A stretch of DNA of 64,000 nt, from contig CAVWVQ010000003.1 of NCBI GenBank assembly GCA_963758525.1, forward strand, positions 4,064,001 to 4,128,000, read 5' to 3'. Below the pieces are notes generated by a model. That model did not search any database. It had not been told where the DNA came from and saw only the letters and a list, made by a program, of their open reading frames with translations. How positions within the stretch are numbered: the stretch's first letter is position 1; the number at the start of each line of letters is the position of its first letter. Shown piece by piece: positions 1-64,000 of the stretch. Source of the DNA: an uncultured Phycisphaerales bacterium (GTDB lineage: Bacteria > Planctomycetota > Phycisphaerae > Tepidisphaerales > Tepidisphaeraceae). Made by a program: the position numbers and the translations under genes.

Positions 1-2881
1 ACGATCGGCAATAACGTCACTCTTACCCACTCCAACGTCATCGGATCTAAATTGGAGGTCTCGACGGGCGGCTCGGTGTCTGCCGTCGAGGTCAACTTCA
101 ATTGCGTCGTGGACCTTGGTCCGGGCAGCACCGGTCTCCTTGAATACGATACGTTCGTGTTGGCAAATGGTCTGCTGATTGACGGCACGAGCACGGTGAC
201 CATTCACAACGACGATTTCAGCAACGCGACCGCCACCGTCTCATCTCAGGGAACGGGCGGCCCGATCAATCTGGAGATGAATTGGTGGGGCGTGACAACA
301 GATCAACTGATTGCCGCGAAGATCACTGATTTTTCGGATAATCCCATGCTGCCCGTGATCGACCACAGCTTATGGCTGACCGCCGCACCGGTCTTCACGG
401 GAGTGATCGTCGAGACCCAGCCCACGAATCAGACCGTCCCAGCCGGACAAATGGCGAGCTTCACCGCCGCCGCTATCGGCAGTCCAACGCCGACCGTGCA
501 GTGGCAGGTCAGTACTGACGGCACGACTTATACGAACATTACCGGAGCCACGTCGGCTACCTACACATTCACCGCCGCGATGAGCCAGACCGGCGATCTG
601 TTCCGTGCGGTCTTCACCAACTCGCAAGGCACGGGCACGACCAATCCCGCGACCTTGACGGTGACCGCCGCCGGGACGGCGCCTGTCATTACCGTGCAGC
701 CGGTCGCCCAGAGCGTGGGCGTTGGTCAGAGCGTGAGCTTCGTCGCCGCAGGCACCGGGAGCCCGTTCCCCACCGTGCAATGGCAGGTGAGTGCTGATGC
801 GGGCCTCACCTACACCAATGTCGCGGGAGCTACATCGCGGACCTACACGTTCGCGCCGACAATAGATCAAAGCGGGGATCTGTTCCGGGCGGTCTTTACC
901 AACACCCTGAGTACCGCGACGACCACGCCGGCGCTGCTCACCGTCAGCTCGGCAACGGCGCCGGTGGTCACCCTTCAACCCGTCAACCAGAGCGCGATCA
1001 ACGGCCAGGATGTGAGCTTCACTGCGACGGCCACCGGCATTCCGACGCCGACAGTCCAGTGGCAGGTCAGCACCGACGGGCTGAGCTATTCAAACATCCC
1101 CGGGCAGGTGTCGTCCACCTACGCTTTCATTGCCACCACCGCGCAGAGTGGCGATCAGTACCGCGCTGTGTTCTCCAATTCGCAGGGATCGGCCACCAGT
1201 TCGCCCGCAGCGCTGACGGTCACCTCGGCGACAACGAGCATCACTATTACCAGGCAGCCTGGAGCGCAAAACGCACAGATCGGTCAGGCAGTCAGCTTCA
1301 CCGCGGCGGCCACCGGCACTCCAACGCCCTCCGTGCAATGGCAGGTCAGCACCGACGGCACGACCTATCAAAACATCCCAGGCGCGACGTCGCTCAATTA
1401 CACGTTTGTGGCGGCACAGGGCGAGAACGGCAATCACTATCGCGCCTTCTTTACCAACTCCGCCGGGTCGGTGGCGACAAGTCCGGCCCTGCTCTCAGTT
1501 GCGGCTCCGGCTGCTCCGCCGACAGTCACCATCACGGCGCCCAACATTACCTCCGCCGGAGGCAACGCGCAGACGGTTACGGTCGTCTACAGCGGAACTT
1601 CCGCATCGATCAATACCTCCACCATCGCGGGTTCCAATATCACCGTCACCGGACCTACCGGGCAGGTTCTGGTCGCGTCGGTATTCAATGTGTATGTGTC
1701 CGGCACTTCCGCGACCGTGACCTATGTCATCACTCCGCCTAACGGGGTGTGGCAGGCCTCCGACGATGGCAGCTATTCAGTCGTCGTGAAGCCTGGCGTC
1801 GTGAAGGATGTGAACGGCCTGGCCGCCACCGGCTCCGGCACTTCGTTCACGGTAAATGCCAACACCGAACTCGTCGTGACGGTAACATCATCCGACAATG
1901 CAACGATCGCTGGCCAGCCCGCGACCTTCATTGCAACGCTCACCGGCGCGCGGGGGAACAACCCCGACCGGCACGGTGACGTTCCTGAGCGACGGGGTGG
2001 ACATCGGCACGGTCTCTGTCAGCGCCGATGGAACCGCAACCCTCGTCACTACCCTCGCTGGCATCAGCGCGCATGCGGTGACCGCCACTTACAGCGGCGA
2101 CGCGACGCATCCGGCTGCCTCATCTGGGTTCCCGCTGCGGCAGACCGTCGCGCCGACGCTCGCCGCGGTTGTCCCGCAACTGACCGGCGTTATCCCCGCG
2201 ATCGTCACCGCGGGACAGAAGACCACCATCAGGCAGACCATCAGTATTTCCAACACCACCGAGTCGAAGTTCAGCGGACGACTGACCGTTAAGATCTTTT
2301 TGTCAGCGGGAACGAACATCGACGCCGGTTCCGTGCAGTTAAGCGCAACGGAGCGAACCATCAGACTGAGCAAGACTGGCGCCACTTCGGTGCACGTGAC
2401 ACTGCTGGGCCTTCCGCCCACGGTGCCGGCGGGAACGTATCATCTGGTCAGCCTGCTCGAGGACTCCAGCGGCCGGACCAGCGCCGAGGCTGCCAGCAGC
2501 GCGTTCGTGGTCGCCGCGCCCAGCGCCGATCTGGCCGCAACATCGCTCGCCGCGCCCGCCAGCATACTCGTCGGCAAGAAAGTCGGGGCGACGCTCGTCG
2601 TGAAAAACGATGGAACCATTCCGGCGATCGGCCCTCTGCTGATTGTTTTGTATTCCTCCCTGACCGGCGTCATCGATCAGAATGCCGTCGAGCTCAAGAG
2701 CGTCACCCGCCGGATCAATCTCCGGCCGCGGCAGTCCGTGCGGATCCCCCTGAGGAAGATTCTGACTGCCCAGATCAAAGGGAAGTTTTATCTCGTTGCG
2801 AACATCGATCCGGCCAACGTATTCAATGATGTTGCGCTGGCGAACAACACGATCGCGAGCAATGCGATCGTGGTGAGTTAG
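1..2881 (+). CDS. Large secreted/surface protein (5'-partial) with four tandem Ig-like (I-set type) repeats, a Big_3-like domain and a C-terminal CARDB-like domain; frameshift near 1950
   Basis: Frame 1 is open from base 1. A repeat PxVQWQVSxDGxTYxNIxGATSxTYTF...YRAVFTN occurs four times. ORF 52..2292 continues in ORF 1898..2881 (TPTGTVTF...ATYSGD; VKNDG...YLVANIDPAN) after a G-run near 1952. Confidence 0.8.
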
Positions 2882-2922
2882 CGGGACACTTGAGGTCGGC
2901 ACTCAAATTGACCCTAACTTCG

Positions 2923-3066
2923 TTAAGGGGAAGTGTTCAATCCGACGGCCAAAGCGAGCGATCGCTGGCGTTTGTCGAATTGCAAGAGCCACGTTTTGGC
3001 GGTCGCAGTGTGTTGATCGGCGAGGTAACAGGACACCAGAAAACTGCTGTCAGCATAGTGCTTCAT
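2923..3066 (-). pseudogene. Internally deleted PIN-domain (VapC-like) toxin, 47 aa
   Basis: Manual translation gives MKHYADSSFLVSCYLADQHTATAKTWLLQFDKRQRSLALAVGLNTSP*. The PIN N-terminal motif (YxDSSFLV) is joined directly to the C-terminal motif (FDxRQxxLAxAxGL). The start overlaps the upstream stop (TGATG). Confidence 0.7.
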
Positions 3067-3291
3067 CAAAACGCGGCTTCCTCGCGCTCAGCGAGGACCA
3101 AGTTGGGCATTACCGCCCCCCCCGGAATTGCGAATGGCTCGCGCTTCCACATCAGGCCAGATTACCCGCTTCGCGCACGCTTGCGAATGAAGAACTGGAC
3201 GTTTGCTCATCGCGATCAGCCTTTCCAGAAACTTTCGCCTCTCGCGGGCTGATAGTGCCTTGACGTGTTTCAGCAATTTCGAGGCGCTCAT
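3066..3291 (-). CDS. Putative antitoxin (VapB-like), frameshift in the C8 run at 3116-3123
   Basis: ORF 3088..3291. Removing one base gives ...RNSGGAVMPNLVLAEREEAAF*, whose TGA overlaps the PIN gene ATG. Confidence 0.6.
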
Positions 3292-3297
3292 GAATCG

Positions 3298-3326
3298 ATT
3301 TTATTCAAGCGTGTTCGCAGTGGCAA
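3298..3326 (-). promoter_or_regulatory. Sigma-70 promoter, leaderless, for the TA operon
   Basis: TTGCCA-N17-TAAAAT followed by 6 nt and then the ATG at 3291. Confidence 0.65.
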
Positions 3327-3428
3327 GGTACGGCTTCGGTCCGCCTCGTGACCCAAATGTCCCGCTCCGAAATGAGTTTGCGTGCCGCCTCTACCCATAT
3401 CACCGGCGGGGTCCTAACATGACCCATC

Positions 3429-3902
3429 GTGGCAGCCAAGGACAAAGCCAATCTCTCACCGCGCATCACCAATCGGCGGGCGCTGCACGAGTATTTCATT
3501 GCCGCCAAGATTGAATGCGGCATCATGCTCGTCGGCAGCGAAGTGAAATCGCTTCGGCTCGGCCGGGCGCAGCTCAACGAAGCGTTCGCGCACGTCGAGC
3601 ATGGCGAACTGATTCTGCACGGCTGCCACATCGATCCGTACGACAAAGCCTCGTTGGTGAACAATCACGAGCCATTGCGCGATCGCAAGCTGCTGGCACA
3701 CAAGCGCGAGATCAAAAAGCTCCTCGATGAATCCGCCGAGCGCGGCGTCACGCTGGTGCCGCTGAGCATCTACTTCAAGGACGGGCGTGCGAAGCTGGAG
3801 CTTGGCGTGGGGCGTGGCAAACAGAGTCACGACAAGCGCGCGTCGATCAAAAAGAAGGAGATGGATCGTGAAGTGCGCCGGGCGATGACGCAGCGGCAAT
3901 GA
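3429..3902 (+). CDS. smpB: SsrA-binding protein
   Basis: NRRALHEY, GIMLVGSEVKSLR, RKLLAHKREI and GKQSHDKR motifs. Confidence 0.97.
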   Translation: MAAKDKANLSPRITNRRALHEYFIAAKIECGIMLVGSEVKSLRLGRAQLNEAFAHVEHGELILHGCHIDPYDKASLVNNHEPLRDRKLLAHKREIKKLLDESAERGVTLVPLSIYFKDGRAKLELGVGRGKQSHDKRASIKKKEMDREVRRAMTQRQ

Positions 3903-4325
3903 TCACACCGCCGCGCTGTCGCCCTGCACGCGGCGCACGGCTTCGAGCACCTTGTCGCGAAACTTCCGCACTTTTCCCGGGCGAAACACTCCGCTGATGT
4001 CGGTGACGGTTCCGCGGCGGGTCATCCGGATCGTCGTCTTTCCGCAATAAGCGAACCACAGAATCAGCAGCAGGCCCAAACCGGCCAGCACGTCGCCGAG
4101 AATCTTCAATTCGTCGCTGAAGATCATCAGCAGAATTCCCGGCAGCAAAATCACCAGCGCGATGGAAATCAGGTGCAGCCAGGCGACCTTCTGCCAGATG
4201 ATCAGGCTCTCCATGCTGGAGAACATGATCCGTTTCATGCGGTCGTCGCCGTAAGTGTGCTCGAGCTTCACTACCGCGTCGTCCATGACGACGAAGCTGG
4301 ATCTGCTTCGCAGGTCTACCGCCAT
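3903..4325 (-). CDS. Hypothetical membrane protein (2 TM)
   Basis: ORF 3903..4379; likely start MAVDL at 4325, overlapping the upstream gene; two hydrophobic segments. Confidence 0.65.
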   Translation of the reverse strand: MAVDLRSRSSFVVMDDAVVKLEHTYGDDRMKRIMFSSMESLIIWQKVAWLHLISIALVILLPGILLMIFSDELKILGDVLAGLGLLLILWFAYCGKTTIRMTRRGTVTDISGVFRPGKVRKFRDKVLEAVRRVQGDSAAV

Positions 4326-4942
4326 GGGCACCCCTTCCCGAGCAGGGCGAATACGATCGCCACCACCATGACAATCCATCCGATGCCGGCCAGGGCAAGC
4401 ACGATGGGCTGGATGATGAGCGTGCTGGTTGCCATGACCCGTTTGAAAAGGGGATTCTCACGGCGCATCTGCCGGGCTCGCCGGTGGAGGATGAAGCCGT
4501 GCGGAATCCAGAGAAAACCGAGCGCGATCATGACAATATTGATGTAGGGAACGACTATGGCCATCGCCAGGTAGATGTTGATTCTGCGGTCGGGCCTGGG
4601 GAGCGTCTGGGCGAAGGCGGCGTTGAGATTCTTCTTGCCGCCCGAGTCGATATATTGGGCGCTGTAGGTTTGTCCCTCGACCTCAATTGCACAAAGCGAA
4701 CAGATGTAATCGCCGGTTCCCGCGCAAACGGTAGTGGCCTTCTTGCTGGGGTGATGCATGCAGGTGGCCTCGTCCGGCAGCGCCGACTCGGCGGCATTGA
4801 TCTGCACTGCCAACGGGGAAAAGCGGTACACCTCTCCCTTCCATCGGCACGTGGGACAAACCGATGGACCCTGTTCCGGGCTCGACAAGGGGGTCGCGCA
4901 CCCGGGGCAGGCGAATTCCGTGACGGTGGCAACCTGCGTCAT
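4316..4942 (-). CDS. Membrane protein with an N-terminal zinc ribbon and a B-box-like Cys/His cluster
   Basis: CPGC..CPTC, CMHHP..CAGTGDYICSLC, then TM helices. Confidence 0.7.
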   Translation of the reverse strand: MTQVATVTEFACPGCATPLSSPEQGPSVCPTCRWKGEVYRFSPLAVQINAAESALPDEATCMHHPSKKATTVCAGTGDYICSLCAIEVEGQTYSAQYIDSGGKKNLNAAFAQTLPRPDRRINIYLAMAIVVPYINIVMIALGFLWIPHGFILHRRARQMRRENPLFKRVMATSTLIIQPIVLALAGIGWIVMVVAIVFALLGKGCPWR

Positions 4943-4949
4943 CGCGAAT

Positions 4950-5589
4950 TCAGCTCCTGTCGATTACGCGGGTTCCGGCGATGTGGTCATGCAGCGCACG
5001 CTGCCGCTTCGAGTCGAACAGCGCCGCAAGGGTGTTCGCCAGCGCATAGAGCCCGACCACTCCGTTGGCGATTCCAATCAGCGGCACCGAGCCGGCAATG
5101 GTCGCCAGGGCCGTCAAGGTCGCCAGGCCCAATGTATGCCACGGCTCGCACGTAGGCTGTTTTGGTCGAGATCGCGCTCCCGTCCAGATTGACCACCTTC
5201 AGCTTCCCGGCCTTTTTTCCGACGGTCTGGCCACCGCTGGCATGCATCTGCCCGAAGTAGACGATCTCAACGCATACCGCCAACAAGGAGATCGCGCCGC
5301 CGATCTGCATCGAGCCTGAGGTGCCTGCGACGATCCCCGTGAGGATCGCCAGCGGAAGGACTACAATTAACCCGTCCAAAAAGATGCATCCGAACCTTCG
5401 GAGCACCGTCGGCCGCTTGAACTCTCCGGGGAGGCCCTCACCGGCCTGCAATCGTTCCAGGAGAATCGCCTTCCCTTCGGCACAAACGCGCTGGCCTTGA
5501 AACGTCACCAACTCATCCTCGGGAACCATCTTCCCCGTAACTGAACATGGTGCCAATTGTGGCAGCGGATCAGCATCCTGCAGCGTCAT
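4950..5589 (-). CDS. RDD family membrane protein (frameshift near 5130)
   Basis: RRFGCIFLD, GQTVGKK...LKVV in ORF 4987..5670; the C-terminal RALHDHIAGTRVI lies in ORF 4950..5132. Confidence 0.85.
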
Positions 5590-5692
5590 GAAGTGTCTCC
5601 AAATCCCGAGCCTGGACGTGGGCAGTGCGCCCCCGCGACTCTTGGGCGCGTAGCGTATCAAAACCTTCACGCCATTGTCCAGAAAAACACGT

Positions 5693-6469
5693 TTATATCG
5701 TGAACCTGGCTTCCTGAAGCACCAGCGCGACGTTCACGACCGTCTGCTCGTCGGAGAGATGTCCAAAATCCTCCGGCAGCGCCAGGCGCGATCGAAAGTG
5801 AGCCGCGGCGCCGGAGAACAGTTCCTCCCGCACGCCCGGGTCCAACTGGTCGCGCCGCAAGACCATGTCCATAATCAAATCCCGCTCCTCGCGGGTGACG
5901 CGGGTCAGGACGCGATTCCGCAGCGCGGCGTCCGCGTTGAAGGAGTTCACGCGGGATTTTTCATTCGCGAGCGCCACGGGGAGCGCTTTGCGATAATCGC
6001 GAATGACGATGGTATCCGCGGCCAGGTCCCCGAGCCGGCGGCCCCATTTGTCGATTGCGGCGATGGTTGCGCCGGTCAGCATGGCAAACGGAAGCATGTC
6101 AACCGGCCTGAGAAGATTGCGGATCAGCAGATCGATCGGCCGGAGCTGACTTCCACGCGCGGAGATCACCCGCAGCCCGAACACCCGCTTGCCCGGTGTC
6201 TGGCCGCTCCCGCGGAGCTCGAAAAACGTGAAGTAGGAGAAATCGATCGCAAAGACTCCCAGAATGATCAAGGCAATCCCAGTTTCGCCCGCCGGCGCGA
6301 GGGCGAAGACCAGGGCGGCGTCGATCGCCCAGATGATCGACTCGTCGATCAGCCAGGCAAGGTATCGCGAAGCCATCCCGGCGGTGGCGTAGTGGAAGGA
6401 GACCTGCTCGGGCGTTGTGATGCGAAATCTCGGCACGATTGCGACCTTCCGCGAGGACGGGCTTCCCAT
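5693..6469 (-). CDS. RDD family protein
   Basis: ITTPEQV..AGMASRYLAWLID, GQTPGKR, RRLGDLAADTIVI; start at 6469 or at GTG 6436. Confidence 0.88.
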   Translation of the reverse strand: MGSPSSRKVAIVPRFRITTPEQVSFHYATAGMASRYLAWLIDESIIWAIDAALVFALAPAGETGIALIILGVFAIDFSYFTFFELRGSGQTPGKRVFGLRVISARGSQLRPIDLLIRNLLRPVDMLPFAMLTGATIAAIDKWGRRLGDLAADTIVIRDYRKALPVALANEKSRVNSFNADAALRNRVLTRVTREERDLIMDMVLRRDQLDPGVREELFSGAAAHFRSRLALPEDFGHLSDEQTVVNVALVLQEARFTI

Positions 6470-6649
6470 GGTCTTTTGGCGGCCGCCCCCGCCGGCGGCC
6501 ATGCGTTGGCGCGCTCGCACGCGCGGGCACGGCACTTCATTCACTACTTCCCTGCGCAGTAGAGTATCGGTGGCGTCGGTCGGGTCAACGCCGCCTAGCC
6601 GGCTCGACGCGTGATTGCGTGTCCGGGCGGCGGCAGAGAGAATTTTCCC

Positions 6650-7690
6650 ATGGACCTCAACAGCTTCCTGCGCGATCGACGCCCGCGGTGGCAGCGGCTC
6701 GCCGCGCTCCTTGACCGCATTGACGCGAAGGGTTTTACGGCACTGACGCCGCACGAGGCGGACGAATGCTTTTCACTCTACCGGCTCACCAGCAGCGACC
6801 TGAATCTGGTTCAGACGCGCACCGCCACGCCAAGCCTCGTGGACTTCCTTGAAGCGCTGGTGGCCCGCGCTTACGCGCAGTTGATGCTCCCACGCCGAAT
6901 CAACCTGCTGGGAAATTACTGGCTGATACTTCGCCATTACTTCCCCGCCGCGATTCGCGTTGAGTGGAAGATGCTGGCGCTCAGCGCCGCAACGCTCCTG
7001 GCGGGTCTTTTGTGCGGACTGGCGGCGACGCTGGCGCGGCCGGCCCTGGCGGAAGTGTTTCTGCCGCCGGAACACCTCGACCAATCGCCGCGCGAGCGCG
7101 TAGCCATGCTCGAAGAGATGGAGCGGCAGGGCCACACGCGCATCAATTCCGCCGACAAGCACGCGGTATTCACCGTGTTTCTCTTTAACAACAACATACG
7201 GGTTTCAGTGCTGGCGTTCGGGCTGGGATTCACCTTCGGCATCGGAACGGCGGTGGTCGTCTTCTACAACGGCGCGATGCTCGGCAGCCTGGCGGCGCTC
7301 TATTTTCTCGATGGGGTCGGCAAGTTCTTCGTCGCCTGGGTCGGACCCCACGGCGTCATCGAACTTCCCTGCGTGGTCATCGCCAGCACCGCTGGATTCA
7401 TGCTGGCGCAGCGGCAACTGCGACGCGACCAGGGAACCGCCGTCTCCCGAATCCGCGCAATTCGTCCCCGCCTGGTCGATCTGATCGTCGGCTCGGCAAC
7501 GCTGCTGGTGATCGCGGGCTGCATCGAAGGGGGCTTCAGCCAGATCAATGAGCCGACCATCTCCTACACCTTCAAGATCGCGGTGGCCGTGATTCTGTTT
7601 GCTCTGCTTGTCGCATATTTGTTCTTTCTGCCGGCAAGGCCGCGCCCGCAGCCGGCTCCGGAGGGTGAAGAAGCAGCGTTCCTCAAATGA
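6650..7690 (+). CDS. Stage II sporulation protein M (DUF95) family membrane protein
   Basis: LYRLTSSDL, FNNNIRV, NGAMLG, PHGVIEL and IAGCIEG motifs. Confidence 0.88.
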   Translation: MDLNSFLRDRRPRWQRLAALLDRIDAKGFTALTPHEADECFSLYRLTSSDLNLVQTRTATPSLVDFLEALVARAYAQLMLPRRINLLGNYWLILRHYFPAAIRVEWKMLALSAATLLAGLLCGLAATLARPALAEVFLPPEHLDQSPRERVAMLEEMERQGHTRINSADKHAVFTVFLFNNNIRVSVLAFGLGFTFGIGTAVVVFYNGAMLGSLAALYFLDGVGKFFVAWVGPHGVIELPCVVIASTAGFMLAQRQLRRDQGTAVSRIRAIRPRLVDLIVGSATLLVIAGCIEGGFSQINEPTISYTFKIAVAVILFALLVAYLFFLPARPRPQPAPEGEEAAFLK

Positions 7691-8990
7691 GCTGCCGGGA
7701 CTTGATGGACAGATACGTATTGAGCAGCTTGACAGTGATCGAGCCCGCATCGGCCTCGATGACCGACGCTCCGATGCGATGCAGTTGTCGCACGCGCGTT
7801 GCGCGCTCGCTGGCGAGTTGCCTTGCAGCGAGCACCTTGTATACATCCAGCGCGTTGGCCGCGGCTCCGCCGGCGAATTGGTCCAGCAGCGGATCGCGCA
7901 GGCTGATGACTGCCAGCACGTGTTTGCGTGCCGCCATTGGGAGCACCTGCGCGAGGTTTTCCGCCAGTTGCGGATCGTTGAGATCGGTGAAGACAAAAAT
8001 CAGGCTGCGACGCGTCTGATGTGCGCGGAGTGCGGCAATCAGCGAGGAATAGGACGGGAACAAGCTGTCGGTCCGCGCATCCACCAGTTCCTCGATGATC
8101 CGGTTCACCGCCACGATTCCAGCTCCAGGCTTGATGAAGCGGCGTACTGAATCCGAGAACAGCGCCATGCCGACGCGGTCTCCCTGGCGGCTGGCCACAT
8201 GGGCGAGCATGATCGAGGCGTCAATCGCGGAGTCGAGCGCCGTTCCCGTTCCCATCGGATTGCCCATCATCCGGCCGCAATCAAGGCAGAGCATGACATC
8301 GCGGCTGCGCTCGGCCTGATAGAGGTTGGTGAACGGTTTGCGGTGCCGGGCGGTCGCCTTCCAGTTCAGATCGCGGAAGTCGTCATCGGGAAAATATTCG
8401 CGCAGCCGATCGAATTCCCGTCCGGCGCCCAGCATCCGCTGCTGATGCAACCCGGCGTGGCTCGACGCATGATGCCGCTGCAGCGCGTCGTAATCTGTCA
8501 GCCCCTTGAGGCTCGGGAAGACTTTGATTTCGCCGCCGCTGGTGGTCCAGCGGCGGCACGCCCAGTCCGTGGAAAGACGAATGTCCACCTGCAGCGGCGG
8601 CACTTGGGCCACGCCCCGCGCGGTCGGGGTTGCAGTGAGCGCGGCCCGCACGATCTCGCCCGGCGAGAGCCGGATTTCCAGGAAGTTCTGCTCGCAGACC
8701 ATTCCCGCCGGCCAGGGTTGCCGGATGCGCACGATCACCTGTTTCGAGGAACGATTGGTAAGGCGATAGCTGAATGCCTCGCTGCGGCCGACCTGCACGC
8801 GCTTCCACGGTTCGCGTTCGACGCTCACCGCAAGGCTTTTGAGCCGTCGTCCCTGCAGCCAGCAAACCCCCAGAAGCGCCGCGTCCGCTGCGAGCACGGC
8901 TGGCAACACGACCGGCACGACGATCGCCGCGATCAAGACCAGCGCCAGCGCCGCAGCACATAACAACGCCATGCGGCCCGGCACGATCAA
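7683..8990 (-). CDS. DUF58 (vWA-like) protein
   Basis: EFDRLREY..DD.R..NWKATAR, LDCGRMM and GDRVG motifs; adjacent to MoxR. Confidence 0.9.
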   Translation of the reverse strand: MIVPGRMALLCAAALALVLIAAIVVPVVLPAVLAADAALLGVCWLQGRRLKSLAVSVEREPWKRVQVGRSEAFSYRLTNRSSKQVIVRIRQPWPAGMVCEQNFLEIRLSPGEIVRAALTATPTARGVAQVPPLQVDIRLSTDWACRRWTTSGGEIKVFPSLKGLTDYDALQRHHASSHAGLHQQRMLGAGREFDRLREYFPDDDFRDLNWKATARHRKPFTNLYQAERSRDVMLCLDCGRMMGNPMGTGTALDSAIDASIMLAHVASRQGDRVGMALFSDSVRRFIKPGAGIVAVNRIIEELVDARTDSLFPSYSSLIAALRAHQTRRSLIFVFTDLNDPQLAENLAQVLPMAARKHVLAVISLRDPLLDQFAGGAAANALDVYKVLAARQLASERATRVRQLHRIGASVIEADAGSITVKLLNTYLSIKSRQLI

Positions 8991-9961
8991 CGCGGCACCT
9001 CAACCTTGCTCATGATCGAGCGCAGGACTTCGGCTCGCGTTTCACCGGCGATTTCCGCCTCGGCGGTGAGCGTCATGCGGTGCCCCAGCACCGGATTGAG
9101 CATGGCCACGACGTCGTCCGGCGTCACAAAATCGCGTCCGTGCAACAGGGCTCGGGCCTTGGAACTGAGCAGAAGGAAGATCGATCCGCGCGGACTTGCG
9201 CCGACCAGCACCGATTCGTGCTCGCGCGTCGCTCGCACGAGCTTTACCACGTAATCGAGCACCGCCTCCTCCATCCGAACCCGCGCCAAGGCCGCCTGTA
9301 TGAGCCGCAGGTCCTCAATTTGCAAAACCGGGGTGATGGCGCCAGGGCCCAGTCGATCCGCAGGCTCTCCGCGATGCACTCGTTGGACCACCGCGCGCTC
9401 GGCCTCGATGTCCGGGTAAGTGATGGAAATCTTGAGGAGAAATCGGTCCTGCTGCGCTTCAGGCAGCGGATAAGTTCCTTCGAATTCGATCGGATTCTGC
9501 GTCGCGAACACGGTGAAGATCGGGGAGAGCTCGTGGCGAACGCCGTCGATTGTCGCGTGGCGTTCGCTCATGGCTTCCAGCAGGGCCGCCTGCGTCTTGG
9601 CCGGGGCGCGGTTGATCTCGTCGGCGAGCAGCAGATCAGTGAAGATCGGGCCGCTGTGCAGGCGGAACGTGCTGGTGTTAAATTCAAACACGTTGGTGCC
9701 GATGATGTCAGACGGCATGAGGTCGGGCGTGAATTGGATGCGCTTTACGCGACAGGAAATGGCCGCCGCAAGGGCGCGAATGGTGAGCGTCTTGGCGACG
9801 CCTGGGACGCCCTCGAGCAGGGCATGTCCGCCGCAGAGAATGGTCACCAGCACCTGTTCGATCACGGCATCCTGCCCGAGCACCACTTTCCCCAGCTCGG
9901 CGCGCAGCCGAGCCAGCAGGTCGGCAGCGCGAGCCAATTCATCGGGCAGAACGTCGGTCAC
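8987..9961 (-). CDS. moxR: MoxR family AAA+ ATPase
   Basis: GVPGVAKT, RIQFTPDLMPSD, LLADEINRAPAKTQAALLE and EGTYPLPEAQ motifs. Confidence 0.95.
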   Translation of the reverse strand: MTDVLPDELARAADLLARLRAELGKVVLGQDAVIEQVLVTILCGGHALLEGVPGVAKTLTIRALAAAISCRVKRIQFTPDLMPSDIIGTNVFEFNTSTFRLHSGPIFTDLLLADEINRAPAKTQAALLEAMSERHATIDGVRHELSPIFTVFATQNPIEFEGTYPLPEAQQDRFLLKISITYPDIEAERAVVQRVHRGEPADRLGPGAITPVLQIEDLRLIQAALARVRMEEAVLDYVVKLVRATREHESVLVGASPRGSIFLLLSSKARALLHGRDFVTPDDVVAMLNPVLGHRMTLTAEAEIAGETRAEVLRSIMSKVEVPR

Positions 9962-11328
9962 GTTGAAGCTCCCGCGAGAGTTGATGAGACAGGCTCAGCA
10001 CCTCGGCGAACGCCGCCAGTGCCTTGTTCGGACGCTTTGCCGATCGCGCTGCATTTCGCGGCCCGGCCTCTTTGAGGGTTTGCAGAACGTCAGCGGGAAT
10101 CGGCGCGCCGCACTCGGGGCATCTGCCGCTCTGGTTCATGGTCAGGTCGTACCCGCATTGCCGGCAACGGGGGCCGACCGCTGATTGCAGGTCTTCCAGG
10201 CGCTGCAGCAGTTGAGCCGCGGTATCACGCGGCTTGCCCTGCAATGCATTGGCGCGGGTCTCGATTTCGCGGGGCTGGCAGCGCATCGCTGCGCAAGGCG
10301 CCGATGCGCCTCGGTGCGCACCCGGTCGAGAACCACTGCCGGGCTCAATGCGCGGCTGTAGAGATAGCCAAGTGTCTGAATTTGCTCGATGCTCGATCGC
10401 TGCCGGGCGCCGGCGCCTCTTCGTTCCCTTGCAAACCGGATGTGCTCCACACGTACAAGATCATGACGAAGACGAGTTGGATCAAGACCGGCAGGAGGCC
10501 CACGTCTCGCAGGAAACCCATGACGGTCGCCTGACGCCCGATGCCATGAGACCATTCGTCAAAAATCACCGGCCCGTTACCGATCTCCGTCAGAAGAAAA
10601 TCCAGATTGGCAACGTCCCCCAGGGATTGATTCAGCGCCGGCGTGGTGCTGCCGACCACCACCAGTTTTCCCTTGCCGACGCGATATTCTCCCGCGACCA
10701 CTTCCCTGGCGTCGCTTTCCACCCACGCGATCGGCCGCCATGCCGCATTTTGCTTGTCGGCGAATGTCATCGGGATGCGCAGGGAAATCTCCGGACCGTC
10801 CGAATCGTCGGCACGGACCGCATGGCCAGGCAGCGACAATCGGGCGGTGGCCACCGAGCCGGGGGCATCGTCGGGGGGCTTGCCCTTCTCCTCAAACTCG
10901 TGGAGTTGTTGCAGTTGTTTCAACTCCGGCGCCTTGTCGACCTTAATCCCGAGCCGCTTCATGAGGTCGGTCTCTTCACGGGCAAGTTGAATGACAGTGT
11001 TCCCCTCAGCCATCCATTCGGCAAGCTCCGATGATTTGAGATGCAGCCCTTCAGAACCCAAAGAGGAACTCTCGTCAGGCAACACCTCGATCAGCACGCC
11101 ATGATCGCCGGCGTCGAGGCTCGGACGCTCCAGATTGCGCACCCTCACGCCGCGCCGCGCTAAAAGCTCCTGCAGCGCGGCGGTGCCGTACGGATCGTAC
11201 CGGGTGGAGGAGTAGATGGGATTGTCTTCTCCCGAGCGGGCACTGAAGGAAGCCGACCGATAGAAGGCGATCGTCCCGATAACGATTGCCGCCAGCGTCA
11301 ATCCCAAAGTCCAGCGCTGCCCTTTCAT
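9939..11328 (-). CDS. DUF4350-domain protein with a C-terminal zinc ribbon (two frameshifts, near 10410 and 10290)
   Basis: YSS..YDPYGTAAL, GKGKLVVV, FDEWSHG in 10345..11328; continues via 10142..10555 (LGYLYSRA) and 9939..10286 (CRQCGYDL..CPECG). Confidence 0.72.
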
Positions 11329-12128
11329 GCTGCTCTCCCGGCGCCGGTCAACTCCGCGACCTGCTGGCGAATCTCGTCCAGGTTTTCGTTGACGGCCATG
11401 AGCCTTCCGTACCAGACACGGTCAAACAGATCCGTCAAATTGCTGAACGTCGATCGCTCGCTGGCAGGCCCGCGGTATTGCGAAACGTAGAACCAATTGG
11501 TCTTGTTGCGGCTGTGCTCGATTTTCCCGGCGGCATGCAAGCCGGAAAGCAGCGCCAGATACAATGCGCGGTACACGGCGCGGAAGTTCTGCTGCATGGC
11601 AAGGCGGCGCGCCTCGTCCATCCATTCGCCTGATCCCAAGGCCAGCGCGTCGCCCGACTGCAGCGCCTCGTGAAGCAGTTCCCGGCTGAGGATCCTGGCC
11701 GTCGGTCCCTGGGGCGGGCCAGCCCTGAGCGATCGGATCAGAACTACCGCCATGACCGCCAGCGCCGCGGCTATGACCACGATCAACATCACTTTCAGCA
11801 CTCCCGGCAGCGAAGAGCCGTCTGCGCTTGCAGGCTGAGAGAAGTTCGCCCGACGTGGAGTGCCGCGGAAGAGGCTGTCAAGCCAACTGGTGAACGTGTC
11901 CCAGGCACCGCTCACACGATCGTCCCATGTTCGAGGCACCCTCATGTTCAAGTCGGGCAGATCTTCGTTCTGCTGCTGCTTCCACTGCTGAAAAGCCGGC
12001 TCCTGAAGAATCTGATCGAGCTGCCGATGCGGTTCCGGCGCATCGCTGCTGGCGGCCGCGCGTGGAGCCAGGCAAAGCAGATTCGAGAGCAAAAGAATGC
12101 CCAGCGAGACGTGTTTTGTCAGGTTCAT
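11325..12128 (-). CDS. DUF4129-domain membrane protein
   Basis: Signal peptide; A..LA..NFRAVYRALY..KTNW.Y..FDRVWYG motif. Confidence 0.82.
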   Translation of the reverse strand: MNLTKHVSLGILLLSNLLCLAPRAAASSDAPEPHRQLDQILQEPAFQQWKQQQNEDLPDLNMRVPRTWDDRVSGAWDTFTSWLDSLFRGTPRRANFSQPASADGSSLPGVLKVMLIVVIAAALAVMAVVLIRSLRAGPPQGPTARILSRELLHEALQSGDALALGSGEWMDEARRLAMQQNFRAVYRALYLALLSGLHAAGKIEHSRNKTNWFYVSQYRGPASERSTFSNLTDLFDRVWYGRLMAVNENLDEIRQQVAELTGAGRAA

Positions 12129-12943
12129 GCGGCGGCTCCCCCGCTGATTGCCGCGAGGCGCGCCCGCAGGTCGGTGGCCATCCGTTGGGACCTCGAATCG
12201 TCATAGAGCACAACTGCAAGCACTGTCCAAAACAGATCCAGGGCCAGGAAGACGAAGTAGCACATGCCCAGTTGCCAGGCGGAGCTTCGGAGAGTCAGGC
12301 TTAGATTCGTGCTTTCGAATCCGAGCAGGGCGGGCAGCAGACGTTCGACGAGAAAATATTGCGTCACAAAGATCGCGATCGTCAGCACCAGCGCCAGCAA
12401 TGACATTGCCAGCATGACACGCAGCAGGCGTTTGCAGGCGTGGGTAATCCAGGAGATCGCTTTCCCCAGGCGGACCCCCGCCGGCTCGTCGCTCTCCAGC
12501 AGCAGCGGGGCGGCGAAGCTTCCGATAAAAAGTCCGACGAAGCCTGGCAAGATCAAAAAGCTTCCCCACGTGATCGCGACGTTGCTGAACAGCCTCAGAA
12601 TGAGAATGGGCGGCATCTTGCGCCACAAGCCCGTCGTACGATTGCCGCTCAGATCGGCCTGCACGCGGGATTGAATATTTGCCAGCCAGATCCACCGCCA
12701 CAGGGTGGATGCGACCAGCGCCATGCAGAGCGGTCGGAGCTGACCGCCGTGTTTCGCGGCGATCGCCTCGATCAGCATCAGGCTGACCGCCGCATGCGGC
12801 CCCATCGCCAGCGCATAAAGCGGGAGAACACGATCGACGTTGCTCCGCAGATATTCCGCCGCCGCGTCGAGCGGCGCCATCGACGATCCGCCAAATTCCA
12901 AAGTCTGCGTGGCTGGTGTCATGTGCATGGCGGTTGCGGTCAT
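12125..12943 (-). CDS. Multi-TM membrane protein of the MoxR locus
   Basis: Several hydrophobic helices; ends LYDD.RSQ...DL; overlaps the downstream gene by 4 nt. Confidence 0.72.
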   Translation of the reverse strand: MTATAMHMTPATQTLEFGGSSMAPLDAAAEYLRSNVDRVLPLYALAMGPHAAVSLMLIEAIAAKHGGQLRPLCMALVASTLWRWIWLANIQSRVQADLSGNRTTGLWRKMPPILILRLFSNVAITWGSFLILPGFVGLFIGSFAAPLLLESDEPAGVRLGKAISWITHACKRLLRVMLAMSLLALVLTIAIFVTQYFLVERLLPALLGFESTNLSLTLRSSAWQLGMCYFVFLALDLFWTVLAVVLYDDSRSQRMATDLRARLAAISGGAAA

Positions 12944-12953
12944 AACGAATGCC

Positions 12954-13244
12954 TCAGTGAAGCATTTCCATCAATGCTTCGGACGACAGCAGGTACGCCA
13001 GAAACATCAGATACACCGCGAGCGGCGTGCCGACCACCGCGGCAAGCGCCGTCATGGAGAATCGCCCTCGCTTCGGCTGGGATTCCTCGCGCTGCTTTCT
13101 GAGAAGCTCCAGACCTTCCCGGCTGTAGTTCACCCCCTCGTACCGCGTCGAGCACTCGCCGCAGATGGGCTTGCGCGTCATCACGCAGATTCCAATGGCC
13201 CACCGCCGCGGATGATTGACGCAAAATCGCTGCTCAATTGCCAT
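12954..13244 (-). CDS. Small B-box-like zinc-finger membrane protein
   Basis: CVNHP..GICVMTRKPICGEC followed by one TM segment. Confidence 0.7.
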   Translation of the reverse strand: MAIEQRFCVNHPRRWAIGICVMTRKPICGECSTRYEGVNYSREGLELLRKQREESQPKRGRFSMTALAAVVGTPLAVYLMFLAYLLSSEALMEMLH

Positions 13245-13439
13245 GAGATTTCCCCGAGCCCGAGAGCTTAACCGGCGCGGAAGCGGATAGGAAGTTCAGA
13301 CCTTCCCGGGTTCCTGATCCGGTGCGTGACACTTCCAGCGAGGCTGGTCTCTCCCCCTCCCCTGGTATTACCGGGAGAGGGGGTAGCGCGCAGAGACGGT
13401 CGTGCGTGCCCGCGGATGCGGATCGGATGCCAATCCGAT

Positions 13440-13550
13440 ATGATTCCTGCAACGAAGATGGTAGGGCGGGATTCATCCCGCCGTTTTCTCTGCCCGCCAA
13501 CTTATCGGCGGGATGAATCCCGCCCTGCTCGGGGTGAATGATTCCTGCAA
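13440..13550. repeat. GTAG-type REP doublet (REPIN/BIME-like) bracketed by 13-bp direct repeats
   Basis: GTAGGGCGGGATTCATCCCGCC at 13461-13482 with an inverted copy at 13507-13528; ATGATTCCTGCAA at 13440 and 13538. Confidence 0.75.
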
Positions 13551-13581
13551 TCAAGTGTTGTCAGCATCGTTGAGGAGCGCA

Positions 13582-15312
13582 ATGAAATCGTCGGATGCAG
13601 AGGGCGAATCCCCAGCGGGGGATTCAGGCAAGGAAGCCGGTGAGTCTGGCGGTCTGGACTTCGTCCGGCGGATCGTCACGGAAGATCTGAAGACCGGAAA
13701 GTGGGGGGGGCGAGTGGCGACGCGATTTCCGCCGGAGCCGAACGGGTATTTGCACATCGGGCATGCCAAGTCGATCTGTCTGAACTTTGGAATTGCCAAC
13801 GAGTTCGGCGGAACGTGCAACCTCCGCTATGACGACACCAACCCAGCCAGGGAAGAAGATGAATACGTCCGGTCCATCGACGACGACGTTCGCTGGCTTG
13901 GCTTCAACTGGGCAGGGAAGTATTACGCGTCAGATTATTTCGACCAGATGTACGACTGGGCGATGCAGCTTGTGAAAGCGGGCAAGGCGTATGTCGAGGA
14001 ATTGACCGCCGATCAGATCCGCGAATATCGCGGGACGCTGACAGCGCCGGGAAAGCCCAGCCCGTATCGCGATCGGCCGGTGGCGGACAATGTGCAACTG
14101 TTCGAGCGGATGCGCAAGGGAGAATTTCCCGACGGATCGAAGGTGCTGCGGGCCAAGATCGACATGGCTTCGCCCAACCTCAACCTGCGCGATCCGGTCA
14201 TGTATCGCATTCTGCATCAGCCGCATCACAATACCGGCGACAAGTGGTGCATCTATCCGATGTACGATTGGGCGCACGGCCTGGAAGACTCCATCGAGCA
14301 GATCACCCATTCCATCTGCACGCTAGAGTTCGAGAATCACCGTCCGCTCTACGACTGGTTTATCGATCAGCTTGGCATCCATCATCCGCAGCAGATCGAG
14401 TTCGCCCGGCTGAACCTGACCTACACGATGCTCAGCAAGCGCAAGCTGCTGGAGCTGGTGAAAGCCGGAACGGTCAGCGGCTGGGACGATCCGCGCATGC
14501 CGACGATCAGCGGCTTCCGCCGCCGAGGCTACACGCCCGAGGCGATCCGCGCCTTCTGCAAGCACATCGGCGTCAACAAGTTCAACAGCGCCGTTGAAAT
14601 CGGCATGCTGGAGAATTTTCTCCGCGAGGATTTGAACAAACGCGCAATGCGCGTGATGGGCGTGCTGCGTCCATTGAAGCTTGTGATTGACAATTATCCG
14701 CAAGATCAGGTGGAAGAGCTCGATGCGGTGAACAATCCCGAAGACCCCGCCGCCGGTTCGCGCAAGGTGCCATTTTCACGCGTGCTTTACATCGAACACG
14801 ATGATTTCCGCGAGACGCCGCCGCCGAAATTTTTCCGGCTGACGATTGGCAAGGAAGTTCGGCTGCGCTACGGCTATTTTGTCACCGCCGTGAGCGTCGT
14901 GAAGGATCCAAAGAGCGGCGAAGTTCTGGAAGTGCACTGCACTTACGATCCGAAAACGCGCGGCGGAGATTCACCCGACGGACGCAAGGTGAAGGGGACG
15001 ATTCACTGGGTTTCCGCTGGTCAGGCCATCGACGCCGAGGTTCGACTCTACGATCATCTCTTCACCAAACCCGATCCCGAAGACCTCGCTCCCGGCGAAG
15101 ATTGGACAGCCAATCTCAATCCCAAATCCCTGGAAGTATTGCCCGCTGCGAAACTCGAGCCAAGCGTGAAGTCCGCGACAGCGGGTACGAGCTTTCAGTT
15201 CGAGCGAATGGGTTACTTTTGCGTCGACAAAGAGAGCACTCCGCAGCATCTGGTGTTCAATCGTTCGGTTTCGCTGCGCGATTCGTGGGCGAAGATGGAG
15301 AAGGGGAAGTAG
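13582..15312 (+). CDS. glnS: Glutamine--tRNA ligase
   Basis: [33 protein letters not shown] and FQFER.GYF motifs; exact start uncertain (13513 or 13582). Confidence 0.96.
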
Positions 15313-15568
15313 GGGAAGGAAGGGACGGTAGGGAAGGAAGGCACGCAGGGGAGGAAAGGCACGAAGGCACGGGGGGGAAGGAAGGCACGAAGGCACGGAG
15401 GCACGAAGGGAAGGACGCGGCTGAGGCCGCGAGATTGGCGGTTTGTTTGTAACGGTTCGTCATCTGACGTAATGCTTTTCAACGTGCGCATTGCACCAAC
15501 TCCGCCGCGCCAGCGTCCTCCCCTTCGTGCCTTCGTGCCTTCGTGCCTACGTGCCTACGTGCCTTCCT
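15304..15568. repeat. Periodic 8-mer (GGCACGAA) inverted-arm element plus 9-mer GGGAAGxAx repeats between convergent glnS and gltX
   Basis: ggcacgaaggcacggaggcacgaaggg at about 15384-15410, versus cccttcgtgccttcgtgccttcgtgcctacgtgcc at about 15521-15564. Confidence 0.8.
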
Positions 15569-17204
15569 GCGCTCCAGCCTTCTCCGCACATCGATCGATC
15601 CGCGCAAGCGTCGCCGACTTCCCGAGGAATTCGAGGGTTTCGAAGATGGGGGGGCTGACGGTGTTGCCGGCAATGGCGACGCGGATCGGCTGGGCGACTT
15701 TGCCGAGGCCGAGTTTTGCTTCGGCGCAGTAGGCTTTCACTGCCACCTCGATCTGGTCATGGGTCCAATTGTTGATTGCCGCGAGTATGTCCCGAACGTC
15801 GCGCAGCGCGTTCAGGCCTTGCGCATCGTTCTTCAGGAGCACCTTCGCGACGGCGTCGGGATCGAATTCGATTTGATCGTCCGGTACGAAGAAAAACCGT
15901 GTGAGATGATCGACCTCGCCAAGCGTGTGAAACCCCTTCTTCATCGTGATCAACTTCCCCAGGGCTTGATCATCAGCTCGATTCAACGGGGAATCGGGAT
16001 TCACACTGAGATAATCGCGCATCGCTGCGACGAGCCGATCGATCGACGCTGCGGCACAGGCTTCGGTGTTGAACGCGAGGAGCTTGTCGCGGGCGAACTT
16101 CGCGTTGCCGCGGTTGATACCCTCGATGGTGAAGAGGGAGATCAGTTCGTCGATGCTCATGCGCTCGCGGTCGCCGCCGGGGCTCCAGCCGAGGAGGGCG
16201 AGAAAGTTCAACAGGGCCTCGGGGAGATAGCCTTTCTTGCGAAAGTCGTGAACGAGGATCTCCGGAAGATCAGTTTCCTTCAGCCCAACGACGCGCATGA
16301 CCGCGGCTTGCTCGGTGAGGTCCAGTTGCTGCTGATTGTCCGCGAGCCACGCGGCGATTCGCAACGAGGCAATGCCAGCGGCCGCGGCCAGTTTGTCCGC
16401 GGTGCCGCCGGCGCTCTTAATCCATTGCTGGGCAGCTGCGCGAATCGCTTTGTCGCGGTCGCGCTTCCCCATCTTGCTGCCGTCCATGTTCTGAATGGTC
16501 GGCACGTGCCCATAAAGGGGCCGCGGGTAGCCGAGCGCCTCCTGCAGCGCGATGTGGTTGAACGTATTCTTTAAATGTTCCTGCCCGCGGAGGACGTGCG
16601 TCACCGCCATCTCGGCGTCGTCGACGACCACGGCGAAGTGATACGTCGGCATTCCGTCGGCTTTGCGAATGACAAAATCCTGGGCTTCTTCCGGAGGGAA
16701 AACGATTTCCCTGCCGAGCACCTCATCGCGGAAGCGGTATTCTTTCACCGGCATCGCAAACCGCACAACCGCTTGGCGATTCTCGGCGCGATATTGTGCG
16801 AGCTGCTCCTGCGAAACCGGACGACGGCGATAGATAAACGATCGCTTCGCGGCCTCGGCGGCGCGACGCTCGATGTTGATCTCCTCGCTGGTTTCGAATG
16901 CTTCATACGCCAGGCCGCGCGACATCAGATCGCCGAGGATCTGGTTGTACGTCGCCAGACGTTTGGATTGCTGCACGAGCGTCGGGTTGTCCCAGTGGAG
17001 CCCGAGCCAGCGGAGGTCTTCGAGAAGCTGCTGACACGCCTGGTCCGTGCTGCGGGCAAGATCGGTGTCTTCGATGCGGAGAAGAAATGTTCCGCCGGCA
17101 TGTCGCGCCAGCAGCCAGTTGAAGAGGGCCGTGCGGGCCCCGCCGACATGGAGGTAGCCGGTGGGGGAGGGAGCGAAGCGAGTGACAAAGCGTGCGTCGG
17201 GCAT
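15555..17204 (-). CDS. gltX: Glutamate--tRNA ligase with an insertion after the KMSKS-type motif
   Basis: TRFAPSPTGYLHVGGARTA, LRIEDTD, PTYHFAVVVDD, KMGKR and NFLALLGW motifs. Confidence 0.96.
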   Translation of the reverse strand: MPDARFVTRFAPSPTGYLHVGGARTALFNWLLARHAGGTFLLRIEDTDLARSTDQACQQLLEDLRWLGLHWDNPTLVQQSKRLATYNQILGDLMSRGLAYEAFETSEEINIERRAAEAAKRSFIYRRRPVSQEQLAQYRAENRQAVVRFAMPVKEYRFRDEVLGREIVFPPEEAQDFVIRKADGMPTYHFAVVVDDAEMAVTHVLRGQEHLKNTFNHIALQEALGYPRPLYGHVPTIQNMDGSKMGKRDRDKAIRAAAQQWIKSAGGTADKLAAAAGIASLRIAAWLADNQQQLDLTEQAAVMRVVGLKETDLPEILVHDFRKKGYLPEALLNFLALLGWSPGGDRERMSIDELISLFTIEGINRGNAKFARDKLLAFNTEACAAASIDRLVAAMRDYLSVNPDSPLNRADDQALGKLITMKKGFHTLGEVDHLTRFFFVPDDQIEFDPDAVAKVLLKNDAQGLNALRDVRDILAAINNWTHDQIEVAVKAYCAEAKLGLGKVAQPIRVAIAGNTVSPPIFETLEFLGKSATLARIDRCAEKAGAQEGT

Positions 17205-17304
17205 GCTATATGACCTTGCGCGATTACGCGCTTCCAAAAACCGTTTAGCGGCTGCTTTAAGGGCAGCATACTGCTCGCACGTGCGCGTGATCGCGCACGT
17301 TCAT

Positions 17305-18252
17305 TCAGGCGGAACCTTGAATGAGGGGGGCTGATCGAACCCGGCGTTGTCTGATCCGATACGCGATCACCCCAACAACGCCCCAGATGGCGTAAGCGAG
17401 CGTTCCGATTCCCAATGTATATCGGTGCGCGACGACCATCAGCAGAACTCCGCCGAGCACGGCCAGCACTCGCGCGATGGATCGCCGGCCGCGAAGGTAG
17501 CGATTGACCAGGTGCGGGTAGCGGATGGCGCTGACCATCAGCAACCCGGTGCCAAGCACGATCAACGGCAGCATCCAAACGCACACCGCCGAGATGATTC
17601 CGAATGTCGAATGCGGGTGGCTTGCGGATCGCTCCTCGAGGTCCTGCTGCATGAGCACGAACGCGGCAACAGCGCCCGCCGCTCCGGGGCTGGGCAGTCC
17701 CAGGAAGCTGAAGTGGTGCTGCTCGCCGTGCTCGTTGCTGACATTGAAACGCGCCAGCCGGATCAGCGCGCAGCTCACGTAGAGCGCACCCATGGCCCAG
17801 ACGAGGCGCGAGACCATCGGCAATTGCAGATCGGCGTGATACCAATGGAATAACTGGATGGACAAGAATGCGGGGGCCGTGCCAAAGCTGACAGCATCCG
17901 CCAGGCTGTCGAGCTGACCGCCGAAGTCGGTCGTGTGCCTCGCAAAACGCGCGAGACGCCCGTCGACTGCGTCAAAGATCATCGCGGCAAAGATCAGATA
18001 CGCGGCCGCGACAAACGTATGGTGGACGAAATAGAGGGTCCATGGATCGCGCGTGATGCTGTCGGTGCGGTAATCCAGCGTGGCGACATACATGGCTCCG
18101 AACCCGCACATCGCGTTCCCCAGCGTCGCAAGACTGGGCAGCGAATAGACGGAGCGAATGTACGCGCGTCGTCCGCGGCGGCGAATACGCAGCCGCCGCC
18201 GCTCGCGCGACGCCTCGTCCAGCGGCCTGCGCGGGCCGCGCAGTCGCCTCAT
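17305..18252 (-). CDS. pssA: CDP-diacylglycerol--serine O-phosphatidyltransferase
   Basis: DAVDGRLAR..FGGQLDSLADAVSFG, RLARFN and FLGLPSP motifs; coupled to psd. Confidence 0.9.
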   Translation of the reverse strand: MRRLRGPRRPLDEASRERRRLRIRRRGRRAYIRSVYSLPSLATLGNAMCGFGAMYVATLDYRTDSITRDPWTLYFVHHTFVAAAYLIFAAMIFDAVDGRLARFARHTTDFGGQLDSLADAVSFGTAPAFLSIQLFHWYHADLQLPMVSRLVWAMGALYVSCALIRLARFNVSNEHGEQHHFSFLGLPSPGAAGAVAAFVLMQQDLEERSASHPHSTFGIISAVCVWMLPLIVLGTGLLMVSAIRYPHLVNRYLRGRRSIARVLAVLGGVLLMVVAHRYTLGIGTLAYAIWGVVGVIAYRIRQRRVRSAPLIQGSA

Positions 18253-18980
18253 GCGGGCGTCTCCCTCGGGGCGATGGCCTCAAATTCCGAGCCGTCCACG
18301 CGCTTCTCCACCGAGTGAATCGGATTGCCGAGCCGTGCGATAATATCCGCGCCGCCGCGCACCGCCTGGCCTTGTTTCACCAGAATTTCCGGATTGAGCC
18401 ACTTCGGAATCGAGAGCTCCGTGCGGCTTCCGAATTTGATCATTCCAATGCGCTGCCCGCGCTGCAGAAGGTCCCCTTCTTTGGCCGTGCAGATGATCCG
18501 CCGGGCGATCAGCCCGACGATCTGCTTCACCACCGCGACGGGCCGTCCGGTCGTCGGCTCCTCGAGGATGATGGTGTTCGATTCGTTGGTATCCGACGCT
18601 TCGTTGTGCCGCATCGCGTTGACGAATTTGCCTTGCTTGTACTTTGTTGCCCGCACCCGCGCATCGCACGGGCTGCGATTGATGTGGACGTTAAAAACCG
18701 AAAGGAAGATGCCGACCCGAATGGCCGACGTTCCCAGCAGCGGGTCGCTGTCGATCTCGGTAATATCCGAAACCACGCCATCGGCGGGGCTGACCATCAG
18801 ATGCTCTTCCACCGGAATGAGCCGCTCCGGGTCGCGAAAGAATGCAAAGAGCCAGATGAGCACGAAGAGCAGCGGAATCGCCAGCGGCCAGAATTTTATT
18901 CCCAGCACAACCGCCGTTCCCGCCAGAACCACCGACCCGATCAGCATCTCCCTCCAGCCGTGGCGTGTCACGCGAAGCAT
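18249..18980 (-). CDS. psd: Phosphatidylserine decarboxylase
   Basis: FFRDPER, SPADG, IFLSVFNVHINRSP and IKFGSRT (self-cleavage GS) motifs. Confidence 0.95.
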   Translation of the reverse strand: MLRVTRHGWREMLIGSVVLAGTAVVLGIKFWPLAIPLLFVLIWLFAFFRDPERLIPVEEHLMVSPADGVVSDITEIDSDPLLGTSAIRVGIFLSVFNVHINRSPCDARVRATKYKQGKFVNAMRHNEASDTNESNTIILEEPTTGRPVAVVKQIVGLIARRIICTAKEGDLLQRGQRIGMIKFGSRTELSIPKWLNPEILVKQGQAVRGGADIIARLGNPIHSVEKRVDGSEFEAIAPRETPA

Positions 18981-18986
18981 ACGCGC

Positions 18987-19015
18987 AAGCTAGACGGCGC
19001 GGGAGAGGTTGTCAA
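18987..19015 (-). promoter_or_regulatory. Sigma-70 promoter, leaderless, for psd-pssA
   Basis: TTGACA-N17-TAGCTT followed by 6 nt and then the ATG at 18980. Confidence 0.6.
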
Positions 19016-19022
19016 CGCGGGA

Positions 19023-19793
19023 CTATTTGGAGAAGAATTTCTTGATCGCATACACCGTCGCCTGGCGCTGCACCGCGGCGATCGATTCGAGCAGCGGAAT
19101 TTCCTTCGGGCAAACCTCGACGCAATTGCCAGCCTTGCCGCAGTCGGCGACGCCACCTTCCTCCATGAGCGTTTCCAGTCGCTCGTCCTTCAGAGATGCG
19201 CCGATCGGATGATCGTTAAACAAGCGGGCCTGGCTGATTACGGCGGCGCCGACGAACTTGTTGACCGGCGTATATTGCGGGCAGGCCTCCAGGCAACAGC
19301 CGCAACTGATGCAGCGCGACAGCGGATAGCGCTCTGCCTGAAGCTTCTCGGGCATCGGCGGCCCTTCACCCAAATCGTACGTGCCGTCGATGGGGACCCA
19401 CGCCTTGATGCGTTTGAGATCATTGAAAAGACGCTGGCGATTGACGAACAGATCGCGCACGAGAGGAAACTTGCTCATCGGCTCGAGCGTGATCGGTTGG
19501 CCCGGGGACGACACCTTGTCGACGAGCGTCGAGCAGGCCTGCCGTGCCCGGCCATTGATGACCATCGTGCAAGCGCCGCACACTTCCTCCAGGCATCCGC
19601 TGTCCCAGACTGGGGAACTGGTCGCCTTGCCTTCAGTCGTGGTCGGATGCGCAGCGATGTACTGCAGACATGAAATGATATTCATGTTCGGGCGATGCGG
19701 GACGGCGAATTCCTCCCACCGGGGCTGAGCGGAAGGCTCGTCCTGGCGACGAATCCGAATAGTGACCGTTCTTTGGCTCTGCGTGTCGCTCAT
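19023..19793 (-). CDS. sdhB: Succinate dehydrogenase iron-sulfur subunit
   Basis: CLEEVCGACTM..RQAC, CISCGCCLEACP and CGKAGNCVEVCP motifs. Confidence 0.95.
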   Translation of the reverse strand: MSDTQSQRTVTIRIRRQDEPSAQPRWEEFAVPHRPNMNIISCLQYIAAHPTTTEGKATSSPVWDSGCLEEVCGACTMVINGRARQACSTLVDKVSSPGQPITLEPMSKFPLVRDLFVNRQRLFNDLKRIKAWVPIDGTYDLGEGPPMPEKLQAERYPLSRCISCGCCLEACPQYTPVNKFVGAAVISQARLFNDHPIGASLKDERLETLMEEGGVADCGKAGNCVEVCPKEIPLLESIAAVQRQATVYAIKKFFSK

Positions 19794-20007
19794 TGCGAAA
19801 ATCGTATGGCAGCGAATCCCAAGAAGCCAGTTGTGATGGAACGCGTCATCGGACTTTTGAAACTGAAGGTTGCATGGATCGCCAGCTGGTGCAAGGCAAA
19901 GCGCGTCCGGAGATGACGGCGTTGGTCCAGCGGCAAGCCGCCGGAGGCGCCGCTTCGCCCGTCGTCAAATCCGACATTGCCGCGGACCGGCGCCTGCGTG
20001 CGCTGCG

Positions 20008-21660
20008 TTATTGCCCCGGGGCCGGGTTTCCGGCGGCCTGTGCCGCGGCGGCCGCGGCGCGGCTCTCGAACTCTTTTTTCTGCGGGTCGTCGGTGTCCTT
20101 GCGAAGGTCGCGCCGCTGCATGTTGCCGTTGTTGTCAACCAGCAGAACGTAGTAGCCCTTGGGAGGCAGCGGATCCTGACGAATGTCCACCAGCGTCCAT
20201 TGCGTGGGTCCGATGGCATCGCCGGGCGCGGCGAGGACCTCAGTTTCCTTGGGATTGGGCGACCAGACAAAGACGCTGAAATGCGCATCCTGCAAGCGAA
20301 CGGGAGCAGTGACAAAAACTTGCGTGCGAGATCGGATGGTAATGCTGCCGCTCGGCGTCGAAAGCTCCGGACCGGGGCTCGCCACGGCAAATTGCTTGGC
20401 CACCTGTGGCGTGGCGAGCCGCGTGGATGTGAAGAGCGGATTCAGCATGCGGTACTGGATGTAATACCGGTACGTCTTCTCCGGCACCACCGTGTCATCA
20501 TGCGCAACAATCATATCGTCAGTGCTCCTGACGGTTGGATTGAAGAAATTGCCCTGCACGCCATTGTCGGCCGGCGGCGGCGGGGTGTATGGAGGCGAGG
20601 GAGTGCGCAAGCCGCCGGGGTAGACCGGACCGGACAACGGCGCCGTCGGCGAACCTGCCCCTCCAGGACGGGGGCGGAAGGGAACACCGGGACCTGGTGA
20701 AGGCGGCTGTGCGCCTGCGCTGCCAGGCGCGCCTCCCGCATCGGCGGCGGCGGCGGGCGGGTTGTCGGGCATGTACCACGGATCGGCGCCAGGCGCCGTC
20801 GGATAAAACGGCGGACGCAGGATCAACTCCTGATTGCTCTGAGCCCAGAACTGGTACGTGCGCCCCTCCAACTCGCTTGGCGTGTCGCTCGACGGGTATG
20901 GGGCGGGGCTCACGTTGATCGCCAGCGGCGGAATCACTTTCGCGACGGGGGGCGTCCAGTTTTTGCCGGACGAATCCAATTCCTGACGGAACAGCGTCAC
21001 CTGCAGGTACATCGTCTGAAACATCTTCGGCGGTACTGGCGGCGCCGGAGGCGGCGCTTGAAACGCATCGGTGAACGCCTTGCTCAATTGTTTCATGTCG
21101 ACCTTGAACTCGACGGAAACCGCGTCGAGGTCTCTGCTGATCATCGGCACGGCGACGCCGGGATTCGCGGCCGCGTCGAATGTCGGATCAGCATATTGCG
21201 CAAGCGTGCGGTAGGACGCTATGGCTACCGGAATGGCAGCGGGCAACTGCGGTAACTTACCGATCTTCGCCAGCAGCCCCTCACCGACCGTGGCATCACT
21301 GGGCCCAACGGAACCAAATTGCCGGGTCGGATCGCCTCCGGAGACGACGACTGGAAGCAAGTGGAGATCAGCCTGATCACCCGCTTGCTTCGTCCACTCC
21401 GCCACGACATTGGGAGGGGTGATCACAATCGGATCGGTGATCTCCATCTGCTTGTCGAGCTGTGTGATCGGTCCCTTGACGATCGCGGAGTCGACGTCTC
21501 CTGGCTGGACGTCTTTCTGCGGCCCCAGCGTGACGGCAATGTCCGATTGGTAGCCGTAGCTCCAGGCCATGAACAACAGGTAAAGCGCTCCAACTCCCAA
21601 CGCGACCCATTGAACCTGCTGTTCGGCAATTTTGAGAAATTTCTGCATGTGCATCTGCAT
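20008..21660 (-). CDS. Proline-rich membrane-anchored hypothetical protein of the pilM locus
   Basis: 550-aa ORF with GAGG RBS, N-terminal TM and HDDTVVPEKTYRY motif. Confidence 0.75.
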   Translation of the reverse strand: MQMHMQKFLKIAEQQVQWVALGVGALYLLFMAWSYGYQSDIAVTLGPQKDVQPGDVDSAIVKGPITQLDKQMEITDPIVITPPNVVAEWTKQAGDQADLHLLPVVVSGGDPTRQFGSVGPSDATVGEGLLAKIGKLPQLPAAIPVAIASYRTLAQYADPTFDAAANPGVAVPMISRDLDAVSVEFKVDMKQLSKAFTDAFQAPPPAPPVPPKMFQTMYLQVTLFRQELDSSGKNWTPPVAKVIPPLAINVSPAPYPSSDTPSELEGRTYQFWAQSNQELILRPPFYPTAPGADPWYMPDNPPAAAADAGGAPGSAGAQPPSPGPGVPFRPRPGGAGSPTAPLSGPVYPGGLRTPSPPYTPPPPADNGVQGNFFNPTVRSTDDMIVAHDDTVVPEKTYRYYIQYRMLNPLFTSTRLATPQVAKQFAVASPGPELSTPSGSITIRSRTQVFVTAPVRLQDAHFSVFVWSPNPKETEVLAAPGDAIGPTQWTLVDIRQDPLPPKGYYVLLVDNNGNMQRRDLRKDTDDPQKKEFESRAAAAAAQAAGNPAPGQ

Positions 21661-21691
21661 GACTTACCTCGCGAGGTCCAGCTCAATTCGT

Positions 21692-22946
21692 GTTCAGGGC
21701 GCCGCGGCGCCGGCGGAGCAACATGAAGCGCCGTCTTGACGTCGTCGGGCATCAGCGGAACTGTCCATTTCCGCATCAGCAGACTCTCGCAGGCGAGTGA
21801 AAGCTGCACCACCGGCGAACTGCCGTAAATGTATCCCTGCGCGTCAGCCTGCACCGGGTCGACCGGCGTGATCTCGACGCCCAGGACCGTCATCATCTTG
21901 TCGCGCTGCAATTCGTGAAGCACCAGCGGAATCTGCTCCTGATCGACTTCCAGAACCAGATTGAACTGCACGACATCGTAGAGATCGTTGCTGACGTGTC
22001 CGGTGGGAGACCTCGTGAAATCGCGCACGTCGGTTCCGCCGGACTCGTCGGGGGGAGCCGCGGCGGCCGGGCCGCCGGCCGGCTGAACGTAGGCGGAGAT
22101 TCCCTCCGCAATTCTCAACTGCGAGAATCGTTTGACCGCGTCCGTGAGAATGTTGCTCGTCGGAATGTTGTTGTTCGCCGCGATGATCGCCGCCGCCACG
22201 TCCTGCTGGATCCACAGCGAAAGCTGCGCGTACCAGACGTCCGAGGGAGTGGGCCTAGCGCTCGGATTATTCATCACCGAATTGATGGTCAACGCCGTCG
22301 GATCCATATACAGCTTGTGCTGCGTCGCGCTCTCTTGCCGAAGCTTCTCCGGGAGCCTTTGCTGAATTTCCAGGAAGTCGTGCTCCAGTTGCTCGCGGTT
22401 GGCCTCCTGACCGTTGATCTTGTAGATCTTGTCCTCCACCTCAGTCTGGTGCAGCTCGGCTATTTTCTTGTTGATCTCATCCTGGTTGGGCGGCATCACG
22501 CTTCCAAGCGCGGCTGGAATCTGCTTCTGCATCACGTCGAGATACGCCCTGCGATAGTCGAAAACGCGATACGAGGGATCGGGAAGCGTGTCGGGCAACA
22601 GCAAGTCGTGCCCCGCCTTATTGAGGGCGACAGCCCTGTTCATCAGTTCGTCGCTCTGGTTATGCACGGTGTCGCGGGCGTCCTTGCCTGCGGTGATGAT
22701 CTGATCCGTGGGAAACCGATCGAGCGGCTGCGCCTCTGCCCCCGGTTGCACGATCGGGAGAAACCGCTGCTCCTTGAGCAGCGTTTGCGCCTGGGTGTAG
22801 CTCTGGGCGCGTTGCGTGAGTTCGGTGCGGAACTTGGCGCGCATGCCCGCCAGCGGGTATGCGAGCGCGATCATCGCGAGCAGGGCGACGAACCCGCACA
22901 CGATGCTGAGGACGTTTTTCTTGATGATGTACAGGGCCTTGTCCAC
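21692..22946 (-). CDS. Hypothetical PilO-like membrane-anchored protein
   Basis: ORF 21423..22946 with N-terminal TM. The implausible 240-nt overlap with the next gene suggests a 3' frameshift and a true stop near 21692. Confidence 0.6.
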
Positions 22947-23009
22947 GGTGTCTTCTCGAGGTCAGAGTGTGAAGGTCTTAACCATCCGGATCACGATCTG
23001 GGTCGGTTG

Positions 23010-25097
23010 CTAGGGAGCAGGGGCCGCGGCGGTTGGCGTCGCGCCGGCGGCGGGCTGCGGCGGTTGCGGATCGAGCGTTACGGCAATCAGCAGCGTTGCC
23101 TCCGTATCGTCCTTCATGCTCTCGTTGGGAATCAGCGGATCCGCCAGCGGATCGACTGGCCCCGCAGGCACAACCGGAGGCGCGACGGCGATCGGACGGC
23201 CTGGCGTGCGGCCAAGCGGGTAGGGGGCGTCCGAGGGGCTCAAGGGTGACGCTGCGGGGAATTGTTGCCGCGGCGCGCGCGGAGCAGTGATGAACGGGGA
23301 CCCCAGGGCCACTTTGTGGGCGATGGCAACGCTCTCGCGGACGAAGCAATAGGGGATCGGGACTCCGGTCTTGGCCAACTCATCCATTTTCTGTTTGCCC
23401 AGACCATCCAGTTTTTGAATCACTACTTTGCGGATGTGATCGTCGCCTCCCTCGTTGGGAGTAATGACGCGCACAGTGAACAAAAATCCGCGCTGAGGCT
23501 TGACGGGCGTGGCAGGCGCCGCACTCGCCGGAGCCGGCGGACGAACCATCAATCCGCCGCCGCCGGGGCCGAAGATCTGCTGCGAGAATACCGCATCGGT
23601 CATTACATCCTTGAAGTAAGGCGTAATATCAGCGACGTAGCGGTACGCGAAGTCGTGCATCACCACCTGCTGTCGTTTCCCGCGTGGAGTCGCAAGCATC
23701 GCCTTGAACGCTTCGGGCGTGGACGGGCTGGGAGGCATGGTATTGAAGATGTCCCGCAGCATGCCGCTCCACAGATCACGCCCCGCCAGCAGCCCGTCGA
23801 GCCGCAGGATCTGGGCTCGATCCGGGCCCCCGGAATCGGCGACCGCCTTCCATTGCGAATCAAATGAGCCGGCCCGGGCCAACGTTTCCTTAATGTGGTT
23901 CCCGTTGTTGAGGTGATCCTTGTCGTCCTGCAAATGCCGGTAGTAATAGCTTCCATAGGCGACCCCGGTGCCGCAAAGAAACAGCGCCGCCGCCGCCGCG
24001 AAGAACTTGGTCTTGTCGCGCCACATGCGCTCGCGGCGAATTTTCTGCGGAAGCAGCGAACTGTTAATCGCCGCGTCGCCCATCGCCTGCAGCGCCAGTC
24101 CGTAGGCGCTCACGCAGGAGAGCATGTTGTCGCTGAACGTCGCGGCGACCTTCGCGTCCAGGCCCGAAGTGTCGCCAAGACGATCGATCCGCGCGACCTC
24201 CAACTGCAGGTTTTGCTGAAGGTATTTTTGAAGTCCGGGCAGCCGGAACGTGCCGCCCAGCGCCAGCACGCGGCTGATGCGCGAGTCCTTGTGAATCGAC
24301 GCATAAAAGCCGATCGAACGCTGGATTTCCGCGACCAGGTCCGCAAATACCGGCCGCATTGCCTGCAGGATCTGCCGGCCGTATTTGCTCGTCGCGGCGT
24401 TGCGCTTCAGTTCCTCGGCCTTGGGGAACTTCAGCTTGAAACTCTTGACCAGCGCTTCGGTGAAATTGTTGCCGCCGATCGGGATCGACCGGAGCCAGAT
24501 CGCCTCCCCTTCGGCGATAATCAAGTCAGTGTTTTCCGCGCCCAGATCCACGATCATCGTGGTCCCCTTCACGCGCCGGTCGTGCTGCATGGCGTTGTAC
24601 ACCGCCAGCGGATTCATTTGCACCAGCTCAACGTCCAGGCCCGATTCGGTGAAATATTGAATGTGCCGGTTCACCAGTTCCCGGCGCATCGCGAAGATGC
24701 CCACTTCCACTTCCGGCGATTGATCGTTTTGAAAAAGCTGGTAGCTCCATTCAACGTCGTCGAGCGGGAAGGGAATCTGCTGAATGGCTTCAAAACGGAC
24801 GATCTCGGGAATCTTCCTGGGCTCGACCGGCGGGAGCTTGATGAATCGCGCGAAGCTCGACTGCCCGCTGACTCCGACCGCGATCGCGCCTTTGCTGCCG
24901 CCCTGATGCTGCACGAAGTTGGCGATGGCCGACTGAATGATCGAGTCGCGGTTATCTCCCGCTTGCGAGAGAATGTGCTCGTGCTCGATGATCTCGACGT
25001 CGGCAACCCGGATCACGCCATCCTTCCGCACGAGGCGGACGGCTTTGAGCGCCCGGTTTCCGATATCAATTCCCCAGGCGGCGTTCGACGAAGGCAT
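23010..25097 (-). CDS. pilM: Type IV pilus assembly protein PilM fused to a TM/PilN-like C-terminal region
   Basis: WGIDIG..ALKAV, IPFPLDDV and IVDLGA..T actin-like motifs; NSSLLP followed by a TM segment. Confidence 0.88.
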   Translation of the reverse strand: MPSSNAAWGIDIGNRALKAVRLVRKDGVIRVADVEIIEHEHILSQAGDNRDSIIQSAIANFVQHQGGSKGAIAVGVSGQSSFARFIKLPPVEPRKIPEIVRFEAIQQIPFPLDDVEWSYQLFQNDQSPEVEVGIFAMRRELVNRHIQYFTESGLDVELVQMNPLAVYNAMQHDRRVKGTTMIVDLGAENTDLIIAEGEAIWLRSIPIGGNNFTEALVKSFKLKFPKAEELKRNAATSKYGRQILQAMRPVFADLVAEIQRSIGFYASIHKDSRISRVLALGGTFRLPGLQKYLQQNLQLEVARIDRLGDTSGLDAKVAATFSDNMLSCVSAYGLALQAMGDAAINSSLLPQKIRRERMWRDKTKFFAAAAALFLCGTGVAYGSYYYRHLQDDKDHLNNGNHIKETLARAGSFDSQWKAVADSGGPDRAQILRLDGLLAGRDLWSGMLRDIFNTMPPSPSTPEAFKAMLATPRGKRQQVVMHDFAYRYVADITPYFKDVMTDAVFSQQIFGPGGGGLMVRPPAPASAAPATPVKPQRGFLFTVRVITPNEGGDDHIRKVVIQKLDGLGKQKMDELAKTGVPIPYCFVRESVAIAHKVALGSPFITAPRAPRQQFPAASPLSPSDAPYPLGRTPGRPIAVAPPVVPAGPVDPLADPLIPNESMKDDTEATLLIAVTLDPQPPQPAAGATPTAAAPAP

Positions 25098-25309
25098 GTT
25101 GCGTCCTCATCCGGGTGTAGTAATCGATCAAGGTGTAACGCGTGCCGCTGGCCGGAGCAACCAATTCGCTCTGTCGCGACGGGCTCGTGCCATCAACCGG
25201 CAAAGAATGCCGTGCGGGGTCCGGTAATAAGAGCACTCGTTGCGTGTGGCAGGATCCCGTGTGGGTGGCCCCAAAAACTCTGCAATCTCCGCCTCTCGTC
25301 CCTGCTCCA

Positions 25310-25339
25310 ATGGTAAGTCAGCACCACTGATTCTGTCAA
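25310..25339 (-). promoter_or_regulatory. Sigma-70-like promoter for the pilM operon
   Basis: TTGACA-N18-TACCAT, about 210 nt upstream of the pilM start. Confidence 0.45.
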
Positions 25340-25343
25340 TGAT

Positions 25344-28144
<2,801 letters not shown>

Positions 28145-28493
28145 GATCTTCCCGTGTTTGGCCCCTCCTCAGTCGCGCGGATTCTATGCGCACGCCGCAC
28201 GCTTACAAGCCAGTCATTCGTCCCACGGCCCCAGAGCGTGCCCGATTCTCCCAAAAGCCGAAGGACGCCGTTGGAATTGATCCGTCAAGCCCCTCTTATC
28301 GCAAACCCCGGGTCTCGACACCGGATGCGACCTTTTCCCAAGCGGATGCGTCCAGCCGCGCCAGCCCAAAAGAGTGATTGCCACGAAAAAACGCTAAGGA
28401 CGCGGCGCTGGCTGCGCCCGCAACCCAAAGAAACGAATCTGACCGTGGATGAACGCGGGGAAAGAGATCGAACCGCTGATAAACGCCGATGAA

Positions 28494-29898
28494 CCCAGCG
28501 CTGCCTCGCTTCGCTCGGCCGCAACCAAAACGAAGAGCCGCGAAGACGCGAAGACGCGAAGAGAGACGCGAAGGTAAGAAAATCAAAAATGCGGGATCGA
28601 AGCCCAGGGAATTGTGCCTTGGGGTTTCAGGTGCAATTGAATTGTCTTCCTTCGCGTTTGTCTTCGCGTCTTCGCGTCTTCGCGGCTCTTGATCTTTTGG
28701 CTGATCGCCTGCCCGGGAAAATATGCGCAGCGCGCGAAGATCTCAATGGGTTGTGACACGGATTGGCCAAGGCCATTGTCTCCGCAATGCGGATGACCAG
28801 GCCCGCCGCGATCAAGTGAAGAGCCAGCTTCTGAGTGTTGGCAATTCTCCGCTGCACCTTGTTCGTGCAGCCACCCTGCTGAAAACGTTTGCTTCAGCCG
28901 CAACCAAAACGAAGAGCCGCGAAGAGCCGCGAAGACGCGAAGAGAGACGCGAAGGTAAGAAAATCAAAAATGCGGGATCGAAGCCCAGGGAATTGTGCCT
29001 TGGGGTTTCAGGTGCAATTGAATTGTCTTCCTTCGCGTTTGTCTTCGCGTCTTCGCGTCTTCGCGGCTCTTGATCTTTTGGCTGATCGCCTCCCGGGAAA
29101 ATTTGCGCAGCGCGCGAAGATCTCAATGGGTTGTGACACGGATTGGCCAAGGCCATTGTCTCCGCAATGCGGATGACCAGGCCCGCCGCGATCAAGTGAA
29201 GAGCCAGCTTCTGAGTGTTGGCAATTCTCCGCTGCACCTTGTTCGTGCAGCCAGCCTGCTGAAAACGTTTGCTTCAGCCGCAACCAAAACGAAGAGCCGC
29301 GAAGACGCGAAGGCGCGAAGAGAGACGCGAAGGTAAGAAAATCAAAAATGCGGGATCGAAGCCCAGGGAATTGTGCCTTGGGGTTTCAGGTGCAATTGAA
29401 TTGTCTTCCTTCGCGTTTGTCTTCGCGTCTTCGCGTCTTCGCGGCTCTTGATCTTTTGGCTGATCGCCTGCCCGGGAAAATTTGCGCAGCGCGCGAAGAT
29501 CTCAATGGGTTGTGACACGGATTGGCCAAGGCCATTGTCTCCGCAATGCGGATGACCAGGCCCGCCGCGATCAAGTGAAGAGCCAGCTTCTGAGTGTTGG
29601 CAATTCTCCGCTGCACCTTGTTCGTGCAGCCACCCTGCTGAAAACGTTTGCTTCAGCCGCAACCAAAACGAAGAGCCGCGAAGACGCGAAGACGCGAAGA
29701 GAGACGCGAAGGTAAGAAAATCAAAAATGCGGGATCGAAGCCCAGGGAATTGTGCCTTTGGGGTTTCAGGTGCAATTGAATTGTCTTCCTTCGCGTTTGT
29801 CTTCGCGTCTTCGCGTCTTCGCGGCTCTTGATCTTTTGGCTGATCGCCTGCCCGGGAAAATTTGCGCAGCGCGCGAAGATCTCAATGGGTTGTGACAC
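28494..29898. repeat. Tandem array A-B-A-B-A-B-A, period 379-380 bp; A carries a 42-bp inverted repeat built from GACGCGAA units
   Basis: GCAACCAAAA recurs at 28521, 28900, 29280 and 29659. First A is 28494-28759 and first B is 28760-28896. Arms 28533-28574 and 28649-28690 match at 40 of 42 positions. Confidence 0.95.
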
Positions 29899-29990
29899 AG
29901 ATTGATCAGATATTCGTACGGTGCGTTTAACGTTCACTTGCGGTTTCCCGAAGTTGATCAAGAGGCCAACGTGAAGGCCGGTTGCGGCGA
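29899..29990 (-). pseudogene. C-terminal remnant of a GxxExxY (PD-(D/E)XK-like) protein
   Basis: Translates as ATGLHVGLLINFGKPQVNVKR, the characteristic GLLINFG C-terminus; no N-terminal part is visible. Confidence 0.65.
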
Positions 29991-30043
29991 TGGGGTGCCA
30001 GCGGAGATAATGCGCGCCAGTTTTGCTGAAAGGAATGCTTGCC

Positions 30044-31144
30044 GTGCGCGTTGGTGTGCCGAAAGAAGTGAAGGCGGATGAATACCGCGTGGCTTTGATG
30101 CCGGTGGGAGCGGATGTTCTGGTGCGGGCCGGGCATGAGGTTCTCATCGAGGCGGATGCCGGAGTCGGCAGCGGATTTGCAAATGAGGCGTATCTAAGCG
30201 TGGGGGCGAAGATTGTATCGTCCGCCAGGGAATTGTTTTCGCAGTCCGATCTGCTGATCAAAGTGAAGGAGCCGCAATCGCAGGAGATTGCCTTATTTCA
30301 CCGGGGGCAGATCGTTTTTACCTATCTGCATTTTGCGGCCAACCGCACGCTGACAGAGCGCTGCCGCGACAGCGGTATTACCGCGATCGCTTATGAAACG
30401 ATCAAAGACCGGGCCGGGCGTCTTCCGCTGCTGACACCGATGAGCGAAATCGCGGGGAAGATGAGTATTCAGGAGGGGGCGAAGTATCTCGAAAAGCCGA
30501 TGCGCGGCCGGGGGATTCTGCTGGGCGGCGTGCCGGGGGTTGCGCCGGCCAATGTGGTGGTGCTGGGAGCGGGCATCGTGGGGACTAACGCCGCGAAGGT
30601 GGCTGCCGGACTGGGAGCCAGCGTTTCCCTGATGGATATCAACCTGGAGCGGCTGAGGTATCTCGATGATGTGATGCCAGCCAACGTCTCCACGATTTTC
30701 AGTGATCCACATACGGTCAGAGAGCACCTCGCGCGAGCCGATCTGGTGGTCGGGGCGGTTTTGGTTCCCGGCGCAAAGGCGCCTCGACTGGTCACACGAG
30801 ACGACCTGAAGATCATGAAGGCCGGTGCCGTGATCGTCGATGTCGCCATCGACCAGGGGGGGTGTTTTGAGACCAGCCGGCCCACGACGCACCAGGACCC
30901 GACATACGATGTCGACGGAATCATTCACTACTGCGTCACCAACATGCCGGGCGCCGTCGGCCGCACGAGCACGATGGCACTGTGCAACGCGACGTTGCCG
31001 TATGTCGTCAAGGTCGCCGACAAAGGCTTTGAGAAAGCAGCGGCGGAAGATCCCGGCTTTGCCGAGGGGATCAATCTGGTGGCCGGCCGAGTCACGCACG
31101 CCGCGGTGGCCGACTCGCTGGGGCTGAAATACGAACCCATGTAA
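30044..31144 (+). CDS. ald: Alanine dehydrogenase
   Basis: [29 protein letters not shown] and [10 protein letters not shown] motifs; start near 30035-30044. Confidence 0.96.
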
Positions 31145-32196
31145 TGCAAGCATTAATCAAGAGCAGCAAAAAGACGGGACTGTGGCTCGAAGACGTTCCG
31201 ATGCCAACGATCGGCATCAACGACGTGCTGGTGAAGGTGCTGCGTACCGGCATCTGCGGGACCGACGTTCACATTTACAACTGGGATGCGTGGGCGCAGA
31301 AGACGATCCCCGTGCCGATGGTCGTCGGCCACGAGTTCGTCGGGCGCATCGTCGAACTCGGGTCGAATGTTCACGACTTTCACGTCGGCGACATCGTCAG
31401 CGGCGAAGGGCACGTGGTCTGCGGGCGATGCCGCAACTGCCTTGCAGGCCGGCGTCATCTGTGCAAGGACACCAAGGGCATCGGTGTGAATCGGGCCGGC
31501 GCGTTTGCCGAGTACATCGCGCTGCCCGTCACGAATGTCTGGGTCCATGAAAGCGGCGACGGACCCGCATCTAAAATCTCGCGCGACGTGCAGTCAATCT
31601 TCGATCCATTTGGCAATGCTGTTCACACCGCCCTCAGCTTCGACGTGCTTGGCGAAGACGTGCTGATCACCGGCGCCGGGCCGATCGGCTGCATGGCGGC
31701 AGCGGTGGTGAAACACGCGGGGGCACGCTACGTCGTTATCACCGACGTCAACCCCTATCGGCTGGAACTGGCGCGGAAAATGGGCGCCACCGAGGCAGTC
31801 GATGTCCGCTCGGATTCCATCGCCGCCGTTCAGAAGCGGCTGGGCATGAAGGAAGGCTTCGACGTTGGGCTGGAGATGAGCGGAAACGCGGCAGCTTTCC
31901 GCGACATGCTGGCCAACATGTCCCATGGCGGCCGCATCGCCATGCTCGGCATCCCGCCCGGCGGCGAGATGTCGATCGACTGGAACACTGTCATCTTCAA
32001 CATGCTCACCATCAAGGGCATCTACGGCCGCGAGATGTACGAAACCTGGTACAAAATGACCGTGATGCTGCAGAGCGGCCTGGACATCGAGCCGGTCATT
32101 ACCCATCGGCTGCACTACACCGAGTTCCAGAAGGGATTCGACGCCATGCTCTCGGGCCAGAGCGGCAAGGTCGTGCTCACCTGGAGCGAAGGCTAG
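31144..32196 (+). CDS. tdh: L-threonine 3-dehydrogenase
   Basis: [18 protein letters not shown] and [13 protein letters not shown] motifs. Confidence 0.96.
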
Positions 32197-32199
32197 CCT

Positions 32200-33381
32200 A
32201 TGTCCCCCGCATTTGAGGAATATCTTCGCCGTACGCTCTTGGAGATCGACGCCAACGGGCTGCGCAAACGAGAGCGTGTGATCACCACGCCGCAGAGCGC
32301 GCACGTAAAAGTGGACGGCGGCAAGCCGCTGCTGAATTTGTGCGCCAACAACTATCTCGGCCTTGCCGATCATCCGCGGTTGATCGCAGCGGCCAAGAAA
32401 GCGCTCGACGAATGGGGCTTCGGGCTCGCTTCCGTGCGATTCATCTGCGGCACCCAGCAGATCCACCGCCAACTCGAAAAGGCGATCAGCGCTTTCCTGG
32501 AGACCGATGACACGATTCTCTATTCCTCCTGCTTCGACGCCAACGGTGGATTGTTTGAAACGCTTCTGAGTGAAGCCGATGCGGTGATCTCCGATGAGCT
32601 GAACCACGCCTCGATCATCGATGGAATCCGCCTGTGCAAGGCGAAGCGCCTGCGTTATCGCAACAACGACATGGCCGACCTGGGCGGCAGGCTTGCCGAG
32701 GCCAAGGATGCGCGGTTCAAGCTGATTGCCACCGATGGCGTCTTCTCGATGGACGGCCGCATCGCCAATCTCGCTGCGATATGTGATCTGGCTGACAGCG
32801 CCGGCGCGCTGGTGATGGTGGACGACTCGCACGCCGTCGGCTTCATGGGAAAGACCGGCCGCGGGACGCACGAGCATTGCGGTGTGGTGGGGCGGGTCGA
32901 CGTTTTTACCGGGACACTCGGCAAGGCGCTGGGCGGCGCCAGCGGCGGATATGCCAGCGGCCGTCAGCCGATCATCGACCTGCTCCGGCAACGGTCGCGA
33001 CCGTATCTCTTCTCCAACAGCGTGGCTCCCTCGATCGTCGGCGCCACGCTGGAGGCATTGACGCTGCTTTCCCAATCCACCGCGCTGCGCGACCAACTCT
33101 GGGACAACACCCGCTTTTTCCGTTCCGCGCTGGCCGAACGCGGATTTGAAATCTCGACCGATGAGCATCCGATCGTGCCGGTCATTCTGGGCGATGCCGC
33201 GCGCGCGGCCAAAGTGGCCGAAGCCATGCTCCAGCGCGGCGTCTACGCCGTCGCCTTTTCCTATCCGGTGGTTCCGATGGGGCGTGCTCGGATTCGTACG
33301 CAAGTCTCCGCGGCTCATTCCCACGATGATCTGCAATTTGCCGCCCAGACATTGGCCGACGCCTGCGCCCAGGTCCCATGA
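32200..33381 (+). CDS. kbl: Glycine C-acetyltransferase (2-amino-3-ketobutyrate CoA ligase)
   Basis: [29 protein letters not shown] and RPYLFSN motifs. Confidence 0.96.
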
Positions 33382-33653
33382 TTCAGAGTCATCGCTTGGA
33401 ACCTGAAGGTCGGACTCCGCATCAGCTCATTACATCCGGTTGCACCTCACCGCAGGCACGACCTAATCGCTCCGGTTTCGCCTGCAGCGGCAAATTTGAG
33501 CCAAAAATCCGCGCTGCACGTTGGCATACCTATAGGTAGTATCATTTCAACCCGTGTTGATGGAGCAACCGATGGAAGACGATGGCATTGGATGCCGAGA
33601 CATTGAAGCGCTGGGACGAACCAGACGCATATTGTTGTCCATTCTATTGTGTC

Positions 33654-34352
33654 ATGAAAAAAATCAACGTGCTTATCGTTGATGGTCGGAAGCTGGCGAG
33701 GGAAGGCGTTGTCGCACTGCTGAAGCACCAGGACATTCGAGTCGTCGGCGAAGCGGGTGAAGTGCAGGACGCTGCAAGGCTGATCAGTCCCCTGCGGGTG
33801 CAGGTCGCCGTGCTCAATGTTGGGCCGTCGCCGCATCTGCCGGCCGCGGCTGTCAGCCATCTGGTGGCGGCGCATCCTGGCGTTCGCGTGATCGTATTGG
33901 CGTGGAGCATTTCGGCGCGGGGTATGCGCGAGCTGCTCAAGGCTGGCGCCGCGGGGTGCTTGACGCGTGAATGCACTTCAGAAGAGCTGATCGCTGCCAT
34001 CCGAACGGTTGCCGCGGGGAAGCTGTATCTGAGCCCCCAACTCACGGACGTGATGATTGAGGGCTACGTCACTAATGACCGGGCGCATCGCGCGCTGCGG
34101 CCGCTGGCGCCGCGTGAGGTGGAAATTCTCCGTCGCATTTCCTCGGGGCAAACCACCAAGGAGATCGCCCATGCGCTGGAGGTGAGTTCGAAAACGGTTG
34201 AAACCCATCGTCGTCGCATCATGATTAAATTGGATTTGCATTCGGTCGCGGAATTAACGCAATATGCGGTAATGGAAGGATTAATCCCTTTCACAGTCGG
34301 GGTATCATCTGTTGCTCTGCGCGAAGCAGCGACAGAACAGTCGCGGCATTAA
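33654..34352 (+). CDS. NarL/LuxR-family response regulator with an atypical receiver domain
   Basis: LAPREVEIL..GQTTKEIA..SSKTVETHR HTH; the receiver has IVDG and VLNV where DD and the phosphoacceptor D are expected. Confidence 0.88.
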   Translation: MKKINVLIVDGRKLAREGVVALLKHQDIRVVGEAGEVQDAARLISPLRVQVAVLNVGPSPHLPAAAVSHLVAAHPGVRVIVLAWSISARGMRELLKAGAAGCLTRECTSEELIAAIRTVAAGKLYLSPQLTDVMIEGYVTNDRAHRALRPLAPREVEILRRISSGQTTKEIAHALEVSSKTVETHRRRIMIKLDLHSVAELTQYAVMEGLIPFTVGVSSVALREAATEQSRH

Positions 34353-34384
34353 CAGTATCAGTGCGAACGGCCGATCACTAGAGC

Positions 34385-36193
34385 ATGTCCTTCAGCAGTT
34401 CGTGCCGATTCCACCGCCGTGTGCTCTCCTATTATTGGCCGCACTGGCCACTGCTGGCGGTCTGGTTGCTTCTGATCGGTGTATCGACCGGTGTTGGGCT
34501 TTTGACAGCCTGGCCCATGGCAATCTTAGTGGACGGCGTGCTGTCGCCGCTGGCCAGCGGTGACCGGATCCATCAACTGGTGCTCGCGATTTTGCCGGCC
34601 AGCAAGGCAGGAAAGATCATCGGGCTGGGTGGCATCACCCTCGCGCTCAAGCTGCTTGCGGACTTGATTGGCACGGCACAATCCATCGTCTCCAACCAGA
34701 TCAGTTACTCTGGACTGATCAGCGTCCGCTGCGATGTTTACCGAAAGCTGCAATCGCTCTGTCTCGCCTATCACCATAGCCGGCCGCAGGGCGATGCGAT
34801 TTATCGGCTCAGCAACGACACGCAGGGTTGCCAGACTATTTTAAGTCTGCTGGTTTCCGCGCTCACGGCCGCCGTCACCCTGCTTGCGATGCTTTTTGTA
34901 CTGGGCACCCGGAGCTGGCGATTGACCGCCGTCGCTTTCTCCATCGCGCCTTTTCTAGCGGGGGCCAACTTCATCTTCGCGCGACGATTCAACCAGCGCA
35001 CGGTCGCCTGCCGCGAGGTTGATTCGAGATTCATGACGGCGGTTCAGCGGTCGATCGGGTCGATTCGCCTCGTGCAGGCATTCGCCCGCGAAGACGAAGA
35101 GTTCCAGCAGTTTCGCGGGACCATTAACGATACGATCGCAGCCTGGTGGAGTCTGAACCGCGAACAGTTTCTGTACAACCTCATCGTCGGAGCGCTGTTT
35201 GGCATCGGCGGGGCAATGATCTTCGGTTATGGGGGATTTCTTGTCGTTCGCGGGTCATTGTCGCTTGGCGATCTGCTGGTGTTCACCAGTTACCTCGGCA
35301 TGCTGTGGGGCCCGCTGTGCCAATTGACGGGATTCAGCGCCAGCGTGCAATCGGGCGCTGCCTGTGCGACTCGCGTCTTTGAAATTCTCGACAGTGATCC
35401 CGTCATCGCCGACTTGCCCAATGCCATTCCGCTGCCGCCCAAGCTTCGCCGGCTCGAACTGGACGGAGTCACGTTTGGTTATGACCCGCAAAGGCCGGTA
35501 CTGCGCGAGGTGTCGTTGGCGATCGAACCGGGGCAACTGGTCGCCTTCGTCGGCGCCAGCGGCGTCGGCAAGAGCACCCTGCTGAATCTCCTGCCGCGTT
35601 TTTACGATCCAACGCAAGGCAGCATCCGCCTGGATGGAACGGATCTGCGCAACCTGCGAATAAAAGATCTCCGGAAAAACGTCGCGCTGGTGCTGCAGGA
35701 TTCGGTGATTCTCCCGACCAGCATCGCGGAAAACATCAGCTATGGCCGCGCCAACGCCACGCGCGATCAGATCAATGCTGCTGCGGATATGGCTGGCGCG
35801 ACAGAATTCATCGAGCAGATGGAGAACGGCTTCGACACAACAATCGCGGAAGGTGGCGTGAATCTTTCCGGGGGCCAGCGGCAGCGCCTCGCCATCGCCC
35901 GCGCGCTGGTCACCGAGGCGCCGTTTATCCTGTTGGATGAGCCAACCAGTGCTCTCGATCCGCACCACGAACGGCTGATCACAAAGTTGCTTTCATCGCT
36001 CAAACGATGCCGCACCGTGATCGTCGTCACCCACCGTTTAAGCACCACCATCGCCTGCGATCAAATCTTCGCCATGCAGAGCGGACGCATCATCCAGCGC
36101 GGCAACTACTGGAGCTTGATCCAACAGCCCGGCCTGTTTTGTGATATGGCTGCCGACCAACTCAGCGGCGACATTCTTTCCAAAGCCGGGTGA
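34385..36193 (+). CDS. ABC exporter, fused TM and ATPase (MsbA/MdlB-like)
   Basis: GASGVGKS, LSGGQRQR and LLDEPTSALD motifs. Confidence 0.93.
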   Translation: MSFSSSCRFHRRVLSYYWPHWPLLAVWLLLIGVSTGVGLLTAWPMAILVDGVLSPLASGDRIHQLVLAILPASKAGKIIGLGGITLALKLLADLIGTAQSIVSNQISYSGLISVRCDVYRKLQSLCLAYHHSRPQGDAIYRLSNDTQGCQTILSLLVSALTAAVTLLAMLFVLGTRSWRLTAVAFSIAPFLAGANFIFARRFNQRTVACREVDSRFMTAVQRSIGSIRLVQAFAREDEEFQQFRGTINDTIAAWWSLNREQFLYNLIVGALFGIGGAMIFGYGGFLVVRGSLSLGDLLVFTSYLGMLWGPLCQLTGFSASVQSGAACATRVFEILDSDPVIADLPNAIPLPPKLRRLELDGVTFGYDPQRPVLREVSLAIEPGQLVAFVGASGVGKSTLLNLLPRFYDPTQGSIRLDGTDLRNLRIKDLRKNVALVLQDSVILPTSIAENISYGRANATRDQINAAADMAGATEFIEQMENGFDTTIAEGGVNLSGGQRQRLAIARALVTEAPFILLDEPTSALDPHHERLITKLLSSLKRCRTVIVVTHRLSTTIACDQIFAMQSGRIIQRGNYWSLIQQPGLFCDMAADQLSGDILSKAG

Positions 36194-36433
36194 CTTGCGA
36201 CGAGACTCGGGTTGTGCCCCAGGCTCATGGATGGCGCGCCTTTTCGGAGCCGTCCGTCGTTTTTCCTTACAACACTGTCAGCATTCAAGAGCAGCCACCT
36301 CGCCGCAGCTTTCCCGTAGCTCATCATAACGCCATTTCCAAGGGCATTTCCTTACAAGCTTGAAGAACTGGGCACATCGGGAAATGCCCCCGACCCGGTT
36401 CGCAGGTACACGTTTTGAGGTGCGTTTGGCGGC

Positions 36434-37552
36434 ATGAGCACACGCATTCTCATTACCGGCGGAGCGGGTTTCATCGGTTCCCACCTGGCTGATGAACTTC
36501 TCAAACACGGCTACCGCGTCCGCGCGCTGGACAATCTCTCGCCGCAGGTGCATGGACCGGAGCAGCGGCGCCCCGAGTATCTGACCGATGATGTCGAGCT
36601 GATCGTCGGCGACGTCCGCGATCCGCAAACGGTGGAGCGATCTCTCGTTGGTGCCGACGCCGTCTATCATCTCGCGGCCGCGGTGGGCGTCGGGCAGAGC
36701 ATGTATGAAGTCGCCGGCTACACCGCCATCAACAATCTGGGCACGGCCGTTCTGCTCGAAGCGCTGATCAAGCATCCGGTGCAGCGGCTGATCGTGGCCT
36801 CAAGCATGAGTATCTATGGCGAGGGGCTGTACCGCGATTCCAATGGCAATCGAATCGGCGGCGCGGAGCGCGGGCTCGATCAACTGAAAAACCACCAGTG
36901 GGAACTGCGTCGTTCGAATCATGAAGTTCTCTCGCCGGTTCCGACGCCGGAATGGAAACAGCCAAGTCTTGCAAGCATCTATGCGCTGTCGAAGTTCGAT
37001 CAGGAGCGGATGGCCCTGATTGTCGGACGGGCGTACGGCATACCGACGGTCGCGCTGAGATTCTTCAATGTTTTCGGCACCCGCCAGGCGCTGAGCAACC
37101 CCTACACTGGGGTCCTCGCGATCTTCGCCTCGCGACTTTTGAACGATCGAGCGCCGGTCATTTTTGAAGACGGGCTGCAACAGCGGGATTTCGTGCACGT
37201 GTCGGACCTCGTGCATGGCTGCCGCCTTGCGATGGAAGTCCCTGACGCCGTCGGCCGCGCCATCAATATCGGCAGCGGTCAGCCGCGCACCGTGCAGCAG
37301 GTTGCGCGAAAGATCGCGTCTGCCATGGGCAGGGAACACATCGAACCGGAGATTTCCGGGAAGTATCGCGTCGGCGACATCCGTCACTGCTTTGCCGACA
37401 TCGGGTTGGCCCGGCGAATGCTGGGCTATGAGCCCAGGGTCAATTTCGACTCGGGCCTCATCGAGCTTGTGCAATGGCTCCAGGGGCAGCACGCGCAGGA
37501 TTCGGTGGAACAGGCGGGATTGGAACTGGTTCGGCGCGGCTTGGCGATTTGA
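36434..37552 (+). CDS. NAD-dependent epimerase/dehydratase
   Basis: TGGAGFIGSH and YALSK motifs. Confidence 0.93.
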   Translation: MSTRILITGGAGFIGSHLADELLKHGYRVRALDNLSPQVHGPEQRRPEYLTDDVELIVGDVRDPQTVERSLVGADAVYHLAAAVGVGQSMYEVAGYTAINNLGTAVLLEALIKHPVQRLIVASSMSIYGEGLYRDSNGNRIGGAERGLDQLKNHQWELRRSNHEVLSPVPTPEWKQPSLASIYALSKFDQERMALIVGRAYGIPTVALRFFNVFGTRQALSNPYTGVLAIFASRLLNDRAPVIFEDGLQQRDFVHVSDLVHGCRLAMEVPDAVGRAINIGSGQPRTVQQVARKIASAMGREHIEPEISGKYRVGDIRHCFADIGLARRMLGYEPRVNFDSGLIELVQWLQGQHAQDSVEQAGLELVRRGLAI

Positions 37553-37587
37553 ACGTTTGGACATCAATTCTTCGTGTGGACGATGCA

Positions 37588-39735
37588 ATGATTAAACGGC
37601 GTAACAGCAACGGGAAACCAACGCGGCAGTCTCCGCAAGCCCACGCGGGGCGCAAAAGCGGGAGGCTGGGCGTGCTCGAATGGTTCCGCATGGGTGAGCA
37701 TGATCGCGTGGACGAGGTGCTCGATGAGCTGCAAACGCTGGGCGTGAAGGAATTGCGGACCGGCGTCTCCTGGGCCGACGCCTGCACTCCCGAGGGGGAT
37801 GCGTGGTACGCCTGGCTGCTGCCGCAACTGGCGCGGCGTGTGAACGTGCTTCCCTGCCTTGTCGACACGCCTCCCGGTTGGGGCGCGGCGCCGAAAACCA
37901 GCGCTCCGCCAGGCAACCTCAAAAGCTACGCCGATTTCCTGGACATCCTGATCACCCGCCACGGGAAACATTTCGAGTGGATCGAACTATGGAATGAGCC
38001 GAACGATCCACGCAAATGGGACGCGGAGTTGGATCCATACTGGATCAAGTTCAGCGAGATGATCGGCAACGCCGCCCACTGGGCGCGCCAACGGGGCAAA
38101 AAAGCAGTCCTGGGCGGCATGCGGCCGATCGATCCGAACTGGCTCCGCCTGATGGGCGAACGCAATCTGCTCCAATACATCGATGCGGTAGGCATTCATG
38201 CCTTCCCCGGCGCCACTGACGCGGGATGGGACGGTTGGGGTCCCCAGGTGCAGCGCGTCCGCGAAGTGCTTTGTTCTTTCAACCAGGACGCTCAAGTGTG
38301 GATCACCGAAACCGGTTACTCCACATGGAGGCACGATGAGCGGCGCCAGCTTACCGCGTTGGTTGATGCGATCGATGCCCCCGTGGAGCGAGTCTATTGG
38401 TACGGCCTGAGCGATCTCAATCCCCGCGTCGCTACCGGCGACGGTTTCCATGCGGATGAGCGCGATTATCATTTTGGCCTCAAAGGCGCCGATGGGCGCG
38501 AGAAACTGCTCTATCGCCTTTGGGCTTCTGACGGGCTCGATGCGGTGCGCGACGCCTACTGGCTCGGGAAATCCGCGTACGTCGGCGCGGGCACCGATCG
38601 TCCCGTGCTCATCACCGGCGGCAGCGGATTCATCGGAACGAACCTCGCGCACCGCATCATGTCCAGCGGTCAGAGCGTCCTGATCTTCGATAACCTTTCG
38701 CGCCCCGGGGTGGAAAGAAACCTCGCCTGGCTGCGCAAACGCCATCCCGATCTGATGCGCGTGGAAGCCGCTGACGTGCGCGATCCGCATGTGCTCCGCG
38801 CGGCGGTCAACCGCGCCAGCGCAGTCTTCCACTTCGCCGCCCAGGTGGCCGTCACCACTTCACTGGTCAACGCGGTGCATGATTTCGAGGTCAACGCCCG
38901 CGGAGCCCTGAATCTTCTCGAATCGCTCCGCGCCCAGGACAACCCGCCGCCACTGGTGTTCACGAGCACCAACAAGGTCTACGGCGGACTTCCCGACGTC
39001 GCCATGCGCGCCGCGGGCCAACGCTACGAACCCGTAGATGACCAGATCCGCGCGAGCGGCATCAGCGAAGCCCGGCCGTTGGATTTCCATAGCCCCTATG
39101 GATGTTCAAAAGGTTCGGCCGACCAGTACGTGATTGATTACGCCCGCACCTTTGGGCTGCCGGCGGCGGTGTTCCGCATGAGCTGCATCTATGGGCCGCA
39201 CCAGTGCGGCAATGAAGACCAGGGTTGGGTGGCCCACTTCCTGATCCGTGCGCTGGCCGAGGATCCGATCACGATCTACGGCGACGGCATGCAGGTGCGC
39301 GATCTGCTTTTTGTTGATGATCTGGTCAATGCGTTCCTGCTGGCTCAAGCGAGTATGCCGACGATCTCCGGCCAGGCATTCAACATCGGCGGCGGGGCTT
39401 CGAACAGCATCAGTCTGTTGGAGTTGCTCGATCTGATCGAGCAGCTCAATGGCCGCCGCCCCAGGGTGCGATTCAGCGCCTGGCGGCCGGGCGACCAGCG
39501 CTACTACGTATCCAATACGGCCAAGATGCACAACGCCACCGGGTGGAGCCCACGGCTCGATGTGCGCGCGGGCATTGGCCGGCTCAATGATTGGTTCAGG
39601 GCAAAGGTCGCTCCGCGCCAGCGAAAAGCGTTGCCGATGGCGGCGCTGCCCGGCCAGAACGCGTGGGGAGAAGACGGCGCCCCGGCGATGCAGGATCGCA
39701 GCCGGCGGCTGGCGGCGCAGGAGGATGCCCCATGA
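37588..39735 (+). CDS. Clan GH-A glycoside hydrolase-like domain fused to a CDP-tyvelose-epimerase-like SDR
   Basis: WNEPN and WITETG in the N-terminal half; TGGSGFIG, STNKVYG and PYGCSKG in the C-terminal half. Confidence 0.88.
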   Translation: MIKRRNSNGKPTRQSPQAHAGRKSGRLGVLEWFRMGEHDRVDEVLDELQTLGVKELRTGVSWADACTPEGDAWYAWLLPQLARRVNVLPCLVDTPPGWGAAPKTSAPPGNLKSYADFLDILITRHGKHFEWIELWNEPNDPRKWDAELDPYWIKFSEMIGNAAHWARQRGKKAVLGGMRPIDPNWLRLMGERNLLQYIDAVGIHAFPGATDAGWDGWGPQVQRVREVLCSFNQDAQVWITETGYSTWRHDERRQLTALVDAIDAPVERVYWYGLSDLNPRVATGDGFHADERDYHFGLKGADGREKLLYRLWASDGLDAVRDAYWLGKSAYVGAGTDRPVLITGGSGFIGTNLAHRIMSSGQSVLIFDNLSRPGVERNLAWLRKRHPDLMRVEAADVRDPHVLRAAVNRASAVFHFAAQVAVTTSLVNAVHDFEVNARGALNLLESLRAQDNPPPLVFTSTNKVYGGLPDVAMRAAGQRYEPVDDQIRASGISEARPLDFHSPYGCSKGSADQYVIDYARTFGLPAAVFRMSCIYGPHQCGNEDQGWVAHFLIRALAEDPITIYGDGMQVRDLLFVDDLVNAFLLAQASMPTISGQAFNIGGGASNSISLLELLDLIEQLNGRRPRVRFSAWRPGDQRYYVSNTAKMHNATGWSPRLDVRAGIGRLNDWFRAKVAPRQRKALPMAALPGQNAWGEDGAPAMQDRSRRLAAQEDAP

Positions 39736-40751
39736 CGTTGCTGCAAGACGCCCCCGTCTCGACTGACACACAGACCATGCGCGCCGCCGTGATTGCCGCG
39801 CCGCGGCGGCTTGAGATTGTGCAGGTCCCACTCCCCACGCCTGGCCCCAATCAAGTGCGCGTGCGGCTACAAGGCTGCGGCGTTTGTGCTTCAAACATTC
39901 CGCCTTGGGAGGGCAGGCCGTGGTTCAGCTACCCTATGCCACCCGGGTCGCTGGGGCATGAAGGGTGGGGAATCATCGATGCTCTGGGGGATGGCGTGAC
40001 GAAATTTACCGTCGGCGATCGCATCGCATTTTTGTCCGATCGTGCCTATGCCGAATGCGAGCTTGTGCCATTCAACAAAGCCCTCCTGCTTCCCGCATCA
40101 CTTGCAACGACGCCCTTTCCCGGCGAGCCGCTTGGCTGCGCGATGAACATCTTCCGCCGCTGCGAAATCAAGCAAGGGCAAAACGTCGCCATCATTGGGA
40201 TCGGCTTCCTCGGCGCGCTGCTCGTCCAATTGGCTAAAGATGCCGGCGCCCGGGTCATCGCGATCTCCAGACGACGCTGGGCCGTTGATCTGGCGGGCAC
40301 ACTTGGCGCGGATGAGTCAATCCAGCTCGATGAGCAATGGAAAGTCGTCCGTCGCGTCGCTGAGTTAACCGGCGGAAGCGGCGGGTACGACGTGAAAGGG
40401 TTCTGCGATTGCGTCATCGAATGCGCGGGCAAGCAGGAAGCGATCGATCTGGCGGGTGAACTCTGCGGTGTTCGCGGTCGGCTCGTGATTGCAGGTTATC
40501 ACCAGGATGGGCTTCGGCAGGTCAACATGCAGCTCTGGAACTGGCGCGGGCTGGACGTGATCAATGCCCACGAGCGGGAAGAATCCGTTTATCTCCGGGG
40601 AATCAGCGACGCGATCGAGGCCGTGAAAACCGGCCGCCTCGATCCATGCATGCTGTACACCCACACGTTTGCGTTGGAGCAGCTCGGTGAAGCCCTCGAC
40701 ATGGCGCAGGCGCGGCCGGACGGATTCGTCAAAGCCTTGATCTCGTTTTGA
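39732..40751 (+). CDS. Zinc-binding (MDR) dehydrogenase
   Basis: GVCASN, GHEGWG and GIGFLG motifs; ATG overlaps the upstream TGA. Confidence 0.9.
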   Translation: MTLLQDAPVSTDTQTMRAAVIAAPRRLEIVQVPLPTPGPNQVRVRLQGCGVCASNIPPWEGRPWFSYPMPPGSLGHEGWGIIDALGDGVTKFTVGDRIAFLSDRAYAECELVPFNKALLLPASLATTPFPGEPLGCAMNIFRRCEIKQGQNVAIIGIGFLGALLVQLAKDAGARVIAISRRRWAVDLAGTLGADESIQLDEQWKVVRRVAELTGGSGGYDVKGFCDCVIECAGKQEAIDLAGELCGVRGRLVIAGYHQDGLRQVNMQLWNWRGLDVINAHEREESVYLRGISDAIEAVKTGRLDPCMLYTHTFALEQLGEALDMAQARPDGFVKALISF

Positions 40752-40761
40752 TTTCTGAAAG

Positions 40762-41883
40762 ATGATGATGCGCATTTTGCTCACAACAGACACAGTCGGC
40801 GGAGTGTGGACCTACACCACAGATCTGGCCCGCGCGCTGCAGAGGCACGACGTGGAGATCGCTCTGGCGGCCATGGGTGGCCCGCTTTCCGAGGGGCAAC
40901 GCAGGCAGATCGATCTGTTGCCCCACGTGCGTCTGCATGAAAGCGATTTCAAGCTCGAATGGATGGACGATCCGTGGGACGACGTGCGACGGGCGGGGGA
41001 GTGGCTGTTGGAAATAGAGCGCGAATTTCAGCCGGATCTCGTCCATCTCAACGATTTCTCGCATGGCGCCCTGGACTTTTCGACGCCCGTGCTGGTGGTG
41101 GGACACTCGTGCGTGCTTTCGTGGTGGCAAGCATGTAAAGGCGAATCGGCGCCCGCGCGGTGGAATCATTATCGCCAGGCCGTGACGGACGGACTGCACG
41201 GCGCTGATCTGGTCGTTGCCCCAACGCACGCGATGCTGCGCGCTCTCGAGCGACACTATGGACCGCTGCCGCGCCGTTGCGTGATTGCCAACGGACGATG
41301 CGGTGAACCATTTGCAACCACGACCCCCAAGGAGCCGTTGATATTATCCGCCGGGCGCATGTGGGACGAAGCGAAGAACGTCGCCACGCTGCAATCGATC
41401 GCCGGACAATTGCCCTGGCCTGTTTTCATTGCGGGTGATCATCGCCATCCGAACGGGCAACGGGCCAGCGGTCGAGCGGCGAACTTCCTCGGCAGACTCA
41501 ACGAAGGCGCCTTGGCGGCCTGGTACGGCCGAGCGGCGATTTACACCTTGCCGGCGCGGTATGAGCCGTTTGGATTGTCGGTCCTGGAAGCGGCGCTCTC
41601 GGGATGCGCGCTGGTGCTGGGCGACATCGCCAGTCTGCGCGAAAACTGGGATGACGCCGCCGTTTTCGTTCCACCGAGCGACGCGAGAGCGCTGAAGGCG
41701 GCGATTGAACGTCTCATCGCGGATTCCGACCGCCGGGCGCACTTCGCGCAAGCCGGCAAACGCCGGGCTGCACGATTCTCCGCCGAATCTTTCGGCGCCG
41801 CCTGCCTCGCGGCTTACAGGCAACTGATCGAGTCCAATCGCACCCCAACGACCAGCAGACGGGCTATCGCATGCGCATCGTGA
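40762..41883 (+). CDS. GT4 glycosyltransferase
   Basis: DTVGGVWTY and YEPFGLSVLEAA motifs. Confidence 0.92.
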   Translation: MMMRILLTTDTVGGVWTYTTDLARALQRHDVEIALAAMGGPLSEGQRRQIDLLPHVRLHESDFKLEWMDDPWDDVRRAGEWLLEIEREFQPDLVHLNDFSHGALDFSTPVLVVGHSCVLSWWQACKGESAPARWNHYRQAVTDGLHGADLVVAPTHAMLRALERHYGPLPRRCVIANGRCGEPFATTTPKEPLILSAGRMWDEAKNVATLQSIAGQLPWPVFIAGDHRHPNGQRASGRAANFLGRLNEGALAAWYGRAAIYTLPARYEPFGLSVLEAALSGCALVLGDIASLRENWDDAAVFVPPSDARALKAAIERLIADSDRRAHFAQAGKRRAARFSAESFGAACLAAYRQLIESNRTPTTSRRAIACAS

Positions 41884-43004
41884 TGTTCTACCACTCGCTT
41901 TTGTCCGACTGGAATCATGGCAACGCCCATTTCCTGCGCGGCATCGCCACTGAATTACTCGCCCGCGGCCATGACGTCCGCGTCTACGAACCCGCCGATG
42001 CCTGGAGCCTTGCGAATTTGGGAAGCGAATATGGCGGCGCGCCGATCGCCGCATTTCACCGGGAATATCCATCGCTGCGAAATGTGAGTCGGCGGTATGC
42101 CCTCCAATCAATCGATCTCAACATCGCGCTGGAGGACGCCGACCTGGTGCTGGTGCATGAATGGAATGCGCACGAACTGGTGGCGCGGATCGGCCAGCAT
42201 CGCCACGATCGTGGCGAATATACGCTGCTGTTTCACGACACGCATCACCGCGCCGTCACCGAGCCCGCAGCGATGGGGAAATATGATCTCACGCATTACG
42301 ACGGCGTGCTGGCCTTTGGGCGAGTGCTTCGCGATTTGTATCTCCAGCGCGGTTGGACCGAGCGCGCCTGGATCTGGCATGAAGCTGCCGACACGCGGCT
42401 GTTCAAGCCAATTACGGGCAAGCCGTGTGAGGGCGATTTGATCTGGATTGGAAATTGGGGCGATGACGAGCGCAGCGCTGAGTTGCACGAGTTTTTGCTG
42501 AAACCCGTCAAGCAGTTGCATCTGAAAGCACGGGTGCACGGTGTGCGCTATCCGCAATGCGCCACGGACGCGCTGAACGATGCCGGTATCCGGTACGCCG
42601 GTTGGCTGGCCAACTTCGCGGCGCCGCAGGCGTTCGCACATTTCAAGGTGACGGTGCATGTTCCTCGCCGGCCTTATGTGCAAGCGTTGCCGGGCATTCC
42701 CACCATTCGCGTATTCGAAGCGATGGCGTGCGGCATTCCGCTGGTTTGCGCCCCCTGGCAGGACATTGAAGGCCTGTTCACTCCGGGGAAAGACTTCCTC
42801 GTCGCCGATGATGGCCACGCGATGAAACGGCATTTGTCGTTCCTGTTGAACGAGCCGGAAGCGGCGAAGGCCATGGCTGCGCACGGGCTGCAAACCGTTC
42901 TGTCGCGCCACACTTGTGCTCATCGGGTTGATGAATTGATGGCCATTGTGGCGGAACTTCGTGCCGCGAAATCGGCGCCGGAGGTTGCATGCGCTCCGGC
43001 CTGA
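41871..43004 (+). CDS. CgeB-like glycosyltransferase
   Basis: SDWNHGNAHFLRG and PTIRVFEAMACG motifs. Confidence 0.88.
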   Translation: MRIVMFYHSLLSDWNHGNAHFLRGIATELLARGHDVRVYEPADAWSLANLGSEYGGAPIAAFHREYPSLRNVSRRYALQSIDLNIALEDADLVLVHEWNAHELVARIGQHRHDRGEYTLLFHDTHHRAVTEPAAMGKYDLTHYDGVLAFGRVLRDLYLQRGWTERAWIWHEAADTRLFKPITGKPCEGDLIWIGNWGDDERSAELHEFLLKPVKQLHLKARVHGVRYPQCATDALNDAGIRYAGWLANFAAPQAFAHFKVTVHVPRRPYVQALPGIPTIRVFEAMACGIPLVCAPWQDIEGLFTPGKDFLVADDGHAMKRHLSFLLNEPEAAKAMAAHGLQTVLSRHTCAHRVDELMAIVAELRAAKSAPEVACAPA

Positions 43005-44103
43005 ACATCGCTTTCTTTGGATCGAGCCTCGTTTCCGCCTATTGGAACGGCGCCGCCACGTACTATCGCGGCGTCTGCAGGGCACTGCACGCGCGCGGCC
43101 ACACCGTGACGTTCTACGAATCCGATGCCTACGACCGCCAGTCGCACCGCGACATTGACGATCCGGATTACGCAACAGTCGTCGTCTATTCCGCGACCAG
43201 CACCGACGCTGTTTCGCATTGCCTGGAAGCCGCGCGCCATGCCGACCTGCTGATCAAGGCCAGTGGGAACGGCGTCTTCGACGCCATGTTAGAGGCTGCG
43301 ATTCTCGAGCAGCGAACGCGGTGCAACTTGATCGCATTCTGGGATGTCGACGCGCCGGCCACGCTTGATCGTGTGCAGTCCAATCCGCGTGACCCATTCG
43401 CGGCGCTGATCCCGCGTTACGACATGATCTTCACGTACGGCGGCGGCGAGCCTGTCGTCAACACGTACACCTCGCTCGGCGCCCGGCAATGCGTTCCGAT
43501 CTACAACGGCCTGGATCCATCGACCCACTTCCCCGCGCCTGCATCGGCGCGTTTTCGATGCGATCTCGCTTTTCTGGGAAATCGTCTTCCCGACCGGGAA
43601 GCGCGCGTGGAAGAATTCTTTCTGAAGCCCGCCGCGCGCTTGCCCGAAAAGTCGTTTCTCATCGGCGGCAACGGCTGGAGCGATAAATGCATGCCTGGCA
43701 ATGTGCATGATCTCGGCCACGTCTACACCGCCGATCACAATACCCTGAACTGTACGCCGGCGCAGTCCTGAACATCAACCGCCAGAGCATGGCGAGATAT
43801 GGGTTTTCGCCCGCGACGCGCGTCTTCGAAGCCGCTGGCGCAGGCGCTTGTCTTATCACCGATGCGTTCGAGGGCGTGGAAACATTCTTCACGCCCGGCG
43901 AAGAAATCCTGGTGGCGAGCGATGGCGAGGAAGTCGCCGATGTGCTGGCTGCGCTTGCTCCGGAGCGGGCGCGACGGATCGGGCAGGCAGCGCTGCATCG
44001 TGCGCTGAGCCAGCACACTTATGACCGGCGCGTCACATTACTGGAGCGCGCCTGCGGCCTCGCACCGGGCGCGCGCCGTTGTTCCAAGGCTTTGGCGAGT
44101 TGA
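42989..44103 (+). CDS. CgeB-like glycosyltransferase (frameshift near 43762)
   Basis: SAYWNGAATYYRG in 42989..43771; SPATRVFEAAGAG in 43789..44103. Confidence 0.85.
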
Positions 44104-44105
44104 AC

Positions 44106-45234
44106 ATGTCACTGCTTTCACAACCCGCTACTCTTCCCTCTGCGCCGCCCCGCGAGCCGCTTGACATCATCATTATCGGTTTAACCATCACCTCCTCCTG
44201 GGGCAACGGCCATGCGACGACCTACCGCGGGCTGGTGCGCGAACTGACACGCCGCGGGCACGACGTTCTTTTCCTCGAGCACGATAAGCCGTGGTATGCC
44301 GCCAACCGTGATCTCCCCGAGCCGCCGTATGGCACAACTCGGCTTTACCAAAGTGTGGACGAGCTGATCGATCGCTACTCCGAGCGAATACGCTGGGCGG
44401 ATCTGGTGATCGTCGGTTCCTACGTCCCCGACGGTGTCGCCGTCGGCCGGTGTGTCACGGATACAGCCCGGGGCATCACGGCGTTCTATGACATCGATAC
44501 GCCGGTGACACTGGCGAAGCTTGCACGCGGCGATTTGGAGTATCTCGCGCCAGATCTCATTCCGCGCTACGGCCTTTACCTTTCATTCACCGGCGGCCCA
44601 ACACTCCATCGACTCGAGAATGAGTTCGTGCGCCAAGCGCGCTGTGCCTCTGTATTGTTCGGTCGACCCGGAGCTTTATGCGATCGAGCCTCGGCCGCAC
44701 CGGTGGGACCTGGGTTATCTCGGCACCCACAGCGTCGATCGCCAGCCATCCCTGGATCGGCTTTTGTCGCACGCGGCTGAGCGTTGGCCATGCGGTCGTT
44801 TTGTCGTCGCGGGGCCGCAGTACCCGCAAACAATCCGTTGGCCGGACAATGTAGACCGCATCGAGCATCTGCCTCCCGGCGAGCACCGTCAATTCTATAA
44901 CCAACAGCGATTTACACTGAACATCACCCGGCAGCACATGATTCAAGCCGGCTACTCGCCCAGTGTCCGGCTCTTCGAAGCAGCGGCGTGTGGCGTGGCG
45001 ATCATCACCGACGACTGGCCCGGTCTCGATCGTTTCTTTGAACCTGGAAAAGATCTTCTCATCGCGCGCGACGCAGACGATACGCTCGGTTATCTGCGGA
45101 ACATGACTGAGCCCGATCGTTTGCGCATTGCAGCCAACGCCCGGGAACGTGTCTTAAGCGCGCATACCGCGGCACACCGCGCGGCTGAACTTGAGCGGTA
45201 TGCGCTGGAAGCGCTGGGCCGCATCACTAGGTAA
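44106..45234 (+). CDS. CgeB-like glycosyltransferase (frameshift near 44630)
   Basis: SSWGNGHATTYRG in 44079..44780; SPSVRLFEAAACG in 44521..45234. Confidence 0.85.
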
Positions 45235-45245
45235 GTCGAGTTCCC

Positions 45246-46067
45246 ATGACACGCGCACAACCGACCACTTCCGAATCCGATCCCGCTCGACAAGAGCTGG
45301 ATATCCAGTCGCTGGGGCCGTGGTTCCACAACCTGCATTTGCCTACCGGCGTGCAGACGTGCCCGCAGCATTGGCTGGGCGATTTCCCGGCTTTTAAGTG
45401 GCGCGAAGTGTCCCCGGCGATTCCCAGGGATCTAAGCGGCTGGCAATGCCTCGACATCGGCTGCAACGCCGGCTTCTATAGTTTTGAGCTCGCCAGGCGC
45501 GGAGCGAGCGTGCTCGGCATCGATTGTGATGAGCGTTATCTGCGACAAGCGCGCTGGGCAGCACGGCAATATGGCCTCACAGATCGCACGCGCTTCGAGA
45601 AAAAGCAGGTTTACGATCTGGCGCGCGACGAGGCAAAATTTGATCTGGTCCTTTTCATGGGCGTCTTCTATCACCTGCGCTATCCGACGCTGGCACTGGA
45701 TATCGTCTGCCAGCGCACAACCCGGCTGCTTCTGTTCCAAACGCTCCAAATGCCGGGCGATTCAGTATTTGAAGCCACGTGGAATCGCGGCTTTCCCGAT
45801 CGCAGTCTTCTTCTGAATGACGGCTGGCCCAAGATGGCGTTCTTTGAGCATGGCTTTGCCGGCGATCCCACCAACATCTGGGCGCCCAATCACGCCGCGT
45901 GCGCGGCCATCCTGCGATCGGCGGGAATGCGGGTCATTTCCCAGCCGGGGCACGAATTTTACTTGTGTGAGCCTGATCCGGATCACCCGGCGTCCATCGC
46001 GACATGGAACGCCGCCGAGATCGCTTCCGCGACTGGTCAACGTGGCGACGCGTCGGGGAAGGGATAG
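45246..46067 (+). CDS. SAM-dependent methyltransferase (TIGR04290-like)
   Basis: LGPWFHNL, LDIGCNAGFYS and LFMGVFYHLRYP motifs; CgeB-like neighbourhood. Confidence 0.85.
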   Translation: MTRAQPTTSESDPARQELDIQSLGPWFHNLHLPTGVQTCPQHWLGDFPAFKWREVSPAIPRDLSGWQCLDIGCNAGFYSFELARRGASVLGIDCDERYLRQARWAARQYGLTDRTRFEKKQVYDLARDEAKFDLVLFMGVFYHLRYPTLALDIVCQRTTRLLLFQTLQMPGDSVFEATWNRGFPDRSLLLNDGWPKMAFFEHGFAGDPTNIWAPNHAACAAILRSAGMRVISQPGHEFYLCEPDPDHPASIATWNAAEIASATGQRGDASGKG

Positions 46068-46103
46068 ATCTAACCAAAACGGCCACAGATGAGGCGGTCC
46101 AAT

Positions 46104-46478
46104 ATGGCAACGCAGAAGAAATCGCAGTCATTATCGCATACCACCACCGATCACGAGGAAATCCGCAAATGGGCCGAGGCTCGCGACGCCAAACCCTCAT
46201 GCGTCAAAGGGACGGGCGACAGCGAAGATGTCGGACTCCTCCGGCTCAACTTCCCGGGATACTCCGGCGAGGACTCGTTGCAGGAAATCTCCTGGGATGA
46301 ATTCTTCGACAAATTCGACGAGCAAGGCCTGGCGCTGGTCTACGAAGAAGAAACCTCTGAAGGGAAGAAGAGCAACTTCAACAAGCTCGTCAGCCGCGAA
46401 AACGCCGGCGACCACGGGCGCAAGGCCTCCGGTGGATCGAAGAAACAGTCAGCACAGCGCCATCGCGGCGGGCACTGA
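46104..46478 (+). CDS. Conserved small hypothetical protein
   Basis: TTTDHEEIRKWAEAR..P, LRLNFPGY and ISWDEFF..F motifs; GAGG RBS. Confidence 0.8.
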   Translation: MATQKKSQSLSHTTTDHEEIRKWAEARDAKPSCVKGTGDSEDVGLLRLNFPGYSGEDSLQEISWDEFFDKFDEQGLALVYEEETSEGKKSNFNKLVSRENAGDHGRKASGGSKKQSAQRHRGGH

Positions 46479-47074
46479 TGGCCTGGACATTTTCCGATGG
46501 CACAAGAGCCCAAAGGTCTCCCGCCGCAATCTGGCGCCCGGGCATGGCAGAGGTGGTGCATCGAAATATCCGCGCCGCTTACCAGCGCCGCGCGCAAATG
46601 GAACGGAGCAAATCGGCATCCGAAAAAGTCTCGGACGCCATCACCGACTTTGCCGGGAGCATGTGGTGTGTGTATTTCCACGCCCTCTGGTTCGGTGGGT
46701 GGATCATCATCAACGCCGGCTGGGTGCGCGGAATCAAACCCTTCGATCCGTTCCCGTTCGTCATGCTGGCGATGATTGCTTCCGTGGAAGCAATTTTTTT
46801 GTCCACATTCATTCTGATCACGCAGAACCGGATGCAGCGCTTTGCCGATCGCCGGGCCGAGCTCGATCTGCAGATCAACCTGCTTTCGGAACATGAGCTG
46901 ACGCGTGCAATCCGCCTGCTCGATGCCATCGCGCAAGCAATGAAAGTCGCCCGGCCCGCCGCTGAAGAGATTGAGGACATCACGCGCGACGTTGATCCGC
47001 TGCGCGTCGCCGATGAAATCGACAAAGCCGAGGCAGAACAATTTGGCATCGCTGCCAGCGGACAGGATTCATAA
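46478..47074 (+). CDS. DUF1003 membrane protein
   Basis: ITDFAGSM, FDPFPF and SVEAIFLSTFILITQNR motifs. Confidence 0.88.
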   Translation: MAWTFSDGTRAQRSPAAIWRPGMAEVVHRNIRAAYQRRAQMERSKSASEKVSDAITDFAGSMWCVYFHALWFGGWIIINAGWVRGIKPFDPFPFVMLAMIASVEAIFLSTFILITQNRMQRFADRRAELDLQINLLSEHELTRAIRLLDAIAQAMKVARPAAEEIEDITRDVDPLRVADEIDKAEAEQFGIAASGQDS

Positions 47075-48101
47075 TGACGGCCTCCTCGCAAGGGAAGCTT
47101 CTCCGTTCCAGCGCCTGCCGACCGCCAGCGCCGCCATTGCGTGACAAGTTCGGCGTGTGTCAGTGGTTTCATTATGAAGACCGTGCTGGTGTGGATCAGG
47201 CGCTGGAATTGATCGCCGAACTTGGAGTGCGGCATCTCCGCACCGGCATCTCCTGGGCTGATTATCTCCGGCCCGGTGGAAAGAACTGGTACGACTGGCA
47301 GATGGATCGGCTGCGCCAGTCGGGCGTCGAGATTCTGTTATCAGTCTGGCACACCCCGCCCAGCCTCGGCGAGCAGCCCGCGTGCAATGCGCCCCGCGCC
47401 GCCTGCGCGATTATGCTGATTTCATCGACACAATCATTACCGAGTATGGGGACGCCTGGCATCATCTGGAATTATGGAATGAACCCAACAACCGTATGAA
47501 GTGGAACTTCATCGACTGCGACCCCGATTGGTATAAGTTCGCCGAAATGATCGGCTCCGCGGCATATTGGGCGAAGCAGCGGGGCCGCCACACGGTGCTC
47601 GGCGGCATGATTCCAGTCGATCCCCACTGGCTGAAATTAATGGCCCGGCGCGGCGTGCTGCAATACATTGACGTCGTCGGTATTCACGCTTTTCCCGGCA
47701 TGTGGTTTCCAGATCATCCCAATTGGGACTGGCAAGACCATTGGAACGGGTGGGACGCCAAGATTGACTGCATAGCCCAGCATGCGGAAGGAAAGCCTGT
47801 CTGGATTACCGAAACCGGCATGGCCACCTGGGACCTCGCGCTCAAACGCGAAGCCAAATATGAGCTGCAGGTCCAGGCGCTGGAGGAGGCCGCGCGTGCT
47901 CCGGCTGAGCGCGTTTACTGGTACAGCGCGATCGATCTGGACGAAACGCGCAATGCGATCGAAGGATTCCACGTGGATGAAAACGAGTATCACATGGGCT
48001 TGATGAAGCACGATGGCTTCCGCAAAGCAGCCCTGAGAAAAATGGATCAGCTTCTGGCAACATCAAACGCTTCCAACGTGGAAAGAACGCAAGATGAGTA
48101 A
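47074..48101 (+). CDS. Clan GH-A (beta-xylosidase-like) glycoside hydrolase, paralog of the 37588 N-domain (frameshift near 47395)
   Basis: LRTGISWAD in 47074..47499; WNEPNN and WITETG in 47382..48101. Confidence 0.82.
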
Positions 48102-49095
48102 AGTGAAACTCGCGCTGCTGGGTTGCGGTCACATGGCTGGGCTTCATGCACCGAACATCAAAGCCAATCCGGATGTCGAGCTTGTCGCCTGCTGCGATGT
48201 GAACAAGAAGATCGTCGATCGCTGGATCGAAACATTCTGGCGGGATCGATCGCCGCGCCCACAAGCGTTCGACAATCCAGCGGAGATGTACCGCCAATGC
48301 CGCCCGGATGCGGTCATCATAGCGACCCCGCACACGGCTCACTTTGAGCACGGGATGCAGGCCTTGGCGGCCAACTGCCACGTGCTCATGGAAAAGCCGA
48401 TGGTCACTGAATCGGCTCAAGCGCATGCACTGGCCGAGAAAGTCAAAAAGTCAGGCAAGACCTTTACCATCGGCTACAACACCCCTTGCACGCCGCATTT
48501 CCTGTTCGTTCGCAACATCATTCGAAATCAAACGTTTGGCAGACTTGAGATGGTCAGCGGCTATCTCGCCCAGAACTGGCTGCGCTACACCAACGGTACC
48601 TGGCGTCAGAATCCCGAGCTTTCCGGAGGTGGACAGGCCTATGACAGCGGCGCGCATCTGATTACCAGCTTGTGCTGGTCGGTTGAATCGAATGTGGACG
48701 AGGTGTTTGCGTGGGTCGATCGAAAAAACCTGCGGGTCGATGTCAACTCGTGCGTCAACGTGCGGTTTGAGAACGGCGTCATCGCCAACCTCATGATCAA
48801 CGGCAACTGCCCGGTCGATCACGGCGCCCTCAGCTTCTTCTTCGACAACGGCAAGATTGACGTCGACGGCTGGTACTCCAAATGGATCCGCTGCTGGCAC
48901 GGCCAAACCGAAGTTCCCGCCGACCTGGGCGGCAGGGCTACCACGCCCATCGACAACTTTGTCGACGCGATATTTGGGCGCGACGAGCCTCGAACGTCAC
49001 CCGCGCATGGAATCGTGCACAGCGAACTGGTGAATGCGATGTACGAATCCGCCGCCTCTCGGCTGCCGGTGCGGCCGCGGAAAACGGCGCGATAG
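48094..49095 (+). CDS. Gfo/Idh/MocA oxidoreductase
   Basis: GCGHMA, ATPHTAH, EKP and SGGG..DSGAH motifs. Confidence 0.92.
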   Translation: MSKVKLALLGCGHMAGLHAPNIKANPDVELVACCDVNKKIVDRWIETFWRDRSPRPQAFDNPAEMYRQCRPDAVIIATPHTAHFEHGMQALAANCHVLMEKPMVTESAQAHALAEKVKKSGKTFTIGYNTPCTPHFLFVRNIIRNQTFGRLEMVSGYLAQNWLRYTNGTWRQNPELSGGGQAYDSGAHLITSLCWSVESNVDEVFAWVDRKNLRVDVNSCVNVRFENGVIANLMINGNCPVDHGALSFFFDNGKIDVDGWYSKWIRCWHGQTEVPADLGGRATTPIDNFVDAIFGRDEPRTSPAHGIVHSELVNAMYESAASRLPVRPRKTAR

Positions 49096-49100
49096 ATAGT

Positions 49101-49366
49101 CCCAGCGCTGCCTCGCTTCGCTCGGCCGCAACCAAAACGAAGAGCCGCGAAGTCGCGAAGACGCGAAGAGAGACGCGAAGGTAAGAAAATCAAAAATGCG
49201 GGATCGAAGCCCAGGGAATTGTGCCTTGGGGTTTCAGGTGCAATTGAATTGTCTTCCTTCGCGTTTGTCTTCGCGTCTTCGCGTCTTCGCGGCTCTTGAT
49301 CTTTTGGCTGATCGCCTGCCCGGGAAAATTTGCGCAGCGCGCGAAGATCTCAATGGGTTGTGACAC
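49101..49366. mobile_element. Solo 266-bp copy of array element A (MITE-like)
   Basis: Near-identical to 28494-28759, with the same ends (CCCAGCGCTG...GGGTTGTGACAC) and the same orientation. Confidence 0.85.
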
Positions 49367-49577
49367 GGCCGCCGAAGCATCGCTGGACAAGCGTCGAGTC
49401 GAGGTTGCCGGAAGCTCGGCGTGGTCGGGATATCCGCTCTGGGGAGTTCCACGGACTGCACATTGAGAATGTTGCGACGAGCCGGTGGCCCGCTCCAATG
49501 ATCCACGACTTGCAGGCGACAGATTATGCCCGCTTGCGGATCGTGGCAGACAACGATGGCGCGATCGTCATGCAGAG

Positions 49578-49880
49578 TCACATAGAATCCATATAGGCCG
49601 TCCGCCGACGGAACGAGTTCGGGATCATTATCGAACGTGTGAATAGCCTCGCGTGGAACTGTGATAATGTGAGGCTCGTAACCAGATCGTTGGGAATTGG
49701 AATAGACTCCCGAATCCGCGACATTTTCTCCGCGACTGCATAGACCTCCTCATCGCTTGCATCAGCCGGAGGCAGCCCGCTTGCCTGACCATTGGGGGTC
49801 ATCTTGTTCAATGGCGACGTCGAGATCCAATCATCCTGCTTTAGCCGTTCGTTGTCGCCAAAATTCACGGTGATGTCCAA
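49578..49880 (-). CDS. Hypothetical protein or fragment
   Basis: 100-aa ORF in AT-richer DNA; no recognisable motif. Confidence 0.3.
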   Translation of the reverse strand: MDITVNFGDNERLKQDDWISTSPLNKMTPNGQASGLPPADASDEEVYAVAEKMSRIRESIPIPNDLVTSLTLSQFHARLFTRSIMIPNSFRRRTAYMDSM

Positions 49881-50011
49881 CTGGCCGGCCGTGCCGCGCG
49901 AGGTTACTGGCGCAAATTCTCTTTCAGTCGCTCTCGCATCTTCTGACGCTCCTCATCGGTTAACAGGCTCGATTCCAAAATGCTCGCGCTCGCGTCGGTG
50001 GCGGGCCGTGC

Positions 50012-51476
50012 GTTGATTACGTGGATCGTGCCCGCACAGGCCGTGCAATCGGCGGGCGTTTGCAGTTGCTCAAGTTGATCGAGGATGCCGAAGCCGGACT
50101 CATTGCCCGCGTCTTTGTCTATAAATTCGACCGCCTGGGCCGTGCGGCTGAGACGCACAGTATGGTCGCCGAATTGGAAGAGTGTGGTGTCGAGGTCATT
50201 TCCGCGACGGAAGGCAAGGAAGCCTTGTCTCGCGGCATTCAACTGGTGGTCGCGGAGCATTATTCAAAAACACTCGCGGAGCGCACCCAAGCCGGACTGG
50301 TGAAGCGTTTCGAAGCGCACCAGTGGACCGGTGGCAATCCAAGCTACGGCTACAGGATCATCGATGATGGTGGCAAGAAACGTCTGGCCATTGATCCTCA
50401 CGAGGCCGAAGTGGTTCGGTCCCTGTTCCATGAGTATTTGTCGGAAGCCGTCGGGGTTAAGGAACTGGCCAGTCGACTGCGTGAACGGGGCGTGTCCACT
50501 CGTAAGGGTGCCGACTGGTGCTTCACTACCATACGGGGAATCCTGACGAATCCGATGGTTGTCGGACAGGTTCGGTTCAACCGCCGCCGGATGAAGCTCA
50601 ACAAGGATACTGGGCTTCGGATTCCACGGATGAAAGACGTGACCGAGCACATGGCATATACGGACGAGTCGCTCCGCATCATTTCCGATGAAGGGTTCAA
50701 AGCCGTACAGGAAAAATTGATTGTCCGTGCCCGCCCCGGACGCGAAGCAAGGCCGTTCAATCAATTGCGGCCGTTCACCGGACAACTCTTTTGTGCCCAC
50801 TGCGGCAAGGTCTTTTACGCCCGGCGGTCGAAGAATGCCAAAGGCGAATATCGCTATTACTCCTGCGGCACCCGGCAACGTCTTGGGCCGGACGGTTGTG
50901 ATTGCGGCGTTTGTGTTCGCGAGGATTTGCTGGAAGCCGATTTGCGTCAGGCATTCGACTTCGCTTTTGAGGACACCGAATCGCTCATTGCCGGACGCGG
51001 TAAAGGAAGCGCAGAAGCAACTGGATTTCAACCGCGGCCAGGTGTCAAGAATTCAGGCCGATGTGAAGGAACTCGATCAGTCGATCGGCCGGCTGACTCG
51101 CCTACTGACCGATCCCGACATCGACTTGGTGGCCAAGCGGGCAATCTCCCGGCAATTGGGCGACTTTGAACTGAAACGCGATTCGCTCAATCAAGCGATG
51201 GCCCGCACGGCTCAATCGGCCAATGACGACTTGGACGAATTCATCCATGCCGTGCGGCAGGCAGTTGCGGAGGTCAAAGCATCCCTGACGGACGCCATCA
51301 CCCCGGCAAAGCTCAACCGATTCGTGGAAGATTGGATCGGCCCGATTCGCGTCGATGCAGACGGGTCGCTCCATCCGCTGGCCCTAGAAACGACACAAGC
51401 CCCTGACGAATCAGGGGCTTGTGTGACGAGTAACATAGCGGGGGGAGGATTCGAACCTCCGACCTCCGGGTTATGA
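50012..51476 (+). pseudogene. Large serine recombinase, N-terminally truncated (frameshift near 50995)
   Basis: VYKFDRLGR, YGYR, GILTNP, zinc ribbon (CAHCG..YYSC) and coiled coil. In-frame TAA at 49961 and no YxRxS catalytic motif. Ends GGGFEPPTSGL* across the tRNA fragment. Confidence 0.85.
51394..51423 (-). terminator. 13-bp-stem hairpin just downstream of the tRNA 3' fragment
   Basis: CACAAGCCCCTGA-CGAA-TCAGGGGCTTGTG. Confidence 0.55.
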
Positions 51477-51477
51477 G
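51436..51477 (-). tRNA. 3' half of initiator tRNA-Met(CAT); att-site remnant, not a full gene
   Basis: Minus strand reads CTCATAA CCCGG AGGTC GGAGG TTCGAAT CCTCC CCCCGCT A; upstream sequence cannot form the D arm or the acceptor 5' strand. Confidence 0.85.
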
Positions 51478-51593
51478 GGTCTTTCACCTCTGACGCGCAA
51501 AACCATGATCTTGTTGGAAGTAACGGCAAACCCGTGGTTTCTGACCACGGCGTATCAATGCTATGTTCCCCAAGTTTATCAGGTTTTTCAACT

Positions 51594-51616
51594 TTTGGGG
51601 TACAGTTTGGGGTACA
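51594..51616. repeat. Tandem 11-bp direct repeat, candidate integrase arm-type sites
   Basis: TTTGGGGTACA twice with period 12, about 120 bp from the tRNA fragment. Confidence 0.6.
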
Positions 51617-52010
51617 AATTTTGGCGGTCAGAAAGGACGAAGCAATCCGGACACAACCCGCCTACAGTCCGGCGCAACGTGCGCTTGCGATGCTAGATCC
51701 CACCGGCGTGCCGGCGGGGACGAAACCTTTCCAACAGATCGCGCAGCCATATCACAAGCCTCTGAGGCACGGGAGCCCCGGCTGATCCGTCCGTGGAATG
51801 GTGGTGCGGACGCCGCGCTGAGCCGTTCGGGAATAATAGCTTCGGGCAAGCGCACCACCTACGGAGAAAAACGCCCATCACGCAGACTGCGGTGTATTTA
51901 CCGGGCGTAACGGGGCGTCCGGCTTTAGATTGCTCGCGCGGGTTCGGCGATAGCGACCTTCGCAAGAACGAGAGCGTTTAATTTGATTATTGAGAGATTC
52001 TGAAGCTCGA

Positions 52011-53204
52011 TCAGCGTGTTCCGCCTGCGGACATCCAGAGCCGGTTGGCTAGCGCGTCGTCGGGATCGATCTCGTGCGCGCGAGCGTAGAACGCGGGAGC
52101 CTCTGCCTTTCGGCCCATCCGGTCCAACACGTAGCCCTGCATGCATACACTGACGCTGTCTGTGGGATTTAGCTCGGCGGCATTGCGGAATGCCGCGAGC
52201 GATTGCGCCAGCTTATTCTGCTTCAAACTTATGTAGCCGAAGAGGCACTGGGCGTCACTATTAGCCGGCTCGAGTGAAATCGCCTTGCGTACGGCAAGGT
52301 CGGCACGCGGCAAATCATTTAGCTGCACCGCCACTTTGGCAAAACCTAGCCAGTACCCCGAGCACCCCGGGTTCAGTCGGGTCGCCGCATCGTATTGCTT
52401 GATCGCATCCGTCAGTTGCTGGCTGCGAGCCAGACAGTCCCCCAGGGCGGCCTGGATGTCCGCCCGGCTCTGATAGTTTGGCTCTTTCAATAGACGGTTA
52501 AAGGAGGCGGCCGCTTCGACGAACTGCCCGTCAGTATAAAGGGCGAACGCCAGGTGTTCGCGGATCGTGGGATCCTCACTTGAGAGGATGCTTGCTTCGC
52601 GCAGTGCGTCGATGCCTTTTGCATATTGCTTCTGCTGAATCAGCAACTGGCCGATCTCGTCACGGATGACACCACTATGCTCGAAAAAAGCGGCTTTCGA
52701 TTGCAGAAGTGCAACGGCTTCCGCGGGCTTATCGATTGCAACGAGCATTTCCGCATCGGCCAGCAGATAGGAAAGCTCGGCGGGCTCTTTTTGGACGGCG
52801 GCGGCGTAGGCCGCGCGGGCTTCCTCTGATTTGTGCCACCGTTGCAGCACGATTCCAGTGAGGTAGTCTGCCTCGGCATTCCTGGGATCAAGGCGACGAG
52901 CCGCAGCGAGGTGGGCTTCGGCGGGCTCGAGATCACCCTGCTCGATCGAGAGTTTTGCCGCGAGTATGTGCAAGGGCGCTTTATCCGGTTCCAGTCGCAA
53001 TGCCTGGTCGAGCGTTTCCTGGCATTTTTCCAGATTCCCGTTCTTGAACTGATCAGCCGCGAGGCTGGCCAAGACATTGGCGCGGGCGTCATTCCATTGT
53101 TTGTTTGCCTGGACCTTTTGGTTTGGAGTCAGTCCGCCGCCGCCCCCGCAGCCAACGATAAACAGCAGGCCGGATGCGGCGGCAGTTCTCAGAATCTTTT
53201 GCAT
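52011..53204 (-). CDS. TPR-repeat lipoprotein (possible pilotin/assembly factor)
   Basis: Lipobox-like IVG-C followed by multiple TPR helices; lies downstream of the secretin. Confidence 0.82.
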   Translation of the reverse strand: MQKILRTAAASGLLFIVGCGGGGGLTPNQKVQANKQWNDARANVLASLAADQFKNGNLEKCQETLDQALRLEPDKAPLHILAAKLSIEQGDLEPAEAHLAAARRLDPRNAEADYLTGIVLQRWHKSEEARAAYAAAVQKEPAELSYLLADAEMLVAIDKPAEAVALLQSKAAFFEHSGVIRDEIGQLLIQQKQYAKGIDALREASILSSEDPTIREHLAFALYTDGQFVEAAASFNRLLKEPNYQSRADIQAALGDCLARSQQLTDAIKQYDAATRLNPGCSGYWLGFAKVAVQLNDLPRADLAVRKAISLEPANSDAQCLFGYISLKQNKLAQSLAAFRNAAELNPTDSVSVCMQGYVLDRMGRKAEAPAFYARAHEIDPDDALANRLWMSAGGTR

Positions 53205-53212
53205 GTGGCGCC

Positions 53213-55019
53213 TCAGTTATTTGGTGGCGGAGGATTAGGAAGATTTGGGGAGACCGGGACTGGCTGTAGTTCGGTGCTGCCGAGGACCGCCTGTGACACG
53301 AAATTACGAATGATGCTGTTGTCGGAGTCGGTTACGCGCTTGCCGCTGACCTTTTCCTTCAATTCGATGGCTTCCAGAAAGGTGGGATTCAGGTTGGTCG
53401 CCACGTTCAAGTGCCAGAGCACCAGACTTGTATCAGGCCTGGGTTTGCCCATTTCGCTGACGGCATTCTCATAGGCCAGTTCGGCAAGGCGTTCGCGCCC
53501 GAAGAACATCATTCCCTTGCGGACGCCGACCCGTAGGTCCTCCACGCGTTTGAGGTCTGCTTCGGACAGGCGGCTGTAGGCTGAGTCATCCTTAAGAATG
53601 TGGGGAGTGAGGAGGATGATAATTTCCTGCCGGACGGTCTGATCCTGCTGCTGTCGAAACAAGGCGCCGAGATATGGGATGTTTCCCAAAGCGGGCACCT
53701 GGCCGCGGCTGGTGGTTGCCGAATCGCGGAACAGTCCGCCGATAACAATAGTTCGGCCGTCCTTGACCATCAGATTGGTTGTTACTTCTGTTGTCGTCTT
53801 AAAAGGAAGGTTGGAGCTGGTGAGACCGCCGCTCGAGTCCTCAGGATGAATCTCCATGCGGACGTAACCGTCATCCCCGATGTAGGGGCGAAAGACGAGG
53901 GTGGTCCCGGAATCGAGAAACTGAACGGTCTGGGTGGAAGTGGTGGCGCTGACGGTGGTGGTCTGATAGCCGTCGCTTCGCCCGACGTGCACATACCCGC
54001 GCTGTTTATCCAGCGACAGGACCTTTGGGTTGGCCAGGACGGTTGTGTTGGTAACCGACTCAAGCGCCTGCACAAACACGCTAATGTTGTTTGACAATAC
54101 TCCGACACGCAGGCCACCCGGCGGAAGGTTGTTGGTGAAGCTTGTCTGCCCGACGCCATAATTGGCCAGTCCTTTGCCGCCGGTATCCTGGAGGGTTCCC
54201 GCGGCGGCACTCGCGATTGCCTGGACAGGGGAGCTGAGGAGTTGATCGAATTTCACGCCGCTCATGACACTGAAATCCACGCCCAGAGCGTTGCTGTCGT
54301 TGAGAGTGGCGGCGAGAATTGTCGCTTCGACAAGAACCTGCTGGGGGCGACGATCAACTTCCTTAAGGATAGTCCTGACCTTCTCGAGGTTTTCCGTGTA
54401 GTCAGTGACGACGAGCATATCTTCGGACGAATGCGAATTACCGCCGGCTTCCACTGCCGTGGTTTCGATTCCGGACTGCGCGGCGCTAGTCATCGCCAAC
54501 TGAGATTCGGAACTCAGCGCCGGCTTGATCATGGTGGCGGCGTTGGCAGCGGGTGTGTAATAAAGATGAAATACTTCCGTCGCCATGTGCCTGGCAGCTT
54601 TGTCCAGGTCCGCGAGTTCTTTGGGCGTGTAGACGTAGATGAAGCTTCCCTTTTCGCGATAGACAAACCCGTTGGATTGCAAAATCGCGTTCGAGCGCTT
54701 CGGGAAAGGTCACGTTGTACAGATTTGCCGTAACGGTGCCTTCAACATCCTTGCTGGCGATGATGTTCTTACGCGTCTGCAGGGAGAGCATCCGAAGGAC
54801 TTCCGGGAGGCTCGCATTATTGACGTGGATTTCAACCGTGCCGGCGTCGCTGACCGCCACCTGCGTCCGCGTCACGCTTGCCGCCGCCGGTTGAGAGGTG
54901 GCCACAGCGTCAACGGAATGATCGTAAGATCCCGCAGCATCCGCCAGGTTCGCCTGACCGGAATAAACGGCCAGCGAAGCTATAAAAAGAGGTGCGGTAA
55001 CATGGAACCGCTTTTTCAT
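53213..55019 (-). CDS. Secretin (GspD/PilQ family), frameshift near 54690
   Basis: QVLVEATI, LANPKVL, VKDGRTIVIGGL, VPALGNIPYLGALF and LLTPHI motifs; the N-domain lies in 54486..55019. Confidence 0.9.
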
Positions 55020-55105
55020 ATGAACACAGAACGGTTAATTGCTGGCTTATAGCGAGTCGCGGAGAACCAGGGATCCACTCAAACGGACAGATGATCTAGC
55101 TGCTC

Positions 55106-55133
55106 TTTTCGACACGAACAGCCCAGGACTTGA
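55106..55133 (-). promoter_or_regulatory. Sigma-28-like promoter for the secretin gene
   Basis: TCAAG-N15-GTCGAAAA. Confidence 0.5.
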
Positions 55134-55259
55134 GGGTTCCCCGGCAACCGGCAGCGTGGAATTTTTGGACGCATTAGGGGAGCGGTGACGTGTGGCGATC
55201 TGGGCACATGACCTGTGATGAGCCCGGCCGGGAGGAAGTTTCAGGACTTCGTCCATTGG

Positions 55260-55544
55260 TTATCGGTGCGACGGCGCATCATCGGGCTTTGCGAGCCGGA
55301 CTCGAAGGTCTCCGCCTGACAGGACGCTTATCAGCTTGTCCAGCTTTTCATTGGTCGCTTTTAACTGCTCGACCATTTGTTCCCGCTGAGCACCCGCGTC
55401 GGGAATGCCATCCGCCATGGCTGGTGTTGCCGACGGGCAGGCACCCCATAATGTGAGGAGAGTGGCGGCCTGCAACCCGAGAAGAATCGCCAACCACTTC
55501 TTCGATATTGATTGTGACATGTACATGATCACCTGTTCGTTCAT
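55260..55544 (-). CDS. Small secreted coiled-coil hypothetical protein
   Basis: Signal/TM segment then IPDAGAQR..MVEQLKATNEKLDKL. Confidence 0.7.
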   Translation of the reverse strand: MNEQVIMYMSQSISKKWLAILLGLQAATLLTLWGACPSATPAMADGIPDAGAQREQMVEQLKATNEKLDKLISVLSGGDLRVRLAKPDDAPSHR

Positions 55545-55731
55545 GCGTTATTGGATAATGCTCAAATCCTCTTCGGCAGCCGGAAGGCGTGGACTCAAGT
55601 TTGAGGATGTGCACGCTCGCGTTTTGGGCACGATAATCTGGCGCGAGCCAGCTCAAGCGTATTGGGAAAACGGAAGACACGTTGTTATCGGCGGTTATTT
55701 CCGCATAAGCGAAGATGGCGGGGCATTTCCT

Positions 55732-55758
55732 TTAAGGCCTGCGATGAGCATCCGATAC
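55732..55758 (+). promoter_or_regulatory. Sigma-28-like promoter for the kinase-STAS-ATPase operon
   Basis: TTAAG-N14-TCCGATAC. Confidence 0.5.
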
Positions 55759-55798
55759 AAAGCTAGTGATATGAGCTTTATGGGGGTTGCAGGAGTAG

Positions 55799-57634
55799 GT
55801 GACCTTGATTGCCGAACTTGTTCCTTTTCACTGGCGCTTTCGACTCCTCGAACGAGGTGAGCGCGGAGTGGCATTTCTGGGAATCGCCCTTGCGCTGATT
55901 CTTGTGGTCTGCTTCACGGCGAATGCGTGGCTGACGGATCGAGCCAATAAGGAATCAGCCGCGAACCAAAGACTTGCCACGATGACTGCGATTGGACCTG
56001 TGCTAAGCGAACGCTCGCAGCGACTGCTTGCCGCCGGTGATCTGGCTGGACTTCGGCAGCTGACGGCCACCGTGGGGCGGGCGCTCAGGCTCAATGCCTG
56101 CACGGTTTCGATCGGATCCGGCCGCGTTCTTGCTGACATATCGCCTGCCGGAGTCAACGTATTCGAGCTTCCTGATCACTGGACCGTCGATGCGTCGGAA
56201 GAGGCTCCGGTGAACGCGAACAGCGGCACGCGGCTTCGATTCCCATTTGCCGTGCCCGGCAAAGGCGCCGGCTTTCTGGACCTGGAGGCCTCAACCGCGG
56301 CGGCAAAGGACGACTCCAATTTCGGCCCGTCGGCGTTGGTATGCGCATTCGGCCTGTGCCTGCTCGTCTTCGTCTACCGGCGCAGTCGACGGGGATTGGC
56401 GGAAATGGAGATCATCAGCAGCTCGCTCTCAGCCATCGACCGCGGGGAGACTTCCAGCACTGCGTTGAAAGTTGATGCAACGCTGGGTCCGATCGCGGCG
56501 GCGTGGAACAAGCTGTTGAGCGAGGTGGATGAGCTGCGTCAGCGCGGCACTGCCAACCAGGCGGTTGTCGCCATCGGGAACCGGCGCGCAGGCGGAAATA
56601 ATCTTGAGGCGGCATGCGACGCGATGTCACAGGGGCTTCTGCTTGTCGACGACAAGATGCGGGTTCGTTTTTCGAACGGCGCCGCATGCACTTTTCTGAA
56701 GCTCGATCGAACTTCGCTGGCGGGCATCGCTGCCGCGAATCTGGTTCAGGATCCGAAATATCGCGACGCGATCGTTGCGATCGCGGGTGGCAAGCTGCGT
56801 CGCCCCGTGACACTGGAGCTTGAGCAATCCAGTGACTCGGGGAACGGGGTGTTGCGGTTTTGCATTCGCCCTGTGCGGCGCGGGGACGCGGACTCGGCGA
56901 TGATTATCATCGAAGACATCACCCAGCAGCGCACCGCCGAGAAAGCGCGGAACACCTTTATTACCCAGGTGACTCACGAGCTGCGGACACCGCTGACGAA
57001 CATCCGACTTTATACTGAAACAGCCATTGAGGAAGGGGAGAAGAACCCGCAAGTGCGTGCCAATTGCCTGAACGTAATTAATCAGGAATCCCGCCGGCTC
57101 GAACGAATCGTCAGTGAGATGTTGTCGGTTGCGGAGATCGAAGCGGGATCGAGCACGGTGCACCGGGACGAGGTGTACTTCGATGTGCTGGTGAAGGAGC
57201 TTGAGACTGATTACCGCGCTCAGGCTGAAGAGAAGCACATTTCCCTGGAGTTCAGCATCTCGCCAAAAATTCCCAAACTTCTGGCTGATAAAGACAAGCT
57301 GGCGATCGCATTGCACAACCTTATTGGCAACGCGCTCAAGTACACGCCCGACGGGGGCAAAGTCACGGTGAGCGTCGATGTTCGCGACGGCCAGCTTGCG
57401 ATCGACGTCGCGGACACGGGAATCGGAATCAAACCGGAGGAGACCGAGAAGATCTTCGATCGGTTCTTCCGGTCGACCGATTCGCGGGTGGGCAAGATCG
57501 TGGGCACGGGGCTGGGGCTGACCCTGGCTCGTGAAGTCATGAGATTGCACGGCGGGGATGTGACCGTGGAATCGATCATCAACCGCGGCAGCACTTTTAC
57601 CGCCACCATTCCTCTGGCCAACGCGGCAGCATGA
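55799..57634 (+). CDS. Membrane sensor histidine kinase (PAS, HisKA, HATPase)
   Basis: HELRTPL, NLIGNALKY, DTGIGI and GTGLGL motifs; two TM segments. Confidence 0.93.
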   Translation: MTLIAELVPFHWRFRLLERGERGVAFLGIALALILVVCFTANAWLTDRANKESAANQRLATMTAIGPVLSERSQRLLAAGDLAGLRQLTATVGRALRLNACTVSIGSGRVLADISPAGVNVFELPDHWTVDASEEAPVNANSGTRLRFPFAVPGKGAGFLDLEASTAAAKDDSNFGPSALVCAFGLCLLVFVYRRSRRGLAEMEIISSSLSAIDRGETSSTALKVDATLGPIAAAWNKLLSEVDELRQRGTANQAVVAIGNRRAGGNNLEAACDAMSQGLLLVDDKMRVRFSNGAACTFLKLDRTSLAGIAAANLVQDPKYRDAIVAIAGGKLRRPVTLELEQSSDSGNGVLRFCIRPVRRGDADSAMIIIEDITQQRTAEKARNTFITQVTHELRTPLTNIRLYTETAIEEGEKNPQVRANCLNVINQESRRLERIVSEMLSVAEIEAGSSTVHRDEVYFDVLVKELETDYRAQAEEKHISLEFSISPKIPKLLADKDKLAIALHNLIGNALKYTPDGGKVTVSVDVRDGQLAIDVADTGIGIKPEETEKIFDRFFRSTDSRVGKIVGTGLGLTLAREVMRLHGGDVTVESIINRGSTFTATIPLANAAA

Positions 57635-57640
57635 GGTCCT

Positions 57641-57976
57641 ATGAAACTGCTCCAGCAGCGGCACGGCGCCGTTACCATGCTCAAGCCCGAAGGGCCGCTG
57701 ATCGAAGCGGCAGCGAGCGAATTCGATAAAGCTGCGCGCGGTCTGGTGACTGCGACACTCGGCCGGTTTGTGGTGGACATGTCAGCGGTCCCATTCGTCG
57801 ACAGCGTGGGCCTGGAGACTCTGCTGGGACTCACGGAATTGTTGGAAGAAAGCGGTAAGGTGCTCAAGCTCTGCGCGGTCAACAAGACCGTCCGCCAGGT
57901 CTTCGAACTTACGGAAATTGACTCGTTATTCGATCATTTTGAGGACGTTAATACAGCGGTGAGAAGCTTCCTGTGA
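57641..57976 (+). CDS. STAS-domain anti-sigma-factor antagonist
   Basis: VVDMSAVPFVDSVGL with the conserved phospho-Ser. Confidence 0.9.
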   Translation: MKLLQQRHGAVTMLKPEGPLIEAAASEFDKAARGLVTATLGRFVVDMSAVPFVDSVGLETLLGLTELLEESGKVLKLCAVNKTVRQVFELTEIDSLFDHFEDVNTAVRSFL

Positions 57977-59748
57977 CATTACCAGCTAAAAAGCTGAAGA
58001 TAGGCGATGCGCTGTTGAGCCAGGGGGCGATCTCCAGCGAACAGCTCCACCGCGCGCTGGCTGAACAGCGCGCCACCGGACGAATGCTGGGCCAGGTTCT
58101 GGTCGAGCAGGGAGTCATCACCGGCGCAACGCTCGTGCAGGTGCTGGCTCAGACTCTCAATGTGCAGGGCGTGCATCTCCGGCACGGACTGATTGATCCG
58201 GCAGTCATGAAATTGATTGGCGAGGAGGAGGCAGAACGACTGCTCGCCATTCCGATGTTCAAAGTTCGGGACACGATTACCGTCGCGATGGCCGAGCCGC
58301 AGTCGCTGCCGGCCATCGACCGATTACGCCAGTTGACCGGATGCAAAGTCCGGCCGATTCTGGCCCTGGAAAGCAATATTCGCGAGTTCGTCAGCAAATA
58401 CGCTGGCGGCGAGGTCAACGTCGACGCGTTTCTCTCATCCCTGAGCGAATCGGACGTTGAGGTCGTGGAGCGCGAAGCGACCGACGAAGGCCCGGTCACT
58501 GATCTGGACCGGATGGTTGCGGGCAGCCCGATCATCAATCTCGTGAACGTCGCATTCATGACCGCGATCCGTGATCACGCCAGCGACATCCACATCGAGC
58601 CGGACAAAAAGGGGACTCGCATCCGGTACCGGATAGACGGCGTGCTCCGTGACTTGATGAAGCCGCCGGGAGGAATGCACGGCTCAGTGGTTTCGCGGGT
58701 GAAAGTGATTTCGAAAATGGACATCGCCGAGAAGCGATTGCCCCAGGAAGGCCGCGTCCGCCTGATCGCCGAGGGGCGGGAGATCGATTTGCGCGTATCG
58801 AGCATGCCGACATTGCTGGGCGAGAAGCTGGTAATCCGCATTTTGGACAAGGCCAATCTCCGCGTGAAAATGGAGGAACTCGGTTTTCGGGCGGAGGCGT
58901 TGGGGGTTTTCAAGCGAATTCTTCGTCAGCCGCATGGCTTGGTGCTGGTGACAGGCCCGACCGGGAGCGGCAAGACCACCACGCTCTACTCGGCGCTGGA
59001 TCTTCTGCGGAGCCCTGAACTCAACATTGTCACGATCGAAGATCCCGTCGAATATCAACTCGATCTAATCAATCAAATTCATGTTCACGACGCCATAGGG
59101 TTGTCCTTCGCGCGGGCACTGAGAAGCATCCTGCGCCAGGACCCCGATGTAATCATGGTCGGCGAGATTCGGGACGAGGAGACGGCCAGGGTTGCAGTCC
59201 AGGCGGCGCTCACCGGCCACCTGGTGCTGGCCACATTGCATACCAACGATGCGCCCGGAGCGGTGGCGCGTCTGCTGGACATGAATGTTGAGCCGTATCT
59301 GTTATCCAGCGCGATCAATGGGGTGGTCGCTCAAAGGCTGGCTCGAACGATCTGCCCGGCGTGTGCGACGAAATACTATCCCGAAAGCGAAACTCTTCGC
59401 GATGCGGGCCTGGAGGCCAAGACCGGCCACGTGTTTCGCAAAGGGAGCGGATGCGCCAAGTGCCACGACAGCGGATTCCAGGGGCGAATGGGTGTTTATG
59501 AAGTGATGGAAGTAACTCCGGCCATGCGGCGAGTCATTCACCGCGGAGGCGGTTCGCATGAATTGCGCGAGCAGATGAAAATTCACGGCGGTTTGACGCT
59601 TCGCGAAGAGGGGGTGCTGCTCGCCATGGCGGGGAAGAGCAGCCTTGAGGAAGTAATCGGAATCACCCACACTGAAGACGAAACGATGGCAACTCCGGCG
59701 GCGTCAGACGCTCGTGGCGGAACTGCAAAAGAAGGGGTGGCCGCATGA
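57973..59748 (+). CDS. GspE/PilB family assembly ATPase with an MshEN-like N-terminus
   Basis: GPTGSGKTT, LRQDPDVIMVGEIRD and tetracysteine motifs; N-terminal KIGDAL..RMLGQVL. Confidence 0.95.
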   Translation: MTLPAKKLKIGDALLSQGAISSEQLHRALAEQRATGRMLGQVLVEQGVITGATLVQVLAQTLNVQGVHLRHGLIDPAVMKLIGEEEAERLLAIPMFKVRDTITVAMAEPQSLPAIDRLRQLTGCKVRPILALESNIREFVSKYAGGEVNVDAFLSSLSESDVEVVEREATDEGPVTDLDRMVAGSPIINLVNVAFMTAIRDHASDIHIEPDKKGTRIRYRIDGVLRDLMKPPGGMHGSVVSRVKVISKMDIAEKRLPQEGRVRLIAEGREIDLRVSSMPTLLGEKLVIRILDKANLRVKMEELGFRAEALGVFKRILRQPHGLVLVTGPTGSGKTTTLYSALDLLRSPELNIVTIEDPVEYQLDLINQIHVHDAIGLSFARALRSILRQDPDVIMVGEIRDEETARVAVQAALTGHLVLATLHTNDAPGAVARLLDMNVEPYLLSSAINGVVAQRLARTICPACATKYYPESETLRDAGLEAKTGHVFRKGSGCAKCHDSGFQGRMGVYEVMEVTPAMRRVIHRGGGSHELREQMKIHGGLTLREEGVLLAMAGKSSLEEVIGITHTEDETMATPAASDARGGTAKEGVAA

Positions 59749-60966
59749 ACCTGACCTATACGGGATTCAATCGGTCAGGCGCTGCTGTCGCAGACACCAT
59801 TGAAGCGCGCGACATCGTCGAGGCTTCCGAAAAGCTGCGCCGGCAGGGGGTGTATACCACTGAGATCCGGGATGCGGGTGCTAAACAGCCCCCCACCAAG
59901 CGCCATGCTACCTCCGCATTTGGCCACGGCGCGCGGCTGAAGCATGTTGCGATGTTCCTGCGGCAGTTGCACGTTCTGGTGGCGACCGGAACGCCGCTGA
60001 CCGAATCGCTGGTGGCGCTGGAGCGACAGTCGACGGATCCGAAATGGAAGCGCATCCTCTCGGATGTGCGCGAAAAAGTGGAACAGGGCGCGTCTCTGTC
60101 TGCCGCGATGGAAGCCCATCCGGCGCACTTCAATGGAATATGCCGCGGGTTGGTCGCAGCGGGAGAGAGCGGCGGAAATCTTGACGCGATGCTCGAACGA
60201 CTGGCGGTTCTGAGCCGAAAGCAGGTGCACGTTCGCAGCGCCATTATCGGCGCGATGATCTATCCCTGCCTGCTGTCGGTTGTCGCAGTGGCAGTCCTCA
60301 TCACGCTGCTGATTTTTGTTCTGCCGCAGTTCAGCGCGCTGTTTCGAACGCTCGACACGCCGTTGCCGCCCACCACCAAATTCCTGATGATGCTCAGCGA
60401 TCTTTTGCGCCTATTGGTGGGCGTTGCCGATCATCATCGCGGCGGGGGCTTTTGGGGCCTGGACCATGGTGCGAACTCCAGCGGGGCGGCGCGCCCTGGA
60501 CCGAATGGCGATCTCGCTGCCCCAATTCGGCGCCATCGTCCGCAGCTTCGCCACCGCGCGGATCGCTCGATTGCTCGGAATCCTTCTGCAGGGGCGTGTT
60601 CCCCTTCTGGATGCGCTCGCTCTCACGCGCGATTCGGCGACCAACTACTACTACAGGCAATTGTTGAGCAATGCCGGTGATGCAATCACGCGCGGCGACA
60701 CGCTTGCAGGCGCATTGAGCGATCCACGGTTGATACCGCCATCAGTCTGTGAAGCAGTGCGCAGTGGCGACAAAAGCGGCCAACTCGGAATGCTTCTCAG
60801 CACACTTGCAGATTTTCTGGATGAAGAAAACGAAGTGACGCTTCGCTCTCTCACCAGCATCATCGAGCCCATCATCCTCATCGTTCTGGGGGTTCTCGTG
60901 GGGTTTATTGCATTGAGCATGTTTATGCCGCTCTTTGATCTCACCGCGGCAACGAGGGGTGGGTAA
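59745..60966 (+). CDS. GspF/PilC platform protein (frameshift near 60410)
   Basis: AGESGGNL and AMIYP in 59745..60680; SIIEP..SMFMPLF in 60424..60966. Confidence 0.9.
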
Positions 60967-62005
60967 TGCGCCGACTACCATTCAAGACCTTGTCGCCCGT
61001 GGGCATCGATCTGGGCTCCCATTCCTTCAAAGCTGTTCAACTCATAAAGACCGCTCTGGGGTGGGACGTGAGTTCTTTGGTCGCATTACCGCGCGTTGTT
61101 CCCGGTGCGCCCTTGCGGCGTCGGAAGTCCGCCGTTTCAGGGACGTACTGGAGCGCAGGCGATTTGCCGGAAGAGATGTGGTTGTTGCAGTTCCCGCGGC
61201 GAGTCTGCTCACGACGATATTGGAATTGCCCGCCCGCGCACCAGGCCTTCCCCTGGAGCAGATAGCGACTGCTGAATTCGCCCGCGTCCATAAAAAGGAG
61301 GCGGCGCTGCTGACAATGTCCGCCTGGGAACTTCCCGCTCCGGCCCGCGCCAGCAAGGCAACGTATATGCTCGCGGTTGGCGCGCCATCAGACCAGTTGG
61401 AATCCCACATCGATCTGATCGAGTCAGCGGAGTTGAATGTAGTAGCCATTGAAGACCCTTCCTCGGCCGCGGCGCACGGTTGCCAGCATCGGGCCGGGCC
61501 GGCCACCGGAATGACGGCGGTAATCGATCTTGGTTGGGAGGCGGCGGCCCTGACGGTAATCAGGGAGAATACCGTTATCTATACCCGCAAGTTGGGGGAG
61601 GGCGGGCTGGCACGCCTGCATCAGGCGGCACTGGAGGCTGCATCGGGCGAGTTGGAGATTGTGGAGCATGAAATATGGCGCGTTGGATTTGCCGCGTCTG
61701 GCCAGCCTGATCTGCACAATACCGAATTGCTGGACGTTCTCGAATCGCACGTGGCGGCAATGCTGCGGGAGATTGTTCGGGCATTCGGTTACACCGCGCA
61801 TCAATATCCTGAAGCCGCGGTGTCGAAGGCCGTATTGATCGGTGGGGGAGCGGTCATACCGGGCATCGCGGAACGATTTCAGTCCGAGTCTGGAGTAACG
61901 ACCTCTGCGGGACTGGACGGGCATAACGCGGGCGCCGACCAGGCCATTGCGGCGCCGATGATCTCAGCATTAGGGCTGGCGCTCTGGCGGAAGGAGGCGC
62001 GGTGA
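60966..62005 (+). CDS. PilM-like protein (frameshift near 61115)
   Basis: VGIDLGSHSFKAVQ in 60966..61265; VIDLGW and LIGGGA in 60935..62005. Confidence 0.82.
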
Positions 62006-62598
62006 ATCATCAAAACCTAATGCCTCGCAAAAGGCTTGACGCGAAGCGCACACAGTACGCGATACGGCGCTGGGTATTAATCGACGGCGGTTATTGTGTC
62101 GTGCTCATTCTCGTGGCCGCGATTTACGCCCATTCGGCTTTGAGCCGGGCGGAGCGCGAGGGACGCAGCCCTGCCGTCGGGAGCATGGAGAAATACAATG
62201 CCACGCTGGGGATGCTTCGGCAGGAATCAACGGTCCAAAGGACAAATCTGCAGTCGGTTCTGCAACTCTCGCAACGTCCCGACTGGAGCATTCTGCTTGC
62301 AGCGGTTTCGCACGCCCTGGGGGACAATGTGGTTCTGAACGCGGTGGATTGCACGGAGGATCAGGCAGCCGCCCCCGCAGGTACGACGATCCGCGACAGC
62401 GTTCCGCTGCGTTTCCGAATAAGCGGAATCGGCCGCACCCAACAGGCGGTAATGCAGTTTGTTCTTCAGCTCCAAGACTTCAATTTCTTTTCGCGCGTGG
62501 AGTTGGTCCAGACAGCACCGCAAGCATTGCGGGGCTCTGATTGCGTCGGATTTCAGTTGGTCTGTGATCTTCAAGACATCCGCGGGAGTGGTGAATAA
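62002..62598 (+). CDS. PilN-like protein
   Basis: NLMP motif, TM, coiled coil, ISG...F..V.L. Confidence 0.75.
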   Translation: MNHQNLMPRKRLDAKRTQYAIRRWVLIDGGYCVVLILVAAIYAHSALSRAEREGRSPAVGSMEKYNATLGMLRQESTVQRTNLQSVLQLSQRPDWSILLAAVSHALGDNVVLNAVDCTEDQAAAPAGTTIRDSVPLRFRISGIGRTQQAVMQFVLQLQDFNFFSRVELVQTAPQALRGSDCVGFQLVCDLQDIRGSGE

Positions 62599-63200
62599 TG
62601 CGATTTAGCCGCTTCATTGGCGCAGCAAAGGTTGGCGCGATTGATGCCGCGGGAGTCGCCGTCGCGGCGGTGGGGACACTCGCTCTTGTTTTTGGAGCCA
62701 TCCTTCCCTTAAACGCTCGTAATCGTCAGCTCGCGGCACATTTTCAGACCGCCGCGCGCGAGCGACAACGTGTGGCTGGCATTGTGACGGAGATACGGAC
62801 GCTGACAAACGACGTCGCGAAGATGCGGACGCGGGTCGCCCAGTCGCCCCTGCGCATGCTGACGCAGCAGGCGCTGAATCAGCGACTGGCCGACCTGGCG
62901 GCGCTGTCCAGCACCTGTGATCTGCGGGTGGAAGACTTAAAGCCCGGCGAGCGCCACCAGATGACTCACCTCATGGTGGTTCCCATTCGCATGACTGGAC
63001 ACGGAACCTATCGGAACTGCGCCGCTTTTATCCATCTGCTGCACGAGCGGCAGGCCGATATCGACGTCCATGCCTTTAAGCTCTCGGGGAATCCCGATGA
63101 TCCGGGATCCCTCGGCAATTTCGATTTCGAACTCCGCTGGCTCGCAGCGCCCCAGGAGATATCCAACGCTTCCCCGATGACGACGGCTTCCCTGCCATAG
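62598..63200 (+). CDS. PilO/GspM-like protein
   Basis: TM, coiled coil, PIRMTGHGTY..F motif; position in the operon. Confidence 0.72.
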   Translation: MRFSRFIGAAKVGAIDAAGVAVAAVGTLALVFGAILPLNARNRQLAAHFQTAARERQRVAGIVTEIRTLTNDVAKMRTRVAQSPLRMLTQQALNQRLADLAALSSTCDLRVEDLKPGERHQMTHLMVVPIRMTGHGTYRNCAAFIHLLHERQADIDVHAFKLSGNPDDPGSLGNFDFELRWLAAPQEISNASPMTTASLP

Positions 63201-63239
63201 TCAGGGTCGGTTTCAGCCGACGATAAATCACACGCACCG

Positions 63240-63798
63240 ATGAAGCTGACCAAATCACAAAAGATCTATTTATCGCTCCTGGGCGTCGGGATCTGCGCTT
63301 GCGTGGGATCGCAATTTCGGCACTCCCGCCCGGATGGGGCCCGCGTCGGCAATGGGTACTTCCATGCCAGCAAATGACGCGGACAGCCTTGGGAAAGAGG
63401 CCCGCGCTGCGCAGCCGATCGTTGGGGTGACCGAAAGCAGCGTCGCGACACGCTTATTGGCCTTGCAGCGGGCAGGCGGGGCTTCGATCGAGGTTCGCGA
63501 TGCTTTCTCTCCGTCGACCGCGTGGATGGCGGGAGCAGAAAATTACCATGGCGGCGCGCCCGGCCGCCGCGCGCTCAACTTCCAATCCGGCCACCGCCTT
63601 AAGGCGATTGTGGAATCACGAAACGGCGGGCAGGCATGGGTCGATAATGACCTGGTCAGCGTGGGCCAGTCGATTGATGGGTTTGCGCTGATCTCGGTCG
63701 GTCGAATGGGAGCCGAATTTGCCGACGGGGATGCACGCGTGGAACTTCGATTGGAACCCGCCGAAACTGAAATACAGCAGCCTCTGCAGTCTCATTAA
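63240..63798 (+). CDS. Hypothetical PilP/GspB-like protein (frameshift near 63300)
   Basis: MKLTKSQKIYLSLLG start at 63240; C-terminal L.AI...AWVDNDLVSVGQSIDGF in 63334..63798. Confidence 0.55.
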
Positions 63799-63822
63799 AC
63801 ATATCAAACCCACCCAAAGGTA

Positions 63823-63850
63823 TTAAGCCTCCCGTTCGATTGGCCGATCT
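63823..63850 (+). promoter_or_regulatory. Sigma-28-like promoter for the prepilin gene
   Basis: TTAAG-N15-GCCGATCT. Confidence 0.55.
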
Positions 63851-63902
63851 TGCTGATACGAAGGTCGTCATAAGGCAAACGGTATCTTCAGAGGAGTCTC
63901 AA

Positions 63903-64000
63903 ATGAAGCGGAAGCTAAAAGTACGAGGCGGGTTCAGCCTGATCGAATTGGTGATCGTGGTGGTCATCATCGGGATTATCGCCGCGATCGCGATTCCGAA
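63903..64000 (+). CDS. Prepilin/pseudopilin (3'-partial)
   Basis: GAGGAG RBS; MKRKLKVRGG|FSLIELVIVVVIIGIIAAIAIP N-methylation motif. Confidence 0.9.
   Translation, partial: MKRKLKVRGGFSLIELVIVVVIIGIIAAIAIP

Follow-up and report, generated by a model that had tools for sequence, protein, structure and literature searches.

A tandem hairpin array in a Tepidisphaeraceae genome, very probably built from miniatures of an unclassified insertion-sequence family with a predicted Rep_trans-like enzyme

Rolling-circle transposons, as treated in the part of a review drawn on here, comprise the IS91/ISCR group and the Helitrons and use HUH enzymes (PMC5714925). Rep_trans enzymes are listed in that same part only for plasmids, phages and conjugative elements (PMC5714925). 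The excerpted account of IS91 puts the origin at the end that follows the gene and adjoins the target, and the terminator at an end with a subterminal palindrome (PMC13181058). It has also been reported, in the portion of the source considered, that a diverged protein with a TBP fold and a winged helix works as a rolling-circle initiator (PMC13107129).

The window analysed here is a stretch of 64,000 nucleotides from an uncultured Phycisphaerales bacterium of the Tepidisphaeraceae. It contains a tandem array in which a hairpin-bearing unit, A, alternates with a spacer, B, as well as one solo copy of A. Very probably, A is a non-autonomous derivative, in miniature form, of an insertion-sequence (IS) family that is unclassified and carries a gene for a protein of about 520 amino acids. 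The array lies within a further element, R, which has a GxxExxY cassette. The features are given below by window position, the plus strand of the mobilisable unit being the orientation of the parent transposase gene.

28401 to 28430, plus strand: left end of host element R, which is itself inserted in a GCCACGAAA arm.
28441 to 28493, no strand assigned: nonamer arm (GATGAACGC type) of the GxxExxY cassette of R, the left half of the target; the empty form is known.
28494 to 29897, plus strand: whole mobilisable unit (left end, A1-B-A2-B-A3-B-A4, right end); its flanks are contiguous at empty paralogous sites.
28494 to 28529, plus strand: family left end, made up of CCCAGCGC, a small hairpin and GCCGCAACCAAA, identical at 35 of 36 bases to that of the gene-bearing copy L152.
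28533 to 28690, no strand assigned: filler hairpin of A1, with inverted CGCGAAGA-octamer arms (28533-28574 and 28649-28690; 40/42 match) and a 74-nt loop.
28709 to 28758, plus strand: right end of A1 (...GCGCAGCGCGCGAAGATCTCAATGGGTTGTGACA), agreeing with post-stop ends at 21-24 of the last 34 nt.
28759 to 28896, plus strand: B1, captured flank with a stop at 28817-28819; the frame matches a homologue in genome G055.
28897 to 29138, plus strand: A2, left end truncated by 24 nt.
29139 to 29276, plus strand: B2.
29277 to 29517, plus strand: A3, left end truncated.
29518 to 29655, plus strand: B3.
29656 to 29897, plus strand: A4, left end truncated, bearing the terminal right end.
29899 to 29988, minus strand: C-terminal remnant of the GxxExxY gene of R, with 18/23 aa identity (E 8e-13) to the intact gene at C3:2087927-2088271.
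49101 to 49365, plus strand: solo complete A with the same ends, directly after the stop codon of a GFO/IDH/MocA oxidoreductase gene.

Tandem Repeats Finder reports the array at 28518-29904 with a period of 380, 3.7 copies and 98% matches, which bears out the tandem repeat described in the first-pass annotation. The hairpin measured there was obtained again (42-bp arms, 40/42 match, 74-nt loop), and the stability of its fold relative to shuffles is z = -8.1. The three near-identical B units are present, each 138 nt long by the present boundaries against the 137 bp originally given. The solo A at 49101 has the ends of the array copies, and the array locus indeed lacks terminal inverted repeats, a duplicated target and a transposase. 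The boundaries of A required some adjustment. Only A1 has a complete left end, and A2-A4 begin at GCCGCAACC, 24 nt inside it. The right end extends to ...GGGTTGTG(A/G)CA and recurs in the array, finishing at 29138, 29517 and 29897; the minus strand thus opens with TG. The string C(C/T)GTG, after which each A was said to begin on that strand, is seen, but its TG belongs to the element and the target ends ATC(C/T)G.

The array is real, and an assembly artefact is very unlikely. One soil run, which may represent the source sample, supplies short-read unitigs that span the A-to-B junction (29420-29642). The B-to-A junction is tiled by such unitigs, with no single record that has at least 31 bases on both sides; the junctions are covered in this way and the number of units is that of the assembly. 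The units differ by shared variants. The neighbours of the array are a frameshifted aconitase gene on one side and an alanine dehydrogenase gene on the other. The aconitase gene (25344-28144, minus strand) is split near 27 kb, probably through a long-read error, and a kinase frame at C3:576 kb is shifted similarly.

Across the genome, A (265 nt) occurs at 13 loci in total, comprising ten singles and three arrays. The array at C3:573.7-575.7 kb has five units and the same B as the window, and the one at C3:3900 kb has a spacer other than B. A diverged relative of A forms a fourth array at C3:3464 kb. These last two tandem arrays of related miniatures span 3900151-3901449 and C3:3463921-3465035, respectively, and the unit boundary of the latter falls exactly at the left end. 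Among 60 relatives searched, full-length A is absent, and arm-length matches only were found, in 13. At C3:4150683 (minus strand), a right end is fused to the left end of another miniature, a stacked insertion at a left junction that already existed; L171 has a similar stacking.

The first-pass annotation took A for an uncharacterised non-autonomous mobile element, and its ends do connect it with a transposase-like family that is large and unannotated. Of 301 genomes of the phylum, 48 have the left-end motif, with up to 66 copies, against 0-2 per genome for reversed controls. Its stem, GCGGC/GCCGC, is found across genomes with variable loops; the left hairpin of A is no more stable than shuffles (z 0.18). 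In genome G177, the motif stands at several sites and is followed by a 518-aa gene and then by a right end that is common to gene-bearing copies and gene-less miniatures; the flanks of the gene-bearing element differ from site to site. A metagenome scan with the left hairpin of A returned at least 121 matches. Among the matches listed, 34 have at least 400 nt downstream, and the gene is carried on the same strand in 20 and on the opposite strand in none. Long copies of the kind that the first-pass annotation had suggested looking for, with matching ends and a single gene, that for the ~520-aa protein, include L152 for the left end and L291 for the right end.

The right end leads to the same family. 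In genomes of the same class, the stop codon of the gene is followed by ...GCGCACGCTGCGAAGAAATCGACGGATTGTGGCA, and the agreement with A over the last 34 nt given above (21-24 identical) is that of the post-stop ends of L291, L304, L316 and L307. A sister miniature on C2 matches post-stop ends at 29/34, and when the whole 1.8-kb L291 was compared with this genome by blastn, the best match was the right end of a sister miniature (E 0.019). A weight matrix from 13 foreign right ends gives the A end only 7.4 bits, a score reached by 1,152 of 12.9 million positions. The same ends also enclose armless, unrelated fillers: in genome G090, another filler lies between paired left and right ends at 23 of 30 loci, 22 of which are 216-219 nt long.

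The gene itself was not found in this assembly (90.9% complete) with a single query or a profile, nor by tblastn with four members (best E 0.03). It was likewise not found in two genomes of the same genus and is present in 5 of 48 genomes of the same family. Viral contigs matched neither end pattern. The exact right-end pattern had five matches in wider genome contigs, which have no upstream hairpin and were taken as chance, and a motif match in G004 is a chance occurrence inside a gene. Diverged members of the ~520-aa family (L132, L260, L263-L265, L267, L280, L297 and L302) have other end sequences, with GCCGGAACC on the left and CTCTCC...GGAGAG on the right, which suggests several subfamilies. 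In L124 (G177:C1:1208 kb), a gene-bearing copy splits a putative toxin gene, presumably of the HigB/RelE type, and could serve to locate the junction precisely.

The family has 5,502 representatives at 50% identity, annotated as “hypothetical” or “ArsR family regulator”. Thirteen members compared with Pfam and NCBIfam matched no family above cut-off, including Y2_Tnp and the other HUH families, and no PF02486 profile match was found. Comparison with PDB sequences gave nothing relevant, the ESM Atlas gave only “hypothetical” clusters and PHROGs gave winged-helix matches only. The predicted model (pLDDT 93.7 for the whole and 95.5 for residues 1-390) has a TBP-type saddle followed by a C-terminal winged helix. 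Its highest Foldseek probability, 0.96, is to RepSTK1 (4CIJ; E 1.4e-3). In structural alignment, scores are Z 6.4, rmsd 5.0 and 190 aligned residues for 4CIJ; Z 6.5, rmsd 4.7 and 178 aligned for RepDE (4CWC); and Z 8.0, rmsd 3.9 and 180 aligned for TBP. The Rep_trans scores are middling, tied with TBP and with unrelated folds.

Conservation adds to the picture. Over 97 sequences, Y322 (in YxK, with K324), R330 and E332 (LxRxE) and E247 are invariant and D20 is near-invariant, and all of them lie on predicted strands. The sole near-invariant histidine is in the winged helix. D20, YxK and LxRxE agree with motifs N', III and IV of Rep_trans proteins, following the definitions in the consulted part of the review (PMC5714925). 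Motif I is E247-x-A-x-D251, that is, ExAxD and not RxD. Judged from the model, it is likely that the gene encodes a Rep_trans-like rolling-circle transposase with a TBP fold and not an HUH enzyme. As a predicted TBP fold and Rep_trans-like motifs occur in a protein of no known family, transposition is likely to be of a rolling-circle, non-HUH kind; for the chemistry as such, which is argued from the predicted fold, the motifs and the IS91-like end layout, the balance is moderately favourable.

The insertion site of the array is defined by its empty counterparts. At six other places in the genome its two flanks join without interruption, and there they are the nonamer arm and the last GxxExxY codons; the empty target form, GCCGAT(G/A)AA-CG-CAGATT, has six occurrences. 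The intact GxxExxY gene at C3:2087927 carries a single A at the same position as the window array. That gene belongs to the copy of R at C3:2087548-2088514 (L290), which has the left end, the intact gene, both arms, the right end and the nested A. A second copy at C3:3898 kb has kept both ends and lost the gene by deletion. The right end of R is identical to that of L312 at 27 of 34 bases, and by its ends R appears to belong, like A, to the non-autonomous members of this IS family. In this genome, ends of the type seen in A thus also enclose an intact GxxExxY gene, within a sister element.

Filled and empty sites show that insertions of A are exact to one base at most and that, as in IS91, terminal inverted repeats and a duplicated target are absent. 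The dinucleotide before the junction is CG in 13 of 13 empty sites (two arms) and CA in three of four filled R sites, which shows that a base of the target is often exchanged. At its right end, A adjoins CRRAK at 10 of 13 loci, against 1.0% of positions, and an 8-10-nt periodicity marks 8 of 13 A sites compared with 23 of 400 CRRAK sites taken at random. Of 35 gene-bearing left junctions, 18 have an arm word in front of them, where the background is 5.5%, the word list having been picked after the arms had been seen and some rows coming from one genome. Under the end rule, right ends were called for 26 of 55 gene C-termini, of which 14 adjoin CRRAK and 16 YRRAK. The right ends of the G090 subfamily adjoin CTATA and not CRRAK; together with the calls of the end rule, this indicates that targeting of arms is a subfamily preference. 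The (C/T)RRAK target is common in the octamer and nonamer arms of GxxExxY cassettes, and in L277 a gene-bearing copy lies directly within the arm preceding a GxxExxY gene.

The history of the 380-bp unit can be followed through B. The earlier view of B as a captured flank agrees with its identity: at C3:575 kb, A has interrupted a gene, and B is the 3' end of that gene. B1 comprises the last codons, the stop and the 3' flank of that gene and is native there. Its first 20 codons continue the frame HGLAKAIVSA and align with GTLAKAVDSA of the G055 homologue with no indel, and the coding part has a GC3 of 17/20. In the repeat unit, the end of B is joined to position 25 of A via a microhomology of 2-5 nt, which points to local duplication and expansion. 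It appears that the unit arose at C3:575 kb, 3.5 Mb away, and was then copied into the window.

From the analogy with the layout of IS91, the right end is probably the origin end and the left end probably the termination end. As B is situated outside the probable origin end, its entry is best explained by a local tandem duplication and not by read-through. The suggestion that B is a captured flank thus holds, and the suggested rolling-circle route has indirect support from the fold, the motifs and the IS91-like layout. It is proposed that the ~520-aa enzyme acts on A in trans, and that it would nick the bottom strand at the right end, next to the target, and terminate at the hairpin of the left end. 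A 380-bp segment consisting of A minus its first 24 nt and 138 nt of flank would have been duplicated at C3:575 kb and then expanded. As the internal units have no terminator, a round started from an internal right end would continue up to the sole complete left end, and such a round would deliver L-A-B-A-B-A-B-A-R into the arm of the GxxExxY-bearing R. That A is a miniature of an IS family with a predicted Rep_trans-like enzyme, delivered as a multimer into R, is the reading that we hold to be probable, although a simple IS91-type insertion does not predict the change of G to A in three of four filled R sites, and neither a circular junction nor any activity was seen.

The array could also have reached the window by gene conversion between a resident single A and the C3:575 kb array, with no transposition of a multimer. 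The change from CG to CA at the right junction would be accounted for in this way. The single A at the identical arm position in the paralogous R (C3:2087643) is in line with such a resident copy, yet at least six empty R copies of the target make independent insertions plausible. Similarly, the left hairpin of A1 in the window has the common G where the first unit at 575 kb has A, although this variant at 575 kb may be a later conversion from the B-to-A junction. Both routes end in the same product; multimer transposition is given roughly an even chance, and conversion one that falls somewhat short of even.

A recombinase-like route is rather doubtful. A dimer would cut both strands with a stagger of 1-2 nt, and a double-stranded circle with a mismatched core would integrate. 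Junction variation is limited to one dinucleotide per end, as such a core would have it: the left end has CC or CT in 29 of 35 gene-bearing elements, with a target-like CA at C3:3920855, and the right end has CA at 12 of 13 A loci, with a target-like CG at C3:2087643. The ends, however, are dissimilar and the layout is functionally asymmetric, while Rep_trans-type motifs and a single invariant catalytic-type tyrosine favour the nicking of a single strand.

The long hairpin inside A serves as filler; it is a GxxExxY cassette with no gene. A has inverted octamer/nonamer arms like those found around the gene in such cassettes. Its first 80 nt and its right arm match the cassette at C3:275 kb, where an intact GxxExxY gene (C3:275448-275795) is enclosed by arms like those of A. 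At C2:252 kb, the same kind of ends surrounds a different, nonamer hairpin. Among 271 foreign loci examined by tblastn, only two have GxxExxY, neither within the ends, so the cargo of an intact gene is seen in this genome alone. Further structures of this kind were noted: downstream of the GxxExxY gene at C3:1855542-1855817 (minus strand), which appears frameshifted, there are tandem 3'-end repeats and a CACGAA hairpin, and at 15300-15580 of the window an octamer-arm inverted repeat (GAAGGCAC / CCTTCGTG) lies between two tRNA-synthetase genes.

This interior raises the question of whether the GxxExxY nuclease mobilises the hairpin, in the manner of REPIN/RAYT, with the outer ends being incidental. 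Four GxxExxY genes pass the cut-off in this genome, in which the Rep-like gene was not found, and many arm hairpins stand without the A-type outer ends, both here and in relatives. The boundaries of A, however, lie 39 nt and 68 nt outside the arms and are identical across the 13 loci, so the arms are not the limits of the mobile unit; moreover, the ends match elements whose sole gene is that for the ~520-aa protein, and they enclose armless fillers too. Mobilisation by the nuclease is accordingly judged improbable.

The genome also contains catalogued elements. Four near-identical IS110 copies (L016-L019) at C3:2707 kb, 3872 kb, 4129 kb and 4131 kb are each inserted in prepilin-type leader codons (GTAAAACCGTG junction). 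At C2:272843-274952 (L020), an integrase gene and an IS91-type Y2 gene lie within an attC-like repeat array. Multi-copy Y1_Tnp genes (C3:303867, C1:316102 and C3:4614154) have perfect inverted repeats (GAAGCTGTTAAGGTGACATCCATC...) at their borders, and we take them to resemble Y1 elements flanked by terminal inverted repeats. Movement of A in trans by one of these enzymes (IS110, IS91 Y2 or Y1/RAYT) would explain its recent spread in the absence of a Rep-like gene, but it is very improbable: the IS110 and IS91 copies have other ends and sit in leader codons and an attC-like array, and the Y1 genes among the matches listed have their own flanking inverted repeats, with no A end in the flanks of any listed match (23 Y1 hits in the genome). 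Least credible of all is a structured-RNA cassette, which the first-pass annotation had offered, or a long-read assembly artefact, for although the hairpin is very stable and frameshifts typical of long reads occur (aconitase), the short-read unitigs contain the junctions, the units differ by shared variants, the ends correspond to those of a transposase-bearing family and all 18 Rfam matches lie far below the gathering score.

Behind the miniature there is probably a new class of transposase. The wider proposition is that there exists a class of rolling-circle transposons with a Rep_trans/TBP-fold enzyme in place of an HUH enzyme, with thousands of unannotated members, and that its miniatures land in GxxExxY arms and ferry hairpins as well as an intact nuclease gene; the odds tilt slightly in its favour. 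If so, a family of more than 5,000 representatives now called “hypothetical” or “ArsR regulator” would be a new transposase class, and the unexplained GxxExxY repeats would have a route of mobility that is independent of the nuclease. It becomes testable whether the arm hairpins owe their spread to their own nuclease or to the A family, as its cargo and target, and A provides a ready minimal substrate of 265 nt with defined ends and target. The literature covered, with subscription journals and ISfinder outside its scope, yielded no description of the ~520-aa family or of GxxExxY arms.

As regards described systems, the first-strand Asp, YxK and LxRxE are shared with Rep_trans/MOBT proteins (PF02486; pT181 RepC/RepD and RepSTK1), and the predicted TBP saddle is consistent with theirs at middling scores. 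The predicted winged helix after the catalytic domain recalls Rep-Arvir, as far as the portion of that source extends (PMC13107129). The ~520-aa protein differs in having no PF02486 match and ExAxD as motif I, and its gene stands alone in a chromosomal insertion element of 1.7-1.8 kb and not in a plasmid or phage replicon or as the relaxase of an ICE. By profile, the family is therefore not Rep_trans.

Nor is A a classical MITE or an IS110 element. Like MITEs, it is short, gene-less and multi-copy, shares both ends with a gene-bearing element and has interchangeable filler; in contrast to them, it has no terminal inverted repeats or target duplication, and its long inverted repeat is a passenger and does not form the ends. 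IS110/IS1111 elements that target REP repeats include IS621 and ISPpu10. A dispersed repeat family as preferred target and the lack of target duplication are common to IS110/IS1111 and A, but the A family has no DEDD enzyme and the resident IS110 has other ends and another target. The arms of A match those around the gene in GxxExxY (TIGR04256) cassettes, and its nested, mosaic and tandem arrangements are similar to those of BIMEs; unlike in these GxxExxY and REP systems, the hairpin is carried by, and serves as target for, another element that has ends of its own. Integron attC sites and group II introns were considered for the ends of A and rejected, as the ends misfit the consensus that we assume for them.

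The closest likeness is to IS91/ISCR (IS91, IS801 and IS1294) and the Helitrons. According to the parts of the two sources used, these share with A the dissimilar ends, the lack of terminal inverted repeats and target duplication, and the existence of gene-less derivatives (PMC13181058, PMC5714925). They also share with its family a short target adjoining the end downstream of the gene (here CRRAK at 10/13 A loci and YRRAK at 16/26 called gene-bearing ends). For their subterminal hairpin with a target-like tip at the other end (PMC13181058, PMC5714925), the left-end stem of the family is a candidate counterpart. A thus resembles a non-autonomous IS91 or Helitron element, but from sequence comparison it would not be a member of either, since its family has no HUH enzyme. 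It is set apart from IS91 by an enzyme that is not HUH/Y2 by sequence and is predicted to combine a TBP fold with a C-terminal winged helix, and by a (C/T)RRAK target of which one base is often replaced.
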